Shown here: positions 1 through 64,000 of the stretch, in pieces
Position numbering within the stretch: the stretch's first letter is position 1
How the letters are laid out: each line of letters opens with the position of its first letter
Origin: a virus
Strand: one strand, 5' to 3'
Length of the DNA stretch: 64,000 bases
Virus record (IMG/VR): IMGVR_UViG_3300042321_002027
Notes under the pieces: generated by a model
The model's database searches: none
What the model saw: the letters and a program-made list of their open reading frames with translations, nothing else
Told to the model about the DNA's origin: nothing
Translations under genes and position numbers: made by a program

Positions 1-1865
1 TTAGCAAGGTCCATCCAGTTGACGATCTTAGGCATCTTGGCTGCAAGTGCTTCGTACTCTTCCTTTGTGCAGTCCTGATACGGGGCTTGTTTATAAACGT
101 GATCGCTAAATGGCAAGAACGAAACGCCTGACATCTCATCGAAGTGTTCATATACCCAAGCACCAACACTCATCCACTCTTCTTCCTTAACAGAAACAGT
201 GATAGAAGGCTTGTGCTCACACCAGTGACGCTGATAAGTCAACCAAAGCTCAAGTTGTTCAATGGCAGTCATATCTTTACGGAACACAGCATGCTCAGGA
301 GACTTTTGTGGGAACGAGAACACATACGTATGATCTGGCTTAGTAATATCATCCTCGACAGGGAAACCCATGTCCTTCATCATAACTGCGAGAGGATCCT
401 TCTTATCTGCACGAACAGTTCTAATATAATAAGGAGAGTGACGAGCATGAATGCCACTTGCAGAGTCGACCAACTGTGATACCGTTCCACTAGGTTTGAC
501 GCAAGTAATAGCAGCGGAGACAGGAATATTAAGTTTAGCAGCCCATAACTTGTTAGTTTTAACAGCTTCTTCACGGAGACCCTCCAACATATCACCAATA
601 TTAAACAGTCCTGTAGCTTGTGTTGCACGACCGTTTGTGTATTCATTGTCCATAATACCAGTCAACGAAACACCAAGAAGTCTTTCCTCTTCGCAGTTCT
701 CCTTCCACTTCTTGTTCAGGTATTTGAAGTTGGTAAGTGTGGATTGGAATGTACCAAGGATAGTCGCGAGCTTGACTTTGTGCTTGAGGGTTTCTGGGGT
801 ATCGTCACCTCTAACCACGACCTCTGTAAGGTTACAAAACTCCCTTGAACGGAGAATGATTTCGCTACATGGGTTGGTGCCAAAATCGTGATCCGGATCT
901 CTTCTTCCATATTTCTCAGCCTGTTTCTTTGATGCAGTTCTACTAAAAATGCCACGTTCGCCAGAGCGCGACTCATAGAGGGAAAGCCACTCACGCATGA
1001 AGATGCCAGGTTCAGGCTTTTCCTTACCAACGTAAGAGTTGTTTGCGAGAGCGCGTTGTACATTCTCCTTCCACCAGTCACCAGACTTAGCATGGCGCAT
1101 TCTATCATCACTAAGGTCAGAAAGAGAAATAAGCGCGGATCTGCGTACGCCGCCCACAACCACAATTTCAGCGATCTTACAAACGATGTCATGGCACTCC
1201 AATGTAGTCAAACGACGACCAGCAGCCTTCTTGAATGTTGCAACCGCAAAATTAAACAAATCGTTCAACGGAGCAGGACCAGAAGCTCTGCCGCCGAACA
1301 CCTTCAATGGTGCGCCAGCAGGACGTACCTTTGACAAATCCCACTTAGGAATTTGACCAGCATAAAGAAGATGAATGAGTTCTTTAAGAGCCTTTGCCCA
1401 ACCCAACTTGGAGTCAGCCACAAGGATAGTAGTGTCAGTTGGAAACAATTCGTCTGGGATCACAGGCAGTTGATCCACATACTTAGATTCTACTGAGAAA
1501 CCTACACCAGTACCATTCATCAAGACGTAAAGGATTTCATCGAACGAACGAGGGCTATCAACTGCAACATATGAACAGTTATAACCAGAAACGTTTTCGC
1601 GCTTGAGTGCTTCGCCAGCAGTCATCAAGCAACGCATAGAAGGCATAATATCAAGGTTCAACACAGCTTCTTCCAACTGCTTACGTTCTTCAGCAGTGAT
1701 AGTGTATCCAGTCATTTCCTTGACGTGTTCATCAAAGAAATTAAAATAACGGGCGACTGTTTCGTCCCAGTTTTCTCGACGGTTTTCTTCCCACAGCCAA
1801 CGGGCATAACGAGACTTATGAATGAACTCTTGATACAGAGACGGTAACATATTACTGCCTGACAT
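1..1865 (-). CDS. nrdJ: Class II (adenosylcobalamin-dependent) ribonucleotide reductase, runs off left edge
   Basis: Not in the ORF track (no stop in window). Manual translation: MSGSNMLPSLYQEFIHKSRYARW...PSMRCLMTAG...YNCSY...LMNGTGVGFS...GGRASGP...GGVRRSALISLS...GTNPCSEI...TCVKPSGTVSQL; AGGAG RBS upstream. Confidence 0.92.
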   Translation of the reverse strand, partial: MSGSNMLPSLYQEFIHKSRYARWLWEENRRENWDETVARYFNFFDEHVKEMTGYTITAEERKQLEEAVLNLDIMPSMRCLMTAGEALKRENVSGYNCSYVAVDSPRSFDEILYVLMNGTGVGFSVESKYVDQLPVIPDELFPTDTTILVADSKLGWAKALKELIHLLYAGQIPKWDLSKVRPAGAPLKVFGGRASGPAPLNDLFNFAVATFKKAAGRRLTTLECHDIVCKIAEIVVVGGVRRSALISLSDLSDDRMRHAKSGDWWKENVQRALANNSYVGKEKPEPGIFMREWLSLYESRSGERGIFSRTASKKQAEKYGRRDPDHDFGTNPCSEIILRSREFCNLTEVVVRGDDTPETLKHKVKLATILGTFQSTLTNFKYLNKKWKENCEEERLLGVSLTGIMDNEYTNGRATQATGLFNIGDMLEGLREEAVKTNKLWAAKLNIPVSAAITCVKPSGTVSQLVDSASGIHARHSPYYIRTVRADKKDPLAVMMKDMGFPVEDDITKPDHTYVFSFPQKSPEHAVFRKDMTAIEQLELWLTYQRHWCEHKPSITVSVKEEEWMSVGAWVYEHFDEMSGVSFLPFSDHVYKQAPYQDCTKEEYEALAAKMPKIVNWMDLA

Positions 1866-1960
1866 ACGGATACTCCTAGTTTTTTTATTGTTTATTATTT
1901 TTGAAATGCTGAATTATCTTAATCAGCTGTTTAATTTCTTCTTTGGTAAATAATATTCTA

Positions 1961-2653
1961 TCAGTCATTATTCAACACATTCTTAAGTGAAGGAAACTTA
2001 TTCACGATCTGTTCCCAACATTCAGTTGCGATTAAACGATGTTCCTTCTGCGTTCCGTTTCCCATACGTAATTCACAGTAGTGGATCCATGAACGGAGTG
2101 ATCCTGACATATACATGCGTGACATAGTGAGACCTTCAGGAAGAACAGAACGAGCAACTTCCTTTGCGATACCATTCCTGATTGCCCATTCGTAAACTTC
2201 CATAGTCTCGTCAATCAATCTTTCTTGCATAGACTCCCACATATCAGGCACTTCATCGTCCTTATCTTTTGGAATCTCAATGCTATTTTGACGGTTCTTC
2301 TTATCTTGATAACGTGTTTCGCGCGGCTCAGACATTTCAGTAACAGCAGCATAACGCTGTGAAAACTCTTGAAACGAGAACGAGCGATGACGAAGGATTT
2401 GTCTTGCAATGTCGCGCGTGGTATTGATTTCCATAACTACATGCACCATCTCAAACGGTGACCAGTGCTTGTTCTTCACAAGATACTTGAGCAACTTTTC
2501 ACTATCTGGATTGTCCTGATTAGCAGGATTGGACACACGAGCACAATATGCAATAAAACTTTCAGCACTCATAAGATGGAACGTATCAGGTTTACCTTCT
2601 ACAGGCAGCTGAATGTTACAATGCGTCATCGCAATAAGTTTCACGTTACTCAT
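1961..2653 (-). CDS. thyX: Flavin-dependent thymidylate synthase
   Basis: RHRSFSFQEFSQRY ThyX motif, HWSPFE, TQKEHR. Confidence 0.96.
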   Translation of the reverse strand: MSNVKLIAMTHCNIQLPVEGKPDTFHLMSAESFIAYCARVSNPANQDNPDSEKLLKYLVKNKHWSPFEMVHVVMEINTTRDIARQILRHRSFSFQEFSQRYAAVTEMSEPRETRYQDKKNRQNSIEIPKDKDDEVPDMWESMQERLIDETMEVYEWAIRNGIAKEVARSVLPEGLTMSRMYMSGSLRSWIHYCELRMGNGTQKEHRLIATECWEQIVNKFPSLKNVLNND

Positions 2654-2657
2654 AATA

Positions 2658-2915
2658 TTATACTTCCTGATACGTTCTTACAAAAATGCTATCCTTGCAG
2701 GGATAAAACTCGCCAGCTACACCCTTGATAATCCAGTCGCCATCATCAGCAGTCATACGACCTTCGAGTGTGTCGATCCAAATAGTGGGAGGGCTAGTTT
2801 GCCAACCAACAGTAGCACTATTCATCCAATCAACGATCGGCTGTACAGTCTCAGGTCCGTCAATTTGCATAGCCTCAATAGCCACAGGTTTCTTTCTAAA
2901 GGTTCTTGGTGTCAT
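2658..2915 (-). CDS. Conserved phage hypothetical protein
   Basis: FRKKPVAIEA...IDTLEG...GDWIIKGVAGEFYPCKDSIF, a common phage family; start reassigned to ATG 2915. Confidence 0.75.
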   Translation of the reverse strand: MTPRTFRKKPVAIEAMQIDGPETVQPIVDWMNSATVGWQTSPPTIWIDTLEGRMTADDGDWIIKGVAGEFYPCKDSIFVRTYQEV

Positions 2916-2922
2916 AATATCC

Positions 2923-3186
2923 TCATATTGTATAAGCACTGATTCTCCAAGCATCTGGAGAATCCCATCCATGTTTCTTTATGTATTCATTCTTGGCAAC
3001 AATCTCTGCATCAATCTTTGACTTGGCTCTAACCTCAAATGTATCAGCCTTGCCCTTCTCATACTTGATAGGAGTAAGGTTGACCTTATACATCTTTGAG
3101 CCCTTCATCTTCTGCTTTACGACCTTGAGATAGTCAACAGGCTTATTGTGCCAAATGTCTTCCATTTCAGCCTTGGTAATCATCAT
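2923..3186 (-). CDS. Hypothetical protein
   Basis: ORF coupled in the operon, GGGA RBS. Confidence 0.6.
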   Translation of the reverse strand: MMITKAEMEDIWHNKPVDYLKVVKQKMKGSKMYKVNLTPIKYEKGKADTFEVRAKSKIDAEIVAKNEYIKKHGWDSPDAWRISAYTI

Positions 3187-3419
3187 TTGTTTCCCTTTAC
3201 AAAAGCATTATTCAATGAAACAACATAACTGGCATGCTCAAGGCTACCACCAACCATAGTAAACAAACATTTACCATTTTTGTCAACAATAGCAATATCC
3301 TGATTGTTGAGATCACCACCCCAATCCATGCGAATAGACCACGGACGATCACCGTCTGCACGGCTCGCCAGCGTTTTCATTCGTTGTTCGTCGTGATAGT
3401 CCATTATACTTTGCTCCAT
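3183..3419 (-). CDS. Hypothetical protein
   Basis: ORF overlapping the primase stop. Confidence 0.55.
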   Translation of the reverse strand: MEQSIMDYHDEQRMKTLASRADGDRPWSIRMDWGGDLNNQDIAIVDKNGKCLFTMVGGSLEHASYVVSLNNAFVKGNK

Positions 3420-4426
3420 TTGGTCAATGCCAGTTTCGCAGCTAGATCTCGATAAGTGTTATTATCGATAATGTGATTAATAAAATCCGGAGAAAGACCA
3501 GCAAGGACCATGTCGTTAACATCCTTGTGTTCTAGATTCTCTGGCCATATACACACATTATACCCGTTCATAATACTTTTGTCAAGCTTTTTTATTGTCT
3601 CTCTTGATCTTGGTTCATTATCATAAACAATAACAAGTTTGCTCTTATCAAAGTTTTTAAGAACAGGAATCATCTCTCCACCAGCTACCGCAATTGAATT
3701 AGGAACAAACATAGAATCGATCGGTCCTTCAAAAGCATACGTTTTTCTCATAAGGTCAACAGTGTCTAAACCATAGACCTTCGGAGAAGTGTCGTTCAAT
3801 ACGATGGTGATATACTTAGTTTTTGACGATCTTAAGGAACGCCCTTGGAAGGCAAATAAGTTTTTATTTTTGTCTAAGAAAGGAATCAAAAGCCTTTGTT
3901 CGTCATGCTTTAGTGCGTCATTCTCAAACTTATTAGGTAGTATTCCATTAACGAATGACATAAAATTAGGACATGCAAAAAGTTTCGCATGGTAAGGATT
4001 TGGAATTTTTCTTAGATCAACAAACTTCTTGATAGGATGATCTGGTGATAGCTGACTAACCTTCTTCAATCCCTTCAACGGTCCACTCTTCATGAACACA
4101 GGCTTCTTCATTTTTTCGATGAACTCTTCGTACTCTCTCTGCTCAGGAGTTTTCTTATCCTGTAGCTTCTCAAGTTGCATCTCATTATAGAGATTCAGAT
4201 CGATCATCTTAATAAAATTAGGCACAGATGAACTTGCCCCACAGTTGTGACAGTGGAACGACATCTTACCTTGCTTTTCGTAGATATATCCGCGAGCTTT
4301 ACTCTTGCTAGACTCTGAGTCTCCGCAAATTGGACACCTAAAGTTATAAAGAGTCGGTCCCTTGCGCTTAAACTTCTCTAATCGAGTAGAAACAATACCA
4401 ATATATTTGTGCTGCAGCCAATCCAT
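3404..4426 (-). CDS. gp61: T4 gp61-like DNA primase
   Basis: Zn ribbon CPICGD...HCHNC, FQGR, TOPRIM EGPIDS, YDNEPR, KDVND. Confidence 0.95.
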   Translation of the reverse strand: MDWLQHKYIGIVSTRLEKFKRKGPTLYNFRCPICGDSESSKSKARGYIYEKQGKMSFHCHNCGASSSVPNFIKMIDLNLYNEMQLEKLQDKKTPEQREYEEFIEKMKKPVFMKSGPLKGLKKVSQLSPDHPIKKFVDLRKIPNPYHAKLFACPNFMSFVNGILPNKFENDALKHDEQRLLIPFLDKNKNLFAFQGRSLRSSKTKYITIVLNDTSPKVYGLDTVDLMRKTYAFEGPIDSMFVPNSIAVAGGEMIPVLKNFDKSKLVIVYDNEPRSRETIKKLDKSIMNGYNVCIWPENLEHKDVNDMVLAGLSPDFINHIIDNNTYRDLAAKLALTKWSKV

Positions 4427-4458
4427 AGTGTACTCTCATCATCAAAACCACACTAGTG

Positions 4459-4486
4459 ATTATACTGTCTTTTTAATAAATGTCAA
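4459..4486 (-). promoter_or_regulatory. sigma70-type promoter for the primase-thyX-nrdJ operon
   Basis: Minus strand TTGACA-N16-TATAAT. Confidence 0.7.
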
Positions 4487-4490
4487 ACAG

Positions 4491-4895
4491 TTATTTACCA
4501 AAAACTTCAATTATTTTTGGACCATATGTAATTAAAAATATTACAACGCTGAATCCACCAAGATAAGTCCATATAATTTTTTCAACAGCTGTCATTTTAT
4601 CAGAAAGAGCTTTATGTTGATCTTTCTGCTCTTTTCTCATTTTTTCTAGTTCTTCTAAAATTTTTGTATCTTCTACTCTCATGACATCATACACGTGTTG
4701 AATTTTTTTATCATATTCTTCTCTGCGTTTCTCTACCATGTCTTCTATTAAGCCCATGCTTCTTTCTTGTTGAGAAAGTCTCTGCTCTTGCACGGCAAGC
4801 ATTTTGTTTAAATCTGCAGAAATCTCTGTTAGCTTATCGATCGCATCTTCTATGCGACTCTGTCTTTTTTCCATATGTTCTATATCAGATACCAT
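4491..4895 (-). CDS. Coiled-coil protein with C-terminal TM helix
   Basis: Heptad-rich; C-terminal IIWTYLGGFSVVIFLITYG. Confidence 0.7.
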   Translation of the reverse strand: MVSDIEHMEKRQSRIEDAIDKLTEISADLNKMLAVQEQRLSQQERSMGLIEDMVEKRREEYDKKIQHVYDVMRVEDTKILEELEKMRKEQKDQHKALSDKMTAVEKIIWTYLGGFSVVIFLITYGPKIIEVFGK

Positions 4896-5037
4896 GGCTC
4901 TTTTCCTTACCTAGCTCTTTTTTAGGACCAGTTATTCTTCTGAGAGGTTTGGCTGTAAGGAGTTTTTCAGGCATTGCAATGTTTCCTCCACCTAGAGGAG
5001 AAGATGCGCCCATAGCATTTGCAATTTCTTCGTTCAT
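4885..5037 (-). CDS. Small hypothetical protein (50 aa, not in ORF track)
   Basis: MNEEIANAMGASSPLGGGNIAMPEKLL...; start coupled to the upstream stop (TAATG). Confidence 0.55.
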   Translation of the reverse strand: MNEEIANAMGASSPLGGGNIAMPEKLLTAKPLRRITGPKKELGKEKSHGI

Positions 5038-5429
5038 TAAACCTTCCTTAATTTTTTTACAATAACTGGGTCCATCTCAATTAAATCGGTATCTACAATC
5101 AAATCATCATCAACGTTATATATTTTATCTGGTAGCAAATTTAACAAAATTAAGAAGGGTTTTATAAATTTCATTTGCAGTTTTAGTTTTAGGTACAATA
5201 TTTTACATAAAATATCCGGACCAAAACAATTATTTAAAACAATAATATGATTAAGTATCAATCTTTCCTTTAAGTCGCCATTCTCAACATATCTAGTAAT
5301 TAATTTTTTTATATATTTAATTCTGTTTAAATCTTCTACAAATTCTTCAGTAGAAACATATCGAGAATTATCATAATGTTGAGCGCAAAATAGTAAAAAG
5401 TTATGATCTGTCAGTTTTTCATTGTTCAT
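5037..5429 (-). CDS. Conserved T4-like hypothetical protein
   Basis: EEFVEDLNRIKYIKKLITRY...LKERLILNHIIVLNNCFG, typical of cyano/pelagi-myoviruses. Confidence 0.8.
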   Translation of the reverse strand: MNNEKLTDHNFLLFCAQHYDNSRYVSTEEFVEDLNRIKYIKKLITRYVENGDLKERLILNHIIVLNNCFGPDILCKILYLKLKLQMKFIKPFLILLNLLPDKIYNVDDDLIVDTDLIEMDPVIVKKLRKV

Positions 5430-5435
5430 TTAATA

Positions 5436-5933
5436 TTAATAATACGTTGCTGCATATTTAAGTAAAACGTTAGATGTTGCTGCCGAGTCTCTTCTCAAGA
5501 AAAGAGTTACTACTCCAGTAGACAAATTTACTGATGGGGTAGAATCAAATCTTATTTTGTTCGAACCAACGTCTGCTACACTAACCGATGAACATGCATC
5601 AGTGCTATTAGCTGAACAAAAAATTTCACCAGTCGTAATATCACCTGATGTGACATCAACCGCATGAAATTTCACATCAGCTGCGTCTGTGTTGAAAGTA
5701 AAGAAGGCAACAGGAGTTGTGCCATCTGAAGTAATTGTCACGCTATTACTTACTATTGTTGAATTAGGAACAACAACAGGCAATAGCGTGGCAATTGAGT
5801 TTGCTAAATTACCAGCAGTAATAGTTCTTACGCTTGCATTAGATGCAGGACTTCGGAGGATCAAAATCCTATCAGTACTTGCTGCATTAGTAGTAGTCGG
5901 TAGTTCCGATACTTTTTTACTATTATCTGCCAT
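5436..5933 (-). CDS. Probable virion structural protein
   Basis: KKVSELP N-terminal motif of phage fibre/decoration proteins; S/T/A/N-rich. Confidence 0.6.
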   Translation of the reverse strand: MADNSKKVSELPTTTNAASTDRILILRSPASNASVRTITAGNLANSIATLLPVVVPNSTIVSNSVTITSDGTTPVAFFTFNTDAADVKFHAVDVTSGDITTGEIFCSANSTDACSSVSVADVGSNKIRFDSTPSVNLSTGVVTLFLRRDSAATSNVLLKYAATYY

Positions 5934-5951
5934 AATTATTATACCAATCTA

Positions 5952-6944
5952 TTATGAATCGTGTAGAACTGTGTCGTCAGCACCATCAGCTGTTGTAGCT
6001 GGAGTACCAAAGGCAGCTGTTTGAGCACCAAGAGATCCCATGGCTACCAATGTTTCCATTTGAACACGACCAGCGCGACCACCAGTGCCTTCTGTACGAA
6101 GAACCCAACCAGCGTGAGCAGCGCCCTGACGCTTTGCACCAGTTACGATGACAAGACCAGTAGCAGTGTCGCCGCGAATTGTGTGAGTTTCTCCAGAAAC
6201 AGTTACTCGGGTGTCAACAATGTTAACATTTGCACCACCAGCAGATTCTGAAAGAGCAATTGTAGATGTATTAGCAAAAGAAACATAATAAAAAGTATTA
6301 CCAGTTAGAGGAGCGATTGGTGTGTTAGCTGTTGGAACAGAATAGAACAAACGATCGCCAACCTGCAATCTAGAGTTGGCAGTAGAAACAACCAATGTGT
6401 CAGTTGTGTTACTGAAACCAGCTGAGTTTGCAGTGATGTTAATTGCAGCAGGAGCAGCAATAGTGATTGCTGGTGTTTCAGCGATGCCAGTGATTGACTG
6501 GTTTGAAGTTAATGCAGTTACGCGACCAAGAACAACAGTAGCATTAGCAGCTGAAGTGTTAGTTACGCCATTGGCAAAAGTAATAGTGACAGCGGCTGCA
6601 GTGTTTGATGCATAACCAGAACCAGATCCTGTTACACGCCAAATACCGTTTGTTGAACCAGTTGTTAAGCCCATTTCTGCTGCGTCAACACCGAAAACAC
6701 CGACAGCCTGTCCTGGAATGTAAGCATTTAAAGTAGTATTTAAATACATACTTACATCAACGTTGGCTCTAGAGCCATCTGATGTGTTACCGAAGTGAGC
6801 GTTAGCACCATCGACGCGAACTGAAGAGTTACCGCCTCCAGACTTAACTAAAGCATGAGTACCGATTGGTGCTCCATTTGATGATTCAACAGTAGTAGTG
6901 CTATTAGCAGTTACTGCTTGATCGTTTCTACCCCATAATGGCAT
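5952..6944 (-). CDS. Probable virion structural protein
   Basis: MPLWG N-terminus and AHAGWV...GRAGRVQMETLVAM C-terminus typical of T4-like phages; late-promoter-like TAATAAATA upstream. Confidence 0.7.
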   Translation of the reverse strand: MPLWGRNDQAVTANSTTTVESSNGAPIGTHALVKSGGGNSSVRVDGANAHFGNTSDGSRANVDVSMYLNTTLNAYIPGQAVGVFGVDAAEMGLTTGSTNGIWRVTGSGSGYASNTAAAVTITFANGVTNTSAANATVVLGRVTALTSNQSITGIAETPAITIAAPAAINITANSAGFSNTTDTLVVSTANSRLQVGDRLFYSVPTANTPIAPLTGNTFYYVSFANTSTIALSESAGGANVNIVDTRVTVSGETHTIRGDTATGLVIVTGAKRQGAAHAGWVLRTEGTGGRAGRVQMETLVAMGSLGAQTAAFGTPATTADGADDTVLHDS

Positions 6945-6988
6945 TTCTTATTTCCTCCTAGTGAGATAATTTCTTTGTATTTATTAGT

Positions 6989-7291
6989 TTAAAAATCTTC
7001 AATCATGTCTCTTAAATAATGAGATTTTGTATTAATACGCCTTATTAATTCACCATCTTCTTTATGACGATATTTTTGTTCTTCTGGCGCAACAACTTCT
7101 ACTATTTCTTCGACTAACTTTTCTTTAGCTTCTACTATTTCTTCGACTAACTTTTTTTTAGCCAGCTTTTCTTTAGCTTCTTTCTTGATAGAATCTAGTG
7201 TGGATGGTCGACCATCCACACTAGGAGCAGCTACACTTATTATTGGCTTTTGATGCGCCTTAATAATTATATTTCTGGCATTAATAGGCAT
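6989..7291 (-). CDS. Hypothetical protein with internal KLVEEIVE duplication
   Basis: ORF; 33-nt-period direct repeat at about 7096-7162. Confidence 0.6.
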   Translation of the reverse strand: MPINARNIIIKAHQKPIISVAAPSVDGRPSTLDSIKKEAKEKLAKKKLVEEIVEAKEKLVEEIVEVVAPEEQKYRHKEDGELIRRINTKSHYLRDMIEDF

Positions 7292-9678
7292 TAGATTTTT
7301 GGTAATGTAATCTTATTTGTGTTTGCTGGATCAAGAGACTTACCAGAATGTTTTTCAACGAATGCCTTAGTCATAGATTCCTTATGAGCTGGCTTTTCTG
7401 TACCGTGGAAAGCCTTATAGAAATCATTAGCAGCCTTTTGTGGTGCAGAGAATTCCATAGTTTTTGGTGTTGATACAGTTTTGCCATCAACCTTTGATGT
7501 TGTATAACCAGTGATGTGTTTTAGTTTGTAGTTGCCTTTGCCGTCAGAAAGACCAAGCTTTTCAGCATTTCTGATTTGATCAACAACGTGTGTTACACCA
7601 CCAGTTGTACCGCTACCAGAACCATGCTTAGAACCAGACTTACTGCCCTTTGGACGACCACGACCACGCCTTGCTTCTTCTTCAGCAATAGCTTCGTCAG
7701 TCAATGTTCCTGATCTGCTAGCTGTAGAACCAAAAGCATTTGGTGAATAATCATCTGGAGTTGGAGCAACTGGACCTTCAAGGATAGCAGCCATGTGTGC
7801 TAGTTCTGCTTCAGAAAATTCAACTTCTTCTTTAAACCTGTCATACGCCTGATTTGCTACTTGTTGATTCTTTTTGGCATTTTTTACATCACCATCATCA
7901 GCCGCTTTCATTAGACGGTCCACAGCTCTTTTCTGAACTTTGCCAAGAAGTTTCTGACCTTTCTTGCCCTGATAGCCTTTAAGTTCATCAATCTGTTCAA
8001 CTTCTTCCTGTACTGTCATAAAGTGAGTAACGTGAGCTTTACCACCCTTCATATGAATAGAGTGAACCTGACTCTCAATTCCGTCGTTGTGTGTAACGAA
8101 GTGCTTACCATCCTGCTTATCAAATGTAACAGTACCCTTGCCCCACATTTTCTTTACGTGATTGGCAATTGCCTTCTTGTGCTCAGCTGGTAAACCACCA
8201 GCAGCTTCGTCGATGTATTCAACTTCTTCGTTCTTCAATGCGATAGAGCTTTTTCCAGTATTCTGATATACCTTTGATTCTGGTTTCTTATAACCAGCAA
8301 CAGCATCAGCAACCTTGGCAATTCCTTGACCATAAGCAGCGCCAACTCCCTTGGCAATCGCCTCAACGCTTCTTAATCCGCCTGCACGATTTGCTGCATC
8401 TTTTGCAGAGTCAATCATGCTGCGCTGACGAGATCCTGGCTCACCAATTTCTTTATTTGTTTCGCGCTCACGTTCCATTGATTTTGCTACATCAGCAGGA
8501 AGATCGCCCTTTGGTGATGGTCCTTCTTCCTTTTCTTTCTTTGGTTTTGCATAAGAAGGAGCTTTAATTCTCATTGAAGAAGGAGAAGTTACATCTTCCT
8601 TCATTGCATCAGCAATTTTCTTACGACGATTGTGTAGGTAGCTATCGGTTTTATCCTTGTCGCCATCGTTGTCGATGTCTTCATCTTCCTTGCCAACTGG
8701 ATCAAGTTTCTTTGCTTTCTTAGCTGCTTCGAAAATGTTTGATGTGTTTAGTGATTGAAGCTTCATGAAGGCTTCGATAAGCTTATTTGACATTTCTGTT
8801 GACTCCATTCTGTCTCTATTGTAGTTTAAACGACGTTTTAATTCTTCTTCTCTTTTAGCTCTTTCGACAGCATCAGGATTTGTCATAAGTGTAAATCCTG
8901 TTTTACCTCCTGAAAAATTTGGAGCAGCTGGTTTAACACTGCTGCTGCCAGCTACACTGCTGCTGCCAGGTTCTCTTGCCATTATTCTAGAAGTTGTTCG
9001 GTCATTCAAAGCTTTTGCACCAATAGGATTTTCTCTTCTCATTTTATTAAAGCCTTCTTGGCGTTTCATATGAGATAAAGTTTGATCGCCTACGATGCCA
9101 TCAACTTTTAAATTATATTTTTTTTGATAATCCATAACAGCTTTTCTGGTGTTATCACCATATTGTTTGTCTGCTTTGATTCCAAGTTGTCTTTGAACAT
9201 ATGAAACTTGATCGCCGCTTGAACCAACTCTTAGATTGCTAGTAGAAGTTCCAACTTTCATCTGTGGTGTAGAAGTGTCGAACTTTTTATACTGAGACTC
9301 ATAATTAGAAGCGGCAGTTGTCGGATTTTGATTAGCCTTATACATGTCACCAGCTGCAGCTGCTTGTGTTACAATAGGCTGAGTCATCTGCGAAGAACCA
9401 GAAGTTGCTGCTGCTGGCGCGCTTGCTGCAGGAGGAGCTGCTGATTGTTTATATCTATCAACTCCAAGGTTTGCAAAATTTGAACCTGTTTTAGTCAAAT
9501 CTGCCATTGATTTTTGTACACTTAATCCAGTTGCATCATATCCGGTGCCGCTAGCATTAACACGTTCGCCGCTAATTGGCATAGGACCTTGTTGTTTAAT
9601 TGGAGTTACTCTTCTAGTTAAATCTTCATGCAACTTCAAAAATGATTCAATTAGTGGATTTTTAGTTTCTTTGCTCAT
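7291..9678 (-). CDS. Large probable internal head protein with peptidoglycan-binding domain
   Basis: LRVGSSGDQVSYVQRQLGIKAD...YGDNTRKAVMDYQKKYNLKVDGIVGDQT (PG_binding_1-like); repeated EEVExIDE motifs. Confidence 0.7.
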   Translation of the reverse strand: MSKETKNPLIESFLKLHEDLTRRVTPIKQQGPMPISGERVNASGTGYDATGLSVQKSMADLTKTGSNFANLGVDRYKQSAAPPAASAPAAATSGSSQMTQPIVTQAAAAGDMYKANQNPTTAASNYESQYKKFDTSTPQMKVGTSTSNLRVGSSGDQVSYVQRQLGIKADKQYGDNTRKAVMDYQKKYNLKVDGIVGDQTLSHMKRQEGFNKMRRENPIGAKALNDRTTSRIMAREPGSSSVAGSSSVKPAAPNFSGGKTGFTLMTNPDAVERAKREEELKRRLNYNRDRMESTEMSNKLIEAFMKLQSLNTSNIFEAAKKAKKLDPVGKEDEDIDNDGDKDKTDSYLHNRRKKIADAMKEDVTSPSSMRIKAPSYAKPKKEKEEGPSPKGDLPADVAKSMERERETNKEIGEPGSRQRSMIDSAKDAANRAGGLRSVEAIAKGVGAAYGQGIAKVADAVAGYKKPESKVYQNTGKSSIALKNEEVEYIDEAAGGLPAEHKKAIANHVKKMWGKGTVTFDKQDGKHFVTHNDGIESQVHSIHMKGGKAHVTHFMTVQEEVEQIDELKGYQGKKGQKLLGKVQKRAVDRLMKAADDGDVKNAKKNQQVANQAYDRFKEEVEFSEAELAHMAAILEGPVAPTPDDYSPNAFGSTASRSGTLTDEAIAEEEARRGRGRPKGSKSGSKHGSGSGTTGGVTHVVDQIRNAEKLGLSDGKGNYKLKHITGYTTSKVDGKTVSTPKTMEFSAPQKAANDFYKAFHGTEKPAHKESMTKAFVEKHSGKSLDPANTNKITLPKI

Positions 9679-9679
9679 A

Positions 9680-11614
9680 TCAGTTCTCGTCTAATTCTGG
9701 GTGTTTAAGTTTAGGTTTTAAAATTACTGTTGAATCTTTTTTGTCAGCAATTACTTTACGAACAATGTTAGCTCTTTTAACATTTTCGTCAATAATTTTC
9801 TGCTTTATCTCAGCTTGTTTAGTTACTCTAGTTTTTCCACCAGGACGTGCAACGTTTTCTATATATCTACGAACGTTGTCGGCGTCATTGGATTCACCGA
9901 AATTGACATAATCCTGAGCATAGTGCAAATAAGGTTTTGAAGGAACATTACCTTGTAGACCAGAAATTGTTTGTGGATTGATTCCTGGAATTGAAAGACT
10001 GAAAGGCATACGTTTTCTGTTTTGTTGTTTTTCTTCTTTTTTTCTATTTTGCTCTTTTTTCTTATTTTGATTCGCTAGATTTTCTGATGCTTTAGCTGCA
10101 GCTGCATTTACTGCAGTTTGTTTTGCAAGAGCGGGTTGTGCAGCCACATCTGCAGAAGGTGAAACTGCTGTTTGACCAACAGGTTTTGTAACTGCAGCCG
10201 TTTGTTGTCCTGGAGTTGCAACAGTTTGTGGTGCAGCAGCTGGCTTTGTTACTCTGTATGGAACAACATCCGGAGGTGTATCTCTTTTAGGTGCTGGAGG
10301 CGTTACAGGTTCAGGAATTTTTGGCGCAGGTGTGACATGCGGAGGAGTTTCTACTTCTCTTTGCGGTTTCGATGGAGCTGGTCTCCAAGGCACATTTCTA
10401 CGATCTGGTCCTTTTTCTCTTCTTATAGGAGCTCTTTGTGGTGGACCAGAAGGTTTTGGAGTAGGAGGCTCTATTTTAGGTACAGCTGCTCCTGTTGGTT
10501 TTAATTGAACCACAGAAGGTTGATCGCCACCAAGTTTCATAGAAGTACCACCATCTCCTTTTGGCATAGGAACAACGTTTACACCTGAAACGTCAGAAAG
10601 CGTTTCGGGTTTTTTCTCTGCCTTTGGACCAGTTGGACCTCTTGGTCCAGTTGGTGGAGCTGCAGGTGCTGCAGGCGCAGGGCTAACACCCAAACGATCA
10701 TCATGTCTTCTTAGTTTTGTAGAAGCAGAAGAAGATGGTTCTCTTGCTGAAATCGACACTCTCGCGCCAGTTTGTCTTGCATTAATAGTTCTTTGCTGAG
10801 CAAAAGGTTGATATGTTGCCTTGCTTTTATCAGCTGGTGGTTTAATCTCTGCTGTTGGTGTTTCTGTTTTAGGAACTTCAACTTTTGGAGCTGTCTCTGC
10901 TTTAGGAACTTCAACTTTTGGAGCTGTTTCTGGCTTTGGAAGCATTTTAGCTTGGTCTGCTTGTTTTAAAACTTTGTTACCAAATCTACCCAATAACGCA
11001 CCACCTGCCAATGGCAAAGCTACTCCAGTAGCAAATTCTTTTGCTGCTTTTAGACCTTCGCCTCTTTTAGCTAATTCTCTAGCATCCATATAACTTCCAG
11101 CAATATCAGTTGCTCCAAAAGTTAATGCGCTGGCAGCCTTACCTATCTTTTCAACTCTTTCTCTTGCTTCTTTTCCACCACCATAAATTTTTTCAATTGC
11201 TGAAGAAAGTTTTTCTGTAGGTAATGGTTCTCTGCTAGTAATTTCGCCAGTAGGTTTCATACCTGCAGGTAAATTACCACCAACGACTTTATCTTTATCG
11301 CTTTTCTTTTTAGTAGTTGTTTCTGAGGCAGGATCCCAAGATTCTCCTTCCTCTTCTTCTTTCTTTTTTGTTTGTTCTTCTATATTTTCTTCACTCTTCA
11401 AACCATGTTGAACTTTATCTTCGCCACGTTGAGCTAAAATTGTTGCTGTTTTCTTAGTTCCAGGATGTTCTTCTCCCTTTGGTGGAGAAATAACACCAAC
11501 TGGCTTTAGAAAAGAACGTGGAGTTCCTTCTGGTTTATCTTTTCCAGAAATACCAATAGATTCTTTTACTATATTTCTAATAGCATGCTCTAAGCTTGTG
11601 TATTTCTTATCCAT
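9680..11614 (-). CDS. Pro/Ala/Lys-rich low-complexity probable internal virion protein
   Basis: 644-aa ORF, ETAPKVEVPK repeats. Confidence 0.65.
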   Translation of the reverse strand: MDKKYTSLEHAIRNIVKESIGISGKDKPEGTPRSFLKPVGVISPPKGEEHPGTKKTATILAQRGEDKVQHGLKSEENIEEQTKKKEEEEGESWDPASETTTKKKSDKDKVVGGNLPAGMKPTGEITSREPLPTEKLSSAIEKIYGGGKEARERVEKIGKAASALTFGATDIAGSYMDARELAKRGEGLKAAKEFATGVALPLAGGALLGRFGNKVLKQADQAKMLPKPETAPKVEVPKAETAPKVEVPKTETPTAEIKPPADKSKATYQPFAQQRTINARQTGARVSISAREPSSSASTKLRRHDDRLGVSPAPAAPAAPPTGPRGPTGPKAEKKPETLSDVSGVNVVPMPKGDGGTSMKLGGDQPSVVQLKPTGAAVPKIEPPTPKPSGPPQRAPIRREKGPDRRNVPWRPAPSKPQREVETPPHVTPAPKIPEPVTPPAPKRDTPPDVVPYRVTKPAAAPQTVATPGQQTAAVTKPVGQTAVSPSADVAAQPALAKQTAVNAAAAKASENLANQNKKKEQNRKKEEKQQNRKRMPFSLSIPGINPQTISGLQGNVPSKPYLHYAQDYVNFGESNDADNVRRYIENVARPGGKTRVTKQAEIKQKIIDENVKRANIVRKVIADKKDSTVILKPKLKHPELDEN

Positions 11615-12072
11615 TAGCTTTTACCTTTTGCTATAGCTCTTAACATCCAACCATGTTTTTCATGGATGTCGATGCGCTCTTCTATAAAATTTACTATACC
11701 AATCTTATTTGCTTTTTCAGCTTGCTCGTGAGCAGTTGTCAAAGAAGCTAAAACTTTCTTATTGTCTTCTTCAAGTTTACGGACCATGTTTATAGCGGTT
11801 GGGATATTTACTTCGTCTGAAATAGTTGCTAACTGGTAAAAACGACCGAAAGATGCTGGTGCATATTCATCTAGTGTACGGATGTGTTCAGCAACCAAGT
11901 CTGTTGCTAACCATGCTTCATTATACAAAGTAGCGAAGAATGCGTGATAGTCGTTAAAGTTTTCACCCTCAACATTCCAATGATAGTTGTGTGCTTTAAG
12001 ATAGAACGCAAAAGTATCTGCTAGAACCACTTTCAACGAATCTGCTAGTGTATTATTCTTTTCTTTAGCCAT
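11614..12072 (-). CDS. dps: Dps/ferritin-like DNA protection protein
   Basis: KAHNYHWNVEG..F...H..F...Y......D.VAE.I; HEKHGWML. Confidence 0.92.
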   Translation of the reverse strand: MAKEKNNTLADSLKVVLADTFAFYLKAHNYHWNVEGENFNDYHAFFATLYNEAWLATDLVAEHIRTLDEYAPASFGRFYQLATISDEVNIPTAINMVRKLEEDNKKVLASLTTAHEQAEKANKIGIVNFIEERIDIHEKHGWMLRAIAKGKS

Positions 12073-12073
12073 A

Positions 12074-12478
12074 TTAATCTCCTCTCATAGAAATCAAATC
12101 ATTTTTAGGTTTCTTGTAAATCGTAGTATTGTTCTTTGGTGGCAAAAGATTGCCCTTACTACTTCTTTCAACATCAACCGTTCCAGGAAGAGAAGTTTTT
12201 TGCTTTTTTATTTCTTGTTTCTCGCGATTAGCTTGTTCCCAATCAAGTTCTTGTTGGCTAGAAGCTGGCTTTGCGCCAAATCCCCATGTATATGCAGCAT
12301 AAGGTCTAATAGAATTATCTACTCCTTTTTGATAACTATCTGAAGAAAAGGGCGAAAAAGGAAAATTAGCTAAGTCATAATCTAATGTGTTTAATTTCGA
12401 CTTAGTTTCTTTCTTATCGTTAGAAACGAAACCTTTCGCTGGCATATCTTCTTTAAAAAATTGCTTGAAACTTTTCAT
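12074..12478 (-). CDS. Hypothetical protein with capsid-targeting-like N-terminus
   Basis: MKSFKQFFKE. Confidence 0.65.
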   Translation of the reverse strand: MKSFKQFFKEDMPAKGFVSNDKKETKSKLNTLDYDLANFPFSPFSSDSYQKGVDNSIRPYAAYTWGFGAKPASSQQELDWEQANREKQEIKKQKTSLPGTVDVERSSKGNLLPPKNNTTIYKKPKNDLISMRGD

Positions 12479-13666
12479 TTAGCAATCCCAAGCTTTACGA
12501 GACCAATAGTTGGCGCTTGTTGTATTAGTTAAATTACCTTGACCGCCTGAACGAGCGCAATATGAGTCTTTGTTGCTCTTAATATGCTTCTTGATAGACA
12601 TTGTCTTGCTACCAAAGTTTACCTTTTGTGCCTTGCCATCGCCGTCCGGATCAACATAAACCTTAGACTTCTTAACGTCGCCCTTCATTGGCTTGTTGAG
12701 AGGAACTGTCTTACCCTTGTAAGTGGCTTCAGCTATAACTTTTTTAATAGTTTGTAGGGTTGATTTTTTCATTTGACCTGGAGTATCGCCCTTATAGACG
12801 TTTGTTAATGAAGTTGTACCATCAAATCTTGATGATGGGTTATTTTTGTTTTTGGAAACTTTTTCTGCACCAGTGTACTCGTCACCATACATTTGACGAT
12901 ATTTCTTTGTGTGTTTTGACTCTCTTGTTTTAGCGGTTGCATCACCTGGAGCTTTTCCGTAAGCAGAAGGGTCATCCCAATGCTTTTCTCTACCTTTTGC
13001 AAAGTGTGCAGCACGTGCTTTGTCTGTTCCTTTTTGACCAGTCGTGTACTTCTTTGGCAAACCAGTTTCTTTATCTTTTGGAACTTCAGGCAGTTTTTCT
13101 TCTCTTAAATCTTTATCAGCGCCGTGATATGTGCCTTTGCCTTTAGTAATATATGAATTCACACGAGCCATACCCCACTGCTGTGGTGTAGTTCCTGGAC
13201 GATGACCAGTTCTCCAAGCAGCGACGCCTCTAGAATACACTTTCTTCAATGTTCCTAAAGAAACTCCTGAAGCAGCAGCCTTCTTTGCTAAGGCTGACTC
13301 TGATTCGTCTAGCTCATATTCTTCATTTTGTGCTGATTTAATTTGCTCTCTAGTTGGAGCACCCTTTGATCCTGGCTTCCTCATTTTTTCACCAGAACCA
13401 GCCTTGATTCTGGCACGCTTGGCGTGGATATTAGCCCATAAACCCTTTCCGCCCTCTAAAAGGTCAGCGTCTAATTCGGTGGCGTATCCACCAGCTATGA
13501 AGGAGTTAACTCGGTCAAAACCAAACTGTTCAGGGTTGCCTGTGAACGATTCGTTCCAAAGGTTGTAGCCGCGAAGGTAGATCTGTTCTAAAACCGCAAT
13601 CGAGTATCCAGAGCTTTGTGACTTCTTGTACAAAGCTAGTTTCTGCTTATCATTCAATTCTACCAT
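12479..13666 (-). CDS. Basic multi-module phage protein with an internal domain duplication
   Basis: Two copies of AL.KK...SG.S...L...Y.RG...W...P.Q.G..RVNS.I; C-terminal KVNFG...SYCARS...SANYWS. Confidence 0.75.
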   Translation of the reverse strand: MVELNDKQKLALYKKSQSSGYSIAVLEQIYLRGYNLWNESFTGNPEQFGFDRVNSFIAGGYATELDADLLEGGKGLWANIHAKRARIKAGSGEKMRKPGSKGAPTREQIKSAQNEEYELDESESALAKKAAASGVSLGTLKKVYSRGVAAWRTGHRPGTTPQQWGMARVNSYITKGKGTYHGADKDLREEKLPEVPKDKETGLPKKYTTGQKGTDKARAAHFAKGREKHWDDPSAYGKAPGDATAKTRESKHTKKYRQMYGDEYTGAEKVSKNKNNPSSRFDGTTSLTNVYKGDTPGQMKKSTLQTIKKVIAEATYKGKTVPLNKPMKGDVKKSKVYVDPDGDGKAQKVNFGSKTMSIKKHIKSNKDSYCARSGGQGNLTNTTSANYWSRKAWDC

Positions 13667-13745
13667 CGGAGTTTCCCTTTAGGCTTATCCGTTTATGTTT
13701 ATGCGAGTTTGCCGATAGCCTTATCGCGGTTTACTATTATTTATA
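13667..13745 (-). promoter_or_regulatory. T4-type late promoter plus tandem structured 5' leader
   Basis: TATAAATA at 13745-13738; two covarying hairpins at 13727-13703 and 13691-13667. Confidence 0.7.
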
Positions 13746-13752
13746 ATAAAAC

Positions 13753-15060
13753 TTATCTTGAAACTTCTTCCCAGTCCATAGATCCGTAGACACTCTCACC
13801 ATTAGTTTTGGCTGCCAACACAAGAGAGATTTCAAACGGCGTTCCCGTAAAACTGTTTCTTTCTAGCTGAAATTTAAATAGTGCTTCTTTGAGAATATCC
13901 ACAGACGCGCTGGTGCTTGCCGTTGATGTAAAGTAACCAGATGCAAGGGTTCTGCCACCTGAAGTGCCAGTGCCTGTTATGTTATATTCAACAGCACTAT
14001 CATCACCTGCACTTACCCATGTTCCGCCTGTTGTAGTGGTGCTTGCTCTTACCTGCCAGTTGAAGTTACTTGCTGTGTCAGCGATACAAGATAATGCAGT
14101 AAGAATTACTACAGCATCTAGTGAGGTTGCTTTTAGTCTTAATGAAACAATTGGGTAAAATGTTCCTGCTGTAGCCAAACTACGTGCCGCAGTTATTGGA
14201 GTACCTATTGCTTGCTGCGAACCTCTAAGTTCGTATCCACCTTCAGAGATTACAGATGAGCAGACTTGTTTCATTAAGCTGCTATTAGCAGTTGTTCCTG
14301 TGTTTCTAATTTCGTAACGAACAGGAAGTGAAGCAGTCGTCATGTAAGTAGATGTAATGTAATTTGCATGGTGAAAAGAGTGGCAATGAATTAACTTACC
14401 ATCAATAACAAAACCACAACGAACTGAACCAAGACCCAACCATTCAATATCATGGAATACGATCTGCGCCTTTGACATATCCAATGTTGCTTTAGAAGGA
14501 CTAGATGCAACGTTGCCTAGTAGAGTATCAATGTTCCAATTTGCCTGTTCTGCTCTTATTTCGACTACATTACCGTTTGAATATGAACGTTCAACAAACG
14601 CAATATTGGTGCCATTAGCTTCCAAATAGATACCGTTGTTATTACCAAAGTAACCAACTCTTTGTCTTAGGTTTGCCTTTGGTGGTGACATAACAACTGT
14701 GTTTAATATCTGCAATGACTTACCAGGCTGATACGAAAACACCTTGGTTGTTTCTCTAATAATTTCAGCACCAGAAGTTGTCGGTAAATTGAGTTCAATC
14801 AACCCTGCATTAGCATTAAAATTATATGTTGTTCCGGCTGAGTTTGATGTTGACCATAAACCGTTGTCTTTATAACGATGTGAAGAATCAAACAACGTTA
14901 GTGGTTGTGAAACTCTTGAACGACCAAATGCGTCAACAGCCATACCTGTAGGATTTGATGGACCTACCAAGTTGCCATATTGATCTGCAAGCATGACAAC
15001 TTCAAATATTGTTGTTCCATCTTTTAAATATTGGTGAGTATCTTTACGAAATTGTGCCAT
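13753..15060 (-). CDS. Probable virion structural protein
   Basis: DAFGRSRVSQPLTLFDS, YQPGKS, EWLGLGSVRCGF motifs; beta-rich. Confidence 0.7.
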   Translation of the reverse strand: MAQFRKDTHQYLKDGTTIFEVVMLADQYGNLVGPSNPTGMAVDAFGRSRVSQPLTLFDSSHRYKDNGLWSTSNSAGTTYNFNANAGLIELNLPTTSGAEIIRETTKVFSYQPGKSLQILNTVVMSPPKANLRQRVGYFGNNNGIYLEANGTNIAFVERSYSNGNVVEIRAEQANWNIDTLLGNVASSPSKATLDMSKAQIVFHDIEWLGLGSVRCGFVIDGKLIHCHSFHHANYITSTYMTTASLPVRYEIRNTGTTANSSLMKQVCSSVISEGGYELRGSQQAIGTPITAARSLATAGTFYPIVSLRLKATSLDAVVILTALSCIADTASNFNWQVRASTTTTGGTWVSAGDDSAVEYNITGTGTSGGRTLASGYFTSTASTSASVDILKEALFKFQLERNSFTGTPFEISLVLAAKTNGESVYGSMDWEEVSR

Positions 15061-15062
15061 GT

Positions 15063-17138
15063 TTACTTTGCTCTTCTTTTAAGCGCGTCTATTAATAAAG
15101 GATTACCATTTTCGTCATAGTCCCAATAAGTAAGAGCTTTTTCTCTACTCATTTTTGGTTGGTACTCTTTGAAACCAATAATTTTAGATAATTTGTTCTG
15201 ACTATTACTTAGTTCTTTTGATAAAGATTGACCTGTTTGATCTGATGCTACGGCATTAGTGTCTGCATATCTGGCAAGTTCGTCATTTGTTGCAGCAGGA
15301 TTACCGCTGTTAAACCCTAAACCACCAACAGCTGCTGTTGTTGTTTCATTTAACTTCATGCCTTTTCTAACATCATTGTACATAGCAGTTTTGTTTCTAT
15401 CACTCATTGAAGATGGAGCCATAGACTTAAATGCGCCTACGTTTTTACTCTTAGCAGCATCTCTCATTTTAGAGGCTGAATAACCAGCAACGCTTTCACT
15501 CTCATCTCTTGCGCCTCCAGCTTGAGCAAAGTTAAGTTTCATGTCATAGAAACCATGTGGTCCTTTTACGCCATTATATTTCTTAGCCATTTCTCCCATC
15601 GCGTCTCTATCAGACCCACCTACAATAGTTACTTCTCTGTGCCCTTCATTATATGCTCTGCTCAAATGGTGAAGTAAGTTAGGTTGTGCTGGTGAAGATG
15701 TACTAAAATTTACCCCAGGAAAAGCACTTCTAGCATGCTTTAATTTTTGCTCTGCAGTTAATGGATTTTTCTTTGGATCATGGCTGTGAGAAAGTATTAT
15801 CTCATGATCTGCATTGTTACGCTTTGCTTCATCAGCTACCTTTTTAACAACAAGACCATGACCTTGATGGATTGGATTCATTCGAACAAAAGAAATAACT
15901 TTGGCTTCATCTAAAGATTCCGCCATGGCTTGTCTCTCTTTAGCTAGTTGACTTTGTTTTCCTTTAAGGAAATTTTGCCTAGAAAACTCTTCACGGTCAA
16001 CAAACTTAGTCATGTTACCTTTCTTATCAACAGCAACACCGCCTTCTGGACCAGTAGCCTCTCCACCGATAGAGTGCATAAAAGGGTTATTTTTAGCCAT
16101 TACATTAGTCAATACATTCTTGGCAGCTTGTAAATGGCCATGAACCTCTAATGCTTTCTTAAAGTGTGGTAAATTATCAGTAATTTGTTTTACCAATTTG
16201 GCATGGTCTTGGATTTTCTTTTCTTTTGCTGCAGGAGTTTTAACCTTATCAACTTCTTTTTTAGACTTTTCAGCTAAATCAGCAAGATAACCTTCAATTG
16301 ATGGTTTACCACCCTCGCGCACCATTTTGTTAACATGCATTTCTAATCCAGGACCATGCCCCTCAATAGCATCCATAGCTTCAGGCTTCATACCAGAATA
16401 TGCTTTTCTTACATTAGCAGAATGATTCAAGAAAGCTTGCTGCTCTTCAGCAGTATAGTTTTGCGGATTGACGTCAATTGTTGGGTCAATGTTATGGACA
16501 TCCGGATGATTTCTAAAAGTATTTCTAGACTTTTCATCTAAAGCAGAAGCACCCATAGACTCTAACTTTTTACCACCGGAATACTTGGTATGTACCACAA
16601 CACCAAGCTCAGCATTTTTCATTTGAGAGCCATGTTCACTGTCATTTGGCGCTGAGTAAGTGATAGTATTAGGTGTAACACTGCGCATACCATTTTTTTC
16701 TGTTACATCACCCTTGGTGTACATCAAGTCACCTTGATAAACGCCACCATTTCTTGGCATGATTTTAGGTAGGTGATCTAGTGCACCTTTTAGTTTCTCG
16801 ACCAATCCAGGAGCATGACCGTGATTACGTTCGATATCTTCAGGAGTGTAGTTTATCTTAGGATCTTTATTGAAAGCAGACTTAGAAGCAACGAAAAACT
16901 TACCAGTTTCTGGATGTGTTCCAAATACAATTGATGGCGAACCATCATATTTTGTGGTTACCATGGTAGAATTATTTCTGCCAAGCAACTTGTTATGCAC
17001 ATCTTCTAAATGTTGAGCAGCAATACCTACACCCTCATGACCGCCATGAATAACCATGTCTTCAAGGTGAGTAAGATGCTTTAGTTTTTTCCCTTGTTCT
17101 TCTATATCTTCTAGGAGAAAATTTGAAAAGTTAATCAT
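15063..17138 (-). CDS. Fusion of a ligase-like (KxDG) domain and an HxGH cytidylyltransferase-like domain
   Basis: HLTHLED, TTKYDGSP, YQGD, EGGV, TKFVDR; then RMNPIHQGH, VGGSDR, SASKMR. Confidence 0.8.
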   Translation of the reverse strand: MINFSNFLLEDIEEQGKKLKHLTHLEDMVIHGGHEGVGIAAQHLEDVHNKLLGRNNSTMVTTKYDGSPSIVFGTHPETGKFFVASKSAFNKDPKINYTPEDIERNHGHAPGLVEKLKGALDHLPKIMPRNGGVYQGDLMYTKGDVTEKNGMRSVTPNTITYSAPNDSEHGSQMKNAELGVVVHTKYSGGKKLESMGASALDEKSRNTFRNHPDVHNIDPTIDVNPQNYTAEEQQAFLNHSANVRKAYSGMKPEAMDAIEGHGPGLEMHVNKMVREGGKPSIEGYLADLAEKSKKEVDKVKTPAAKEKKIQDHAKLVKQITDNLPHFKKALEVHGHLQAAKNVLTNVMAKNNPFMHSIGGEATGPEGGVAVDKKGNMTKFVDREEFSRQNFLKGKQSQLAKERQAMAESLDEAKVISFVRMNPIHQGHGLVVKKVADEAKRNNADHEIILSHSHDPKKNPLTAEQKLKHARSAFPGVNFSTSSPAQPNLLHHLSRAYNEGHREVTIVGGSDRDAMGEMAKKYNGVKGPHGFYDMKLNFAQAGGARDESESVAGYSASKMRDAAKSKNVGAFKSMAPSSMSDRNKTAMYNDVRKGMKLNETTTAAVGGLGFNSGNPAATNDELARYADTNAVASDQTGQSLSKELSNSQNKLSKIIGFKEYQPKMSREKALTYWDYDENGNPLLIDALKRRAK

Positions 17139-18607
17139 TACGCATGTCCTTGATAAATTTCGTGGTCGGCATGAACCTGTCTACCAAACATCTCATTGCT
17201 TATTTTTTTAGGTTCTGCTTGTGGTTTGTTTTCTACTTTTGGATTAGACTTAATTACGGGGTTAACTGGTGGCCTAGAGGTAGATTTGTCCCACATATGA
17301 ACGCCTCTACGATTAACTGCAGTGTTTCCACCAGCTGGTGAAGAATCAACAACATAACTTACTCCATGCCCTGAAGGACCACTTAATGAAGTTGATATAG
17401 AACCAGGATTAGAAGTAATTTTGTATTGACCGTAAGATGATTCAAAATGTGAATCAAAATCGTTTTCTGCATCTGATATTTCAGAAACTCTTTCTGGCGC
17501 GCCTTTTTTAATTTCACCAGAAGTACTTTTCCAAGTATTTAACCTTACAACTGGCATTTTACTTTGATCTCTTCCTATATTTAATGTTTTCTTTAGAAAA
17601 GATCTTATTTTTTCTTTATTTTCCGGAGTTTGGACGTTCATGATGTTAGCCATGTGACGACCTAAAGAAACATTTGTAGCTCTTTTAGCTATTTCAGTTC
17701 TGCTGTCTCTTAATTCTTTGTATATGTTCGCAAAAGTTTCTCTGTCTTTATCATTAGCATACATTGATTTGTTTTTTTCTTCTGAAGCTTTTTCAAGATA
17801 TCTAAAAGCATCTTTTGTTTTATCTGAGTCTTTAAGTAGACTTATATTACCATTTTTATCGTAAGAAAGTTTGTTTGGAGAAGAGATACCATTTTCGCCA
17901 AAATGCCTTTTTAAAAACGGTTCATATTTTTTTAATATTTTACCGTGTGCTAATTTAGCAGCATTTTCTGCTTTTTCAGAATCTGCTTCAAACGAACCAG
18001 ATTTACCTGTTATATTTTTATATTCATCATCAATTTGTTTTGAAAATTTACCAAGACCAGAATTAAATAGTTTAGATTCTGATCCAGATTTTAAGCTTAC
18101 TCCAAAATATCCATTTCCGAGATTTTTGTGACCATGCTCAACTACAATATCTGAATTATTCGTTTCGTCTTCTACGCCAGTTAAATTTTTGATATCATTT
18201 TTATTTGCTGTAAAATGTACGCCTTTTATGTCTTTAATGCCATTTTTGTGCAAATGGTCTATTAAATGAGAAGCTCCATGTAAAGCATGCTGAAAAATAT
18301 CTTCATAATTATCTTTATCAGCAGCGTTTCCTAGTTCATTGTGAAGATCTTCAGCAGTTTTATTATCACTGTCTTTAAATTGAGGCATATGCGTTAGTGA
18401 ATACATATGACTGTTTTTCATTTTTTGCGGTTTGTTTATAGCTTGCATAGCCATATTATGCGCAGTATCATGACCCTTACTAATATTTTTTTGGTAAACT
18501 TTAGCATAATGATTAACTAATCCACCAACTAGAACTTCATGAAGTTTTCCATATTGATTCTTATTTAATTTTTCTTCAAGCAAAAAATTAGAAAAATTTA
18601 ACATCAT
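17138..18607 (-). CDS. Hypothetical protein, possible PD-(D/E)xK-like nuclease
   Basis: GKLHEVL...NSDIVV...GVSLKS; N-terminus MMLNFSNFLLEE. Confidence 0.5.
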   Translation of the reverse strand: MMLNFSNFLLEEKLNKNQYGKLHEVLVGGLVNHYAKVYQKNISKGHDTAHNMAMQAINKPQKMKNSHMYSLTHMPQFKDSDNKTAEDLHNELGNAADKDNYEDIFQHALHGASHLIDHLHKNGIKDIKGVHFTANKNDIKNLTGVEDETNNSDIVVEHGHKNLGNGYFGVSLKSGSESKLFNSGLGKFSKQIDDEYKNITGKSGSFEADSEKAENAAKLAHGKILKKYEPFLKRHFGENGISSPNKLSYDKNGNISLLKDSDKTKDAFRYLEKASEEKNKSMYANDKDRETFANIYKELRDSRTEIAKRATNVSLGRHMANIMNVQTPENKEKIRSFLKKTLNIGRDQSKMPVVRLNTWKSTSGEIKKGAPERVSEISDAENDFDSHFESSYGQYKITSNPGSISTSLSGPSGHGVSYVVDSSPAGGNTAVNRRGVHMWDKSTSRPPVNPVIKSNPKVENKPQAEPKKISNEMFGRQVHADHEIYQGHA

Positions 18608-19287
18608 TTAGAACCTTTCTCTTTAGGAGTAGCTGAATATCTAGTTACTTTGACATTACCAGTTTCAGGATCATGTTGAACATGGTGACCGTGAAATGCA
18701 ACATCTGGAAATTTCTTTTGTAACTTCAGCATACCATTAATATTGTCTATAGAGTCATCGTACAAGTGAACTTCTTTTAGCCCTTCTTTTTCGATGGCTC
18801 CAGCTATATGAGCAGCCTTTGTATCAGCTGGCTTTCCTTGTGTATTCCCAGCTCTGCGTACGTGAACACCAGAACCTGGAGTGATGTCGATACCATATTT
18901 ACCCATTATCTGAGCAAACTTTTCTTTATCATCTAAGTCGCCGCGAGCAGTTAACATCTCGACGTTGGCGCCATTCTTTTTCATTGCTTTTAGTTTAGCA
19001 ACCATACCACGGATAGGAGTAGCCGACTGATCGAATAGATCAGAGCTTCTAAACTCGCTAAAATCGTAGCTGTGATCAGGGGAGAGTTGATGTGAGTTAA
19101 ATTCTTGGTTTGTTAAAGTTCGAACTCTACGACCAGAAGAGTCTTTAACGTGGACTCTTAACTTATTGTGATCGTGCGCGAAAAGGGTTTCGTCTATGTC
19201 GAAATAGTGTTTAGCTTTTCTGTTTTTAACTGAAGGTTTAGAAACAGCTTCATTTATCGATAAAAAATGCTGAAATTTTAACATCAT
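18604..19287 (-). CDS. HAD-superfamily phosphatase (PNK 3'-phosphatase-like)
   Basis: FDIDETL (motif I), LTARG (II), K (III), LYDDS (IV). Confidence 0.8.
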   Translation of the reverse strand: MMLKFQHFLSINEAVSKPSVKNRKAKHYFDIDETLFAHDHNKLRVHVKDSSGRRVRTLTNQEFNSHQLSPDHSYDFSEFRSSDLFDQSATPIRGMVAKLKAMKKNGANVEMLTARGDLDDKEKFAQIMGKYGIDITPGSGVHVRRAGNTQGKPADTKAAHIAGAIEKEGLKEVHLYDDSIDNINGMLKLQKKFPDVAFHGHHVQHDPETGNVKVTRYSATPKEKGSK

Positions 19288-19324
19288 CTGACCCTAAATA
19301 TGCTTTTAGATATTTATTAAAATA

Positions 19325-19351
19325 AAAAAGGCGAGCCTTTACAGACTCGCC
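19325..19351 (-). terminator. Rho-independent terminator
   Basis: Minus strand GGCGAG-tctgtaaagg-CTCGCC-TTTTTT. Confidence 0.75.
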
Positions 19352-19473
19352 GTTAAATAGATAAAACATGTGTCGAGCGGAACCCCACCGATACTCTCAA
19401 CTATTCCATGTGACCCTCATATAAGCCTCTTGCCTCTTGTACGCTCTTTCGTCGTACTACATGTTTTAATCAT
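19325..19473 (-). ncRNA. Candidate stand-alone late ncRNA
   Basis: CTAAATA late-like promoter at 19485-19479, 10-bp closing inverted repeat, own terminator, no ORF in the track. Confidence 0.5.
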
Positions 19474-19485
19474 GAGTATATTTAG

Positions 19486-19707
19486 TCAAATGACAACTTG
19501 AACACGGAAAAAATCCGGCGTCCAACCATCAAAACCACCACCTAAATTAAGGTGGCGAGAAAAAGACTTAGCCTCAGTCTTATTCATAAAACGCTTAATC
19601 CAGATCTTTTCCTTAGTTTCCGTACGATGCTCATACACATCGTATACAGGACAATTCGCTGACGAATTCGGATGCAGCAGAAGATCTTCTTGAACTCGAT
19701 AACCCAT
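19486..19707 (-). CDS. Hypothetical protein
   Basis: HLNLGGGFDGWTPDFF motif common in T4-like phages; GGAG RBS. Confidence 0.7.
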   Translation of the reverse strand: MGYRVQEDLLLHPNSSANCPVYDVYEHRTETKEKIWIKRFMNKTEAKSFSRHLNLGGGFDGWTPDFFRVQVVI

Positions 19708-19710
19708 AAT

Positions 19711-19920
19711 TTACTCCTTCACCTCAAATGCCCAATGAGTAGTTAACCAATCGTAAATGCAGTTTTCTTCAGTTATAAATTCATGATCCGGACCAAATTT
19801 TTCAGTCATTTTTCGACTCCAAAACTCCCAGTATTCTTTGATGATGTCATCTTCCGTTAGGATAACTTCTTTAACTTGATCGTCTTCGTCAGTAAGTTCG
19901 GTGTACTTAAATTTTCTCAA
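19711..19920 (-). CDS. Hypothetical protein
   Basis: TTG start with GGAGG RBS. Confidence 0.65.
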   Translation of the reverse strand: MRKFKYTELTDEDDQVKEVILTEDDIIKEYWEFWSRKMTEKFGPDHEFITEENCIYDWLTTHWAFEVKE

Positions 19921-20180
19921 TAGGATCCTCCACTACAGAAACATTATATCCACCAATCGATTCAGCCCAAAAAATTGCTGCTTGAGAACTAGAAGTTCTA
20001 ACAGTTGACTCATAGATATATGAGCCGATATTATATCTTACCGTATATTCTTTCATCTATTCAACATCCTAAAACAATACCAAAAGCTGTTCGTTTGTCT
20101 ACACTCAGTCCAAAAATTGTATTCCATCCAAAATGCGAAACCAATAATACAAATAAAAGCTGTTATTGCAAGATAATATT

Positions 20181-21581
20181 TCACTTGAACCCCTCAAACT
20201 TCGCTTTGTCAAACTTAGGTTTTTTTCGATTACGCTCATAATCCTGCTGACCAAATTCAGTATTGTCCATCACAGGTCCGTCCATAATATCCTCCTGCGC
20301 CGACTGCTCTACATCATAGAGACGCATTTTGCTACGATCAACCCCAAGAACAAACCGACGATTAGTGCTGGGATCATTGTATCGATTCTTAAGCTGCTTA
20401 ACCATAATTTGGCCGAGCTCTTCCAATTCCTCGGATGTGGTGAGCGCAAACATAAAATCAGCTGTGGCTGGGAGTCCAAAGGATTCCGATGTATCTTCCA
20501 ATCCCACGTCGCTGTTCGAATATCCGCTTCGAGTTGTTTGAGTCGCAGAGATGACAGGAACATTGTGTTCCACTGCCAACCCTCGTAACTCTTCTGCGAT
20601 TGCTTTGACAAGGGTATAAGAATTGACGTTGGCTCCATTGCGAATCCTCGATGACATACAGATGTTAAGATAGTCGATGTAGATTACATCAGGTATAAAA
20701 TTTTTCTTGATCTTCAATTCGTTGATGAGATGGCGGAAGTTAGCAGAACCAGCACAAGCAGTGGGATATTCCTTGATAACCAACTTACCCTTGACCTTCT
20801 GCTTCAACCTTTCCATTTTCTTATCATAAGCATCTTTCGGCAATACCTTCAGGTCGTCAAGTGTAACGTCTAGAAGGTTTGCGTCGATACGCTCGGCAAT
20901 ACGCTCTTCAGCCATTTCCATCGTGATATAAAGAACGTTCAAACCAGCAACCATATTGGCAGCTGCGAAGTGACACATGGCCAACGACTTACCAACACCA
21001 GTACCTGCAAGGATGATATTCAAAGTTTTTCTTGGCAACCCACCTTGCGTGATCTTGTTGAAGTATTCAAGATCGAATGGAGTGCGCGATTCTTTTGTAT
21101 GATAAAACTCGAAACGAGCATCGGCATCAAGGATGAAGTCATGACCAATATGCGCATCGAACGACACACCCAAAGCATCAGACAAAATTTGAGGTATAGA
21201 ACCTTTCGAGAGCTTTCCTGTTTTGTCGTCAATGATTTGAATTGAATGCATCAAAGCATTATAGATTGCTTTTTCTTGACAAAACTTTTCAGTTTGATCA
21301 ACCAACCAATCCAGCTTGGTCTCATCAGGTTGGATATCCTGAATGATACTCTTACACTTTTTGAAAGTTTCTTCACTGACACCACTTTTGTCAGTGAGAT
21401 CGATCGCAAGTGCTTCTTTAGAAGGAAACGAATTGTACTTCTTTACATACTCTTCAATTAGGTTAAAGATAACTTTGTTTTCATATTCAGGGAAATATTC
21501 TTCCTTGAGGAATGGGATTACCTTTCTGCCATATTCCTCGTTTGTAACGAGATTGCTGAAGATAACCTGTTCAATCGCCAT
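20181..21581 (-). CDS. gp41: T4 gp41-like replicative DNA helicase
   Basis: Walker A AGTGVGKS, ITMEMAEE, IDYLNI, SESFGLPATAD, QLKNRY. Confidence 0.96.
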   Translation of the reverse strand: MAIEQVIFSNLVTNEEYGRKVIPFLKEEYFPEYENKVIFNLIEEYVKKYNSFPSKEALAIDLTDKSGVSEETFKKCKSIIQDIQPDETKLDWLVDQTEKFCQEKAIYNALMHSIQIIDDKTGKLSKGSIPQILSDALGVSFDAHIGHDFILDADARFEFYHTKESRTPFDLEYFNKITQGGLPRKTLNIILAGTGVGKSLAMCHFAAANMVAGLNVLYITMEMAEERIAERIDANLLDVTLDDLKVLPKDAYDKKMERLKQKVKGKLVIKEYPTACAGSANFRHLINELKIKKNFIPDVIYIDYLNICMSSRIRNGANVNSYTLVKAIAEELRGLAVEHNVPVISATQTTRSGYSNSDVGLEDTSESFGLPATADFMFALTTSEELEELGQIMVKQLKNRYNDPSTNRRFVLGVDRSKMRLYDVEQSAQEDIMDGPVMDNTEFGQQDYERNRKKPKFDKAKFEGFK

Positions 21582-21809
21582 TTAAACCTCTTTGAATATT
21601 CTATAATTTTTATTAATTCCAAGAACAAAGTTTTCAGCAGCATCTTCTACGTATTGAAGAGATTTGCTAGTAAATAAACAGCTGTGATCATACTCTTCAT
21701 TTACAAAAAAGTCAACACCATAACCTCTATCCTGCATAAAAACAGTTGCCTTCTTGGCACCATCATCACTATAGTAGTTAGAAATTTCAATCTTCTGTTT
21801 CATCTTCAT
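21582..21809 (-). CDS. Hypothetical protein
   Basis: KSLQYVEDAAENFVLG motif; start reassigned to ATG 21809. Confidence 0.65.
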   Translation of the reverse strand: MKMKQKIEISNYYSDDGAKKATVFMQDRGYGVDFFVNEEYDHSCLFTSKSLQYVEDAAENFVLGINKNYRIFKEV

Positions 21810-22836
21810 CCCCCATGATAGAGCCAATAGCAATCTTATAACGATTTTCAATATACTTGGCAAAGTCTGTTGTGTTAAACATGTTAATCCAAAACTCTTT
21901 ACTATCAACAATTTCTGAAGCACGCATGTTCGGTGCCTTAATCTCACCAGTTTCTCTGTCGACTAAAGCATACCAACCATTTTTAGGCTTAACAATATAT
22001 CCACCATCCAGAGCAACATCCAACAAACCAGACCAGCGATTAATGCCACCTTCAAATGAAACGGTAATTGGAATCTTAGACTTTTCTTTAACATATCTGC
22101 TCTTTTCTATATTGATGACGAAATGGTAGCCATTGATACCATCAGCGTCCTTGTCCTGCTGACGACCAAGAATCCAGATATTATCAGAACCATAGTAAGA
22201 ACCAGTACCACCACCAACGATATCCTTGGGATACAAACCGATTTCCTTATAGGTGTGGTTGATCACGACCATAGGAATGTCCTTGAGAGACAGGTGAGGA
22301 GTGATCATACGGAACAATGACTTGAGCTGCTTTGCTCTAGACATATCGGCAACAGACTTACCGTCAAGTGCATCTTCAACTTCTTTCTTGGAAGCAAGAT
22401 TACCAATTGAGTCAATAACAATCATAACACGATCATCGCGACCTAGCTCTTTCATCTGAGCCATGATGTCAAACTTGAGTTCTTCAATGTCTGTGATCGG
22501 AGTGTGAATTACTGAGTCAAATGGAATTTTAAAAGTCTTGAAGTAATCTTGTGGAGTACCAAACTCCGAGTCATAGAACAGAACGATACCGTCAGGATAC
22601 TTCTTCAAAAAAGCAGAAGCAAGAAGCAAAGCAAAACCAGTCTTGAAGTGCTTCGAAGGACCAGCAAGCATTGTAAGTCCGGGAGTGATACCTCCATCAA
22701 TCGATCCGGATAAGGCAACGTTAATCATTGGAACAGAAGTAGGCACCATGTCCTTCTTCGTGAAAATCTTGCTGTCTGCAAGTGTATCTGTTAAATCAAT
22801 TGTGCTGTTTTTGAGTAGCTTATCTCTTAATGACAT
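21787..22836 (-). CDS. uvsX: UvsX RecA-like recombinase
   Basis: AGPSKHFKT, FYDSEFG, IDSIGNLASKKE, VVINHTY. Confidence 0.96.
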   Translation of the reverse strand: MSLRDKLLKNSTIDLTDTLADSKIFTKKDMVPTSVPMINVALSGSIDGGITPGLTMLAGPSKHFKTGFALLLASAFLKKYPDGIVLFYDSEFGTPQDYFKTFKIPFDSVIHTPITDIEELKFDIMAQMKELGRDDRVMIVIDSIGNLASKKEVEDALDGKSVADMSRAKQLKSLFRMITPHLSLKDIPMVVINHTYKEIGLYPKDIVGGGTGSYYGSDNIWILGRQQDKDADGINGYHFVINIEKSRYVKEKSKIPITVSFEGGINRWSGLLDVALDGGYIVKPKNGWYALVDRETGEIKAPNMRASEIVDSKEFWINMFNTTDFAKYIENRYKIAIGSIMGDEDETED

Positions 22837-22887
22837 GTATATCTCCGTATAGTTGTATGGTTAGTATAGCGGTATATTAGTATAAAG

Positions 22888-23115
22888 TCAAGTGTTAATA
22901 TAATCGTCCATCTTCTTTATGAACGCTTTAATTTTCTTTTCGCGGTCTGGCCATAGTATAGTATCTTTTTCAGGATTCTTCATTAAGTTGTTTAGGAGCG
23001 GCATAATCATCTTACGCAATCCCTGCAACTTATCTTCTGTGGTAGTTACCTTTGCTTGTAACTCTGTTGAGTCGGTAAAAGAAAAACCGAAATCGTCATC
23101 TTCATTTAGTTTCAT
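22888..23115 (-). CDS. Conserved hypothetical protein
   Basis: DDFGFSF...IMPLLNNLMKNPEKDTILWPDR; start ATG 23115. Confidence 0.75.
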   Translation of the reverse strand: MKLNEDDDFGFSFTDSTELQAKVTTTEDKLQGLRKMIMPLLNNLMKNPEKDTILWPDREKKIKAFIKKMDDYINT

Positions 23116-25607
23116 GAGAAAAAATCCTCTAATGTTGATATATGTTCTGCATTCCATCCTATTACACTTGTAATTGATTTGACAGGCTCAAGGAACGACT
23201 TGTTGAACTGTAGCTCACGATCAATATACTTATCTAATCCTAATTCATCGGGCATTTCATCAGGTGTTGCGATAACAGTGTCATTGATAGGATTGGGAAA
23301 CTTAAGATAAGCAAACCTAATCTTATCACCATTCTGAATAGGAGGAATATGGTTAATGTTCTTTTCTTTTAGTAAGTGATTGAACAGCAATGCACCCTTC
23401 ACATGGATAGGAGTTCCTTTTACATAAATTGTAGCAGCATCAGCATATCCTTTCGGATCAGCGTCAAGACCTTTAACGCCTCTCGGAAAAGCAACATCCT
23501 CGAAAGGCAGTGTCATGAACTTAGCTTTGAACTCTTCAATAAACTGAATCAATTCATTTTGATCGCCGTTCATGATAATACCGAATGCTTTCTTAATGTT
23601 CTCGCGACAAGCATGTGGAGTTGAAGAACGAACAGCTTCAATACCAGACAACTTCAGCTTGGGTTTATCATACTGCACACCTTCAACGTTCCAAGCATTG
23701 AGAATGTACATTTTCTTACCACGCCAGATACCCTTGTTGGCAATGGTTTCACGCTTCATCTTCATCTTCTGCTGATATGCATTCATCATATCAGCCAGTT
23801 CCTGATAGCACTGATCCATATATGGCTGAATTTTTAGTTCACAGAAAGCGTCGATAGCTCCCACGATAAAATGGTCATCGTCAATTTTAAGATGCTTTAC
23901 TAACTCCTCCATTGTAACATAGATTGAGTCAGTGTCAGAAGCGATTACATAGTCAATATCTGTTGTATTGAGAACCTTGTTCATGAACTGGTTCATTTTC
24001 TTTTCGATCCAACGAATAGAAAGCTGACCAGACATAGTGATAGCTTCTGCGTGGTTATGGTTGAACCAACGGAAGTACTGGTTACCCAAAGCACCATAAG
24101 CAGAGTTCAGCTGAATTTTCTTGGCCAGCTGCATGTTATGATAACGAGCAACCAACTTAGCATCTTCTGGGTTTTTAGTTTCTTCATAACGTTTCTTTGC
24201 TTCAATCATAAGCTTCTTATACTCTGATCGGCTGTTATACATTTTTTCCATCAAAGCAGGAAGAAATCCCTGCTTTTCGCGAGTATAATAACAACCATTG
24301 GCAGCATAAGCAACACCAGCCGCTGAACGATATGGTGAACCAAACGGATACTTAAGATCAAGCAAATCATCGATACTAGGCATGTCGTCAAGTTTACCAA
24401 CAAAAGTTTCTGGACTGATGTTGTACTGCATAATCAGGTGCGGATACAGTGAGTTTAAGTCGAACGACACAACCCACTTACTCAAACCAATCTTTGGTTC
24501 TTTAACGTGACCACCGACCAATGCTTCGTTGTCAGGCTGCTTCTTGAACTGTGGGATGACAATGTTCTGCTCTAGCAGATAGTTGTGAATGATCACATCC
24601 CATGAGCGAACAGTTGTCATTGTGTCCGAATAGTTTACCTTGGCGTCATAGGCAAGCGCCATCACCTGTTCTAGAAACTTCAGCTTGTCGTCGAGTTTCT
24701 CGACCAGCACAACGTCTTGAATGTTATACTCAATAAACTTTTGATAATCTTTTTTATACAATTCTAACAGATTACCATACTCTGAGTAGTCAACCTTTTT
24801 CTCACCAAGTTCAATTTGTGAAATATAGTCAAGCTTATACGACTCTTGATTACCAAAAGTAAACTTGCGATAGAGTTGATAGTAGTCTAGAACTGTGATA
24901 CCAACAGGCTCATAGCTTTGGTTTTCTTTACCTTTGAACTCAACCATACGTTCATTTAAGATTCCCCATGGCGAGAGTTTCTTTGCTTCGGACATACCAA
25001 GCAAACTTTTAATTCTGTTTACCAAGTATGGCATGTCGAAAAACTCGACGTTCCAACCTGTTACAATGTCCATGTCCAAATGCTGCCAAGCAAGCAAAAA
25101 CTTAGCAAGCAAGTCATATTCATTCTTACATCTTAGATAACTTGTATTGGGATCATTGCTGATGAAATGTCCGCAACCAAACACATAGTTCGTTCCTTGG
25201 AAACGTAATGCAATTGCAGTAATTTCTTTGTCGGCTTTTTGGATGTTAGGGAATCCTTCGTCGGCAGCGACCTCGATGTCTATGTTACCGATACGAATAG
25301 TTTTTGGATCGTAGTTTATTTCACCTTTGAATGCATCAAAAATATATACGTATGTAAATGCATTCAGACCATAGATTTCCATGTTGGATACATCTTCATA
25401 TCTTCCAATAAAATCTTTAGCATCTGAAATGCTATCAAACTGCATCTTTTCGACGGGTTTATTATCTAACGTGCGATACTTACCACCTTGTTTTTGAATA
25501 AACATATAAGGATGGTAGTTTTCAATGAACTTAGAACGTTTACCATTCTTAAACCCACGAACATAAATTTTATCACCACGTTGGAAAACACTTGTATAAA
25601 AATCCAA
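23112..25607 (-). CDS. gp43: T4 gp43-like family B DNA polymerase
   Basis: Exo DIEV, SFDLNSLYPH, KIQLNSAYGALGN, ASDTDS; likely TTG start at 25607 after GGAGG. Confidence 0.97.
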   Translation of the reverse strand: MDFYTSVFQRGDKIYVRGFKNGKRSKFIENYHPYMFIQKQGGKYRTLDNKPVEKMQFDSISDAKDFIGRYEDVSNMEIYGLNAFTYVYIFDAFKGEINYDPKTIRIGNIDIEVAADEGFPNIQKADKEITAIALRFQGTNYVFGCGHFISNDPNTSYLRCKNEYDLLAKFLLAWQHLDMDIVTGWNVEFFDMPYLVNRIKSLLGMSEAKKLSPWGILNERMVEFKGKENQSYEPVGITVLDYYQLYRKFTFGNQESYKLDYISQIELGEKKVDYSEYGNLLELYKKDYQKFIEYNIQDVVLVEKLDDKLKFLEQVMALAYDAKVNYSDTMTTVRSWDVIIHNYLLEQNIVIPQFKKQPDNEALVGGHVKEPKIGLSKWVVSFDLNSLYPHLIMQYNISPETFVGKLDDMPSIDDLLDLKYPFGSPYRSAAGVAYAANGCYYTREKQGFLPALMEKMYNSRSEYKKLMIEAKKRYEETKNPEDAKLVARYHNMQLAKKIQLNSAYGALGNQYFRWFNHNHAEAITMSGQLSIRWIEKKMNQFMNKVLNTTDIDYVIASDTDSIYVTMEELVKHLKIDDDHFIVGAIDAFCELKIQPYMDQCYQELADMMNAYQQKMKMKRETIANKGIWRGKKMYILNAWNVEGVQYDKPKLKLSGIEAVRSSTPHACRENIKKAFGIIMNGDQNELIQFIEEFKAKFMTLPFEDVAFPRGVKGLDADPKGYADAATIYVKGTPIHVKGALLFNHLLKEKNINHIPPIQNGDKIRFAYLKFPNPINDTVIATPDEMPDELGLDKYIDRELQFNKSFLEPVKSITSVIGWNAEHISTLEDFFS

Positions 25608-25656
25608 CTCGTACCTCCAAACCAAAGTTATATTATACACTAAACAAACATAAAAG

Positions 25657-25681
25657 TAAAGGGGGATTGCTCCCCCTCTTT
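25657..25681. terminator. Probable terminator hairpin
   Basis: AAAGGGGGA-ttgc-TCCCCCTCTTT. Confidence 0.65.
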
Positions 25682-25709
25682 AAACCTTTATCGACCAAAG
25701 TATATGGAA

Positions 25710-25877
25710 TTATCTTTTACCTTCCATCACTACACGTTCAATGTCATATCTACTGATACCAATGTCTGCTAAATCTTTGTCAGTCATTGCTTTAAGATCA
25801 CGAATTGCGCGACTTTGTTCGCTAGATCTTAGTTTTCCAAATATTGCATCTGATAATAGGCTAAAAGCTGTAAACAT
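25710..25877 (-). CDS. DUF1127 (YjiS-like) small protein, 55 aa, not in ORF track
   Basis: MFTAFSLLSDAIFGKLRSSEQSRAIRDLKAMTDKDLADIGISRYDIERVVMEGKR; L..M.D..LADIGI.R.DI signature. Confidence 0.8.
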   Translation of the reverse strand: MFTAFSLLSDAIFGKLRSSEQSRAIRDLKAMTDKDLADIGISRYDIERVVMEGKR

Positions 25878-25879
25878 TT

Positions 25880-26362
25880 TTATTCCTTTGTGTTTTGTTT
25901 TGTTTTGTCTACAATATCAATCTTCTTGGGCTTTTTTTCTTCAGGAATAATATTTTCCAACCATAGCTTTAACATACCATTTACAAGTTCAGCATTCTTC
26001 ACTTCAACTGTATCAGCTAAAGTAAATTTACGAGTGAACGAACGATCCGCAATGCCCTTATAAAGATACTGAATTGGGTTTGTTGGATCCAGCTGATCTA
26101 GCGTCAAACCACCTTTAACAACAAGAGTGTTGTTTGCAATTTCAATGTCAATGTTCTGCTTACCGAAACCAGCAACAGCCATTTCGATAACATACTTGTT
26201 TTCATCAACCTTTGCAATATTATATGGGGGGTATCCTGGAATTCCCTTTAGGGTTTCTTCATGAACCTTGCCAAGTGTTTGGAGCATCTTGTCTGCTCCA
26301 ATAAACATTCTGCTGAAGTTGTTACCTGGGAATCCGTTAAATGAAAATACATCATTAGTCAT
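25880..26362 (-). CDS. hsp20: Small heat-shock protein Hsp20 (IbpA-like)
   Basis: YPPYNI...MAVAGF...YLYKGIADRSFTRKFTLADTVEVKNAELVNGML. Confidence 0.95.
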   Translation of the reverse strand: MTNDVFSFNGFPGNNFSRMFIGADKMLQTLGKVHEETLKGIPGYPPYNIAKVDENKYVIEMAVAGFGKQNIDIEIANNTLVVKGGLTLDQLDPTNPIQYLYKGIADRSFTRKFTLADTVEVKNAELVNGMLKLWLENIIPEEKKPKKIDIVDKTKQNTKE

Positions 26363-26413
26363 AGTTTTCTCCTTATGTAAGCGAGATTGAATTAATGGTC
26401 CCTTTCGGCGACC
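26363..26413 (-). promoter_or_regulatory. ROSE-like RNA thermometer
   Basis: UCUCGCUU-acau-AAGGAGA hairpin with bulged G opposite the SD; upstream GAAA-loop hairpin. Confidence 0.6.
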
Positions 26414-26452
26414 ACGTATTATATAGGCACGTGAGATATTACTTTAAAGTGG

Positions 26453-26707
26453 TTAGTGTAATTTTTTTCCGAATGTCTCTTTTGCTACACAATATACGTC
26501 CATATTTCTAATATCAAGTATGAACATAGGAGTCATTTCTGCCTTCTTGTATTCAGATGCTGCCAATAACATTCTTGAAAAACTGTTATCAGACTCACCC
26601 ATTTCTATCGCAGTTTCGGCAGAAGCTTCCATAATATGTTCTGGAATAACTTTATATGAAGACATATCGAACCCTTTTTCAGGGTATTTATTCGATTTTA
26701 TACTCAT
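26453..26707 (-). CDS. Hypothetical protein
   Basis: ORF ending in FGKKLH. Confidence 0.6.
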   Translation of the reverse strand: MSIKSNKYPEKGFDMSSYKVIPEHIMEASAETAIEMGESDNSFSRMLLAASEYKKAEMTPMFILDIRNMDVYCVAKETFGKKLH

Positions 26708-26922
26708 TAATACGCTTCTCTTGCATTGTCAATTTATCCTTTTGGTGGCGGCGAGGATTGCCACATATATAACAAGAACAAGGTGTGCGTGTTTCTGCTA
26801 TTCTTCTTATATGTTGCTCGCGAGATTCTTCGCCCCAAAACCATCTTTTAATCCAATGAAACTTAGAAACCTTTTGCTTCATGCGTTCATGGTGGTGACG
26901 ACGTTCTGCTCTTGTTCTCATG

Positions 26923-27321
26923 TTACCTCGATCTATCTGGATACCACTTTCCGTCATAGTATTCTCCGTGGCGTGCGGACTCATAATCCGACCACCCGGG
27001 ATTATCCACCTTTTTTCTTTCAACAACTTGAGATGCATTTACACTAGCTGTCTGAGTTCCTGCAACACTATAAGCTACTGCTTTCATAAATGTAGGGCAG
27101 TATGCATCAGAGCAAACATAGCCCATTACATTACTCAGATCTATTCCGCACTTACCACATTTAGGTTTGTGGTAAAGTGGTCCTGGAGGAGTTGTTGGCC
27201 AAGTAGGATTTACAGGATAAGGATATCGACCAGTTTCTAACTGGGCAACCCTACCCTCCAAATACACCAGTCTTGTCTGTAGGTGTCGTATCATTTCCTC
27301 TAGTTCTTCGTTCGAGCTCAT
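26923..27321 (-). CDS. Hypothetical protein with CxxC...CxxxxC
   Basis: KCGKCGI...MGYVCSDAYCP. Confidence 0.55.
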   Translation of the reverse strand: MSSNEELEEMIRHLQTRLVYLEGRVAQLETGRYPYPVNPTWPTTPPGPLYHKPKCGKCGIDLSNVMGYVCSDAYCPTFMKAVAYSVAGTQTASVNASQVVERKKVDNPGWSDYESARHGEYYDGKWYPDRSR

Positions 27322-27462
27322 CGTGAAACCCTTTCATAAATTCTCTGTAAATCGTAGGTGAGTCAAGCATTAGTTCGCAATACAAACGACCAAAGTCCTT
27401 CGCGTGACTGTAGTAATAATCCTTGACCAACTTTTCGTTATATTGCCAACCAAACATTTCAC

Positions 27463-28200
27463 TCAGTCCCACAATGATTGATAGTACTTACCGAAAAGAG
27501 TAAATCCATTCTGCTTGCGCTTGTGATATGCATCATACTTTTCTTTGTTGAACTTACCACGCTCACGTTCGCGCTTCTCTGACCAAAATGATTCTTCTTT
27601 TTCAACCACAGTGCCATCAGCTTTCAAAACACTGTACATGCGAGGTTCAATTACTTCATCAGGAGCATAAGGATCATAGAAATTCTTATCGCCTTCGTCT
27701 TCATCAAGTTCCTGCTCAAAACTCCAGATCATCTGATCAAGAACCCAAAGCCACTGTGACTGAAACTTTTCGTCTACTGCAACACGTTCTTCTGCAGTGG
27801 CATTTAAACTCTTATCGTAGCAACCATGATTGAAAACTGCATCTTCTCTTTCAGAGAAAAGAAGATGTTCTGGCAAGTCTTCCTTGCTTACAAAGGGACT
27901 GCCATGCTTTGTATCTCTAAGCTGCTTGAGCATAGGTAGAGCGATATGTGCCAGCGTATGATCCATTGACCAAATGTCATAGTTGTCAATGCGAACATTG
28001 ATCTTACGTTTTCGCTCACTGATAAGCTTATTGATTGTTGCATCTAAAACAGTTTGACACCAGCCCTCAAGCTTTTCGAGAAGCTTCTCAAAAAGAGTCG
28101 AGCTTTCTTCCCAATCATACTTGTACTTCTTGTTCATGAACTTGTAATGGAAAGTAGCAGCGTAACGATTATTTGTATATGGTCCGATATATACTTTCAT
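27463..28200 (-). CDS. Conserved T4-like hypothetical protein
   Basis: MKVYIGPY, IDNYDIWSMDHTLA, WVLDQMIWSF, GFTLFGKYYQSLWD. Confidence 0.8.
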   Translation of the reverse strand: MKVYIGPYTNNRYAATFHYKFMNKKYKYDWEESSTLFEKLLEKLEGWCQTVLDATINKLISERKRKINVRIDNYDIWSMDHTLAHIALPMLKQLRDTKHGSPFVSKEDLPEHLLFSEREDAVFNHGCYDKSLNATAEERVAVDEKFQSQWLWVLDQMIWSFEQELDEDEGDKNFYDPYAPDEVIEPRMYSVLKADGTVVEKEESFWSEKRERERGKFNKEKYDAYHKRKQNGFTLFGKYYQSLWD

Positions 28201-29198
28201 TTATCTCTCTCTAAATTATTAACGAAAATGTTCCAAACAACTTCCCAAGACCAACTATCCCTAGCAACTATACTACATTTTTTTCTTGATAAAGTCAAGC
28301 ACTTTTTTATCGCTTTTTCCAAATCATTATCTAGTAATCCAGTATACTTGTTGTCTACAACGTCAATTGGACCTTGAACGGGATATGCAGCAACAGGAGT
28401 TCCACAATACATAGACTCAATCATTACTACACCAAAGGTGTCTGCCTTGCTAGTGAAGACAAAACAGTCCGCAGTTTGATAAAACTCAGCGAGTTCTTTG
28501 CCAAACTTATATCCAACAAACTTTACATTTGGATATTTTTCTTCAAGTTCTTTCTTATACGGGCCATCACCAACTACAATCTTAACATACTTATCTGGCA
28601 ATGAACAGAACACATCTAAATTTTTCTCTTTTGAAACTCTGCCCACAGATAGAAGTATTGGTTGTTCTTTGCTTTTTGTGTATCTAGGTGTGAAGATTTC
28701 TGGGTCAACACCTCTTGGCCAAATAACTTGTCTGCGACCAATCTCATTATCAATCATAAACTGTCTAACAGTTTCAGTTGGACAAAATACTTTACGTTTT
28801 CTATGAAACCATTTAATGTAGTTTCTAGTAATCCATTCAGGAACACCAGCAACTTCTTTCATAAACTTTGACCAGTCTGTATGATAAGATGTGGTGTATC
28901 TTCTGTTTTTAGCGGTTAAAATAAATGCAGCAGCAAGACCTAGCGGTCCTTCAGTCGCGATATGATAGACGGTATCAGTTTTATATTTGAGATACTTAGA
29001 TATCCCAATAGGTATTGCAAATGGTATTTCAGGATAAACTTTAGAGTGAAGTTTCCTCTTAAATAACCCAGGATGGACAACAACGATATCGTATCCATCT
29101 CTCTTAGCAAACTCCACCATTTTCTTTAATGTGGTAACAACACCACTTACTTGCGGTTCCCATGCGTCTGTTACTATGACTATTCTTTTGAAGTCCAA
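28197..29198 (-). CDS. GT4 glycosyltransferase, Agt-like diacylglycerol glycosyltransferase
   Basis: RIVIVTDAWEPQVSGVV, HIATEGPLG, TSYHT, VGRVSKEKN, DTFGVVMIES; TTG start at 29198 after GGAGA. Confidence 0.88.
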   Translation of the reverse strand: MDFKRIVIVTDAWEPQVSGVVTTLKKMVEFAKRDGYDIVVVHPGLFKRKLHSKVYPEIPFAIPIGISKYLKYKTDTVYHIATEGPLGLAAAFILTAKNRRYTTSYHTDWSKFMKEVAGVPEWITRNYIKWFHRKRKVFCPTETVRQFMIDNEIGRRQVIWPRGVDPEIFTPRYTKSKEQPILLSVGRVSKEKNLDVFCSLPDKYVKIVVGDGPYKKELEEKYPNVKFVGYKFGKELAEFYQTADCFVFTSKADTFGVVMIESMYCGTPVAAYPVQGPIDVVDNKYTGLLDNDLEKAIKKCLTLSRKKCSIVARDSWSWEVVWNIFVNNLERDK

Positions 29199-29935
29199 TG
29201 AACTATCTCCCAGGTGCCATCTGTGTTTTCTACGAGTGCTGTACAACTTTCCACCCAATCTCCAGAGTTCATATACTCAACTCCGTTGATTTGTTTGATC
29301 ACAGCAGTATGTATATGCCCGCAGATTACACCATCATAGCCTTGAGACTTACAATAATCAGAAAGAGTGCTTTCAAAATCAAATATAAAGTTCACAGCAC
29401 CTTTTACATTAGCCTTTAGATATGCAGACAAACTCCAATAACCAAAACCAAAAAACTGACGAACTCTGTTATAGAGTTTGTTCAGTTTGAGCAATATGGC
29501 ATATGCGTTGTCGCCAAGGTAACTTAACCATTTTGCGACCTTGTGTACACCATCAAATAGATCACCATGCACTACCAAATATCTTTTGCCGTTTAGTGCC
29601 TGATAATCATGTGTGTCTTTGATTTCAATAGACTCAATGTCAATTGAAACGTCTAACCATTCACGAAGAAACTCATCATGGTTGCCTGTAAGATAGACAA
29701 CTTTAGAACCATGACGCTGTTTGTTGATTATCTGGCGAATGACAAGTGAATGTGATTGTGGCCAGAAGACACGCTTTCTTAGCTTCCATCCATCAATAAT
29801 ATCACCAACAAGAAATAGATTGTCACAAGAATGATTTTTAAGGAAAGAGTTAACTCCATCTGCCTGTGATCCTTCGCTTCCTAAATGGATGTCTGATATA
29901 AAGATAGAGTTATAGTGCTTGATCTTCTTTTTCAT
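29180..29935 (-). CDS. LpxH/PlcP-family metallophosphoesterase (putative phospholipase C)
   Basis: ISDIHLG, GDIIDGW, GNHD, HGD, CGHIH, NSGDWVES. Confidence 0.88.
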   Translation of the reverse strand: MKKKIKHYNSIFISDIHLGSEGSQADGVNSFLKNHSCDNLFLVGDIIDGWKLRKRVFWPQSHSLVIRQIINKQRHGSKVVYLTGNHDEFLREWLDVSIDIESIEIKDTHDYQALNGKRYLVVHGDLFDGVHKVAKWLSYLGDNAYAILLKLNKLYNRVRQFFGFGYWSLSAYLKANVKGAVNFIFDFESTLSDYCKSQGYDGVICGHIHTAVIKQINGVEYMNSGDWVESCTALVENTDGTWEIVHWTSKE

Positions 29936-29948
29936 TTAAGATTTTAAT

Positions 29949-30188
29949 TTAGATATTCTGTCCAGGCTTCTGAGTTGCAGCCTTAATATCATCTGCTGTA
30001 ATTGATTTGCAAATGAAAAAAGTCGTACCAGCATTTGTACCAATCTCAATCTGTTTCTTATCAACTAACTCTTGACCAGCGGCATTACATTCTTGTTCGT
30101 TGTTGTATTCGGGCTTGTTAGGAAAATGAACATCGGTATAGACATCACCGTTGCTCATGACAATATTTAAAACGATAAACCAAATCAT
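29949..30188 (-). CDS. Small hypothetical protein with hydrophobic N-terminus
   Basis: ORF with GGAG RBS. Confidence 0.6.
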   Translation of the reverse strand: MIWFIVLNIVMSNGDVYTDVHFPNKPEYNNEQECNAAGQELVDKKQIEIGTNAGTTFFICKSITADDIKAATQKPGQNI

Positions 30189-30625
30189 GACTTACTCCTT
30201 TGCGTCATCAATTGCTATAATAATTTGTCTTAGGACATCTTCTCCAGGAATATGATTGTCCAAGTTAATCATGCCTGGAGTTTTACGACCAGCTTGAAAC
30301 CCGCTGATCCAGCACCTAAGTTTCTGTAGTTCTATTTTCCAATGCTGCTCCACTGGGATCTTCAGCTTCTTCTGCGGCGATTTCGTCATTCAACCTTTTC
30401 CTGAAATCTATGACCATAATTGTGAAAGAAACAAACATCATGCCATATTTGGACATTAGGATCATATACTTTTCCCAAGCAGCATCCTTATTTTCTTTCG
30501 GCTCGTCGGGAAGTGACTTATAATAATCATAGTATTCTGTTACGAATTTTGCACAGTCTTCAAGTTCATCAAACTGTAGCGTTTCTACATACTTAATAAA
30601 CTCTTCTTTTGTGAAACTTTTCATT

Positions 30626-30955
30626 TTAAGACCCTTCCATGCTAATTGTTCTATCAGTTTTTTCGTAAACCTGCGTCCAACCAACGCCATAACACGGTAC
30701 CACCTCAATGTACTGAGGCAAACCATTGCTGTCGCGCTCGCCATAACCATGCCAAGCAAACCAGCCTGGATACTTATCTACGTACATACGCTGGATTACC
30801 AATGCTTGCTTGTCAGCCTTGTCAATGATTCGCACCAACTCACTACGACAATGTAGCAGTAGTTCGCGAACCTTGTGTGGTTCCATTTCTTCTGGATTAA
30901 ACATACCACCCATCTGCAGGTAGTTGTCAATCATTTCAATTGTCGGATGGTTCAT
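30626..30955 (-). CDS. Hypothetical protein
   Basis: YLQMGGMFNPEEME motif. Confidence 0.6.
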   Translation of the reverse strand: MNHPTIEMIDNYLQMGGMFNPEEMEPHKVRELLLHCRSELVRIIDKADKQALVIQRMYVDKYPGWFAWHGYGERDSNGLPQYIEVVPCYGVGWTQVYEKTDRTISMEGS

Positions 30956-31152
30956 CTTGTCATGTATCCTTTATATCCACATTCTGTGTTAGAACATTGT
31001 ACGTTGATCTTAGGTGGATCGCTCGTTAACATAATACCTGGAGTAGGATTAAACAACTCGCTGCCACAGTGGTCACAAGCAATTGCTAGACCAGATGGCT
31101 CGAGCCGATAATAGTTTCTATTTTCTGACTCGTGTTCTCTTAACGTTTTCAT
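30952..31152 (-). CDS. Small Zn-ribbon protein
   Basis: CDHCG...CSNTECG. Confidence 0.6.
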   Translation of the reverse strand: MKTLREHESENRNYYRLEPSGLAIACDHCGSELFNPTPGIMLTSDPPKINVQCSNTECGYKGYMTR

Positions 31153-31155
31153 TTC

Positions 31156-31689
31156 TTATTCCTTCACAATAGCTAGGAGTTGCTCATACTGTTCATCAAG
31201 TTGCTTCCAGAAAGAATGATACCTATCATTATAGAGAGCAAACTTGAAGTATAGATATTCTGAAGCATAGTCTTTTGCAAACCTTACTTCCTTATTAGCA
31301 ATAGTCCTAGAATGATTATGCCAACGATCTGCCATTTTAACAAAGATGGAAGTGTTATACCGACGAGTACGATAGTATGTGTTGAGGTGTCGTTCAGTTC
31401 GTGTTGAACCTTTACCATCAGTCACTGCATCTACAAACTCAGCAATATCAAATCCAAATGTGTCATAGATGTCTTCACATGTTACTGATGTGTCTTCAAT
31501 GGTGTCATGCAGCCATCCAACAGTAACAGCATCATCAAGAGAAAAAGTACAATCATTCTCATTTGCAATGTACTCTTCACGAATCTTATCAGTCACTGCT
31601 GTAAGATGGTCTTCCATTGAGAGACAACCATGTCGTTGGTTGCTATGGACACGCAGTGCAAATTCTTTAGCCTTGTCAATAATATTCAT
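31156..31689 (-). CDS. RelA/SpoT-type HD-domain hydrolase (Mesh1/SAH-like)
   Basis: AKEFALRVHSNQR...HLTAV...WLHDTIEDT...VTD...VKMADRWHN. Confidence 0.8.
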   Translation of the reverse strand: MNIIDKAKEFALRVHSNQRHGCLSMEDHLTAVTDKIREEYIANENDCTFSLDDAVTVGWLHDTIEDTSVTCEDIYDTFGFDIAEFVDAVTDGKGSTRTERHLNTYYRTRRYNTSIFVKMADRWHNHSRTIANKEVRFAKDYASEYLYFKFALYNDRYHSFWKQLDEQYEQLLAIVKE

Positions 31690-31690
31690 C

Positions 31691-31915
31691 TCAATCCTCA
31701 ATCGCATCAATACGGAAAGTTTGATTAGGCTCTACGTTTAAAGTACGATCCATATCCTTAGAACCATCAGGATTCCAAGAACGAACACGAATCTTGTTAA
31801 TTCCTGCAGGAACTTTCCAAGTAGCAGAGTTCCTGTTGCTGTTTGCATTAGCAGCAGCTGCAAAAAATGGTAGTGTGAATAGTCCTGCCAGCAAAAGGCG
31901 CTTTCTCATTATCAT
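31691..31915 (-). CDS. Small secreted-type protein
   Basis: RKRLLLAGLFTLPFFAAAANA signal-like N-terminus. Confidence 0.6.
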   Translation of the reverse strand: MIMRKRLLLAGLFTLPFFAAAANANSNRNSATWKVPAGINKIRVRSWNPDGSKDMDRTLNVEPNQTFRIDAIED

Positions 31916-31924
31916 ATCCTTATA

Positions 31925-32584
31925 TTATAGGTCAACGTCAATAAAGACAAGTTCGCCAAGGCACTGGAAAGTAGTACCGTTGATTTTCTGCCTACGAGTG
32001 TTATGCCAATGACCAAACACCCAAAGTTCCGGCTGATGCATTTCAAACATCGCCTGTAATGCTTCACCAGTGCGCGTGTAGATCTGTTTGTTATCACCAA
32101 GACCTAATCCCTTGCTAAGAAATATTTCCCAAGCGACTGATGTGGGACAGTCGTGTGTGATCATAACACGAGGTTTCAGCTGTACATACTGTTCAATAAT
32201 TTTTTCGAACCTCTGTGAACTTACCTCTTCTCCTGGCCACCAATCGACCATAGGTGTACGATGTGCAAAGTCGATTGACCAAGCACCACCAACATACATC
32301 ACATCGCCTTCAACCGTACCATCCTCGATATATCCAGGCATGGTCTTACACAGTTCCGGATCATCGTGATTACCACGAATGAAACGATGCTGTGGGTGTT
32401 CTTTCTGCCACTCGATTTCTTTCTCGTGCCAAAACGGACTAAAGAAACCGATACCGAAGTCACCCACCTGAATAGAACGTTCGGGCTGAACAATTTGTCT
32501 ACCACGAACGCCTGTGACAAGCGCGTAACTTCGGTAATCGTAGATATTACCGTGGATGTCGCCAATGATGCGTGTTAGCGCCAT
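31925..32584 (-). CDS. Calcineurin-like metallophosphoesterase
   Basis: GDIHG, VGDFG, RGNHD, THDCP, FGHWH. Confidence 0.9.
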   Translation of the reverse strand: MALTRIIGDIHGNIYDYRSYALVTGVRGRQIVQPERSIQVGDFGIGFFSPFWHEKEIEWQKEHPQHRFIRGNHDDPELCKTMPGYIEDGTVEGDVMYVGGAWSIDFAHRTPMVDWWPGEEVSSQRFEKIIEQYVQLKPRVMITHDCPTSVAWEIFLSKGLGLGDNKQIYTRTGEALQAMFEMHQPELWVFGHWHNTRRQKINGTTFQCLGELVFIDVDL

Positions 32585-32587
32585 AAT

Positions 32588-32734
32588 TTAGATCCTCTCG
32601 ATAATGGGCTTTCCGACAATCCCCGCCTTGACTTCGCGAATATAAGCGAATGCGTCCTGCATCAACTTAAACTTCTTGGTCTTATCAACCAAGAAACCGT
32701 TCTTGTCCTTAACAGTGTAGATTACCTTGAACAT
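32588..32734 (-). CDS. Small hypothetical protein (48 aa, not in track)
   Basis: MFKVIYTVKDKNGFLVDKTKKF...; AAGGAG RBS and own promoter. Confidence 0.6.
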   Translation of the reverse strand: MFKVIYTVKDKNGFLVDKTKKFKLMQDAFAYIREVKAGIVGKPIIERI

Positions 32735-32793
32735 TTCGCTCTCCTTATCTTAGGATTAAGTATAACGCCATCTGAATTTAAAGGCAAGTCTAT

Positions 32794-33135
32794 TTATTTG
32801 CTCCAGTCCATCGCTGCCCAGTTACGATCTTCAAGTAACTCGACCTGATCAGGATACTTTTCTAGCAATTGCTGCCAGACAGGTGCTGTTGCCATACGCA
32901 ATCCATAAGTGTCAACATAACAATTATATACAGAACCGGATGACCCGTAAAATTGCCAGCGATCAGTCGTAACGTCATAGACGCACTTATCAATACCACT
33001 GTTAAGACGCCAACTATCGCCGTTAAGATATCCGCCAGACCAACCACCAAGCACCTTATAGAATACTTGGCCCTCGTTTGTTATACGAATAATTACCCAA
33101 CTGTCTGGTGCATATTCAGCCATTACCAACCTCAC
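32794..33135 (-). CDS. Conserved phage hypothetical protein
   Basis: YKVLGGWSGGYLNGDSWRLNSGI...GSSGSVY motif. Confidence 0.8.
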   Translation of the reverse strand: MRLVMAEYAPDSWVIIRITNEGQVFYKVLGGWSGGYLNGDSWRLNSGIDKCVYDVTTDRWQFYGSSGSVYNCYVDTYGLRMATAPVWQQLLEKYPDQVELLEDRNWAAMDWSK

Positions 33136-33278
33136 TGACCAACATATTCGAACACATAGGTATACTTACCATCCGCCCATTCCTTCACCTTGATTACCTT
33201 CCAACGTTCGGAACGGAATTCATGCGCATACTTACGCTTGAGGTAAGACAGAGAACCAGAAACAACCAACTTATCCAT
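33132..33278 (-). CDS. Small hypothetical protein (48 aa, not in track)
   Basis: MDKLVVSGSLSYLKRKYAHEF...; promoter and RBS upstream. Confidence 0.55.
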   Translation of the reverse strand: MDKLVVSGSLSYLKRKYAHEFRSERWKVIKVKEWADGKYTYVFEYVGQ

Positions 33279-33355
33279 TAGATCTAATCCTTCATTTGCC
33301 ACAGTGTGATTATACTAGGTTTGGTATTAAAAGCAACCAAAAAGTGTGACCAACT

Positions 33356-33664
33356 TTACTTACAATGTTTACGCAGGAACTCAACGTAAATAGACCACAT
33401 GCACGCATCCTCGATCTCTTCATCGGTCAACGTGATCGCATGAGCCTGTGTCTTCAGCTGCTTTGACGGATCGACCAACTTGCTTTTAAAATAATCGCTC
33501 CACAAATCGCGAGTGAGCTCAAGCTGACGTTCTGTCGCATCGTGTTCTGTGTCGTCGACGGGCGACTGCTCGCCGTGGTAATAAAGGTAACACGCCCAGA
33601 GATATCGCTTCTCCGCCCAACGAACAGATGATACTAGTGCGGGATTATCGTTTGCCATAACCAA
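33356..33664 (-). CDS. Stand-alone NAD-ligase domain Ia-like protein
   Basis: ACYLYYHGEQSPVDDTEHD resembles LigA YY....P...D.EYD. Confidence 0.5.
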   Translation of the reverse strand: MVMANDNPALVSSVRWAEKRYLWACYLYYHGEQSPVDDTEHDATERQLELTRDLWSDYFKSKLVDPSKQLKTQAHAITLTDEEIEDACMWSIYVEFLRKHCK

Positions 33665-33791
33665 TCTCCTTTACCAACTTTTATTTTAAGTAATTAGTCC
33701 AACCAAAAAGAGCTTCCACAAAAAGGAAAAAGATCCCAATCAGCAACATTATTTCAGCAAATGACATGACCAATCTCCTTTACCAACTTGA

Positions 33792-34436
33792 TCAAGCAGC
33801 TTTGAGCTGCCTGACCTGCTTCATCATACGTGCGCCGTGGGCGGGATACGCGATCACAGCCACCGACTTGTCCCAGCAAGCACGGCAATCACCGCACTTA
33901 CCAGCACGAGTGTACGCTTCGCACACCGTAGCAAGAGTGAACGTATCGGCGTACGGAATGACCGTAGAGCCGTGCTCGGCGTCAAACTCACCAACCATCG
34001 AGTCAGACGAATAGCGCACCGAAACGTTCGGCAATGCTTTCATACGCTCAAGGATCGGGCGGATCTTAGCAATCTTGTAGGACTTCGTCGGGAGCCAATG
34101 CTTGACCCACGGAGTTTGCTCCATCACCAGATAGATCTTGAACGCGAGAGCCGGATGATACACATCGCCGGAATCAAACCAGCGGAAGTGCGTCTGCTTC
34201 TTGAGAGCAGCCACCATATCCGCAACCCACGTTCCGCGCTTCCAGTCCTCACGATTGAAATCGCGCAGTGCCTTGGCATCGGGCATATGGTAAAACCCGT
34301 CCTTGGCGTAGCAACCAGCGCACACAGGCACTGGCTTCTTGGTCGCGGGATCAATCGAACCGGGACACGTAGATCCCGCCTCAAGCGACCACGTTTTGCA
34401 GGGCATCTTGCTAGGCTTAGACAACTTCACAGTCAT
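33792..34436 (-). CDS. GP88-family Cys-rich (Fe-S/radical-SAM-like) protein
   Basis: SKMPCKTWSL...TCPG...CAGCYA, RWFDSGD, HWLPT, CGDCRACW. Confidence 0.75.
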   Translation of the reverse strand: MTVKLSKPSKMPCKTWSLEAGSTCPGSIDPATKKPVPVCAGCYAKDGFYHMPDAKALRDFNREDWKRGTWVADMVAALKKQTHFRWFDSGDVYHPALAFKIYLVMEQTPWVKHWLPTKSYKIAKIRPILERMKALPNVSVRYSSDSMVGEFDAEHGSTVIPYADTFTLATVCEAYTRAGKCGDCRACWDKSVAVIAYPAHGARMMKQVRQLKAA

Positions 34437-34556
34437 GCGTCACTCCATCAGTTATGATCCCAATATACGGCTGGTTTGAATTAAAAACAAGCACAAAATT
34501 TCGCTTGCTGGAAATTCGGTTTGGGAGTAGTATGTGTGTATGATGAGGGATAGGAA

Positions 34557-34664
34557 ATGCGTAATCATGTAGCGAAAGAGTTGTGGTCCGGGAAATTCCG
34601 CAAGCAGGTAGTCCGTGACCGTAAGAAGTACTCGCGGAAGGCGAAACACAAAAAGGGATACTGA
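34557..34664 (+). CDS. Basic 35-aa ArfA-like peptide (not in track)
   Basis: MRNHVAKELWSGKFRKQVVRDRKKYSRKAKHKKGY; own promoter and RBS. Confidence 0.6.
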   Translation: MRNHVAKELWSGKFRKQVVRDRKKYSRKAKHKKGY

Positions 34665-34665
34665 T

Positions 34666-34869
34666 ATGGCGGTTCATTTTGTTGGTTTCCGCGACTCAAC
34701 TCAGTTTCAGAGAGCAGTCGCTGTGTTCGGTCAGCCCGATTTTATCCATCGGCGTTGGGACGTTCGGGCGAAGCAGGAGATCGTCGGTTCGGACATTGTC
34801 GTATTCGCAACTGGTTCGGTTACCGATCGCGCATCTCACCCAAGCTTTGATGATAGTACTTGCTTTTAA
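34666..34869 (+). CDS. Hypothetical protein
   Basis: MAVHFVGFR...AVAVFGQPDFIHRRWD. Confidence 0.65.
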   Translation: MAVHFVGFRDSTQFQRAVAVFGQPDFIHRRWDVRAKQEIVGSDIVVFATGSVTDRASHPSFDDSTCF

Positions 34870-34918
34870 TTCAAGTTACAGGTAGAGTAAGAATATGGTT
34901 GATGAAAGGGAAACGGAT

Positions 34919-35083
34919 ATGTCCTACGAATGGGGTCGCTACACTCTTACTGTTACCGATCTTCGCACTCAGAAGGTGGTGTTTACGCAAGAGTACAAGG
35001 GAATGTCGGGCCATGCGATGATGGACGAGACGTTTTCGCTCCGCCTTCAATATCCCAGCAAGCACTATCGTATCGACTGGTAA
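34919..35083 (+). CDS. Small early hypothetical protein
   Basis: Promoter+RBS module. Confidence 0.6.
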   Translation: MSYEWGRYTLTVTDLRTQKVVFTQEYKGMSGHAMMDETFSLRLQYPSKHYRIDW

Positions 35084-35150
35084 ATGAGTGCTTGATTTTA
35101 AAACGTCCTGAGCGTAAGATGTCTCTATGATGATGAAACGGAGAAATGAA

Positions 35151-35390
35151 ATGGCTCGTGCTTCTGTCTCAATCAAGGCTCTTCCCACTCTTATGTTTGC
35201 TCGTGACTATCACGAGTTTGTCGACCTCAACGAGCAGTTCCGCTGCATTGGACTCTCGCTCAAGACCGATGAACTCGGATTTTCTGACTGTGAGGGACAG
35301 TACGTGGGTATCGTCTACTCTGGTCGCTATCCTTCTAAGGCAAAGATCGATGCTCTCCTTAAGAAGTTCGGTGTGAAATTTATGGATTGA
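35151..35390 (+). CDS. Small early hypothetical protein
   Basis: Promoter+GGAG RBS module. Confidence 0.65.
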   Translation: MARASVSIKALPTLMFARDYHEFVDLNEQFRCIGLSLKTDELGFSDCEGQYVGIVYSGRYPSKAKIDALLKKFGVKFMD

Positions 35391-35460
35391 TTTTAAAACG
35401 TCCTCACGGTAATATGTGTTTATTGATTGATTGAACTGAAACAAACAAAGGAAAAGACAT

Positions 35461-36321
35461 ATGCCCAAGGGTGTTCCCGCCGCTGGTTTCCGCGCTCCGC
35501 GCTCCGGCACTGCTGCTGCTGACCGTTTGTCCGCTGTTAAGGTTTCTTACGCTCCGGAAAAGCGTGAGTCCGACGATCAGATCGAAAAGCGCATTGCTGA
35601 CCGTTTCGAAATTCTTGACGTTCTGACCGAAGCTACGACCTGCGGCAATTCCCGCGCTCTGATCGTTTCCGGTCCGGCTGGCCTCGGTAAGTCGTTCACG
35701 GTCGAGCAGCACCTTGCTAAGTGGGACCCGAATGAACTGCAGCACACGATCGTCAAGGGATACGTTCGCGCCACTGGTCTGGTAAAGCTTCTTTATCAGT
35801 TCCGCCACCCCAACAACGTCATCGTGTTTGATGACGCTGACGCAATCTTCTTCGATGACGTTTCCCTCAACTTGCTCAAGGCGGTTTGTGACACCACTGA
35901 GCGTCGTCGCGTTTCTTGGTTGTCCGAGGGTAAGCTGGTCGACGATGATTCCGCTGAACTGATCCCGCGCTCGTTTGACTTTGAGGGTTCGATCGTGTTC
36001 ATCACGAACTATGACTTTGACGCGATGATTGATAAGGGTCACAAGCTTGCACCGCACCTTCAGGCGTTGGTTTCTCGTAGCCATTATGTGGATTTGGCTA
36101 TGAAGTCCCGCCGCGACTACCTGATCCGTATCCGTCAGGTTATTCGCGATGGTCTTCTGGCTGATCTTACTTTTGAGCAGCGCTCGGATGTGATCACGTT
36201 TATCGAACAGAACCACGAGAACCTTCGTGAACTCTCCCTCCGGATGGCGATCAAGTTGGGTCACCTTCGGAAGCAGTCTGAAGATTGGAAGCGGATTGCG
36301 CGAGTGACGTGTTGTAAGTAA
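35461..36321 (+). CDS. AAA+-type P-loop ATPase
   Basis: Walker A GPAGLGKS, Walker B IVFDDAD, FITN, SR finger. Confidence 0.85.
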   Translation: MPKGVPAAGFRAPRSGTAAADRLSAVKVSYAPEKRESDDQIEKRIADRFEILDVLTEATTCGNSRALIVSGPAGLGKSFTVEQHLAKWDPNELQHTIVKGYVRATGLVKLLYQFRHPNNVIVFDDADAIFFDDVSLNLLKAVCDTTERRRVSWLSEGKLVDDDSAELIPRSFDFEGSIVFITNYDFDAMIDKGHKLAPHLQALVSRSHYVDLAMKSRRDYLIRIRQVIRDGLLADLTFEQRSDVITFIEQNHENLRELSLRMAIKLGHLRKQSEDWKRIARVTCCK

Positions 36322-36685
36322 ACACTTTACCGTCTATCGTCTTCTGTCTACCTTTAAGGTGATGCGATAAGTTTTGTCTGGACATGTTTGGATATTTTCT
36401 TATCGCATCACCACCGCTCGCGAATAGTTCGCCTGTGGTAATACAATAAAGAGGCTTTGATCTAGGATGCTGTGCGCCGATCATGGTTGAAGGTTTGCCC
36501 TTCTTGGCGCGAGATATCGCTTCGCAATGCTTTTTGGAGTAAGGACCGGACTTATACGTTTTTCCCTTGTTCCAAGGAATCGCATTCCAGTTAGTCGCAA
36601 TTTTTTGTAAAGGTAAGTTATATACTTCGCTTAATTCCATTGGCTCTAGGCCAAGAGCGATACCGATCGGATCATAAATATCCAT
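36251..36685 (-). CDS. NUMOD-type DNA-binding protein (homing-endonuclease remnant)
   Basis: PWNKGK, HCEAISRAKKGK, HPRSKPLYCITTGELFAS; no HNH/GIY-YIG catalytic motif seen. Confidence 0.6.
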   Translation of the reverse strand: MDIYDPIGIALGLEPMELSEVYNLPLQKIATNWNAIPWNKGKTYKSGPYSKKHCEAISRAKKGKPSTMIGAQHPRSKPLYCITTGELFASGGDAIRKYPNMSRQNLSHHLKGRQKTIDGKVFTYNTSLAQSASNLQTASEGDPT

Positions 36686-36772
36686 GCTGTGTCTCCGCGT
36701 AAAAGTTTTTAGACATAGAGTCCATGGGTATTGGCGTACCGCGATGGACATCTTATTTAGTGTTGGGCAACT

Positions 36773-36800
36773 GGGCGGGAGTAATCCCGCCTCTTTTTTC
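36773..36800 (+). terminator. Rho-independent terminator
   Basis: GGGCGGGA-gtaa-TCCCGCCT-CTTTTTT. Confidence 0.75.
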
Positions 36801-36852
36801 TCTTGTTTTTAATTCGATCCAAACGTAATATTACTATATTGATGATGAGGAG

Positions 36853-37311
36853 ATGACTATGGGTCTTGATATGTACTTTACCGCTCGCCGTTCTTTTTGG
36901 GATTTCAAGGATGATGGCGTTGGTGCTCGCCAGGTTTTGGCTTTGTTTCCTGAGTTGCCGGAAGAGATGGAAACTTCTGGTACATCCGTTTCGGCGCAGT
37001 TTGGTTATTGGCGTAAGGCGAATGCCATTCATAACTGGTTCGTGAAAAACGTACAGGGAGGCGAGGACGAGTGTAGGGAGCATCCGGTTTATCCTGAAGA
37101 CATTCAGCGGCTGCTGGATACGGTAAACAAGGTTTTGGCGGACACGTCAATGGCTCCGGTGCTGTTGCCGACGGCTGAGGGTTTCTTCTTCGGTGGTCAG
37201 GAATACAACGAGTGGTATTGGCGCGATATTGAGTATACGAAGCGTTTGCTCGAGCGTGCTCTTGATCCTAAGATGAAGGACTGGGATTTCTATTATCAGT
37301 CAAGCTGGTAA
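36853..37311 (+). CDS. Conserved phage hypothetical protein
   Basis: MGLDMY...YWRKANAIHNWFV...LLPT..GFFFG...YYQSSW. Confidence 0.85.
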   Translation: MTMGLDMYFTARRSFWDFKDDGVGARQVLALFPELPEEMETSGTSVSAQFGYWRKANAIHNWFVKNVQGGEDECREHPVYPEDIQRLLDTVNKVLADTSMAPVLLPTAEGFFFGGQEYNEWYWRDIEYTKRLLERALDPKMKDWDFYYQSSW

Positions 37312-37379
37312 TAAAGTCAAGGCTTGTTTTTAATTCGTTCTCGGCGTATACTACTCTTATGATGATGAAAGGGAAGCAA

Positions 37380-37796
37380 ATGGATACGATGCCCGCTGGA
37401 CGCTATTACGTTGGTGATCTGTGTTATGTTATGCATGATGTGTGGGACGAGGTTTGTGATCTGATGTTCCCGCATGGTGGTCGTGGTGTATATGGTAAGT
37501 TCAAGCTGAACGATGGGCGTGAGTTCGCCGTTCATCCTACTGCCTACGGCGACGGCACCTATCGTGACGATATGGGTCGCGAATATTCGGTTGACGCCGG
37601 AGTGATCGGTTGTATACTTGAGAGCGATATCCGTGATCCGGAAGGGTTTACTCGCGGCGGACAAGTGCTTGACTTCATTGCTGAGTTCGATACGTGGGAA
37701 GATCGCGGCGTAATCCGTTTCGGTGTTATTGCTATTGACACTGCTGGTAATGATGACGAAGACGAAGATTATTTCGATCAAGAGGAGATTGATTGA
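37380..37796 (+). CDS. Conserved phage hypothetical protein
   Basis: YYVGDLCYV...TAYGDGTY...VDAGVIG. Confidence 0.8.
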   Translation: MDTMPAGRYYVGDLCYVMHDVWDEVCDLMFPHGGRGVYGKFKLNDGREFAVHPTAYGDGTYRDDMGREYSVDAGVIGCILESDIRDPEGFTRGGQVLDFIAEFDTWEDRGVIRFGVIAIDTAGNDDEDEDYFDQEEID

Positions 37797-37980
37797 TGGC
37801 TCGCTTTATTCAGTGGTCGTCTTTTGTATTGGCTGTTGTAGGTTTCTTCTTTCTAATTACCAGTGCTGTTATTACAGACGGTAAGCGGATTGCCTTTGTT
37901 GAGGCGTGTGAGACAATGGGTGGCGTTGCCATTATTGGCCTTTACGATACACAGGCTTGCATTAAGTCAGAGGTATTGAA

Positions 37981-38199
37981 GTGATATTGACAGTGAGGTA
38001 TAGGAACTATCTTTATGCAATACGCGATAGGTATGCTAAGTATATGCACATCCCGGAGTACTTTGACTACACTGGCGTCGTGCTTCCTAATCCGAAGTGG
38101 GTTAAGGACGACAGCTTTTGCCTTTCGAGTGGTGACGGGAAACTTGATTTCAGAATTCTTTCAAAAGAAAACGTAATATGTGGTTGGAGACATAACTGA
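37981..38199 (+). CDS. Hypothetical protein
   Basis: ORF with GAGG RBS. Confidence 0.55.
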   Translation: MILTVRYRNYLYAIRDRYAKYMHIPEYFDYTGVVLPNPKWVKDDSFCLSSGDGKLDFRILSKENVICGWRHN

Positions 38200-38367
38200 T
38201 GCCTGGAGTTTATGTTCCGTCAGGAAAACTGACATGGGAAGAGAAGTTGGAGATCCGCAAACATGCGCTAGAGTGTGCGTGTAGGACATATCAAAATAGC
38301 GGAACCATAGCTGAAAATGTAATCAGTCGCGCTCAGTTGTTTGAAGAATATTTGATAGGTAAGAAGC

Positions 38368-38559
38368 ATGACTGAGAACGAGCAGGTAAACAAGCTTATC
38401 GCCGCCTCTAAGGAGATTATCGCAAACGGATGCGGATGCGATCGTTTTTGCGAGAGTGTTCCGGTCTCGATCTCGTGCGGTTGTCAAGACGACGCCGAGC
38501 GTATTGTTAAGCTTACTATAGAAACCCTTTGGAATGGCGGAGATTTGCCTAATGTCTAA
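38368..38559 (+). CDS. Small Cys-rich hypothetical protein
   Basis: GCGCDRFC...SCGC. Confidence 0.5.
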   Translation: MTENEQVNKLIAASKEIIANGCGCDRFCESVPVSISCGCQDDAERIVKLTIETLWNGGDLPNV

Positions 38560-38770
38560 GACTGATGCTCTTATTAAGATAATTGCTCTACTTATCACAC
38601 TGATCCTGCTGTCGTTGCTGCTGTCGTATCCGGTGATGTTGCTCTGGAATAGCTGCCTTGTCCCTGCAATCCCCGCTCTCGCGCCAGTCTCGTGGTTGCA
38701 GATGTTCGGCATTCAGGCGCTGCTGTCTATTCTAATTCCTAGGGCATCCGTTGATAGGAGTTCAAAGTGA
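38552..38770 (+). CDS. Small membrane protein
   Basis: Hydrophobic; YPVMLLWN motif. Confidence 0.6.
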   Translation: MSKTDALIKIIALLITLILLSLLLSYPVMLLWNSCLVPAIPALAPVSWLQMFGIQALLSILIPRASVDRSSK

Positions 38771-39035
38771 AGCTACTCTTCCTTTCGTCACTTCTGGTAG
38801 TTTCTACGCCAGTGACGTTCGCTGCTTTCGTTTTCCTTTCCACCTTCCTATGTACCCACTCACTTCTTAAGGAACTGACCCAATGAATATCTACACTCAA
38901 ATCGCAATCCTCAGTCTCGTCGCTGGCGTGATAGGCTGTGTAATTGCCTTCGTCATTCCGTTTCCCTATGGCATTATACCTTCTATGCTGATCGGTGCGG
39001 CTGTAGGGCATTTCGGATATAATTTCTTTAATAAA

Positions 39036-39113
39036 AGTCGTGACCAAAAGTCGTGACCAACATGCGTGACCTACACACATTACCAACACACATGACCAAC
39101 GCGCGAGACCAAC
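39036..39113 (+). repeat. Tandem degenerate GTGACCAA repeats (6 copies, period about 13 nt)
   Basis: aagtcgtgaccaa aagtcgtgaccaa catgcgtgaccta cacacattaccaa cacacatgaccaa cgcgcgagaccaa. Confidence 0.8.
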
Positions 39114-39329
39114 ATGCCTGCACGAGTAACAGCTACTTCTATCCTATCAGGTAAAACAAGAACAATGGAACTCAAACTGTATGAGCAGGATGAGTTTGAA
39201 CGGCTGATGATTGCATATAAGGAAGGGAAAATAGCATCACTAGAGGAAGCGTTTCCACTACTGTCACCTAAAGCAATTGATTTTATAAAACATGGAGTGA
39301 TGCCTGGAGAATGGGATGACAATATTTGA
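39114..39329 (+). CDS. Hypothetical protein
   Basis: SILSGKTRTMEL...EAFPLLS...FIKHGVMPGEWD, common phage motif. Confidence 0.7.
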   Translation: MPARVTATSILSGKTRTMELKLYEQDEFERLMIAYKEGKIASLEEAFPLLSPKAIDFIKHGVMPGEWDDNI

Positions 39330-39504
39330 TATTATTGCTATAATTTGTTTTGTTTGTTTCGTCGTCGTGGTGGTGCTGGTCGCTGATTGGGCGTGGTGAG
39401 TGGGTTAAAAAGGGAGGGGATTTAAACCCTCTAAAAAGAATGTGGTGTGTGATGTGGTGCGATGCTTTTGCCGCTGCCCGACGATGTGTTGCCATCTGCT
39501 GCGG

Positions 39505-39570
39505 CGATGTAATCCCATCCAATCCCATCGATGTCCGCGATTGGATCCCATCGATGTAATCCCATCCAAA
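39505..39570. repeat. Short ATCCCATC / CGATGTAATCCCATCCAA repeats
   Basis: cgatgtaatcccatccaa occurs twice; atcccatc four times. Confidence 0.7.
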
Positions 39571-39883
39571 TCTCAGTGGCCCATTGAGGCTGAACTTTAC
39601 ATGATAGCCCCAGACCGAATTAAAGGCAAATGATCTTTTCGCTTGCTCTTAATTCGGGTCTGTCGTAAGATTAAGGTAGCGACTTGATTTTTCAGTTATC
39701 GCAGCCCAGAGTTCACCAACACAAACATCTAGGCGCTTGGGGCATCCCCGACCGATTCATTATCTGTTTTACGGTAAGACCGAATTTAAAACAACAACAA
39801 AATTCGCCGGCATCGTTCTGTTTTTTCGCTTGCGTTTAATTCGGGTTTGTCGTAGATTGGGAATATTGATAGGGAGATAACTG

Positions 39884-40087
39884 ATGTTTCTGATTAAGGT
39901 TCAGTATACAGCCTATAAGAATCCGCGTTGGGTACTCGTACATTCGGATTGCCCCGAGTACGTTAAGGCGATTCAAAAGTCCCGTAAGACCGCAACCCAG
40001 TTTCACACAAAGGCAGACGCCGAGCGCGTTGCCAGCCGGATAACTCCCTGGCATTCGCGGAAAGTTGAAGTTGTCGCTTGCGTTTAA
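39884..40087 (+). CDS. Small early hypothetical protein
   Basis: Promoter+GGAG module. Confidence 0.65.
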   Translation: MFLIKVQYTAYKNPRWVLVHSDCPEYVKAIQKSRKTATQFHTKADAERVASRITPWHSRKVEVVACV

Positions 40088-40131
40088 TTCGCTCCTGTGG
40101 TAGTATGAGAATATTGATAAGGAGATAGCTG

Positions 40132-40407
40132 ATGCATCTGATTCCCGTTCTTCGCCTTTCCGCCGCTCGTATCCGCGAGGAACTTTTCACTGGCGGGTTT
40201 CGCCCGATGAAGGGTCATGACTTTGACGGGTTTGCTGACGCTGATCCCGGATCGCTGATTGCTGATCTTTCGGTCGGGCGTTTCCGTTACGTAGTGATTT
40301 TCTCCCCCGAAGCGGGAAACGTTCAGATTTTCGACAACGATATCGAAAACGCTGAGTTCAACGCCTGGGAAATGGATTTGCAAACCGGAGCATTCATTCA
40401 AATTTGA
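40132..40407 (+). CDS. Small early hypothetical protein
   Basis: Promoter+AAGGAG module. Confidence 0.7.
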   Translation: MHLIPVLRLSAARIREELFTGGFRPMKGHDFDGFADADPGSLIADLSVGRFRYVVIFSPEAGNVQIFDNDIENAEFNAWEMDLQTGAFIQI

Positions 40408-40461
40408 GCTTGACGGAAATTCGGTCCTGCCGTAGTATGGGTTCATAACTGGAGGACGGAT

Positions 40462-40629
40462 ATGAACGTAGAGAAAGCGAACCGGATTTTTAACCGAAAG
40501 TTTAGCAAGCTCACCGAGGAGTATTTCGTTTATCAGACGATCACCGAGGACGAGTTCATTCAAAAATGGGATAAACTCAAGGCGAAACTCAACCGACAAA
40601 AGTACACGGCAGCGGGAATCAGGGTTTGA
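40462..40629 (+). CDS. Small early hypothetical protein (55 aa, not in track)
   Basis: MNVEKANRIFNRKFSKLTEEYF...; promoter+GGAGG. Confidence 0.6.
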   Translation: MNVEKANRIFNRKFSKLTEEYFVYQTITEDEFIQKWDKLKAKLNRQKYTAAGIRV

Positions 40630-40680
40630 CTTTAATTCAAACCCGAGGTAGAAACGAGTATTAACTGAAAAGGAAACGAA

Positions 40681-40884
40681 ATGAACGCCATTGAAGCTTT
40701 CGCTCTCGTCGCTCGCGCCCAGTTTGAACCTTTCACCGAAGCCGACTGGGAGGCGTTTTGTGGTTGCGTGACCGAAACGCCCCATATCGCCGAGGTTGAT
40801 GGGTTTACGCTTATTTTGGACGGCGACGTTTTGAGCGTAACCGAATCAGAATTCGGCGAGGAAAACGTTTTTCGCCTAAGATAA
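40681..40884 (+). CDS. Small acidic early protein
   Basis: Promoter+AAGGA module. Confidence 0.65.
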   Translation: MNAIEAFALVARAQFEPFTEADWEAFCGCVTETPHIAEVDGFTLILDGDVLSVTESEFGEENVFRLR

Positions 40885-40942
40885 AACTTGAAATTAAATC
40901 GTTCCGCGAGTAAGATGTCTATATTGATTGAAAGGAAACGAA

Positions 40943-41215
40943 ATGAACTACGCTGAAGCTCTCGTCGTTGCTGATCTCGCTCTCGCCTGTGAACCCGTTG
41001 CTCCTACTGGGGCTGATCTTGAACTGGTGTTCCGGCTGAATCCTGGCCTTGATAAGACTGGGCTTGCTGAAAGCTTTGGCTCTGTCTATGTTGACGGTGA
41101 CGTTCGGGTGATCGTGAGTGATGACGGTCATGGCTACCTCGTTTATAATGATCGCGCTTACTTCATCCCGGCTGAATCCGAAGATGATCTTACTCTCTTG
41201 TCCGCTCCGCTCTGA
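40943..41215 (+). CDS. Small acidic early protein
   Basis: Promoter+AAGGA module, leader shared with 40681 gene. Confidence 0.65.
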   Translation: MNYAEALVVADLALACEPVAPTGADLELVFRLNPGLDKTGLAESFGSVYVDGDVRVIVSDDGHGYLVYNDRAYFIPAESEDDLTLLSAPL

Positions 41216-41275
41216 GATAGTTGTTGAATTAAATTCGTTCCGCGAGTAAGATGTCCTCATAGATAGGAGATGAAT

Positions 41276-41449
41276 ATGCTTTCCACTTCCGAAATGGCTC
41301 ACCTTTACGCTTTCGTCAAGGACTACCTTGAAGGCTCTCAGCGCCCCGATATGTCAGACAGCGACTTCGCTCGTGGCTATAGGAAGGGTTTGGCTTCGCT
41401 CCAGAGCATCCTCGACAATCTGGAAAAGGCATACGAAAAGAAGGCTTGA
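41276..41449 (+). CDS. Small early hypothetical protein (not in track)
   Basis: MLSTSEMAHLYAFVKDYLEG...; promoter+AGGAG. Confidence 0.6.
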   Translation: MLSTSEMAHLYAFVKDYLEGSQRPDMSDSDFARGYRKGLASLQSILDNLEKAYEKKA

Positions 41450-41510
41450 CATTAATTCCCGGATCCCGTATACTCTCTCTGTAAGCTGAAATCACAAAGG
41501 AACTCTGAAT

Positions 41511-41981
41511 ATGGCAAAGGTAACTAAGACGTCTATCACTCTCTCGGTCATGAACGCCCACGGCGACAAGCCCATGGCAGCTGTCGTGGCTCTGATCGTC
41601 AAGGCTCAGCACAAGGCTGGTTTCCTCGACGTAACCGATAAGATCGCAGCTGGTGCGTATCGCTGGGCTGTGAACAAGGGCATGGCTCCTGGTGCTGCTC
41701 CGGTTCGTGGCGCAAAGCCCGAGAAGGCTTCCGCCAAGGAAAAGGCTGTGAAGCGCATGGCCAAGGAAACTGTCGCAAAGGTAGTGAAGCCCGAGGCTCC
41801 GACGAAGTCCGCCGAGGAGATTGATCGGATCAAGGCAGCGAATATGGCACGCATGAAGGCTGTGCTCGCCAAGACGAAGCAGACTGTGCGTAAAGATGAG
41901 GATGTTCCTGCGTTTGCTGAGACCGATGCCTTCGCTGCTCCGGCATTCCTGACGAAGGACGAGGTGACTGCACTGGTCTAA
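41511..41981 (+). CDS. Lys/Ala-rich basic protein
   Basis: Strong TTGACA/TATACT promoter, terminator downstream. Confidence 0.75.
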   Translation: MAKVTKTSITLSVMNAHGDKPMAAVVALIVKAQHKAGFLDVTDKIAAGAYRWAVNKGMAPGAAPVRGAKPEKASAKEKAVKRMAKETVAKVVKPEAPTKSAEEIDRIKAANMARMKAVLAKTKQTVRKDEDVPAFAETDAFAAPAFLTKDEVTALV

Positions 41982-42036
41982 ATACGATCAGTGATTCTAT
42001 TTCAATCACGAATTAATTACAACATAAATTTTCAGC

Positions 42037-42066
42037 AGAGGACCGGGAAACTGGTCCTCTTTTTTG
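42037..42066 (+). terminator. Rho-independent terminator
   Basis: AGAGGACCGG-gaaa-CTGGTCCTCT-TTTTT. Confidence 0.8.
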
Positions 42067-42122
42067 TTGCGTTTAATTCGAACTGGTCGTATCCTGACAG
42101 TATTGAAACAAGGAGATAGCTG

Positions 42123-42338
42123 ATGGTTTACGTGTTGGTGTTGGATGTGCACTACGAAGGTCAGTCGTTGTTGGGTGTGTACTCGTCCCTGGAAGCGGCT
42201 CAGGAAGCTGGTCGTCTTTTCGCGGATGGTCATTCCCATTGGCGCGATGATGCGTGCGTGGCCGTGGAGGCTCGTGAGTTGGACGGTCGCGCTCGGGACG
42301 CCCATCTGTCCGAGTACGTGTGGGAATATCGTCCTTGA
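42123..42338 (+). CDS. Small early hypothetical protein
   Basis: MVYVL...YEG..LLGVYSSLEAA motif. Confidence 0.7.
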   Translation: MVYVLVLDVHYEGQSLLGVYSSLEAAQEAGRLFADGHSHWRDDACVAVEARELDGRARDAHLSEYVWEYRP

Positions 42339-42384
42339 TTTTAAAACGTCCTGAGCGTAAGATGTTTATATGGTTGATATGGAG

Positions 42385-42567
42385 ATGACTATGACGTTCG
42401 ATGAAGCTGTTGAGATCATTAAGGAATACACTGGCTGCGGTAACATGCTGCTGGATGGCCTTGAGCAGATCCAGGAAGAGATGCAGGAGGAAGATGACTT
42501 CCTGCCGCAGCGTGTTAAGGCTGCTTTCCGCTTCATCTGCGCTCAGATGCGTCCCCTGTTCGTCTAA
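42385..42567 (+). CDS. Small early hypothetical protein
   Basis: Promoter+GGAG module. Confidence 0.6.
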   Translation: MTMTFDEAVEIIKEYTGCGNMLLDGLEQIQEEMQEEDDFLPQRVKAAFRFICAQMRPLFV

Positions 42568-42699
42568 TAAGGAGAAACAAATGTGCGGATGGCACATCGT
42601 CTGGTTCTACGCTAAACAATATGGCTATGGTTCGAAAGAACATAGGCTAGCACTCTCTAGATACAAGTAAGTGTTAACATAGACAACGGAGAAAGACCC

Positions 42700-42891
42700 A
42701 TGAAGACCTCTCAGCTGATCGCCCTCCTCCAGAAGTCCCTCAAGCAGGATGGTGATCTTCCTGTGTTCCTCAACACGGGCAACGACGATGACATGTGGAA
42801 GGTCATGGTCGCCGAGTACCACGAGACCGAGGATGGTGAGTTCCCCAAGTCCTGGAGGATGCCCGAGGCGTTCCTGAAACTTTGTGCTTGA
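42700..42891 (+). CDS. Small early hypothetical protein
   Basis: GGAG RBS; MKTSQLIALLQ...GDLPV. Confidence 0.65.
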   Translation: MKTSQLIALLQKSLKQDGDLPVFLNTGNDDDMWKVMVAEYHETEDGEFPKSWRMPEAFLKLCA

Positions 42892-42944
42892 TTTAAATTC
42901 AAGCCCATCGTATCCTCTAGTCATAACTGATGAAGGAAGCACTG

Positions 42945-43127
42945 ATGAACCTCTCTCTCGCTCTTGACTCCGTCCGTTCCAAGTCCGCCTCCGACCTCGC
43001 CCGTTACCGCAACCACATCGAGACTGCCGAACGTCTGTTCCGCATGGGCTTCAAGAACAAGGCTGTTCCTTACCTGACGATGGCCCAGCGTATGGTCGAC
43101 AGTCGTCTCGTCTACTTCGTCAAATAG
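42945..43127 (+). CDS. Small early hypothetical protein
   Basis: Promoter+AAGGA module. Confidence 0.6.
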   Translation: MNLSLALDSVRSKSASDLARYRNHIETAERLFRMGFKNKAVPYLTMAQRMVDSRLVYFVK

Positions 43128-43190
43128 TGCTTGATTTAAATTCAAGTCGACCGTAGTATGAGAACATAACTGATGGAAAGGAACTACTCT

Positions 43191-43433
43191 ATGGCTTCTC
43201 CCGCTCCCCGCACCCTCGTCGAACTCCAAAACGCCATCGCCCTCGCCCGCGAAGCCTACGTGATCCTGGACCAGGAGCTGGTTCGCACCCAGGACGAGGA
43301 CTTCGGTAAGCTTTCGGATCAGGCTTTCGACCTGCTCCAGGCTCTCCGTGCCAAGCTGGATGAGCGCGAGGTAGGCACTGGCTACGGCTGGGTCGTGCCC
43401 CAGACCATCAAGATCTCCAACGTGGAGGCTTGA
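43191..43433 (+). CDS. Small early hypothetical protein
   Basis: Promoter+AAGGA module. Confidence 0.6.
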   Translation: MASPAPRTLVELQNAIALAREAYVILDQELVRTQDEDFGKLSDQAFDLLQALRAKLDEREVGTGYGWVVPQTIKISNVEA

Positions 43434-43529
43434 TCCATGAACACCAACCACCTCATCCTCGCGGCTGCCATCTTCTTTACCATCATGGTGATCGCCCAAG
43501 CTGCTACCACTCTGCTCTAGGAGAGACCA

Positions 43530-43715
43530 ATGTTCAAGTCCTACCGTGATGACCCCGAACGTCGTATCGAACGCATCGTCGAGCTCGAGTATGACCAGCT
43601 GGACCGTCGCCTGACCAACCACGAGATCGACCAGGCTACGTACAACAAGGAAGCGAAGCTCATCGATGAGTGGGCTCGTGAGATGTATGATGAGATGTAC
43701 GATCGATATGAATGA
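43530..43715 (+). CDS. Small acidic hypothetical protein
   Basis: AGGAG RBS. Confidence 0.6.
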   Translation: MFKSYRDDPERRIERIVELEYDQLDRRLTNHEIDQATYNKEAKLIDEWAREMYDEMYDRYE

Positions 43716-44200
43716 GGTGTATTCTAATGGCAACGCGATATTACGTCAATGGCGAGGATGAGCCCATCTGGTGCATCACTGCGATGACAAAGGGTGGAGC
43801 ATGGGTGCTCGCAAAGCAGTATGTGAAGATGGGCTCGAAGCTCGTCGAGGAGCCCATGGAGCGCGATGACTCCGTGTGGGTCGTCATGGTCACGAATCCG
43901 TTCCTGGATGCTGCATCTTCCTCCTGACAATGTCGGGGAGGGGGGATGTTGTAGCATTCGGGACTCCTCAGTTCCTCCGGGACCTGAGTAAGGATCGTTC
44001 GACTTGTTTATTCCACACCAGCGACGAGCACCGACAAACACCAAAACTCCAGTAGCTTTTCATCAACTTTTTATAAAAAAAATCCGCGAAAAATTTTTCT
44101 GATTCTCTAACTTCAATGTATGAGTATTTTGAAGAAATACCTTGACAATAATTCGTAACATTGGTATAATCACTAGTGTACCCATGATGATAAGGATAGA

Positions 44201-46164
44201 TTGATGACTAATGAGTTTGATCATGTAGACTTGAACGAGTTTACTGTGAACGACTTTACTCATGAGTTTTACTTGGATCTACACAGTTTGGTAGGTGTTG
44301 ATGCAGTTACAGAGTTTGGATTACTCTTGAAGGAAAAGAAACCAAGCTTGTACTTTGAGTATCTGGTCAGGTTACAGGAATACTATTGGAGAGTGAGAGA
44401 TGAGACCACAGTATAAGATTGTTAAGAAGATGGGCGTGCATGTTATGCGATACTATGCATACAAGCGATGGTTGGGAGTGTTTTGGCGATCTCTTGGTTG
44501 GGAATTTGAGCTTGAAGGAGCAGAGAAGCTGATTCGTGAAGATCGCGATGAGGTAGCCAAGAGAAAGATCAAGCCTGAGATCGTAGGGTATTACTGATGA
44601 CCGAGTATAAGAAGATACGTGAAGATATCTATGAAAAGCACAGTAAGTCATTTGAGAAGTTGCATATGAGTGAGATTAAAGAACAACTCTATAAAGATAC
44701 AGATGTAAGGGTTATTGATCAGCGTATTGGTGTGGGTATTGGTGGATTGAATACTGTTATTCGTTTGTATCATAAGCCCACTGGTATTCTTATTGAGATG
44801 CCAAGGGTAAATAGAAGTAAATATCATGATAAGGTATTGGCATTTGAGATGCTTGAATATGCACTGACAGGAGTGAAGTGATGAGTGATATTGTAGAACG
44901 ATTGAGGCAGTTAGAAGTTAATGAGCTTTCTACTCATCCTCTTGGGATGTTAGATGAAGCCGCTAATGAGATTGAGCAGAACCGTATCGATCTTGAGGAA
45001 TACAGGCTTGACGTTGAGCAGCTGCGGGCGGTAGTAGAAGCTGCTGATAAATTGCGAAACGGTATTCGTGCTGCGGGTGTGAAAAGAATGCCTGAACTTT
45101 ACTTGGTGGTTATGGCCTTTGATGCCGCCCGTGCTGCACTGTCAGGAGACAAGCAATGAGTGAGATTATCTATAAGTATGGACCGTTAAGCACGAATGGC
45201 GAAACTATAGAATTCAATGGCACTCCTGTCCATGTTGGTTATCAAGATCGCGGCTTTGCCCATGCTGATTATGCAGTTTTTATCTGGTGTAAGCTAGATA
45301 TGAATTATCCCATTCATACCAGGAAGTATGCTCGTATCGTACCGACCGGAGAGTCGTTTAACGGTAAGTATATCGGTACAGTCGTGATGCCTTCTGGTCT
45401 GGTTTGGCATGTGGTGGAGGTGTAAATGTTAGTAGGTGAACCCTGTGTGGGGATAGTCTATAAGAAGAAAGATGGTAGTACGTTTACCGAGTGGTACCAC
45501 AATCTTCGTATCGGGTGGCATACTCCGCCCGAGATTTGGGTAGAGCGGGCATTGTATTTCTCTAAAGTTTCACCTATTAACATGTGGCCCAAGCCTATGG
45601 CTGTTGTGAGGAGTAAGTGATGGAACCTCTGGCGTATAGACCATTGTATAATCAATATAGGACTATTGGTGCGATTATTGAACAAAACGATATCTATAAG
45701 ATGACAGAACAAGAGTGGCAAACTCGGTGTATGATCCATTCTAATGGTAACATGCATCCCATTCAGGCTTTGGATATTTTTCGACAGTTAAAGAGAGAGG
45801 CGGGACTATGAGCGAAGAAGTTAAGAAGGCGTTTTGGGATCATCAGGAAGAGTTCATTCAGAAGATGCAAGAGATCTCCGAAAAGTACGAAGCCGACTGT
45901 AACGAGTATTGGGATAAGCTCTCTTACGAAGATAAGATGAAGGCATTCTACTCTGTCAGTAAGCGTATCTATCAGGCAGATGTAAAAGATCAAGGCTCTT
46001 ATCGTCATGCTCTCTATCAGGTGTTCGGTTTTGATGCAGATGCCTACGTAGTCGGTATGGAGTGTGGGTACATGGATATCCATAACTACATACAAGAAGG
46101 TATCGCATCACATAAAGAATACGTAGAAAGAACCAAGAATGAGCATATGTCAGAAGATCTGTAA
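44201..46164 (+). CDS. Run of eight small coupled hypothetical ORFs (44201-44416, 44400-44597, 44597-44881, 44878-45159, 45156-45425, 45426-45620, 45617-45811, 45808-46164)
   Basis: Overlapping start/stop codons downstream of the TTGACA-N17-TATAAT promoter at 44142. Confidence 0.65.
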
Positions 46165-46360
46165 GGTAGACGATAGTAACACCTTTTGTGTTGGGTGTGG
46201 TAGAACACTAATTGAAATAACAGAATGGTTTACAGCCGATAAAGAGCGGAAGATTGAAATCGCTGCTTTTGCTCGTAAGAGAACTAAGAAGCTAAAAGAA
46301 GATCCGTTCCCGACTGTTATGGAACTGGACTACCATTATAGAGATTATGACAATGATTGA
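46139..46360 (+). CDS. DUF1289-like Cys-rich protein
   Basis: SICQKICKVD....CVGCGRTLIEITEW. Confidence 0.75.
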   Translation: MSICQKICKVDDSNTFCVGCGRTLIEITEWFTADKERKIEIAAFARKRTKKLKEDPFPTVMELDYHYRDYDND

Positions 46361-46730
46361 TTGTATTGCAATCGGTGATAGTATCGCAGTAGGAACTGGT
46401 AAGGCTCTCAGCTGTGAAGTTCGCGCCCATGTAGGCTGGCCGAGTGGTAAAATCATTAACCTTGCGAATGGAGCAAAAGCAGAACTTTGCATCATCTCTG
46501 CAGGATCTAATGACCCTAACAACCCCAAACTTCTTCTTAATCTTAAGACGATTCGTGGTAAGATTGACTGTGTTAAGGTTGTCTGGATCCTTCCTGTTAA
46601 TCCAAAAGCCTCTTCTGCTGTAAGAAAGGCTGCAGCAGGAGATAAGGTTGTTAGCTTTACTCCAGGAAAAGATAACGTGCATCCAAAAAATTATAACGTT
46701 CTTGCCAAAAAGTGCTTGTCTTTAAATTAA
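46347..46730 (+). CDS. SGNH/GDSL-like hydrolase
   Basis: IGDSIA, SAGSND, DNVHP. Confidence 0.75.
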   Translation: MTMIDCIAIGDSIAVGTGKALSCEVRAHVGWPSGKIINLANGAKAELCIISAGSNDPNNPKLLLNLKTIRGKIDCVKVVWILPVNPKASSAVRKAAAGDKVVSFTPGKDNVHPKNYNVLAKKCLSLN

Positions 46731-46787
46731 AACAAGAGTATTATTCTATCTGTAAGTTGAAACAAACCCTCTAGGAGAAAATAGATT

Positions 46788-47747
46788 ATGGCTCACGAAA
46801 TTGAAATGGTTGGCGATGTTGCTCAGATGGCTTATGCTGGCAGTGTCCCTTGGCACGGTCTGGGAACTCGCGTCCCGGCAGATCTTACTCCGGAACAGAT
46901 GCTCGAGGCTGCTGGTCTCGACTGGACCGTAGAAAAGGTTCCTGCATACTACACTCACAACGACGAACTCTATCAGATCGGTCAGTCGGCTCTCATCCGC
47001 TCGCGCGATGGTAAGATGCTGGATGCAGTTTCTGATGACTGGAATCCTGTTCAGAACCACACTGCCTTCGAATTCTTTGATGAATACGTTCGTCAGGGTG
47101 ACATGGAAATGCACACCGCTGGTTCGCTGAAGGGTGGACAGATCGTTTGGGGTCTTGCTAAGATCAAGCAGTCTTTCGAACTGTTCAAGGGCGATCAGAT
47201 CGACTCTTATTTGCTCTTCTCTAACTTCCACAAGTACGGTTTCTCTACCGACGTACGCTTCACTCCGATCCGTGTTGTTTGTAATAACACTTTGACTCTT
47301 TCTCTCTCGAGCAAGGTCGAACGTATGGTGAAGATCTCGCACCGCAAGCAGTTCAATCCTGGCAATGTCAAGGAAATGCTCGGTATCGCCACTGACAAGC
47401 TGACCAAGTACAAGGAAATGGCTTCTTTCCTCGGCTCCAAGATGGCCAAGGGCGAAGATATCGTCGAGTACTTCAAGCGTGTGTTCCCTGTGACTGGCTC
47501 TAACGAGAACAAGACCAAGGAAATCTCCAAGAATGCTCAGACTGCTCTTGACATTCTTCATACTCAGCCTGGAGCTCAGTACGCCGAAGGCACTTGGTGG
47601 CAGCCGTTCAACGCTGTGACCTACATGACCGATCACCTTGTAGGTCGTACGGCAGACACTCGCCTTACTTCTTCTTGGTACGGCTCTAACAAGAGCCTCA
47701 AGACTAAGGCTCTTGAACTGGCAGTTGAAATGGCGGAGGCTGCGTAA
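46788..47747 (+). CDS. DUF932-family protein
   Basis: MAY..SVPWHGLG, AGLDWTV, PVQN..AFEFF, TAGSLKGG, TPIRVVCNNTL. Confidence 0.9.
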   Translation: MAHEIEMVGDVAQMAYAGSVPWHGLGTRVPADLTPEQMLEAAGLDWTVEKVPAYYTHNDELYQIGQSALIRSRDGKMLDAVSDDWNPVQNHTAFEFFDEYVRQGDMEMHTAGSLKGGQIVWGLAKIKQSFELFKGDQIDSYLLFSNFHKYGFSTDVRFTPIRVVCNNTLTLSLSSKVERMVKISHRKQFNPGNVKEMLGIATDKLTKYKEMASFLGSKMAKGEDIVEYFKRVFPVTGSNENKTKEISKNAQTALDILHTQPGAQYAEGTWWQPFNAVTYMTDHLVGRTADTRLTSSWYGSNKSLKTKALELAVEMAEAA

Positions 47748-47791
47748 GCAGTCTCCTTCCCTTTCTTGGAGAAAGTTTCGAGGAAACAATT

Positions 47792-48229
47792 ATGGAACTT
47801 ATCGGCGTCGGCTATCAAGATTATCGCAAAAAGCACAGCGATATTAAAAATGAAAAGAAGGGAATGGAACGATACTTGATCTATTTTGGTAGAGCACATG
47901 TTATCGACCATGAAACGAATACTGCTGCACGTGGTCCGTTAAAAATTGGTAGGGGTAAGTGGGCTACTGCTCTAATGCGAGGTCGTAATCAACCCGGAAT
48001 AGATTTTCGTATTTACGCTGAAATTATTCTTGGCACTAATGAACAAACGTATTTGGCTGAAGAAATCGTAAAAGATGTTCTTGGTCATAAGAACATCCCT
48101 ATGTCACAAGGACAACAGGAACTTTATGATATTAAGGATTCGGAGTTGAAGAAAGTGGTCAATACTATTGTTGAAGTAATTAGGGCTGAAACTGAATTTG
48201 AACCACTTGAAATTAACTATTTCCTTTAA
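47792..48229 (+). CDS. Hypothetical protein, possible GIY-YIG/T5orf172-like
   Basis: YLIYFG...PLKIGRG...R...Q...E. Confidence 0.5.
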   Translation: MELIGVGYQDYRKKHSDIKNEKKGMERYLIYFGRAHVIDHETNTAARGPLKIGRGKWATALMRGRNQPGIDFRIYAEIILGTNEQTYLAEEIVKDVLGHKNIPMSQGQQELYDIKDSELKKVVNTIVEVIRAETEFEPLEINYFL

Positions 48230-48274
48230 TTAAAAAGTATAGTAATATTACTGTATAGTTTGAAAGGAACCACT

Positions 48275-49402
48275 ATGGCTCGTCGTCCATCTCTCATTCC
48301 CAAGACTAAGAAGAAGGTTCGTTCCACCAAGACCGAATCTTATCTTGTCAATCAGAAGTATCTGGGCGACGAACCTATCTTTGCGAAAGGCAAGGACACA
48401 AGTATCTCTCGCGCATTTAATTGGTATAATGTGATGTGTGATGTGAACGATGCGCGAGAGTACACTGTAGAATATTTTAAGAACATCGGTAATACAGAAA
48501 TGGTTAAGGTCGCTAAGGCGATCCCTGACAAACTGTTCCCGATGACGAGCGCATGGGTGTTTCGCATGCTCGCGCGAGGGGCGCAGTTTGATGATGAATT
48601 TATTTCGCGTGCTGTTGATCGTTTGCGCGCTATCAAGTCTAACGGTGAAAACACTGTTGATGATATTGCTGAAAGCAAACCCTCCAATGTAATTAACATT
48701 CAAGATCGTATTCGCGACAAGGCTTCTGATCTTATTGGTGATGTTGAAGAACTGCTAGACAAGGGCGAAGAATTTTCTCTCTATGACTGGCTCAGGTCGA
48801 ATGAGATTCCTGCTACTTATGCACCTCGCATTGCTGCGTATTATGCGCCAGTGCTTGCCGAGCTCATTGAAGCTGCTGAAGGGAAAGATCCGCAGCTGAA
48901 AGAAGGCTACAAGCATTACACCAAGAAGCAGCTTGAAGCTCGCGTTCTGTTCTTCAACAACCTGATTGAAGATGCAGAACGTTACACTGATATAACCAAG
49001 AAAACTCGTAAGCCCCGTAAGCCTCGTACGATTTCGGTAGAAAAGAAGTTGAAGCATTTCAAGTATCAAAAGGAAGACAGCAACTATAAGATTGCTTCTG
49101 TAAACCCTGAAAAAATTATTGGATCTCAGGAGCTTTGGACCTTTAATACTAAGTACAAGACTCTTACGGTATTTCGTGCTATTGATCGTGGTGGTTTGCA
49201 AGTTAAAGGAACCAGCATTGTAAATTATGATGATAACAACTCTGTTACAAAGCGCACAGGCAGAAAGCCTGAGTACTATGTTGATCGAGTTTTGAATGGA
49301 GGTAAGGTGATTCTCAGGAAGTTGATGGACGAACTGAAGAATGATGCTCCTTTGTCTTACCGTATTAACGAAAACACTATTATCCTAAAGGTAGTATCAT
49401 GA
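48275..49402 (+). CDS. Conserved T4-like hypothetical protein
   Basis: Y.GDEP, AFNWYN, DPQLKEGY, LWTFNTKYK, RINENTIILK. Confidence 0.8.
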   Translation: MARRPSLIPKTKKKVRSTKTESYLVNQKYLGDEPIFAKGKDTSISRAFNWYNVMCDVNDAREYTVEYFKNIGNTEMVKVAKAIPDKLFPMTSAWVFRMLARGAQFDDEFISRAVDRLRAIKSNGENTVDDIAESKPSNVINIQDRIRDKASDLIGDVEELLDKGEEFSLYDWLRSNEIPATYAPRIAAYYAPVLAELIEAAEGKDPQLKEGYKHYTKKQLEARVLFFNNLIEDAERYTDITKKTRKPRKPRTISVEKKLKHFKYQKEDSNYKIASVNPEKIIGSQELWTFNTKYKTLTVFRAIDRGGLQVKGTSIVNYDDNNSVTKRTGRKPEYYVDRVLNGGKVILRKLMDELKNDAPLSYRINENTIILKVVS

Positions 49403-49692
49403 AGAAATTTTTAATCACTGCAGTTGCTCTTGCTACATTGGTAGTTTCCACCACACCCTCAATGGCAGACAACTCTGAAGAAGTAGCCATCGGCATTCTT
49501 GGTGGAGTTGTAGGCGGACTTATCCTTGGTGAGGTTTTAGAAAAACCTCGTCACTCTCACCCTGTTCGTGTATACGAATATGAAGAACCTTACATGGTTC
49601 GCGAGTGTGTAACTAAATATAGACGTTATTACGATTCAATGGGTAATCTTGTGCGACGTCCTGTGAAAAGATGTTATTGGGTTTATGAATAA
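49399..49692 (+). CDS. Secreted glycine-zipper protein resembling rhizobial small exported proteins
   Basis: Signal peptide, GILGGVVGGLILG, C-terminal Cys pair. Confidence 0.65.
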   Translation: MKKFLITAVALATLVVSTTPSMADNSEEVAIGILGGVVGGLILGEVLEKPRHSHPVRVYEYEEPYMVRECVTKYRRYYDSMGNLVRRPVKRCYWVYE

Positions 49693-49710
49693 ATAAAAAA
49701 AGGATTAGTT

Positions 49711-50358
49711 ATGGACAGAGGTGTTTTTAGATCGATCGTTACTCCATATAGTATGACAACAGCGCCAAGAATTAATGCATTGTTCCAAAGTATGGAATAT
49801 ATCAGAAAAAATAATTTCAGCGGCGACTATGTTGAGTGTGGTGTGTGGCGAGGTGGTAATATATTGGGAATGATGAGGTATCTTGAATACCATAACAACA
49901 CTGAACCTAATATTTGGTTGTATGATACATTTTCCGGAATGACTCCTCCTGAAAGCGTTGACGTTGATTTTATGAATAACAAGGCTTCTGATATTCTAGA
50001 AAATGTTCTTTGTATGAATTCATTAGATGAAGTTAAACAGGCATTGACGAACAGCAATTATCCAACTGATAAGATTAAGTATGTCATTGGTGACATTTGC
50101 GAAACTCTCTTAGTTAAGGAGAACGTTCCTGAAAAGATCGCATTGCTGAGGTTAGATACAGATTGGTATAATTCTACAAAGGTTGAATTGGAAGTTTTGT
50201 GGGATAAACTTGAAGTTGGTGCACCTTGCATCATTGACGATTATGGACATTGGCAAGGTTGTAGAATGGCAGTTGATGAATTTTTCGCGAAGCTGCCACA
50301 GGCTCATGAATTTGAACAAATAGATTACACTTGTGTTAGAACACACAAGATTTGTTAA
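49711..50358 (+). CDS. TylF/MycF-family O-methyltransferase
   Basis: GDYVECGVWRGG, LYDTFSGM, LLRLDTDWYNST, IIDDYGHWQG. Confidence 0.9.
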   Translation: MDRGVFRSIVTPYSMTTAPRINALFQSMEYIRKNNFSGDYVECGVWRGGNILGMMRYLEYHNNTEPNIWLYDTFSGMTPPESVDVDFMNNKASDILENVLCMNSLDEVKQALTNSNYPTDKIKYVIGDICETLLVKENVPEKIALLRLDTDWYNSTKVELEVLWDKLEVGAPCIIDDYGHWQGCRMAVDEFFAKLPQAHEFEQIDYTCVRTHKIC

Positions 50359-50410
50359 GGAATTATCGTTGAAGGAAAACGAAAGACACTGAGGACGCCG
50401 AGCGTTACTA

Positions 50411-50563
50411 ATGAAGTTGATCAAATTAGAAGAGTTTATTATAGCTGATACCGGAGTAAAGGTCACGATTCTTGTTGACATTGCTACAATGGGTAAAGCA
50501 TACGCTGAGGCTCATCTGAAATGGCCAAAGATATTATCGTTGAAGGAATACGAAAAACACTGA
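50411..50563 (+). CDS. Possible 50-aa ORF ending inside the tmRNA acceptor piece
   Basis: MKLIKLEEFIIADTGVKVTILVDIATMGKAYAEAHLKWPKILSLKEYEKH; no clear RBS. Confidence 0.35.
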   Translation: MKLIKLEEFIIADTGVKVTILVDIATMGKAYAEAHLKWPKILSLKEYEKH

Positions 50564-50833
50564 GGACTGGGGGGCAGTACCCCACGCCTCCACCAAAGAC
50601 ACACTACCTAATAATAGCGGCGTACCCGTGGGGTTATTAGGAGTCTTGCAAGCTGGTGTGTCTTTGATGGGGGCGAACTAGGATCGACTGAGTGTAGAAT
50701 AGTTGACTGGAGATAATCGTAGGCGACTACGTACAAGCGCAAAACTCTAAATGCAAACGATAACTTTGCACCTCGTTTGGCACTAGCTGCCTAACATGAG
50801 TCCGGTGGGTACTTGGAAACAGAAACCCACCAC
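50533..50833 (+). ncRNA. ssrA: Two-piece (circularly permuted) tmRNA
   Basis: Acceptor piece ends TGGGG-GGCAGTA-CCCCA-CGCCTCC-ACCA (50595); intervening stem; coding piece starts GGGGGCG (50669) giving G3.U70; tag ANDNFAPRLALAA* at 50753-50794. Confidence 0.92.
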
Positions 50834-50842
50834 CAATTTCGC

Positions 50843-50871
50843 TTGACATTAAATCGGTGTCAGGGTACAAT
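50843..50871 (+). promoter_or_regulatory. Early-type promoter for the tRNA-like gene
   Basis: TTGACA-ttaaatcggtgtcaggg-TACAAT. Confidence 0.75.
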
Positions 50872-50880
50872 GAATAATAA

Positions 50881-50963
50881 GGCCACGTAACCGAGGACGG
50901 CTTCTACCCGTTTACACGTAACTGGAGTTGCAAATGGGGGTTCGAATCCCTCCGTGGTCGCCA
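50881..50963 (+). tRNA. Atypical tRNA, anticodon UCU, no D stem, long variable arm
   Basis: GGCCACG/CGTGGTC-G-CCA; GACGG-CTTCTAC-CCGTT; GGGGG-TTCGAAT-CCCTC. Confidence 0.7.
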
Positions 50964-50985
50964 TTTATAATGCAGGAGAAAAGTA

Positions 50986-51255
50986 GTGAGCGGAACTAAG
51001 ACTAAGACCAAGTACGTTTCTAAGGGCGAGCGTCGCTCTATTTCTAAGGACACATCCAAGGCAGTCAAACGCGATCGTACACCTGTTGAGCGTTGGACAA
51101 TCAAGCAGAAGGCTTGGTTGAAGGGATTGAATCCTTGGATCAGTGTTCCTAACGGTAATACCTCAGACACTCGTGCGCGCTTTGTGCGTGTGCGTGCAGA
51201 GACCGAATGGGGTGACCCGAACAAGGGATATATCGCTGGTCCTCAGAAGGACTAA
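50986..51255 (+). CDS. Basic hypothetical protein
   Basis: YVSKGERRS...AWLKGLNPWISVPN...RF motif; GGAG RBS. Confidence 0.75.
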   Translation: MSGTKTKTKYVSKGERRSISKDTSKAVKRDRTPVERWTIKQKAWLKGLNPWISVPNGNTSDTRARFVRVRAETEWGDPNKGYIAGPQKD

Positions 51256-51257
51256 TC

Positions 51258-51551
51258 ATGGAATCGGTGGTTGATAACAAAGCTTTGTTCTATAAATTTT
51301 TAGATTCGTATTTTACATCCGAATATGGTTGTGAATATGGCACACTGATCTCTAAACTTGAAAAAGAAGGAAAGCTGGAATTAGTTCCTGGAGATATTCA
51401 ATTCAACGATAAAAATGAACATTGGTGTGGAACGCTTTATTTAAAGATTGATGAATCAAAGATGAAGCTAGAAAACGTCATTAATGAATTAATTCATTAT
51501 CCAAACGAAATGCATTATGAAAATGGTGTTCTTCGTCTTTGGTGGGATTAA
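51258..51551 (+). CDS. Hypothetical protein
   Basis: Ends LRLWWD. Confidence 0.6.
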   Translation: MESVVDNKALFYKFLDSYFTSEYGCEYGTLISKLEKEGKLELVPGDIQFNDKNEHWCGTLYLKIDESKMKLENVINELIHYPNEMHYENGVLRLWWD

Positions 51552-51556
51552 AATAT

Positions 51557-51648
51557 GGGCGTGGGTGTTGGTACACAAGAGCGGCTTATACTCGCTTTAG
51601 CACTAGATCGGTGTTCTCGACAGGGTTCGAATCCTTGCACGCCTACCA
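51557..51648 (+). tRNA. Atypical tRNA, anticodon UAU, minimal D arm, long variable arm
   Basis: GGGCGTG/CACGCCT-A-CCA; GTGT-TGGT-ACAC; AGCGG-CTTATAC-TCGCT; CAGGG-TTCGAAT-CCTTG. Confidence 0.75.
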
Positions 51649-51666
51649 CTTCTTTGAAAGAGTAAA

Positions 51667-51876
51667 ATGAAAACGAAACTCGTTAGGGATATTCCTATTG
51701 GCGTTCTTTTAATTGTTCTTTCTTTATGGTGTGTGGCAACAATCCAATATCTTTCTGGATGGCCAAATATCATTCCTTTGCTTGGAATATTATTTCTTGC
51801 GAATTTCGGTTATCGCCTTTTGTCCGTTGGCCTGGACGTAATAATAGGTGTACAAATTGCAGATAAAAATGATTAA
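51667..51876 (+). CDS. Small two-TM membrane protein
   Basis: Two hydrophobic segments. Confidence 0.6.
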   Translation: MKTKLVRDIPIGVLLIVLSLWCVATIQYLSGWPNIIPLLGILFLANFGYRLLSVGLDVIIGVQIADKND

Positions 51877-52084
51877 AAATAACTTCGTGGAAGAAATTGA
51901 TATTTTATGCCGCGAAAAAAATATCGAGTATATTGATGCAATTGTCATGTGGTGTGAGAAAAATAATCTAGAAGTAGAAACTGCTGCTTATTGGGTTAAG
52001 AAGGATCAATGCATGAAAATGAAGATTCAAGCTGAAGCAGAAAATCTAAATATCCTTAAGAAAGGTGCAAGATTACCGATCTAA
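51869..52084 (+). CDS. gp33: T4 gp33-like late transcription coactivator
   Basis: YIDAIVMWCEKNNLEVE...KIQAEAENLNILK...LPI; synteny with gp59-gp32. Confidence 0.85.
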   Translation: MIKNNFVEEIDILCREKNIEYIDAIVMWCEKNNLEVETAAYWVKKDQCMKMKIQAEAENLNILKKGARLPI

Positions 52085-52106
52085 ATTTAATCATTGAGAG
52101 GCTCCC

Positions 52107-52547
52107 ATGCAAATACGTACAAAGGGAAAACCTGATAATGTGTCTAGATCGTTATGTAAAGAGTCTCTTCAGTTTTATGCGAATGAATTATTAGGTAAGA
52201 GACTTTCAAAAAATATCAGTTTACAATTGGTGTTTGAAAAATTACCAAGTCCTTATTTCGCAATTTGTGACTGGAATGACGATGGTCCAGTTCATCGAAA
52301 CTTCATTGTAATAATAAGCAAAACTCTAAAGAAAAGATCGATGTTGGTTACTCTCGCGCATGAGATGGTTCACATCAAGCAATATGCTAGAAAAGAGTTG
52401 CAAGACAATAAACATCGTGACAGTGTAAAGTGGCTTGGGAAAGTGTTTTGTTTAAACAAGACCAAGTACCACAAAAGACCTTGGGAAATAGAAGCTTATG
52501 CTAAAGATAAGCCATTATACGAAAAGTTCAAACAAAGAAATAAATGA
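52107..52547 (+). CDS. HExxH metalloprotease-like protein
   Basis: TLAHEMVHIKQY...PWEIEAY. Confidence 0.8.
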   Translation: MQIRTKGKPDNVSRSLCKESLQFYANELLGKRLSKNISLQLVFEKLPSPYFAICDWNDDGPVHRNFIVIISKTLKKRSMLVTLAHEMVHIKQYARKELQDNKHRDSVKWLGKVFCLNKTKYHKRPWEIEAYAKDKPLYEKFKQRNK

Positions 52548-53122
52548 TGTCAGCATTTGAATGTTACAAAGAGTATCTTGCGTTGAAAAATCATTTCTCG
52601 AAACAAGAATATGATTACTTCAAATATAACGGAAAGCTAAAGGTAAATCCTGATACTTTCAATTCTCGAAAAGATAAATTGTTTTTTCAAAAGCTTGCTA
52701 AACATCCGGATGTTCATAATTTTCTTGTAGCTAATCTTAGCAAAAACGAGAAAGCTTGGATTAAGGATTTGGCGTATAGCGAAGATGCTGAGAAAACATA
52801 CAAGGATTGGCTGAAGCGCAATCAGTCTTTAACATATGTGCTGAAAAACGAACTTCAGTATCTTGTCCCCGATTTTAATTTGAATTTTACGAGTCATGGT
52901 TCAGATCATCCTTGTCTTTTAAAATTATATTTGGGCGGATATGTAAGTTTAGAAACTCTTTGCATCCTTCTACACCTAACAAAGGCAAAGAAGCATTGGG
53001 ATTCTAAGATGGAGTATGATCTAGTCTATCAAGAAGTTAAGTTGAAGATTGAGAAATATACGCCATTTATTAAGTACGATAAAGAAAAAGTGAAAAATAT
53101 TGTCATTGACTTTTTTAGCTGA
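52544..53122 (+). CDS. gp59: T4 gp59-like helicase loader
   Basis: YLALKNHFS...YDYFKYNGK...RKDKLFFQKL...SLETL. Confidence 0.9.
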   Translation: MMSAFECYKEYLALKNHFSKQEYDYFKYNGKLKVNPDTFNSRKDKLFFQKLAKHPDVHNFLVANLSKNEKAWIKDLAYSEDAEKTYKDWLKRNQSLTYVLKNELQYLVPDFNLNFTSHGSDHPCLLKLYLGGYVSLETLCILLHLTKAKKHWDSKMEYDLVYQEVKLKIEKYTPFIKYDKEKVKNIVIDFFS

Positions 53123-53203
53123 TGGTAGTATACTAAATAATGTTGCGGCTGATAAAAGCCAATACGAAACATACATTGCAATACAAAACATACGGAGATA
53201 CAT

Positions 53204-54121
53204 ATGGTAGACTTTTCTAAGCTCAAGGCCAATTCTGGCAAGAAGTCCCTCGAAGACCTTAATAAGAAGCTGTCAAGCTTGGCTGGTAATGAGGGCAAGG
53301 GTGCTGACGATCGTTTCTGGTCAGCCACAGTAGACAAGGCTGGTAACGGCTATGCTGTCATCCGATTCCTCCCCGCTCCCCAAAACGAAGACGTTCCTTT
53401 CATTCGCATGTTCGACCATGGTTTCCAGGGTCCGGGCGGATGGTACATTGAAAACTCTTTGACAACTCTTGGTAAACCCGATCCTGTTTCGGAGTATAAT
53501 TCCAAGCTTTGGAATAGCGGCATTGAAGCCAACAAGGAAATCGCACGTAAGCAGAAGCGTCGCCTTCACTTCATTGCGAATATTTACATTGTCCAAGATT
53601 CGGGTAATCCCGACAATGAAGGTAAGGTTTTCCTCTTCAAGTTTGGCAAGAAGATTTTCGACAAGCTCAATGAAGCTATGAATCCTCAGTTTGCCGACGA
53701 GGAAGCTGTTAATCCTTTCGACCTTTGGGCTGGAGCTAACTTCAAGCTGAAGATTCGTAACGTCGAAGGTTATCGTAATTATGATAAGTCAGAGTTTGAC
53801 AAGGCTGGTCCTTTGAAGAATGATGACTCTGAGCTTGAAGCAATTTGGAAGAAGGAACATTCTCTACAAACTTTCCTTGATCCTAGCAACTTCAAGAGCT
53901 ATGATGAACTGAAGGCCAAGCTTATGAAGGCTCTGGCTGAAGATAACTCTCCCGCCTCTGCTCGCAAGAAGGCTGAAGATGAAGATCTTCCATGGGATGA
54001 AGATTCCGCACCTGCTCCTAAGCAGAAGGCAAAGGCTGCTCCTGAATTTAATAGTTCAGCAATTGAAGAAGATGATGACGAGTCATTGGAATTCTTTAAG
54101 AATTTAGCTAACAAGAAGTAA
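53204..54121 (+). CDS. gp32: T4 gp32-like ssDNA-binding protein
   Basis: DDRFW...GNGYAVIRFLP, WYIENSLTTLG, GANFKLKIR, acidic tail. Confidence 0.96.
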   Translation: MVDFSKLKANSGKKSLEDLNKKLSSLAGNEGKGADDRFWSATVDKAGNGYAVIRFLPAPQNEDVPFIRMFDHGFQGPGGWYIENSLTTLGKPDPVSEYNSKLWNSGIEANKEIARKQKRRLHFIANIYIVQDSGNPDNEGKVFLFKFGKKIFDKLNEAMNPQFADEEAVNPFDLWAGANFKLKIRNVEGYRNYDKSEFDKAGPLKNDDSELEAIWKKEHSLQTFLDPSNFKSYDELKAKLMKALAEDNSPASARKKAEDEDLPWDEDSAPAPKQKAKAAPEFNSSAIEEDDDESLEFFKNLANKK

Positions 54122-54126
54122 AATAT

Positions 54127-54152
54127 AAAGGGAGCTTCGGCTCCCTTTTTTT
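54127..54152. terminator. Bidirectional terminator between convergent genes
   Basis: AAAGGGAGC-ttcg-GCTCCCTTTTTTT. Confidence 0.85.
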
Positions 54153-56202
54153 ATGCCAGTACGCCACCTTTTAGATGCATTGAAGAATCGTTGTGTATTC
54201 TTCCCGCAAGTTGCTGATACCAAGATGGCGAAGAAGAATAGCCAGACAATGATGGATAACCCTGTCTGTCAAAACTTCCAGAAACTGGATACTGATTAGA
54301 AGGTAACTGTGGCTGTGTACTAACAGATTGTTGCTTAGAAGAGTAATCAATAGATTCTCTCATCATAGCAACGTCTTGTAGCACTTGTGAAGCTGCTGAA
54401 GAATCTTTTGTTATTAATGTTGCATCATCGCCTTCTGGATGCTCTTCATTATCAAAACTGAAAAACTCTTCATCATTATCTCTTCTTTTATCGTCGGTGT
54501 TTGCACCATATGGTCCTTTTTCACCTCCTGTAAAATCCATAGCTCCTGGAGGTTGAAAAATATTTTCAAAGAGATTTGTTGTTCCTGTTTTAGTTATATT
54601 ATCAGCAAATGCTTGACCGTGTTTCGCGCCAGCGCCCATGGGACCTAGCGTGATTAAATCGCTCAAAAATGGAAATCCTCCACTCATCATACCCATTGCG
54701 CTTAATAATCCTGAACCTATTCCAGCAAAAGGGGTTCCCGCCAAGTATTCGTTAGCAGAACTAAGCATGCTATCAATGCCTGGAATGCCAGTTATACCAC
54801 CAGAAGATGTCGCTCCGTCAGTGTATCCGCCTTCAGAAGTTAAATCGCTGTTATTGTATACTCCAGATGCTGCTGCTTTGATCCAAGGCGCACCGCCCCA
54901 AACTGCTTGCTTACCAAATCCAACGTGAATTGTGTCAGGTCCCATATAATTGTGTCCTGCACCAACGCCAGTAGCACCAGCAGCGACAGCAGCCGATACG
55001 AATTTGGCCATAATTTCCCTGTCGCTAGGATTGGTGTCAACAAGCAATTTTCCATTTTTGTATAATTTTAAATCAGCTGCATTACCATTGTCGTGTCTAG
55101 TAGAACCTGTTCTAGGACCGCCTGACCCAATTGGTGCTTGACCGCCTGAATGAACAACAGCTTCTACACCAGCAGCTGCAGCAGCTTGATCTAAAACACC
55201 TCTAAGCTTTGAGCTAAGTGGGAGTTTTCTTATACCAGCTAGCGATTCTTGATTTTCATATACACCAGCTGCTTTGCTTTCGCCCATGACGTCACTTGTT
55301 GAATGGTATGTCCCTGATGGAGCAGAGGCATCATCTTTTTCTTGAACAGATTGCATTGCAGTTCCAAGAAATTGTTGGTATCTACCATCAGTGTACGCTC
55401 CCCAAGGCTTAAAACTTCCACCTGCTTCGTCGAAAATGTCTTTTGCTATTTGGATATTAATTTTAGGATCAAATAATTCTTCATTTGAAGATAATCCATA
55501 TTTTTCCCTTCTTTCTACACCAAGAGCACCCTTCATGTTAACTTGCCACAATCCGTAGGAATTATCTCTTCCTTTCGTATTGTGCGCAATTGGATTTCCG
55601 CTAGATTCAGCAGATCCAATTGCTCCCATAATTACTGCTTGTTCTTCTGTAAAACCAGCTTCTTTAGCCAATTGTACTAACTGAGCTGTTTTTATTTCTC
55701 CCGAAGCTTCTTGTGTTCCTGGTTTAGCTCCACCACCAAATAATCCAGAGAATGTACCGAAATTACTTTCTAATCCAGCGCCAGCTGCAACTAATCCAGC
55801 ACCTAAAGCTGTTTTACCGATAATACTCGCAAGACCGCCTCCTCCTCCCCCTACTCCGCTACCACTACCACCCTCTGCTACATCTAACAGTTTATTGATG
55901 CTTGAAGAAAGATTTTTCAATTCATTTAACATGTTAGTTTGAATTGAAATAGATTCTTGTAATATTACGTTTGTTTGATCTATTTTGCTAGAGGTAGAAG
56001 CTGCGCTTTGTTCTAAACTGTTTAACGAGCCACTTATGTCGCTTTGTTGTTTCGACTGAGAAGTAAACATCTTAGAAATATCTCTAATGAACTTAGAGAT
56101 ACTATTGTTTTGTTGTGAAGCAGCCTGTCTAAATTGACTGTTCTCTTGACCAATCTTAGATACGCTGGAAGTTAAGTTTTTGATAAAATCTAATGCTGCC
56201 AT
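54151..56202 (-). CDS. Tape-measure/baseplate-hub-like protein with lytic transglycosylase and peptidase-like domains
   Basis: N-terminal coiled coil; AESSGNP...SYGLWQVN...PWGAY; SGGQ...STRHDNGNAAD...IHVG. Confidence 0.7.
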   Translation of the reverse strand: MAALDFIKNLTSSVSKIGQENSQFRQAASQQNNSISKFIRDISKMFTSQSKQQSDISGSLNSLEQSAASTSSKIDQTNVILQESISIQTNMLNELKNLSSSINKLLDVAEGGSGSGVGGGGGGLASIIGKTALGAGLVAAGAGLESNFGTFSGLFGGGAKPGTQEASGEIKTAQLVQLAKEAGFTEEQAVIMGAIGSAESSGNPIAHNTKGRDNSYGLWQVNMKGALGVERREKYGLSSNEELFDPKINIQIAKDIFDEAGGSFKPWGAYTDGRYQQFLGTAMQSVQEKDDASAPSGTYHSTSDVMGESKAAGVYENQESLAGIRKLPLSSKLRGVLDQAAAAAGVEAVVHSGGQAPIGSGGPRTGSTRHDNGNAADLKLYKNGKLLVDTNPSDREIMAKFVSAAVAAGATGVGAGHNYMGPDTIHVGFGKQAVWGGAPWIKAAASGVYNNSDLTSEGGYTDGATSSGGITGIPGIDSMLSSANEYLAGTPFAGIGSGLLSAMGMMSGGFPFLSDLITLGPMGAGAKHGQAFADNITKTGTTNLFENIFQPPGAMDFTGGEKGPYGANTDDKRRDNDEEFFSFDNEEHPEGDDATLITKDSSAASQVLQDVAMMRESIDYSSKQQSVSTQPQLPSNQYPVSGSFDRQGYPSLSGYSSSPSWYQQLAGRIHNDSSMHLKGGVLA

Positions 56203-56205
56203 TTT

Positions 56206-56346
56206 TTACGTTGCATTCTTCTTTTGTTTTTCTGCTTCTTCTAGATATTGCAATAACAAATTGACATAAACATCGCGCTCAAAGGGGATTAAATTTTCAA
56301 TTTCACTTATTGAATATTTATGGTGCTGAGCCAAAGAAAAAACCAT
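56206..56346 (-). CDS. gp51-like baseplate hub assembly protein (not in track)
   Basis: MVFSLAQHHKYSISEIENLIPFERDVYVNLLLQYLEE. Confidence 0.8.
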   Translation of the reverse strand: MVFSLAQHHKYSISEIENLIPFERDVYVNLLLQYLEEAEKQKKNAT

Positions 56347-56375
56347 CTTATAATAGCCTTTTAATGTGTTATGAC

Positions 56376-57089
56376 TCAGCGCCAAGTAAAAAAATCGTTT
56401 AACGAATTCAATTCGATTTTTCTATCATTGCCTAATTTGTTCTTATAGTTTATGACGTAGTTAATTTTCGGTGTGCTCAACAAGAAATCATGAACTTTTT
56501 CGAAAACTTTGACGTTTAAGCTCTCAACAAACTCTGAAATATCTTTTTTTGAGAAATTTTTAGTCTCATAAACCTCATCACCATCGTAAATTTTGTCGAT
56601 ACATCTTAAAATCAACTCAAAAAGGTGATCTTTTTCTAATTTTAAAAATTCTTCATCAGAATATAGTGATGCAGGAGGGTATTTTAGGATTAAACCCGCT
56701 GTTTCGTTGATTTTGATGATATTTTCGGTTTTTTTAGGGAAAGTTACTTGAATTTCTTCTAAATTTACATCAAAATCATAAACATTTTTGTCTTCATTAT
56801 CTTTTAATGATATTTTGATGATGCTATCTACAGAAAACGACCTTAATTTCAAGAAAATATACTCTAAATCAAAAATCGCAATTGAGTCGACGTCAAATTT
56901 CTTGTCTAAACAACAATTTTGAACAATTTGTTTGATTACTACAAGAATATCAGAGTCGTTTTTGCTTTCTTTCGCCATAAAAAGAAGCTTTTCTTCTTTT
57001 ACAAGAAATGGCCTGAACATAAATTCCTTTTTTAAGGAAGGAACTTTGATATTAAGTATTGGATAATCTATTTTTGGCAAAGATGACAT
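56376..57089 (-). CDS. gp26-like baseplate hub subunit
   Basis: LPKI...FRPFLVKEEKLL...FDLEYIFLKLRSFSV...LNDFF. Confidence 0.88.
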   Translation of the reverse strand: MSSLPKIDYPILNIKVPSLKKEFMFRPFLVKEEKLLFMAKESKNDSDILVVIKQIVQNCCLDKKFDVDSIAIFDLEYIFLKLRSFSVDSIIKISLKDNEDKNVYDFDVNLEEIQVTFPKKTENIIKINETAGLILKYPPASLYSDEEFLKLEKDHLFELILRCIDKIYDGDEVYETKNFSKKDISEFVESLNVKVFEKVHDFLLSTPKINYVINYKNKLGNDRKIELNSLNDFFTWR

Positions 57090-57104
57090 TATTTACTCCA
57101 TATT

Positions 57105-57797
57105 TTAAGCTGTTATCACTCCAGTAGAAGTGGTGATCGAGACACGGTCAGTAGAAGGTGTTGTTGCGTTAGAATTTATGTTACTTCCTACGATTGAATA
57201 GCTAGAGTACGTTACAGTTATGGCTATACGCATAAGATTAACATTGTCGTTCCAAGCTAACTGAATTTCTCTCATAGAAGAAGGGTATGCTTCATAAAGA
57301 TTTATAGTTTTTACTGTTTCTCCAACATCATTATAAATCACTATCATCATATTTGTTGAATATTCGTCTTTATACTCAATGGTATAATTTGGTATTCTAC
57401 CACCGTTGAAAATATTATCTCCATTTGGTTCTTGGCCATTAAAATTGAAGATACCGTTTATCCAATTGTACCAAAAGTCCCAAAGATCAGTATTTCTGTC
57501 TAGTAGGATAGAAAATGTGGTGTCGAAATATTGAGCATTGTACGGCATCTTTTGTGTTGGGCCAATGCCGTATCTGTTAGTGTCGATTGATAACAAAGAT
57601 GCGCTAGGAGTGCGAACTTGGTCTATTCTGAACCTTAAAAGATTGTTTATATCTTTTATGCTCGTTTCTCTATCATTTATTTTCATGTATTTGTTTTGCA
57701 AAAATTTAGGCGCTTGAACGAACACTTCAAATTTGTTATTTTTGATGTATCCAAAGAAATCTAAATTTTGTTTGAAGCTATTTACGTTAAAAGGCAT
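57105..57797 (-). CDS. gp54/gp19-like tail tube (initiator) protein
   Basis: YGIGPTQKMPY, YKDEYST, LYEAYPSSM..IQLAW. Confidence 0.7.
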   Translation of the reverse strand: MPFNVNSFKQNLDFFGYIKNNKFEVFVQAPKFLQNKYMKINDRETSIKDINNLLRFRIDQVRTPSASLLSIDTNRYGIGPTQKMPYNAQYFDTTFSILLDRNTDLWDFWYNWINGIFNFNGQEPNGDNIFNGGRIPNYTIEYKDEYSTNMMIVIYNDVGETVKTINLYEAYPSSMREIQLAWNDNVNLMRIAITVTYSSYSIVGSNINSNATTPSTDRVSITTSTGVITA

Positions 57798-57805
57798 TTC
57801 TTTTC

Positions 57806-58387
57806 CTAGTATGGAGGTTTTCTTGCGTATTTTCTGTTAGGATTGATTTGCCATCTTTGTAAAGGAAGCAAAACAGCTTTGTCCCAATCGTAAGGCGAAA
57901 CTTGATGAAAACTGCTTCTTACATGAGCAAACAAATATCTTTTTATGCAATTTTCGAACCCGTTAAACTGAATAGAGTGAGCTTTCAACACATTATATGA
58001 AATTGCCAATTTGGTAGAGTTATCATATTTATCATTGTTCGCTAGATCTTTTAAATTTGTTAAAAGTTTAGCTCTGGCTAATGGTGGAAGATAGTGTAAG
58101 TTGATACCCAAGAAACCGTCAGAATAGAACTCTATAGGGAAAACTAAAGGATATGCATCGTAATAAGGTAATATGTTTTTGTACTTTGGATCGTAAGCAA
58201 ACATGTACATTTGGCCGATTTCAGGAAATGCATCTTTAGTAAAAACATTATTTTGGTTTCTGGATAGTTTTTTAGATACATCCGAAGCTTTGTCTTTGAA
58301 CCAATCAATAGCGGTTTTCGCACTGCTGGCTAGCTCTTTTCCGGTGTTTTTTAGTAATTGGAAAAATTCATCGTCTTGACCAGCCAT
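57806..58387 (-). CDS. gp2: gp2-like DNA end protector
   Basis: MYMFAYDPKYKNILPYYDAYPL, GINLHYLPP, CIKRYLFAHVRS. Confidence 0.92.
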   Translation of the reverse strand: MAGQDDEFFQLLKNTGKELASSAKTAIDWFKDKASDVSKKLSRNQNNVFTKDAFPEIGQMYMFAYDPKYKNILPYYDAYPLVFPIEFYSDGFLGINLHYLPPLARAKLLTNLKDLANNDKYDNSTKLAISYNVLKAHSIQFNGFENCIKRYLFAHVRSSFHQVSPYDWDKAVLLPLQRWQINPNRKYARKPPY

Positions 58388-58827
58388 TATTTAATCCCTA
58401 ATTCTTTCTCTGTGAAAATATGGAAAGTCCAGCCTCTGTCTTTACAAAATTCATAGGCGGCTTTCCATTTAGCTTCATTCGTTCCCCAAGTTTTTACCTC
58501 GGTCAAAAACGTTTTTTGTTTTTTGCCTTTGGTGTTTTTTGGTGGAATAGTTTGTACATAAGGTTTTACTTCTATCAAAATAGTTTCTTTCTTACCATCA
58601 CTATTTATTTTTGTAACGATAAAGTCCGGAAAGTATCTGTGTATTTTTCCATCTATAGGAGATCTGTATGGTATTATTATTTCTTCAGATCCCCAACTCA
58701 AAATATCCTTTCTAGAATCTAAATAAAGCATGAGTTTGAGTTCCCAACCCGAACGATATACAATATTTGTTGGGTCGCCTTTGTATTTTTGTGGATTTTT
58801 AGGTTTAAAGAGTCCTTGTATCGGCAT
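58387..58827 (-). CDS. gp4: gp4-like head completion nuclease
   Basis: FKPKNPQKYKGDPTNIVYRSGWE, HRYFPDF, IEVKP, NEAKW; start ATG 58827. Confidence 0.92.
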   Translation of the reverse strand: MPIQGLFKPKNPQKYKGDPTNIVYRSGWELKLMLYLDSRKDILSWGSEEIIIPYRSPIDGKIHRYFPDFIVTKINSDGKKETILIEVKPYVQTIPPKNTKGKKQKTFLTEVKTWGTNEAKWKAAYEFCKDRGWTFHIFTEKELGIK

Positions 58828-58835
58828 AAAAAACG

Positions 58836-58866
58836 TAATAAATAATAACAACAAGTTATTTATGTA
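58836..58866. promoter_or_regulatory. Pair of oppositely oriented T4-type late promoters between gp4 and gp48-like genes
   Basis: TAATAAATA on plus and CATAAATA on minus. Confidence 0.55.
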
Positions 58867-58882
58867 GCATAAGATAAAGAGA

Positions 58883-59614
58883 ATGCCATTTCCATCAACC
58901 ACTTCAAATATCCCAAATTTCCCTAAACCATTAGACAGAAATGAAAATTCTGGTCCTTTGGTTTTTCCAAACGATTTGACAAACAGCACTGGTAGAAATT
59001 TCTACACACAAATACAATTCGTTCAATATTCTATATTCCAACAAATAAATTTTATGGGTTCGTATGCATTGCCATCCGGCGGTATGAAGCTTCCTATACC
59101 TTCTAAAGTAAACGACAACTTAATTTTACATTGGAGCCCAGTTTCTTTAACCGAATCTGTGTTAGGTGCAGCGGGTTCTTTTGGTAAAGGCGCTGGTCTT
59201 GTAGCACAATTAGGCGGTGCTGCGGTTCCTGGAGGACTTGCACTTAATCCATTGATGTTTTTGCTTTTCCAAAGACCTGAATACAGACAATTTTCGCTAA
59301 GTTGGTTGTTAACTCCAAGAAACGAAAAAGAATCTAACACAATTAAGAACATAGTTACTAAGTGCAAGAGGGCTGCTTCTCCTGACAGATTTGGTCCGTT
59401 TCTTATGACATATCCACAAGTAGCTCTAATTAAGATGTATCCAAATGATATTTTCGGGCAAATGATATTTAAACCTTGTATTATAACATCTGTTCAAGTT
59501 AATTACACAAATGCTCCAACTCCAGCTTTCCATAAAAATGGAGCTCCTGCAGCAGTTGCATTAACATTGAATCTGATGGAAATGCAGTTCTGGTTCAGAA
59601 ACGAGATAACCTAA
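58883..59614 (+). CDS. gp48-like baseplate tail-tube cap
   Basis: NP...LFQRPEYRQFSLSWLLTPRNEKES..I; CIITSVQVNY. Confidence 0.8.
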   Translation: MPFPSTTSNIPNFPKPLDRNENSGPLVFPNDLTNSTGRNFYTQIQFVQYSIFQQINFMGSYALPSGGMKLPIPSKVNDNLILHWSPVSLTESVLGAAGSFGKGAGLVAQLGGAAVPGGLALNPLMFLLFQRPEYRQFSLSWLLTPRNEKESNTIKNIVTKCKRAASPDRFGPFLMTYPQVALIKMYPNDIFGQMIFKPCIITSVQVNYTNAPTPAFHKNGAPAAVALTLNLMEMQFWFRNEIT

Positions 59615-60492
59615 TGACAGACAGATATTTCGATAAGTTTCCTTTAATAACTTACGCTAACAACACTATCGTAGATATTACCAGAAAAGTTACCCTTTTG
59701 GACAAAGTCTCTAGTAACCCATATGCATTTTACCCGTTTGAGATAACAAATTACGAAAGACCAGACCAGCTTTGTAATCGATACTACAACGATTCGTACA
59801 AAACTTGGTTGATATATTTGGCTAACAACATTAAAGATCCGTATTATGAATGGTATTTGTCAGAAGACGAGCTAAATGAGTTCGTAGAGTTAAAATACGG
59901 TTCTTTTTATAAAGCACAAACTAAGATAAAATTTTACAGGAATGATTGGGAAAATAAAGAACCGATATCAAAGAGCGAATACAACGCATTAACTCCTGGT
60001 CAGAAAAAATATTGGAATCCAAATTATGGTATGGGTTCTTCGGTAATTGACTATTCTAGAAAAGAAATAGACTGGTCATCAACAACCAACAAGATAATTT
60101 CTTATGCTGTAAGTAATACAAACTTTATTACAGACGAGTTATGTAACATTCGTTTACAAGGCGAGTATATTGGTAAAGGTCAAATAGTAGCTACTACCAA
60201 CACGAATATATATCTACAGCATGTGTACGGCTCTTTCTTTACCAGTGATGTAATAACTTTAAGCGGCAATAGCTATATCTTTGGAACAGAAAGCAATTGT
60301 AATGCAGTTGTAACTGCAGTTTCTTCATCGGCTAATAATATAGCAGAAGAAGAATTAGTTTATTGGAAACCAATCACTTACTATGACTATGAAGTAGAAA
60401 GAAACGAATACAACAAGTCAATAAGAGTTATTGACAGCAACCAAGCATCTGTAGCAGTAGATAATTTGAGAGTTCTTTTGGAGACTGAATAA
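59614..60492 (+). CDS. gp53-like baseplate wedge protein
   Basis: YFDKFPLITY, ERPDQL...YY...WLIYLANNIKDPYYEW, YDYEVERNE. Confidence 0.85.
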   Translation: MTDRYFDKFPLITYANNTIVDITRKVTLLDKVSSNPYAFYPFEITNYERPDQLCNRYYNDSYKTWLIYLANNIKDPYYEWYLSEDELNEFVELKYGSFYKAQTKIKFYRNDWENKEPISKSEYNALTPGQKKYWNPNYGMGSSVIDYSRKEIDWSSTTNKIISYAVSNTNFITDELCNIRLQGEYIGKGQIVATTNTNIYLQHVYGSFFTSDVITLSGNSYIFGTESNCNAVVTAVSSSANNIAEEELVYWKPITYYDYEVERNEYNKSIRVIDSNQASVAVDNLRVLLETE

Positions 60493-61736
60493 TGGCTATT
60501 GGAGATATTAAATTTTCTGAATTGAAAATTGGTGGTGTTGATTTAAATGATCCTAATCAAGCTTATCCAGACGAAATAAACATATATGAAGACATTTTAA
60601 ATTCTTATGGTCCAGCTATAGAAATAAGAGTTATTGATCCAACAGATGCCTTCGGTAAAAACAACATTAATGGATCTTACGATCAAGACATAATCATTTC
60701 ATTTTCTGATGATATGGGTAAAACTGTAAGGTTTAAATTCAAACAGCTTGAAAATTCAAATTTGACAGACGAAGCTCAATTTAAGCAAGGTTCTTTGCAT
60801 GCTAAAAGTTCCACTGTAAAAGGTGTAAGTCCAGAACTATTAAACGCTCAAGGACATTATGTACAAAAAAGCTGGGAAGATAAAACAACCAATATTGCTA
60901 GAGACATATTGAAAGACAATTATAAAACAGACAAGCAAATTGAAATTGATGACGATTCTAAAGAAAAAAGAAGATGGATTGCCTCTAACGAGCATCCACT
61001 AAAACAGTTACAAAAGTTAAACGAAGAACACGTGGCAACGCAAAGCCAATCTTCAACTTATGTTATATTTCCAAAACAAGAAAAAGGCAATTCAAAATAT
61101 AAAATAACTACTTACGAAAAGTTATTCCAACAAAGCCCAGTAGCAACGATAAAACAATCAACAGTTCTTGATACCTCTGCCTCTACTGAAGAAGATAAAA
61201 GAAATTCTATAATGTGGATGAACGTCGGCGAGTCTTTTTATAGTGGTTCTAGACATCTAACAAAATCTTCAGAACAAACTACAAATCTTTTTACACATAA
61301 GATCGTACAAACAGACTCTATACAAACTAAATTTGTTTTACCAGGTAAAGAAGTATATCAAGGGCAAACATCAAATCATAATGTTGTTCCGCAAAGAAAA
61401 ATATATAGTAAACTAAATGAACCAAAAGAACAAAGAATAACACCAGCTGACGCTAAAACAAAAAGGGCTGAATTTCTTTCTCATTTGGCACAAAATTCAG
61501 CTGAATTAGAAATACCAGGAAATCCAGATATAACTTTAGGTTCAATGATAACTTTGCAAATACCCAAAAAAGTAGATGCAGGATTAGGCGGTGGTAATGA
61601 AATGCAATTCAATGATAAAGTTTTAGTAGTAGGTGTTAGACACAGAATAAAACCAGCAGGTAAAACACCTAGATATACTCAAGTGTTAAAAGTTGTGAAA
61701 GCATCTTTTTCTCAAGGCGGTGGAGGCAGTGCTTAA
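60492..61736 (+). CDS. gp27-like baseplate hub protein
   Basis: NIYEDI, IPGNPDITLGSMI...LVVGVRH; position between gp53 and gp5. Confidence 0.65.
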   Translation: MAIGDIKFSELKIGGVDLNDPNQAYPDEINIYEDILNSYGPAIEIRVIDPTDAFGKNNINGSYDQDIIISFSDDMGKTVRFKFKQLENSNLTDEAQFKQGSLHAKSSTVKGVSPELLNAQGHYVQKSWEDKTTNIARDILKDNYKTDKQIEIDDDSKEKRRWIASNEHPLKQLQKLNEEHVATQSQSSTYVIFPKQEKGNSKYKITTYEKLFQQSPVATIKQSTVLDTSASTEEDKRNSIMWMNVGESFYSGSRHLTKSSEQTTNLFTHKIVQTDSIQTKFVLPGKEVYQGQTSNHNVVPQRKIYSKLNEPKEQRITPADAKTKRAEFLSHLAQNSAELEIPGNPDITLGSMITLQIPKKVDAGLGGGNEMQFNDKVLVVGVRHRIKPAGKTPRYTQVLKVVKASFSQGGGGSA

Positions 61737-62125
61737 TGGCTAAGTTTTTAATTGCAGAAGTAAGACAAGGACCACATAAAGATCCTAGCAACTCAGGTCA
61801 TTGTCAAATACGTATCTACAATAGACAAAATGATGAACAAAATATTAAAGACGAACATTTGAAGTGGGCATGCCCACTTCACCCAATAACATCTGCTGCA
61901 ACTGCAGGAGTAGGTATTATACCTGCAGGTATGATTCCAGGTTCTAGAGTTTTGATAACTTATTTGGATGATGATGAAGGCGAACAATATCCAATAATTC
62001 TTGGTACTTTGGGAAGAGGCGAGTTGCCAGATGAAGATGGTATAGGAAAAAGATCAGATACACAAACGGCTGGTAAAATTGATAATTCTAAACCAAATGA
62101 TAATCCAGTCACAGTAAAGGTTTGA
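61736..62125 (+). CDS. gp5 N-terminal OB-fold-like protein
   Basis: DP...G.CQIRI...LKWA.P..P.TSA...G.G...GSRV...D...QYPIILGTL. Confidence 0.75.
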   Translation: MAKFLIAEVRQGPHKDPSNSGHCQIRIYNRQNDEQNIKDEHLKWACPLHPITSAATAGVGIIPAGMIPGSRVLITYLDDDEGEQYPIILGTLGRGELPDEDGIGKRSDTQTAGKIDNSKPNDNPVTVKV

Positions 62126-62129
62126 AATA

Positions 62130-63440
62130 ATGGCTATTTACAATAATTTAACACAATTAGATGCTGGAAAATCATTTAATTTTTCTATAAATAAAAAAGT
62201 CAGAATTGAAGATTATCCTCCATATGCAACACCTCCTAAACCAAAGGAAGATGGCAAGCAAAATTATGAAGGTAATGCAGTTCCTAATGCACCAAACAGA
62301 GACAAGCCAACAACTGCGGACGCTAAAAAAGGATTAAAAGATTTACCAGCTGCTATGGCTGCAGTAGACCCTAAAGGTTTGTCATCTATAGCCCCGAAGA
62401 TGTATCAGATGTTAGGACAAATTGCTGCTGCCGCTGGTGGTGCATCTGAATCTACTCGAAAACAAACTGTCGAGGATGCTTTGTCTGGTGCGTTAGCTAT
62501 ATTGTCTAACAAGTATACATTTGAATATCTGACTCTAGTTTTCAACAATGCGCTGCAAAATGACGGTGTCAAGCTCATAGACAAAGGTTATCAATCTGTT
62601 GTTAAAAACGCATTGGCAAACCTCTACAAAAATTATTTGACCTATGGTGAGGGAAATATTCCAGAAACAACTTATGAGACAGTAACAACGATTGGAGATG
62701 CACCATCACCAATAGTAACTGATGTTCCAGATTTATACGTTCAGCAATATTATACAAAAGAAAACGATCCGTATCCTGGTTATACTGAATGGATTTCTCA
62801 AGATGGTTCTGATATTGTTTTTACAGAAAGAACAATAGGCGATCCATATTATACTTCTTCTAGCGAAGAGGTTTATTCTGATGCTGAAAAAAAGTTGGCC
62901 ATAGCTTTAGAGCCTTTTGTGATAGAAAATAATTTGACTGCTCCAGAATTAAATGATCTTTTGTTGAGTCAAGAATCCCAAATAGAAAATAATACTGCTG
63001 AAAAAACAGGTGGCAAAAACTCTTCAAAGCAATTAATGAGCGTATTGATGCAATTAGCAGGATATGCTGGAAAAATAGCTAACTTGCAACAATCTCTTCA
63101 ATTGCCTATTTCTGTGTTAAACCAAGGTGGTATTAAAAAATCTCATGAATCTTTCATGAAAAACATTGGTCAATTAAGACAAGCAAAAGATAAGGCAAGA
63201 GAAGCAGCAAAACCTTTATCTGCTGCAGCAGGTTTACTTTCTTCCGTAGGAGCTTTATCAGGGGCGGTTGGTGCTGTTTCTGGAGCTGTTGGTGCAGTAT
63301 CAGGTGCAGTAGGGGCTGTTTCCGGAGCTGTTGGTGCTGTAAGCTCTATTTCTTCTGTCTCTAGTGCAGTTTCCGCTGCACAAACTGTTGTAAAATCAAC
63401 AGAACACGTGAAATCTTTATATAACACTATTACGAGTTAA
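62130..63440 (+). CDS. Baseplate-region hypothetical protein
   Basis: 436-aa ORF with C-terminal SGAVGAV repeats. Confidence 0.7.
   Translation: MAIYNNLTQLDAGKSFNFSINKKVRIEDYPPYATPPKPKEDGKQNYEGNAVPNAPNRDKPTTADAKKGLKDLPAAMAAVDPKGLSSIAPKMYQMLGQIAAAAGGASESTRKQTVEDALSGALAILSNKYTFEYLTLVFNNALQNDGVKLIDKGYQSVVKNALANLYKNYLTYGEGNIPETTYETVTTIGDAPSPIVTDVPDLYVQQYYTKENDPYPGYTEWISQDGSDIVFTERTIGDPYYTSSSEEVYSDAEKKLAIALEPFVIENNLTAPELNDLLLSQESQIENNTAEKTGGKNSSKQLMSVLMQLAGYAGKIANLQQSLQLPISVLNQGGIKKSHESFMKNIGQLRQAKDKAREAAKPLSAAAGLLSSVGALSGAVGAVSGAVGAVSGAVGAVSGAVGAVSSISSVSSAVSAAQTVVKSTEHVKSLYNTITS
63246..63342 (+). repeat. 21-nt coding tandem repeat (SGAVGAV, about 4 copies)
   Basis: Visible in the translation; synonymous divergence between copies. 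Confidence 0.8.
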
Positions 63441-63443
63441 AAT

Positions 63444-64000
63444 ATGGTAGATACTAACAAAAAATTACCTAAGCACGGTTGGGATGATGAAATTGTTCCA
63501 GAACAAGGTTGGGTTACTGGCGAACAAGACATCCTCGGCAGCAAAAACTTCAAATATGCTAATCCTGACAAACCAGAGGATTTTAGCACACAGAAGGTTT
63601 CTGCTACAGGCTCTTATGGAACTACGCAATACGATAAAAACAAAAAAGAAATCGTAACAAACTTATGCGTTGGAGAAATTCGAGGATATACAGCAGGTGG
63701 TTGTTCTTCACAAACAGATGGCCATAAAGACACTAGTGTAGATTCTACTTATCGTGAAAATTGTACAGGAGACAAAGGTGTTTCGAGCAAATCAAGCTTT
63801 GAAGCCGCTACAAACAGTAAATATTCTTCAATATCAGGTTCTTATTATACATTTACAGTCGGACCAAGATCAGAGTCTAAAACGTTTAATGGTACAGACG
63901 GAGACGTTGCAGAAGAATTTTCCGGACATCGCCATTCTGCATACGAAAAAGATAAGGTAGAAGCAGTCAAAGGTAACAAAGTTACCATGATTGAGGAAGG
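63444..64000 (+). CDS. gp5 C-terminal beta-helix-like protein, runs off right edge
   Basis: MVDTNKKLPKHGWDDE...; G..H...E.D....V.G periodicity. Confidence 0.55.
   Translation, partial: MVDTNKKLPKHGWDDEIVPEQGWVTGEQDILGSKNFKYANPDKPEDFSTQKVSATGSYGTTQYDKNKKEIVTNLCVGEIRGYTAGGCSSQTDGHKDTSVDSTYRENCTGDKGVSSKSSFEAATNSKYSSISGSYYTFTVGPRSESKTFNGTDGDVAEEFSGHRHSAYEKDKVEAVKGNKVTMIEE

Follow-up and report, generated by a model that had tools for sequence, protein, structure and literature searches.

The window analysed here is the whole stretch of 64,000 nucleotides of the viral record IMGVR_UViG_3300042321_002027. On its minus strand, an intergenic gap (13667-13752) lies between a gene for a virion structural protein (phrog_1645; 13753..15060) and the gene of a 395-aa DUF5824 protein (12479..13666; Pfam DUF5824, E 1e-23), which contains an internal repeat and for which an AlphaFold model was made. 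The upstream gene is outside the element described below, and its stop codon is found 7 nt before a T4-type late promoter box, TATAAATA (13738-13745), as read from the sequence. Hairpin 1 (13703-13727) begins after a spacing of 10 nt. It is followed by an A-rich, unpaired linker of 11 nt (AUAAACAUAAA; 13692-13702), by hairpin 2 (13667-13691) and, directly 3' of the last hairpin 2 pair, by the start codon ATG (13664-13666). All of these features are read on the minus strand. Among relatives, the linker differs in both length and sequence.

Each hairpin comprises 25 nt: an outer stem of 4 bp and a capped inner stem of 3 bp, with the 4x4 internal loop UAAG/AAAC between them. Hairpin 1 reads GCGA-UAAG-GCU-auc-GGC-AAAC-UCGC: the outer stem GCGA/UCGC is separated by the loop UAAG (13720-13723) / AAAC (13707-13710) from the inner stem GCU/GGC and the apical loop AUC. 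Hairpin 2 reads CGGA-UAAG-CCU-aaa-GGG-AAAC-UCCG, with the outer stem CGGA/UCCG, the loop UAAG (13684-13687) / AAAC (13671-13674), the inner stem CCU/GGG and the apical loop AAA. A Shine-Dalgarno-like AAGGG (13675-13679) is located within hairpin 2. The first-pass annotation had pointed to tandem hairpins on the minus strand after a perfect TATAAATA, and the sequence is exactly as it described; its placing of hairpin 2 over the ribosome-binding site and against the ATG also agrees with the sequence, as AAGGG lies inside the hairpin and the ATG directly 3' of it.

The two units are direct repeats, and the repetition extends upstream over about 5 nt of flanking sequence (UAAAC in the window; AAUGUU in relatives of the commonest type), which shows an origin by duplication. 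Their shared core pattern has two matches in the 64-kb window against 0.10 expected, both confined to the twin-hairpin locus, and none of 100 shuffles reached two. The two-hairpin fold is the MFE as well as the centroid structure of the sense strand, and it is neither on the antisense strand. Its stability is ordinary (z = -1.44; 20 of 200 shuffles fold equally well), so that the more-than-chance status of the element rests on conservation and covariation in relatives, not on thermodynamics. A pairing between the promoter region and the start region in a read-through transcript (window 13655-13760 (-), 11 bp in the 106-nt MFE) was considered and rejected, as it is not significant (z -1.5) and not conserved in relatives.

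Judged by its genes, the window is T4-like myophage DNA, and a bacterial origin is excluded. The large ORFs encode replication and recombination proteins of the T4 type, namely ribonucleotide reductase, gp61 primase, gp41 helicase, UvsX, gp43 polymerase, gp59 loader and gp32. Tail genes are present, and genes for virion proteins and proteins of unknown function cluster around the twin-hairpin locus. The first idea, a prophage of an alphaproteobacterium, had come from a tmRNA gene and from hits to HMO-2011. It is ruled out by the T4-like UvsX, gp43, gp41, gp61, gp59, gp32 and ribonucleotide reductase genes and further weakened by the two-piece tmRNAs known from phages of the T4-like group found here, which were described for Melnitz-like phages and pelagimyophages (PMC9004378). 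The tmRNA gene of the window (50477-50885 (+)) is of this two-piece (permuted, alpha-type) form and has the tag ANDNFAPRLALAA; a tRNA-Ile(tat) call of 92 nt lies nearby (51557-51648 (+)). Both T4 early and T4 late promoter classes can be read in this phage. Sigma-70-like early promoters (TTGACA, 17 nt, TATAAT) are located upstream of the primase and UvsX genes (window 3427-3460, 21840-21890 (-) and others), and AATAAATA boxes are located upstream of the ORFs 5952-6944, 18604-19287, 49711-50358 and 58883-59614.

Conservation of the hairpins and their promoter

Relatives of the element were gathered by protein-guided IMG/VR scans, which used the downstream protein and a more distant homologue, and by two pattern scans. 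The element is present in at least 55 IMG/VR viral contigs, and 34 distinct sequences were aligned; the commonest hairpin 2 subtype alone is found, as an exact match, in 32 contigs. More divergent members (L009/L010, L074-L078, L217 and L241/L242) were recovered with a covariance model of the tandem (R1).

The pairing was assessed in two alignments. In a MAFFT alignment of 27 leaders (A2), which was not fitted to any structure model, 97.1% of the cells are paired and 6 of 14 pairs show compensatory change, with at most 50% pairing for slid partner columns. Unguided, RNAalifold found the same two hairpins in this alignment. Among the 34 model-aligned sequences, in an alignment whose fitting to the model favours pairing, 98.2% of the stem cells are paired and both partners have changed in 9 of 13 pairs, against 17.6-55.5% pairing and 0-2 both-side-changed pairs in slid controls. 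The compensatory changes affect 4 of 4 outer pairs of hairpin 1, and 3 of 4 outer and 1 of 3 inner pairs of hairpin 2. Accordingly, several stem haplotypes are found. Hairpin 1 has at least seven pairing-compatible stem sequences, including GCGA/UCGC, GCAG/CUGC, GCGG/CCGU, ACAG/CUGU and GAAG/CUUC, and hairpin 2 at least five, including CGGA/UCCG, UGGA/UCCA, CAGA/UCUG, UGGU/ACCA and GCGG/CCGC.

The unpaired bases are the most conserved part of the hairpin units, and the stems drift. An alignment of 33 distinct units (A5) has five invariant positions, namely the A at the third place of the 5' loop, the A and the C that open and close the 3' loop, an apical A and a G of the inner stem. The 5' loop is UAAG, with the variants UUAG, UCAG, UAUAG and AAA, and the 3' loop is AAAC, with the variants AGAC, AAUC and AACC. 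Apical loops vary, from AUC and AAA in the window to UACG, UAUG, AAA, ACA and AAG in relatives. The pair flanking the internal loop covaries (A-U, G-C, U-A), and the register of the symmetric 4x4 loop is thereby fixed, which suggests that non-canonical G-A and A-A/A-G pairs adjoin the inner stem. The twin-hairpin leader is retained across downstream proteins that are only 33-46% identical.

Taken together, these alignments indicate that the tandem hairpins are a genuine conserved RNA structure. The earlier proposal that the stems covary with compensation around conserved loop bases was first drawn from the window and is now borne out across relatives (9 of 13 pairs; 98.2% paired), so that both conservation and covariation are present in the homologous leaders (34 distinct sequences). 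An inner-stem U-G pair occurs in 22 of the 34 sequences; its counterpart on the opposite strand would be an A-C mismatch. Since such G-U pairs are valid on one strand only and the antisense strand folds otherwise, the structure belongs to the sense-strand RNA.

A site acting at the DNA level, such as a DNA-binding operator or a replication or packaging signal, could account for direct repeats that extend into the upstream flank, and so could a recent tandem duplication devoid of function. We consider both extremely unlikely. The compensatory changes keep the pairing as the half-sites change, which is the opposite of selection on the site of a DNA-binding dimer, and the G-U pairs work on one strand only. 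A recent or neutral duplication would not be expected to persist across proteins of such low identity.

The promoter box is conserved along with the hairpins. NNTAAATA is found upstream of hairpin 1 in 34 of 34 aligned leaders, at a distance of 5-11 nt; the box is a perfect TATAAATA in 21 of them, NCTAAATA or AATAAATA in 12 and GGTAAATA in one. By its sequence, it belongs with the T4-type late promoters, being a perfect box and the sole promoter element, about 6 nt before the predicted start. The window contains nine WATAAATA boxes, a count at chance level, and five of them precede an ORF start on their own strand by 15-71 nt. The scanned ORFs of the window included no gp55. As the T4 late promoter consensus begins at -13 (PMC2988020), transcription is expected to start six bases after the box, at about 13732. 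This predicted start leaves 0-5 unpaired nt before hairpin 1. Because TATAAATA is the late-promoter consensus of a T4-like phage, the element would make up the entire 5' leader (about 66 nt) of a T4-like phage late mRNA. Two other assignments were rejected: a terminator, as no U-run follows the hairpins, and the PeSL cassette of T4-like phages, as the promoter is of the late type, a -35/-10 pair is missing and the U-run is missing too.

Gene linkage and the DUF5824 protein

The element is a single-locus feature. In the window, the tandem model R1 found one copy with 74.9 bits, the next match having 14.9 bits. One copy was also found in each of four relatives of 129-168 kb, and a fifth complete relative contains none. 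With a single-hairpin model (R2), hairpin 1 scored 33.2 bits (E 6e-7) and hairpin 2 34.8 bits (E 2e-7); per genome, R2 returned just the two hairpins of the tandem pair and nothing else above 14 bits. A regulon with extra copies before other genes is ruled out by these results.

Every examined ORF after the element carries the DUF5824 domain or its LYKKS signature, even where the N-terminal part is rearranged. In most relatives, the short downstream ORFs have a T4-like, capsid-targeting-like start (MVKKFKTFDPQLVVVE...). Fusions also occur, for instance a 717-aa cytidylyltransferase-DUF5824 protein (L009), a 1337-aa protein (L076) and a fusion with LysM (L142). That leader and gene always go together could simply reflect vertical inheritance. 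The DUF5824 protein can do without the element: among the 80 closest homologues of its gene, about 60 are without it (2.5 kb of flank on each side), and HTVC008M and Melnitz carry the DUF5824 domain and have no copy anywhere in their genomes according to a covariance model search.

Beyond IMG/VR, searches for the element gave little. The covariance model had no match in HTVC008M, Melnitz, C48C1 or S-RIM8, blastn of two leader types against 50,697 GenBank phage records returned nothing relevant, and the homologous intergenic DNA of cyanophage S-RIM8 and HMO-2011 showed no similarity. The exact hairpin 2 pattern had only four chance-level matches in cellular genomes, in unrelated taxa. A word search of RNA-seq data gave three runs, kept as contigs, each with 6-12% of the sampled words.

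The AlphaFold model of the 395-aa protein has a mean pLDDT of 59, with two confident DUF5824-type domains of three to four helices (residues 1-70 and 118-178) that are predicted to be joined by long disordered basic stretches. The protein had no sequence match among solved structures (PDB), its model gave nothing at E <= 0.001 with Foldseek, and an Atlas search returned only DUF5824 clusters. With VIA-align, the best matches of residues 118-178 were nearly all sigma-factor region 2, at Z 5-6.7 and an rmsd of about 3 A over about 58 residues, values below the tool's guide for helical domains. Sigma-factor region 2 is the domain that grips the single-stranded -10 promoter bases. The likeness, drawn from a predicted model, may serve as a lead only; such an enrichment is striking for a protein with a capsid-targeting-like start in its relatives. 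A literature search found no paper mentioning DUF5824, DUF6267 or DUF6321.

The window gene itself begins differently from most of its relatives. It starts with MVELNDKQ (13664-13630 (-)) and is without the capsid-targeting-like peptide of about 20 residues (MVKKFKTFDPQLVVVE...), only the MV codons being common. The window copy may therefore, going by this start, not be loaded into the phage head. Furthermore, different phages distribute the DUF6267, cytidylyltransferase-like and DUF5824 domains differently over separate and fused ORFs, for instance at 15063-17138 (-) in the window, 1461-3614 in L009 and 533-4546 in L076 (691, 717 and 1337 aa), which points to a functional unit in a head-cargo cluster. 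Another observation concerns the coding sequence after the element. The heptamer CAGCTAG is invariant about 25-35 nt into the ORF in relatives with the capsid-targeting-like start (L084, L201, L004, L005, L013, L241 and others). It codes for Q-L and the G of the next codon, and the flanking residues differ (PQLV, SQLD, LQLE, TQLE), which suggests a constraint at the nucleotide level. A partner sequence for CAGCTAG was looked for, and none was found.

A putative translational operator

Hairpin 2 is closely associated with the translation start. In the window, it spans positions -25 to -1 and encloses AAGGG, an overlap with the ribosome-binding site as found in autogenous operators. The window and most relatives have AAGGG, AAGGA or AGAGG in the upper 3' side of hairpin 2, with 0-1 nt between the end of the stem and the AUG; in the commonest type, the A of the start codon takes part in a fifth pair. 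The nearest-neighbour energies of hairpin 1 range from -3.1 to -6.8 kcal/mol, and those of the hairpin 2 forms holding the ribosome site from -3.1 to -6.2 kcal/mol. At these calculated values, the ribosome could open hairpin 2 unless something stabilises it. Occlusion of the Shine-Dalgarno sequence is not uniform, since in L076/L077, the lineage of the nucleotidyltransferase fusion, the two hairpins are both built like hairpin 1, and the second one (-7.3 and -8.2 kcal/mol) ends directly before a separate GAGGA, without Shine-Dalgarno bases inside.

The low stability of hairpin 2, which is interrupted by non-canonical positions, would suit an RNA thermometer or another physical switch of the ROSE or fourU type, in which a weak hairpin over the ribosome site melts with temperature or ions. 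In the ROSE layout, several hairpins are arranged with the last one over the Shine-Dalgarno sequence, and the twin hairpins resemble this layout. Such a switch is nevertheless very improbable here: no ROSE or fourU match was obtained, the loop bases are more conserved than melting needs, and a link to heat-shock genes is missing.

The leader most likely controls the amount of the downstream protein. Our preferred reading, put forward tentatively and at somewhat less than an even chance, is drawn from the anatomy of the leader: the twin hairpins would form a single-target translational operator bound by a protein, perhaps the product of the gene itself, with hairpin 1 also capping the 5' end of the mRNA. 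A protein-recognised operator, in the simplest case an autogenous one, is suggested by the combination of conserved loop bases on drifting stems, two equal modules, the placing of the second one over the ribosome site, and one target per genome that is tied to one protein family. The added stabilising role of hairpin 1 fits its 5'-terminal position.

In this operator, transcription would start a few bases after the gp55-type late promoter box TATAAATA, and the leader RNA would fold into two hairpins of one design, each with a 4-5-bp stem, a purine-rich 4x4 loop, a 2-3-bp stem and a stable cap. The loop, 5'-UAAG / 5'-ARAC, would probably be closed by non-canonical G-A and A-A pairs. Hairpin 1 would occupy the extreme 5' end of the leader, where it probably also shields the end from RNase E-type decay. 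Hairpin 2, enclosing the Shine-Dalgarno sequence and ending at the AUG, would have to open for initiation. The conserved internal loops may be the docking sites of a dimeric or two-domain protein, which, once bound, would lock hairpin 2 shut and lower the translation of the DUF5824 protein. As with T4 gp32 and gp43, the repressor may be the gene's own product.

The main rival is a constitutive, stabilising leader that works without a trans-acting factor, a possibility that we take seriously and still regard as unlikely. According to this explanation, hairpin 1 blocks 5'-end-dependent RNase E, hairpin 2 presents the Shine-Dalgarno sequence near its apex for a fixed, moderate initiation rate, and the loops are a self-contained, stable non-canonical motif. 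It agrees with the start of hairpin 1 at 0-5 nt from the T4-type start site (5-11 nt past the box) in 34 of 34 leaders, with hairpin 1 caps that are mostly UACG or UAUG tetraloops closed by C-G, and with the merely moderate stability of both hairpins. However, neither protection nor a set rate needs near-invariant unpaired bases in two loops on drifting stems, and fully paired stems would shield better. Moreover, the design is specific to this gene, as other genes of the window phage have ordinary AGGAG/GAGG sites behind short leaders, and its other late-promoter genes pair short, plain leaders with ribosome sites of the AGGAGG or GAGG type that are stronger than the one here.

Binding of a small molecule instead of a protein is the less likely form of recognition, because the element tracks DUF5824 and not the nucleotidyltransferase domain and because it has no junction or pseudoknot. 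In a tandem-domain riboswitch, each loop would bind a ligand, for example a nucleotide or cofactor of the cytidylyltransferase-like enzyme, and hairpin 2 would be stabilised and translation shut off. Two similar domains with conserved unpaired bases, the second over the ribosome site, are what such a switch would offer, and a cytidylyltransferase-like domain is indeed part of the downstream ORF in some lineages. In the window and its closest kin, however, the transferase domain is encoded by a separate upstream ORF, and it was undetected in four neighbouring ORFs scanned in L084-type phages. A conserved apical loop is absent, no Rfam riboswitch family matched even at E up to 10, and metabolite control would be odd for a late protein that is probably loaded into the capsid. 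We therefore judge a riboswitch improbable.

Returning to the protein-bound operator, a more specific and rather doubtful form of it concerns the binder. The helical, sigma-2-like DUF5824 domain might read the unpaired AUAAG/AAAC loop bases, so that a capsid-loaded, probably injected protein would limit its own synthesis. If true, this would be a new RNA-binding use of the fold and a new protein-RNA recognition pair.

The element adds an uncatalogued, well-supported structured RNA family to the few cis-regulatory RNAs of phages. The family is small, with two 25-nt modules and clearly defined recognition bases. In widespread, uncultured phages of the T4-like kind, it singles out the DUF5824 gene of a probably capsid-loaded cluster as one whose dosage is specially controlled, and it offers a way into the function of DUF5824, a domain that many marine and freshwater phages carry. 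Should a protein bind, the hairpin and its binder might be used in the manner of MS2 or PP7, as a small orthogonal tag for RNA.

Comparison with known RNA elements

The first-pass annotation had not recognised the motif as a known family, and the Rfam 15 search points the same way: nothing was found at the twin-hairpin locus at gathering thresholds. At E up to 10, the region 13620-13790 gave two chance-level hits on the opposite strand (CRISPR-DR5 with 15 bits and NEAT1_2 with 9 bits).

Several known motifs were compared by their details. The NAD+-I (nadA, RF03013) and guanidine-II (mini-ykkC) riboswitches also have tandem, similar small domains, the 3' one near the ribosome site. Unlike the twin hairpins, the nadA domains are larger and have asymmetric bulges, and no covariance-model match was found. 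Guanidine-II was rejected since it has conserved ACGR apical tetraloops, whereas the apical loops vary here, and since there was no Rfam hit. CsrA/RsmA sites were rejected as well, as hairpin 1 is without GGA (it has GGCAAAC or GGCAGAC) and members of the UGGU type have lost the 5' GGA of hairpin 2.

As for the internal loop, a kink-turn has an asymmetric 3-nt bulge and tandem sheared G-A and A-G pairs; it was rejected, the loop here being a symmetric 4x4 loop whose register is fixed by the covariation of the flanking pair. The site of ribosomal protein S8 (16S helix 21 and the spc operator) sets UAAG opposite AUAC, with AG paired to CU of the 3' strand. A mimic of this site looks alike in its letters only: the base that follows the 3' loop covaries with the one preceding UAAG (from GA/UC to AG/CU, and to U/A), against the S8 register. 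The UAA/GAN internal-loop motif occurs in rRNA, group I and II introns and RNase P. Taken here as a lead only, it resembles the hairpin 1 loops of the AGAC type, which set 5'-UAA against 5'-GAC. It differs from the window loops, in which AAAC places UAA opposite AAC, and from those of some relatives with AAUC or AACC.

With regard to the 5' end, the E. coli ompA leader is the type of a 5'-terminal stabilising stem-loop. Hairpin 1 is similar in lying within about 5 nt of the predicted 5' end. In contrast to the twin hairpins, stem-loops of the ompA type work without a conserved loop sequence, and no second copy of them covers the ribosome site. The T4 genes e, soc, 49 and I-TevI share with the present locus a T4-type late promoter that adjoins a hairpin covering the ribosome-binding site. 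Their late promoter lies inside the structure, and their late transcripts are without the inhibitory arm, whereas here both arms of both hairpins are downstream of the predicted start. A hairpin with a nested late promoter, as in e, soc and 49, was rejected for this locus: the box lies 10 nt upstream of hairpin 1 (5-11 nt in relatives), so the late transcript carries both hairpins.

The closest functional parallels of the putative operator are found among the translational operators of phages. The leader pseudoknot of T4 gene 32 and the hairpin operator of gene 43 are autogenous translational operators, and MS2 and PP7 have coat-protein operator hairpins. Like these, the twin hairpins form a small RNA structure that sits at or over the ribosome-binding site of a single phage gene, with unpaired recognition bases on a variable stem and a single target per genome. 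They differ in having no homology of sequence or structure with them, in being a pair, and in carrying their conserved bases in symmetric 4x4 internal loops, compared with an apical loop, a bulge or a pseudoknot in the known operators. They also differ in that the mRNA of the twin hairpins is late and its binder putative.

Follow-up and report, generated by a model that had tools for sequence, protein, structure and literature searches.

A conserved family of five-arm phage tRNAs with an invariant UAU anticodon, most likely isoleucine tRNAs for AUA codons

Introduction

To our knowledge, AUA is unique among sense codons in that its reading in bacteria requires a dedicated base modification, the formation of lysidine by TilS. 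The cellular tRNAs that read AUA carry a CAU anticodon that is converted to its lysidine form, and TilS is needed for this. Closest in function to the phage tRNA described here is the tRNA-Ile2(UAU) of Mycoplasma mobile (PMC3575796); both have a UAU anticodon that reads AUA, or in the phage case is predicted to read it, without lysidine. The two have problems in common, namely the recognition of U34 by isoleucyl-tRNA synthetase (IleRS) and the misreading of AUG; the E. coli IleRS charges a UAU tRNA poorly, and on E. coli ribosomes such a tRNA also reads AUG in error (PMC3575796). In M. mobile both IleRS (Arg865) and the ribosome are adapted to a tRNA that is itself a plain type I cloverleaf (PMC3575796). 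The phage tRNA would have to use the unadapted enzymes of its host, and differs further in the tetraloop of its D arm, its anticodon stem of 7 bp and an additional hairpin displaying GAU. The identity set of tRNA-Ile consists of A73 and the anticodon, with G16, D20, D21, C4:G69 and C29:G41 as further determinants in E. coli (PMC9976931).

Other kinds of tRNA resemble the phage tRNA in parts of its structure. The allo-tRNAs of Acidobacteria, encoded near toxin-antitoxin genes, have 8/4 or 9/3 acceptor/T stems and G73 or U73 (serine identity); UAU is their commonest anticodon, and the UAU allo-tRNAs were inactive in translation tests (PMC5389517). Like the phage tRNA, they combine a D tetraloop with a lengthened anticodon stem and a long extra arm; the phage tRNA differs in its 7/5 stems supported by covariation, in A73 and in its location in phage tRNA arrays. 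The tRNA-Pyl and the mammalian mitochondrial tRNA-Ser(UCN) share the single linker base, the small D loop and the long anticodon stem, but have a 6-bp stem and a 3-nt variable loop (PMC7609411) where the phage tRNA has a 7-bp stem and a 17-nt hairpin followed by 5 nt. The class II tRNA-Leu(UAA) of the same phages also has a long extra arm, A73 and G1:U72, and is unlike the UAU tRNA in its full D loop, its 5-bp anticodon stem, the one or two bases after its extra arm and the lack of a GAU loop. Phage tRNA(UAU) genes of canonical length have the identical anticodon, presumably do the same job and also lie on phage contigs, but are without the extra arm. The tRNA-Ile of phage T4, with a CAU anticodon and a canonical fold in its database record, is likewise unlike the phage UAU tRNA. 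Our search of the literature found no published description of a five-arm UAU tRNA, and the plan was not found in the reviews of non-canonical tRNAs that were consulted.

Results

The UAU tRNA gene and its surroundings

The gene lies in a 64,000-nt stretch of viral DNA (the window), a segment of a T4-like myovirus encoding a DNA polymerase, UvsX, a DnaB-like helicase, and gp33-, gp59- and gp32-like proteins. ARAGORN called its 92 nt as tRNA-Ile(tat), while the Rfam tRNA model RF00005 gave no match at E<=10 over the same interval and its gathering score was not reached. Every structural detail given in the preliminary description was present in the sequence (Table 1): the one linker nucleotide, GTGT-TGGT-ACAC, an anticodon stem of 7 bp, the variable hairpin AGCAC/GTGTT and A73. 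The minimum-free-energy fold is the described cloverleaf. The folding energy is, however, ordinary for the composition (single-sequence z = -1.48), and one sequence alone is therefore no proof of the structure; the proof comes from its relatives.

Table 1. Features of the UAU tRNA gene and of the small-RNA stretch in which it lies
Feature	Position in window	Strand	Details
tmRNA	50477-50834	+	permuted, two-piece, alpha-type, phage-encoded; tag ANDNFAPRLALAA
Sigma-70-like promoter	50843..50871	+	TTGACA-17-TACAAT, 11/12, by consensus scan only; upstream of the small-RNA/small-ORF stretch with the UAU tRNA
UCU RNA	50881-50963	+	tRNA-like, anticodon UCU; Rfam tRNA 31.6 bits
UAU tRNA	51557-51648	+	GGGCGUG G GUGU-UGGU-ACAC A AGAGCGG-CUUAUAC-UCGCUUU AGCAC-UAGAUCG-GUGUU CUCGA CAGGG-UUCGAAU-CCUUG CACGCCU A CCA
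Acceptor stem, 5' strand	51557..51563	+	GGGCGUG; pairs with 51638-51644; G1 opposite U72
Linker between acceptor and D stems	51564	+	single purine where two bases are usual; A in 37/55, G in 17/55 distinct copies
D arm	51565..51576	+	4-bp stem GUGU/ACAC; tetraloop UGGU containing G18 G19
Arm H1 (decoding arm)	51578..51598	+	7-bp stem; 7-nt loop CUUAUAC; anticodon UAU 51587-51589; U33, A37
Arm H2 ('variable' hairpin)	51599..51615	+	5-bp stem AGCAC/GUGUU; loop UAGAUCG; GAU at 51606-51608, loop positions 3-5
Connector	51616..51620	+	CUCGA, consensus C-U-n-G-A; five bases, canonical variable-loop length
T arm	51621..51637	+	CAGGG UUCGAAU CCUUG; 4/5 pairs compensatory
Acceptor stem, 3' strand, with A73 and CCA	51638..51648	+	CACGCCU; A73 at 51645; encoded CCA at 51646-51648

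The near-consensus promoter upstream of this stretch ends 10 nt before the UCU RNA, and no terminator-like site was found between it and the UAU tRNA; it may drive the UAU tRNA. The tmRNA of the window is ~70% identical to the SsrA of Methylophilales phage Melnitz, and similar tmRNAs adjoin the UAU tRNA on four other contigs (L005, L006, L009 and L014).

The UCU RNA had been thought to share the architecture of the UAU tRNA, and this likeness did not survive the comparison. The UCU RNA is without a D arm and reached 26.9 bits on the UAU-family covariance model described below, like any ordinary tRNA, and we rejected it as a member of the UAU family. The hairpin GUAAC-UGGA-GUUGC in its variable region has a D-loop-like UGG tetraloop. 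An identical UCU RNA is found on contig L003, and a canonical 77-nt tRNA-Arg(UCU) occupies its place on L005, L009, L010 and L014. The GC-rich hosts of the preliminary description likewise find no support; the window is about 40% GC.

A family defined by covariation

A pattern comprising the D arm and the anticodon loop matched 14 viral contigs, each with a 92-nt tRNA(tat). When 15 copies were aligned with plain MAFFT, all 28 of 28 pairs were 100% paired, 13 of them with compensatory changes, and none of 500 shuffles was as good. A covariance model was built from these first 15 copies and further sequence patterns then added members, for a total of at least 153 long UAU tRNAs from viral contigs. 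Family members scored 72-113 bits on the model, and ordinary tRNAs of the same contigs did not exceed 36. Across 99 copies (55 of them distinct), 99.1% of cells were paired and changes on both sides were seen in 20 of the 28 pairs; this alignment was fitted to the covariance model, which favours the structure, and the MAFFT test on 15 copies agreed with it. As a control, the partners were slid by one to three columns, which lowered pairing to 42-48%.

Covariation among the 55 distinct copies was present in all five helices, with the D stem and H2 included. Six of the seven acceptor pairs change on both sides, and the first pair is G:U in 45 copies, A:U in 5 and C:G in 2. The outer G:C and U:A pairs of the D stem are invariant and its two inner pairs covary (UA/AU/CG and GC/CG). 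All seven pairs of the H1 stem are kept, five of them with compensatory change, as is the case for three of the five pairs in H2. The D loop has four bases across the family, UGGU, UGGA or GGGU, with G18 G19 retained. In the connector, G and A are invariant, and 54 of 55 copies have the C and likewise the U; most retrieval patterns imposed C and U, whereas G and A were imposed by one pattern only and left open by the one from which most rows came. A73 is found in 54/55 copies and U72 in 51/55, and CCA is encoded in nearly all.

These genes thus have the features of a tRNA, a 7-bp acceptor stem, D, anticodon and T arms, a discriminator base and CCA, kept by covariation. We conclude that the window gene is a member of a real, conserved class of phage tRNA with a five-arm plan. 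The proposal of a distinct class of phage tRNAs is borne out by the number of copies and by the five covarying helices, and the lack of structural homologues, which would have counted against it, is contradicted by what the covariance model and the patterns retrieved. The class II resemblance is partial: there is a long variable arm, in the form of a covarying 5-bp hairpin, but the D loop is a tetraloop rather than a full loop carrying the core bases on which LeuRS, SerRS or TyrRS rely.

Three other assignments were rejected. In an 8/4 allo-tRNA fold, base 8 would have to pair with the last T-stem base, which it cannot do (G-G, A-C); covariation moreover supports the fifth T-stem pair (GC 31, CG 18, UA 6). 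The bacterial tRNA-Sec has 8/5 acceptor/T stems, a 6-bp D stem and a UCA anticodon, as compared to the 7/5 split, 4-bp D stem and UAU of the family. Nor is H2 an intron, for which splicing of the extra arm had been raised as a counter-argument: it is a 17-nt hairpin in the variable region rather than in the anticodon loop, it covaries, and it is kept in all copies.

The geometry of the molecule suggests how the parts may fit together. With a four-base D loop, the stacking layers 8:14 and 15:48 would be impossible, and the two extra pairs of H1 would replace them. The stack from anticodon to elbow would then stay near the usual twelve layers, by analogy with the 6-bp D stem of tRNA-Sec. Base triples in such a compact core might be formed by the invariant outer D-stem pairs and the connector C-U-n-G-A.

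A subgroup of 91-nt members, missed by ARAGORN, was found on four contigs (L163:2114-2204, L175:5806-5896, L183:5667-5757 and L207:1756-1846). These have a three-base D loop, UAG, without GG, and a T loop, AGCGUAA, without the UUC motif. Because both loops are altered, the partners at the elbow have changed together.

Distribution of the family

The contigs that carry the family are phage-like and up to 367 kb in length. Often the UAU tRNA gene is separated by only 4-10 nt from a canonical tRNA. Many contigs have arrays of 20-39 tRNAs, in which a canonical tRNA-Ile(GAU) occurs together with one to three CAU tRNAs and with class II tRNAs for leucine, serine and tyrosine of the normal kind. Two cultured phages are carriers: Sinorhizobium phage Phosso, with an annotated tRNA-Ile(tat) of 93 nt, and Synechococcus phage S-SRM01, in which the tRNA copy is unannotated. 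A BLAST search of isolate phages with the window copy gave no match. In Phosso and S-SRM01, an HNH endonuclease gene lies directly downstream of the UAU tRNA (L208:3314-3856 and L209:3136-3555), and this may be a homing endonuclease that aids the spread of the tRNA region.

A scan of one genome per species for 185,579 prokaryote species returned only two true members; the scan used the exact motif, which divergent cellular copies would escape. Each is part of a tRNA array on a short contig (5 kb in one case, 14 kb in the other), most simply explained as binned phage DNA. On a 14-kb contig catalogued with a gammaproteobacterial assembly, tRNA-Arg(UCU) and the UAU tRNA occur twice as an inverted pair (L215:6202-6415 and 7656-7869), which is either a true inverted duplication or an assembly artefact.

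The anticodon of the decoding arm

The invariance of the anticodon was assessed with three patterns that left it free: the clade A D arm with CT-NNN-AC, the clade B D arm with CT-NNN-AC, and H2 with the T arm and no constraint on the anticodon arm. UAU was present in every true member that they returned. The third pattern contributed 44 new distinct sequences, all of them UAU, with the H1 loops CUUAUAA (31), UUUAUAA (9), CUUAUAG (2), UUUAUAC (1) and CUUAUAU (1). U33 and A37 are present in all members, and the H1 loop, Y-U-U-A-U-A-N, has the seven bases of a tRNA anticodon loop. Position 38 is free to vary and is mostly A when unconstrained; the apparent invariance of C38 in the 55-sequence alignment was discarded as a product of search patterns that fixed it.

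The family has some of the known identity elements of tRNA-Ile and lacks others. In addition to the near-invariant A73, A35 and U36 are invariant. G34 or lysidine-34 is missing from the decoding loop, where H1 has U34, and G-A-U occurs in H2 only. The D-loop determinants of the E. coli IleRS (G16, D20 and D21) are absent from the family, whose D loop is only 4 nt. Of the minor stem determinants, C4:G69 is replaced by A:U in clade B, and C29:G41 is likewise not conserved, position 29:41 being variable. The suggestion that the tRNA bypasses TilS agrees with established decoding rules, under which an anticodon with U34 would by itself make the decoding of AUA independent of TilS.

The preliminary description had also called UAU tRNAs rare, which is true of bacteria (PMC8007984) but not of phages. 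Canonical-length tRNA(UAU) genes are common in viral contigs (at least 83 genes, at least 68 of them distinct); they are 73-81 nt long, with a short variable loop and no GAU hairpin. The hairpin plan is therefore not obligatory for a phage UAU tRNA. A large group of canonical-length tRNA(UAU) genes (L262, L266, L272, L274, L276, L284, L286, L309, L313, L336 and L338) have an odd 5' half, GGGGCG-nAAGGUAAGCCGGUUGCAUCC, with a D region unlike that of standard tRNA-Ile.

The amino acid at ATA codons and the demand for it

We reasoned that the amino acid inserted at ATA should be reflected in the way this codon evolves in the phages. ORFs from the family loci were compared all-against-all by BLASTP, and the alignments were mapped back to codons. 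Between pairs of 85-100% identity, ATA was exchanged with ATT 637 times, ATC 267, GTA 102, ACA 56, GTT 54, ATG 44 and TTA 19; TTA and CTA were among its rarest partners. These counts include related sequences many times and are not independent, but the trend is a strong one. At 30-85% identity, ATA was aligned with isoleucine in 34%, valine in 19% and leucine in 15% of cases, and the profile of ATC was similar (I 40%, V 22%, L 13%), as compared to 51-55% leucine and 8-11% isoleucine for Leu codons. ATA is an Ile codon in these phage genomes, by this comparison of coding sequences. Since it swaps with ATT and ATC and not with Leu codons, decoding as isoleucine is the best reading and a general decoder that inserts leucine is unlikely. 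The UAU tRNA most likely carries isoleucine, for which codon evolution is indirect evidence and not proof.

ATA accounts for 24% of the Ile codons in the window (14.3 per 1000). The preliminary description proposed that ATA usage be compared between late and early genes. In the genes for DNA polymerase, UvsX and helicase, which lie in the replication region at 20-26 kb, ATA is 3-8% of Ile codons, as compared to 45-58% in the AT-rich tail-gene region at 57-63 kb (57000-63500; 33-36% GC). This gradient fits a phage tRNA that helps the late AT-rich genes, although base composition alone could give it.

Possible descent from tRNA-Leu

In clade B, the larger of the two groups, the acceptor stem is closest to that of the same phage's tRNA-Leu (a mean of 8.3/15 matches, and 6.9 or less for other isotypes). 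The match to tRNA-Leu reaches 13/15 on contig L128, and the acceptor of the S-SRM01 copy is identical to that of a tRNA-Leu(UAA) in L215. In clade A, which includes the window, the acceptor is not Leu-like; here it is the D stem, GUGU/ACAC, that aligns with its counterpart in the phage tRNA-Leu(UAA), the loop showing a gap of 4-5 nt. Comparison of the T arms gave no signal of ancestry. The anticodons UAA and UAU differ by one base. From these likenesses, we take it as a reasonable lead that the family may descend from a class II tRNA-Leu(UAA) whose D-loop bases for LeuRS were lost.

The same observations could be read as evidence that LeuRS still charges the tRNA, a class II tRNA-Leu(UAA) descendant by one anticodon change, so that leucine would be placed at AUA and the codon would be ambiguous or recoded during infection. 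Besides the Leu-like clade B acceptors and the clade A D stem, A73 together with a long extra arm would suit such a tRNA, and tRNA-Leu(UAA) is among the best non-member matches of the covariance model. The E. coli LeuRS, however, needs A14, A15:U48 and the setting of G18G19, and these elements of the D loop and core are deleted in the family. Furthermore, the exchanges of ATA are those of an Ile codon and only rarely involve TTA or CTA, the clade A acceptor is not Leu-like, and the invariant GAU would be left unexplained. Charging by LeuRS is, in our judgement, very unlikely.

Leu-anticodon tRNAs (UAA, CAA and UAG) of only 73-78 nt, without a long variable arm, are numerous among the phage contigs (L209:3661-3733, L007:2252-2327, L012:214-289, L131:10379-10455 and others). 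Bacterial tRNA-Leu normally has a long variable arm.

The extra hairpin H2

H2, with its 5-bp stem and 7-nt loop, is followed by five bases and the T arm, which is how an anticodon arm and a variable loop of standard length are laid out. Most copies have CAGAUUA as the H2 loop. All 55/55 distinct sequences have GAU, which is also the anticodon of the major bacterial tRNA-Ile, at loop positions 3-5, the anticodon positions; the preliminary description does not mention this triplet. The A-G-A-U of the loop is also (near-)invariant in copies retrieved without any constraint on H2, some of which have very different H2 stems (CCUC/GAGG, GCGC/GCGC) with GAU still present. Position 33 of the loop is A and position 37 is usually U; because the loop is without the U-turn base U33 and the purine 37 of decoding loops, H2 should not decode. 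The possibility that H2 is a copied tRNA-Ile(GAU) arm was rejected: when compared with real tRNA-Ile(GAU) anticodon arms beyond the triplet, this match ranked first but was weak, with a mean of only 4.9/14.

What the hairpin does can be approached from the side of charging. Isoleucine identity lies in A73 and the anticodon, the E. coli IleRS charges UAU tRNAs poorly, and AUG is misread on E. coli ribosomes; together these provide a motive for the display of GAU. Identity could then be split from decoding, such that the UAU arm decodes while the non-decoding GAU arm is held by the unadapted host IleRS, which could charge a TilS-independent AUA reader that would have originated as a rebuilt class II tRNA-Leu(UAA). 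We put this forward tentatively and think it unlikely as a whole. Its central element, that H2 presents IleRS with an anticodon familiar to it, is our leading guess for the hairpin but similarly unlikely, since canonical-length UAU tRNAs are common, the variable side usually faces solvent in class I synthetases, the conserved block is AGAU(U) and the likeness to tRNA-Ile is weak.

Alternatively, the tRNA would decode AUA as isoleucine and H2 would be unrelated to IleRS, serving as a structural brace for a core poor in D-loop bases, or as a handle for a modification enzyme, a processing nuclease or a phage protein, with GAU kept for that purpose. The conserved block A-G-A-U(-U) is wider than a triplet, the invariance of the outer D-stem pairs and of the connector C-U-n-G-A fits tertiary contacts, and type I phage UAU tRNAs manage without the hairpin. 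Class I synthetases usually bind a tRNA with its variable region facing solvent, and under this textbook rule the enzyme would be in a poor position to read a hairpin at that site as an anticodon. There is nevertheless a precedent in the archaeal class Ia LeuRS, which reads the tip of a long variable arm. Inspection of the alignment revealed no complementary partner for the H2 loop within the tRNA, and an arm of 5 bp and 7 nt with GAU exactly at positions 3-5, tied only to a UAU tRNA, would be a pointed coincidence if it had no connection with IleRS. A brace or a handle of another kind is possible, if somewhat improbable.

Discussion

We consider it probable that the gene encodes a working phage tRNA that reads the Ile codon AUA through its UAU anticodon independently of TilS, and that is most likely charged by IleRS. 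The UAU tRNA would be co-transcribed with other phage genes or tRNAs and processed as they are. The predicted product is a cloverleaf with five arms, its D loop down to four bases, its anticodon stem two pairs longer and a second hairpin at the site of the long variable arm. The host IleRS would attach isoleucine to it, and UAU, as an unmodified-type anticodon, would read AUA with no need for the host TilS. In this way the tRNA may supply AUA decoding for AT-rich genes, which in the T4-like phage of the window would mainly be the tail genes.

A tRNA-shaped RNA could also act without decoding, as a decoy for a host defence that cleaves tRNA-Ile or as some other regulatory mimic. We know of no defence aimed at tRNA-Ile. 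The display of two Ile-type anticodon loops and the failure of the Rfam tRNA model to detect the family would both accord with mimicry, as would the inactivity of the Acidobacteria allo-tRNA(UAU) in translation tests (PMC5389517). However, selection has preserved the acceptor stem, A73, CCA, the T loop, G18G19, U33 and A37, and in phage tRNA sets that are nearly complete it is this gene that takes the place for AUA. The 7-bp stem, too, looks tuned to the geometry of the ribosome. A decoy is therefore highly improbable in our view, and we favour the AUA-reading isoleucine tRNA.

The Rfam tRNA model misses the family, and its genes may thus go uncounted in phage annotation, as the unannotated copy in S-SRM01 illustrates. 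If the predicted decoding is correct, a large group of phages carries a ready-made reader of AUA that skips the lysidine step. If, in addition, the GAU hairpin is a handle for the synthetase, these tRNAs would be a natural instance of tRNA identity supplied from outside the anticodon arm, with direct use in the engineering of orthogonal or codon-reassigned tRNAs. The cultured pairs Phosso/Sinorhizobium and S-SRM01/Synechococcus make the handle idea testable.
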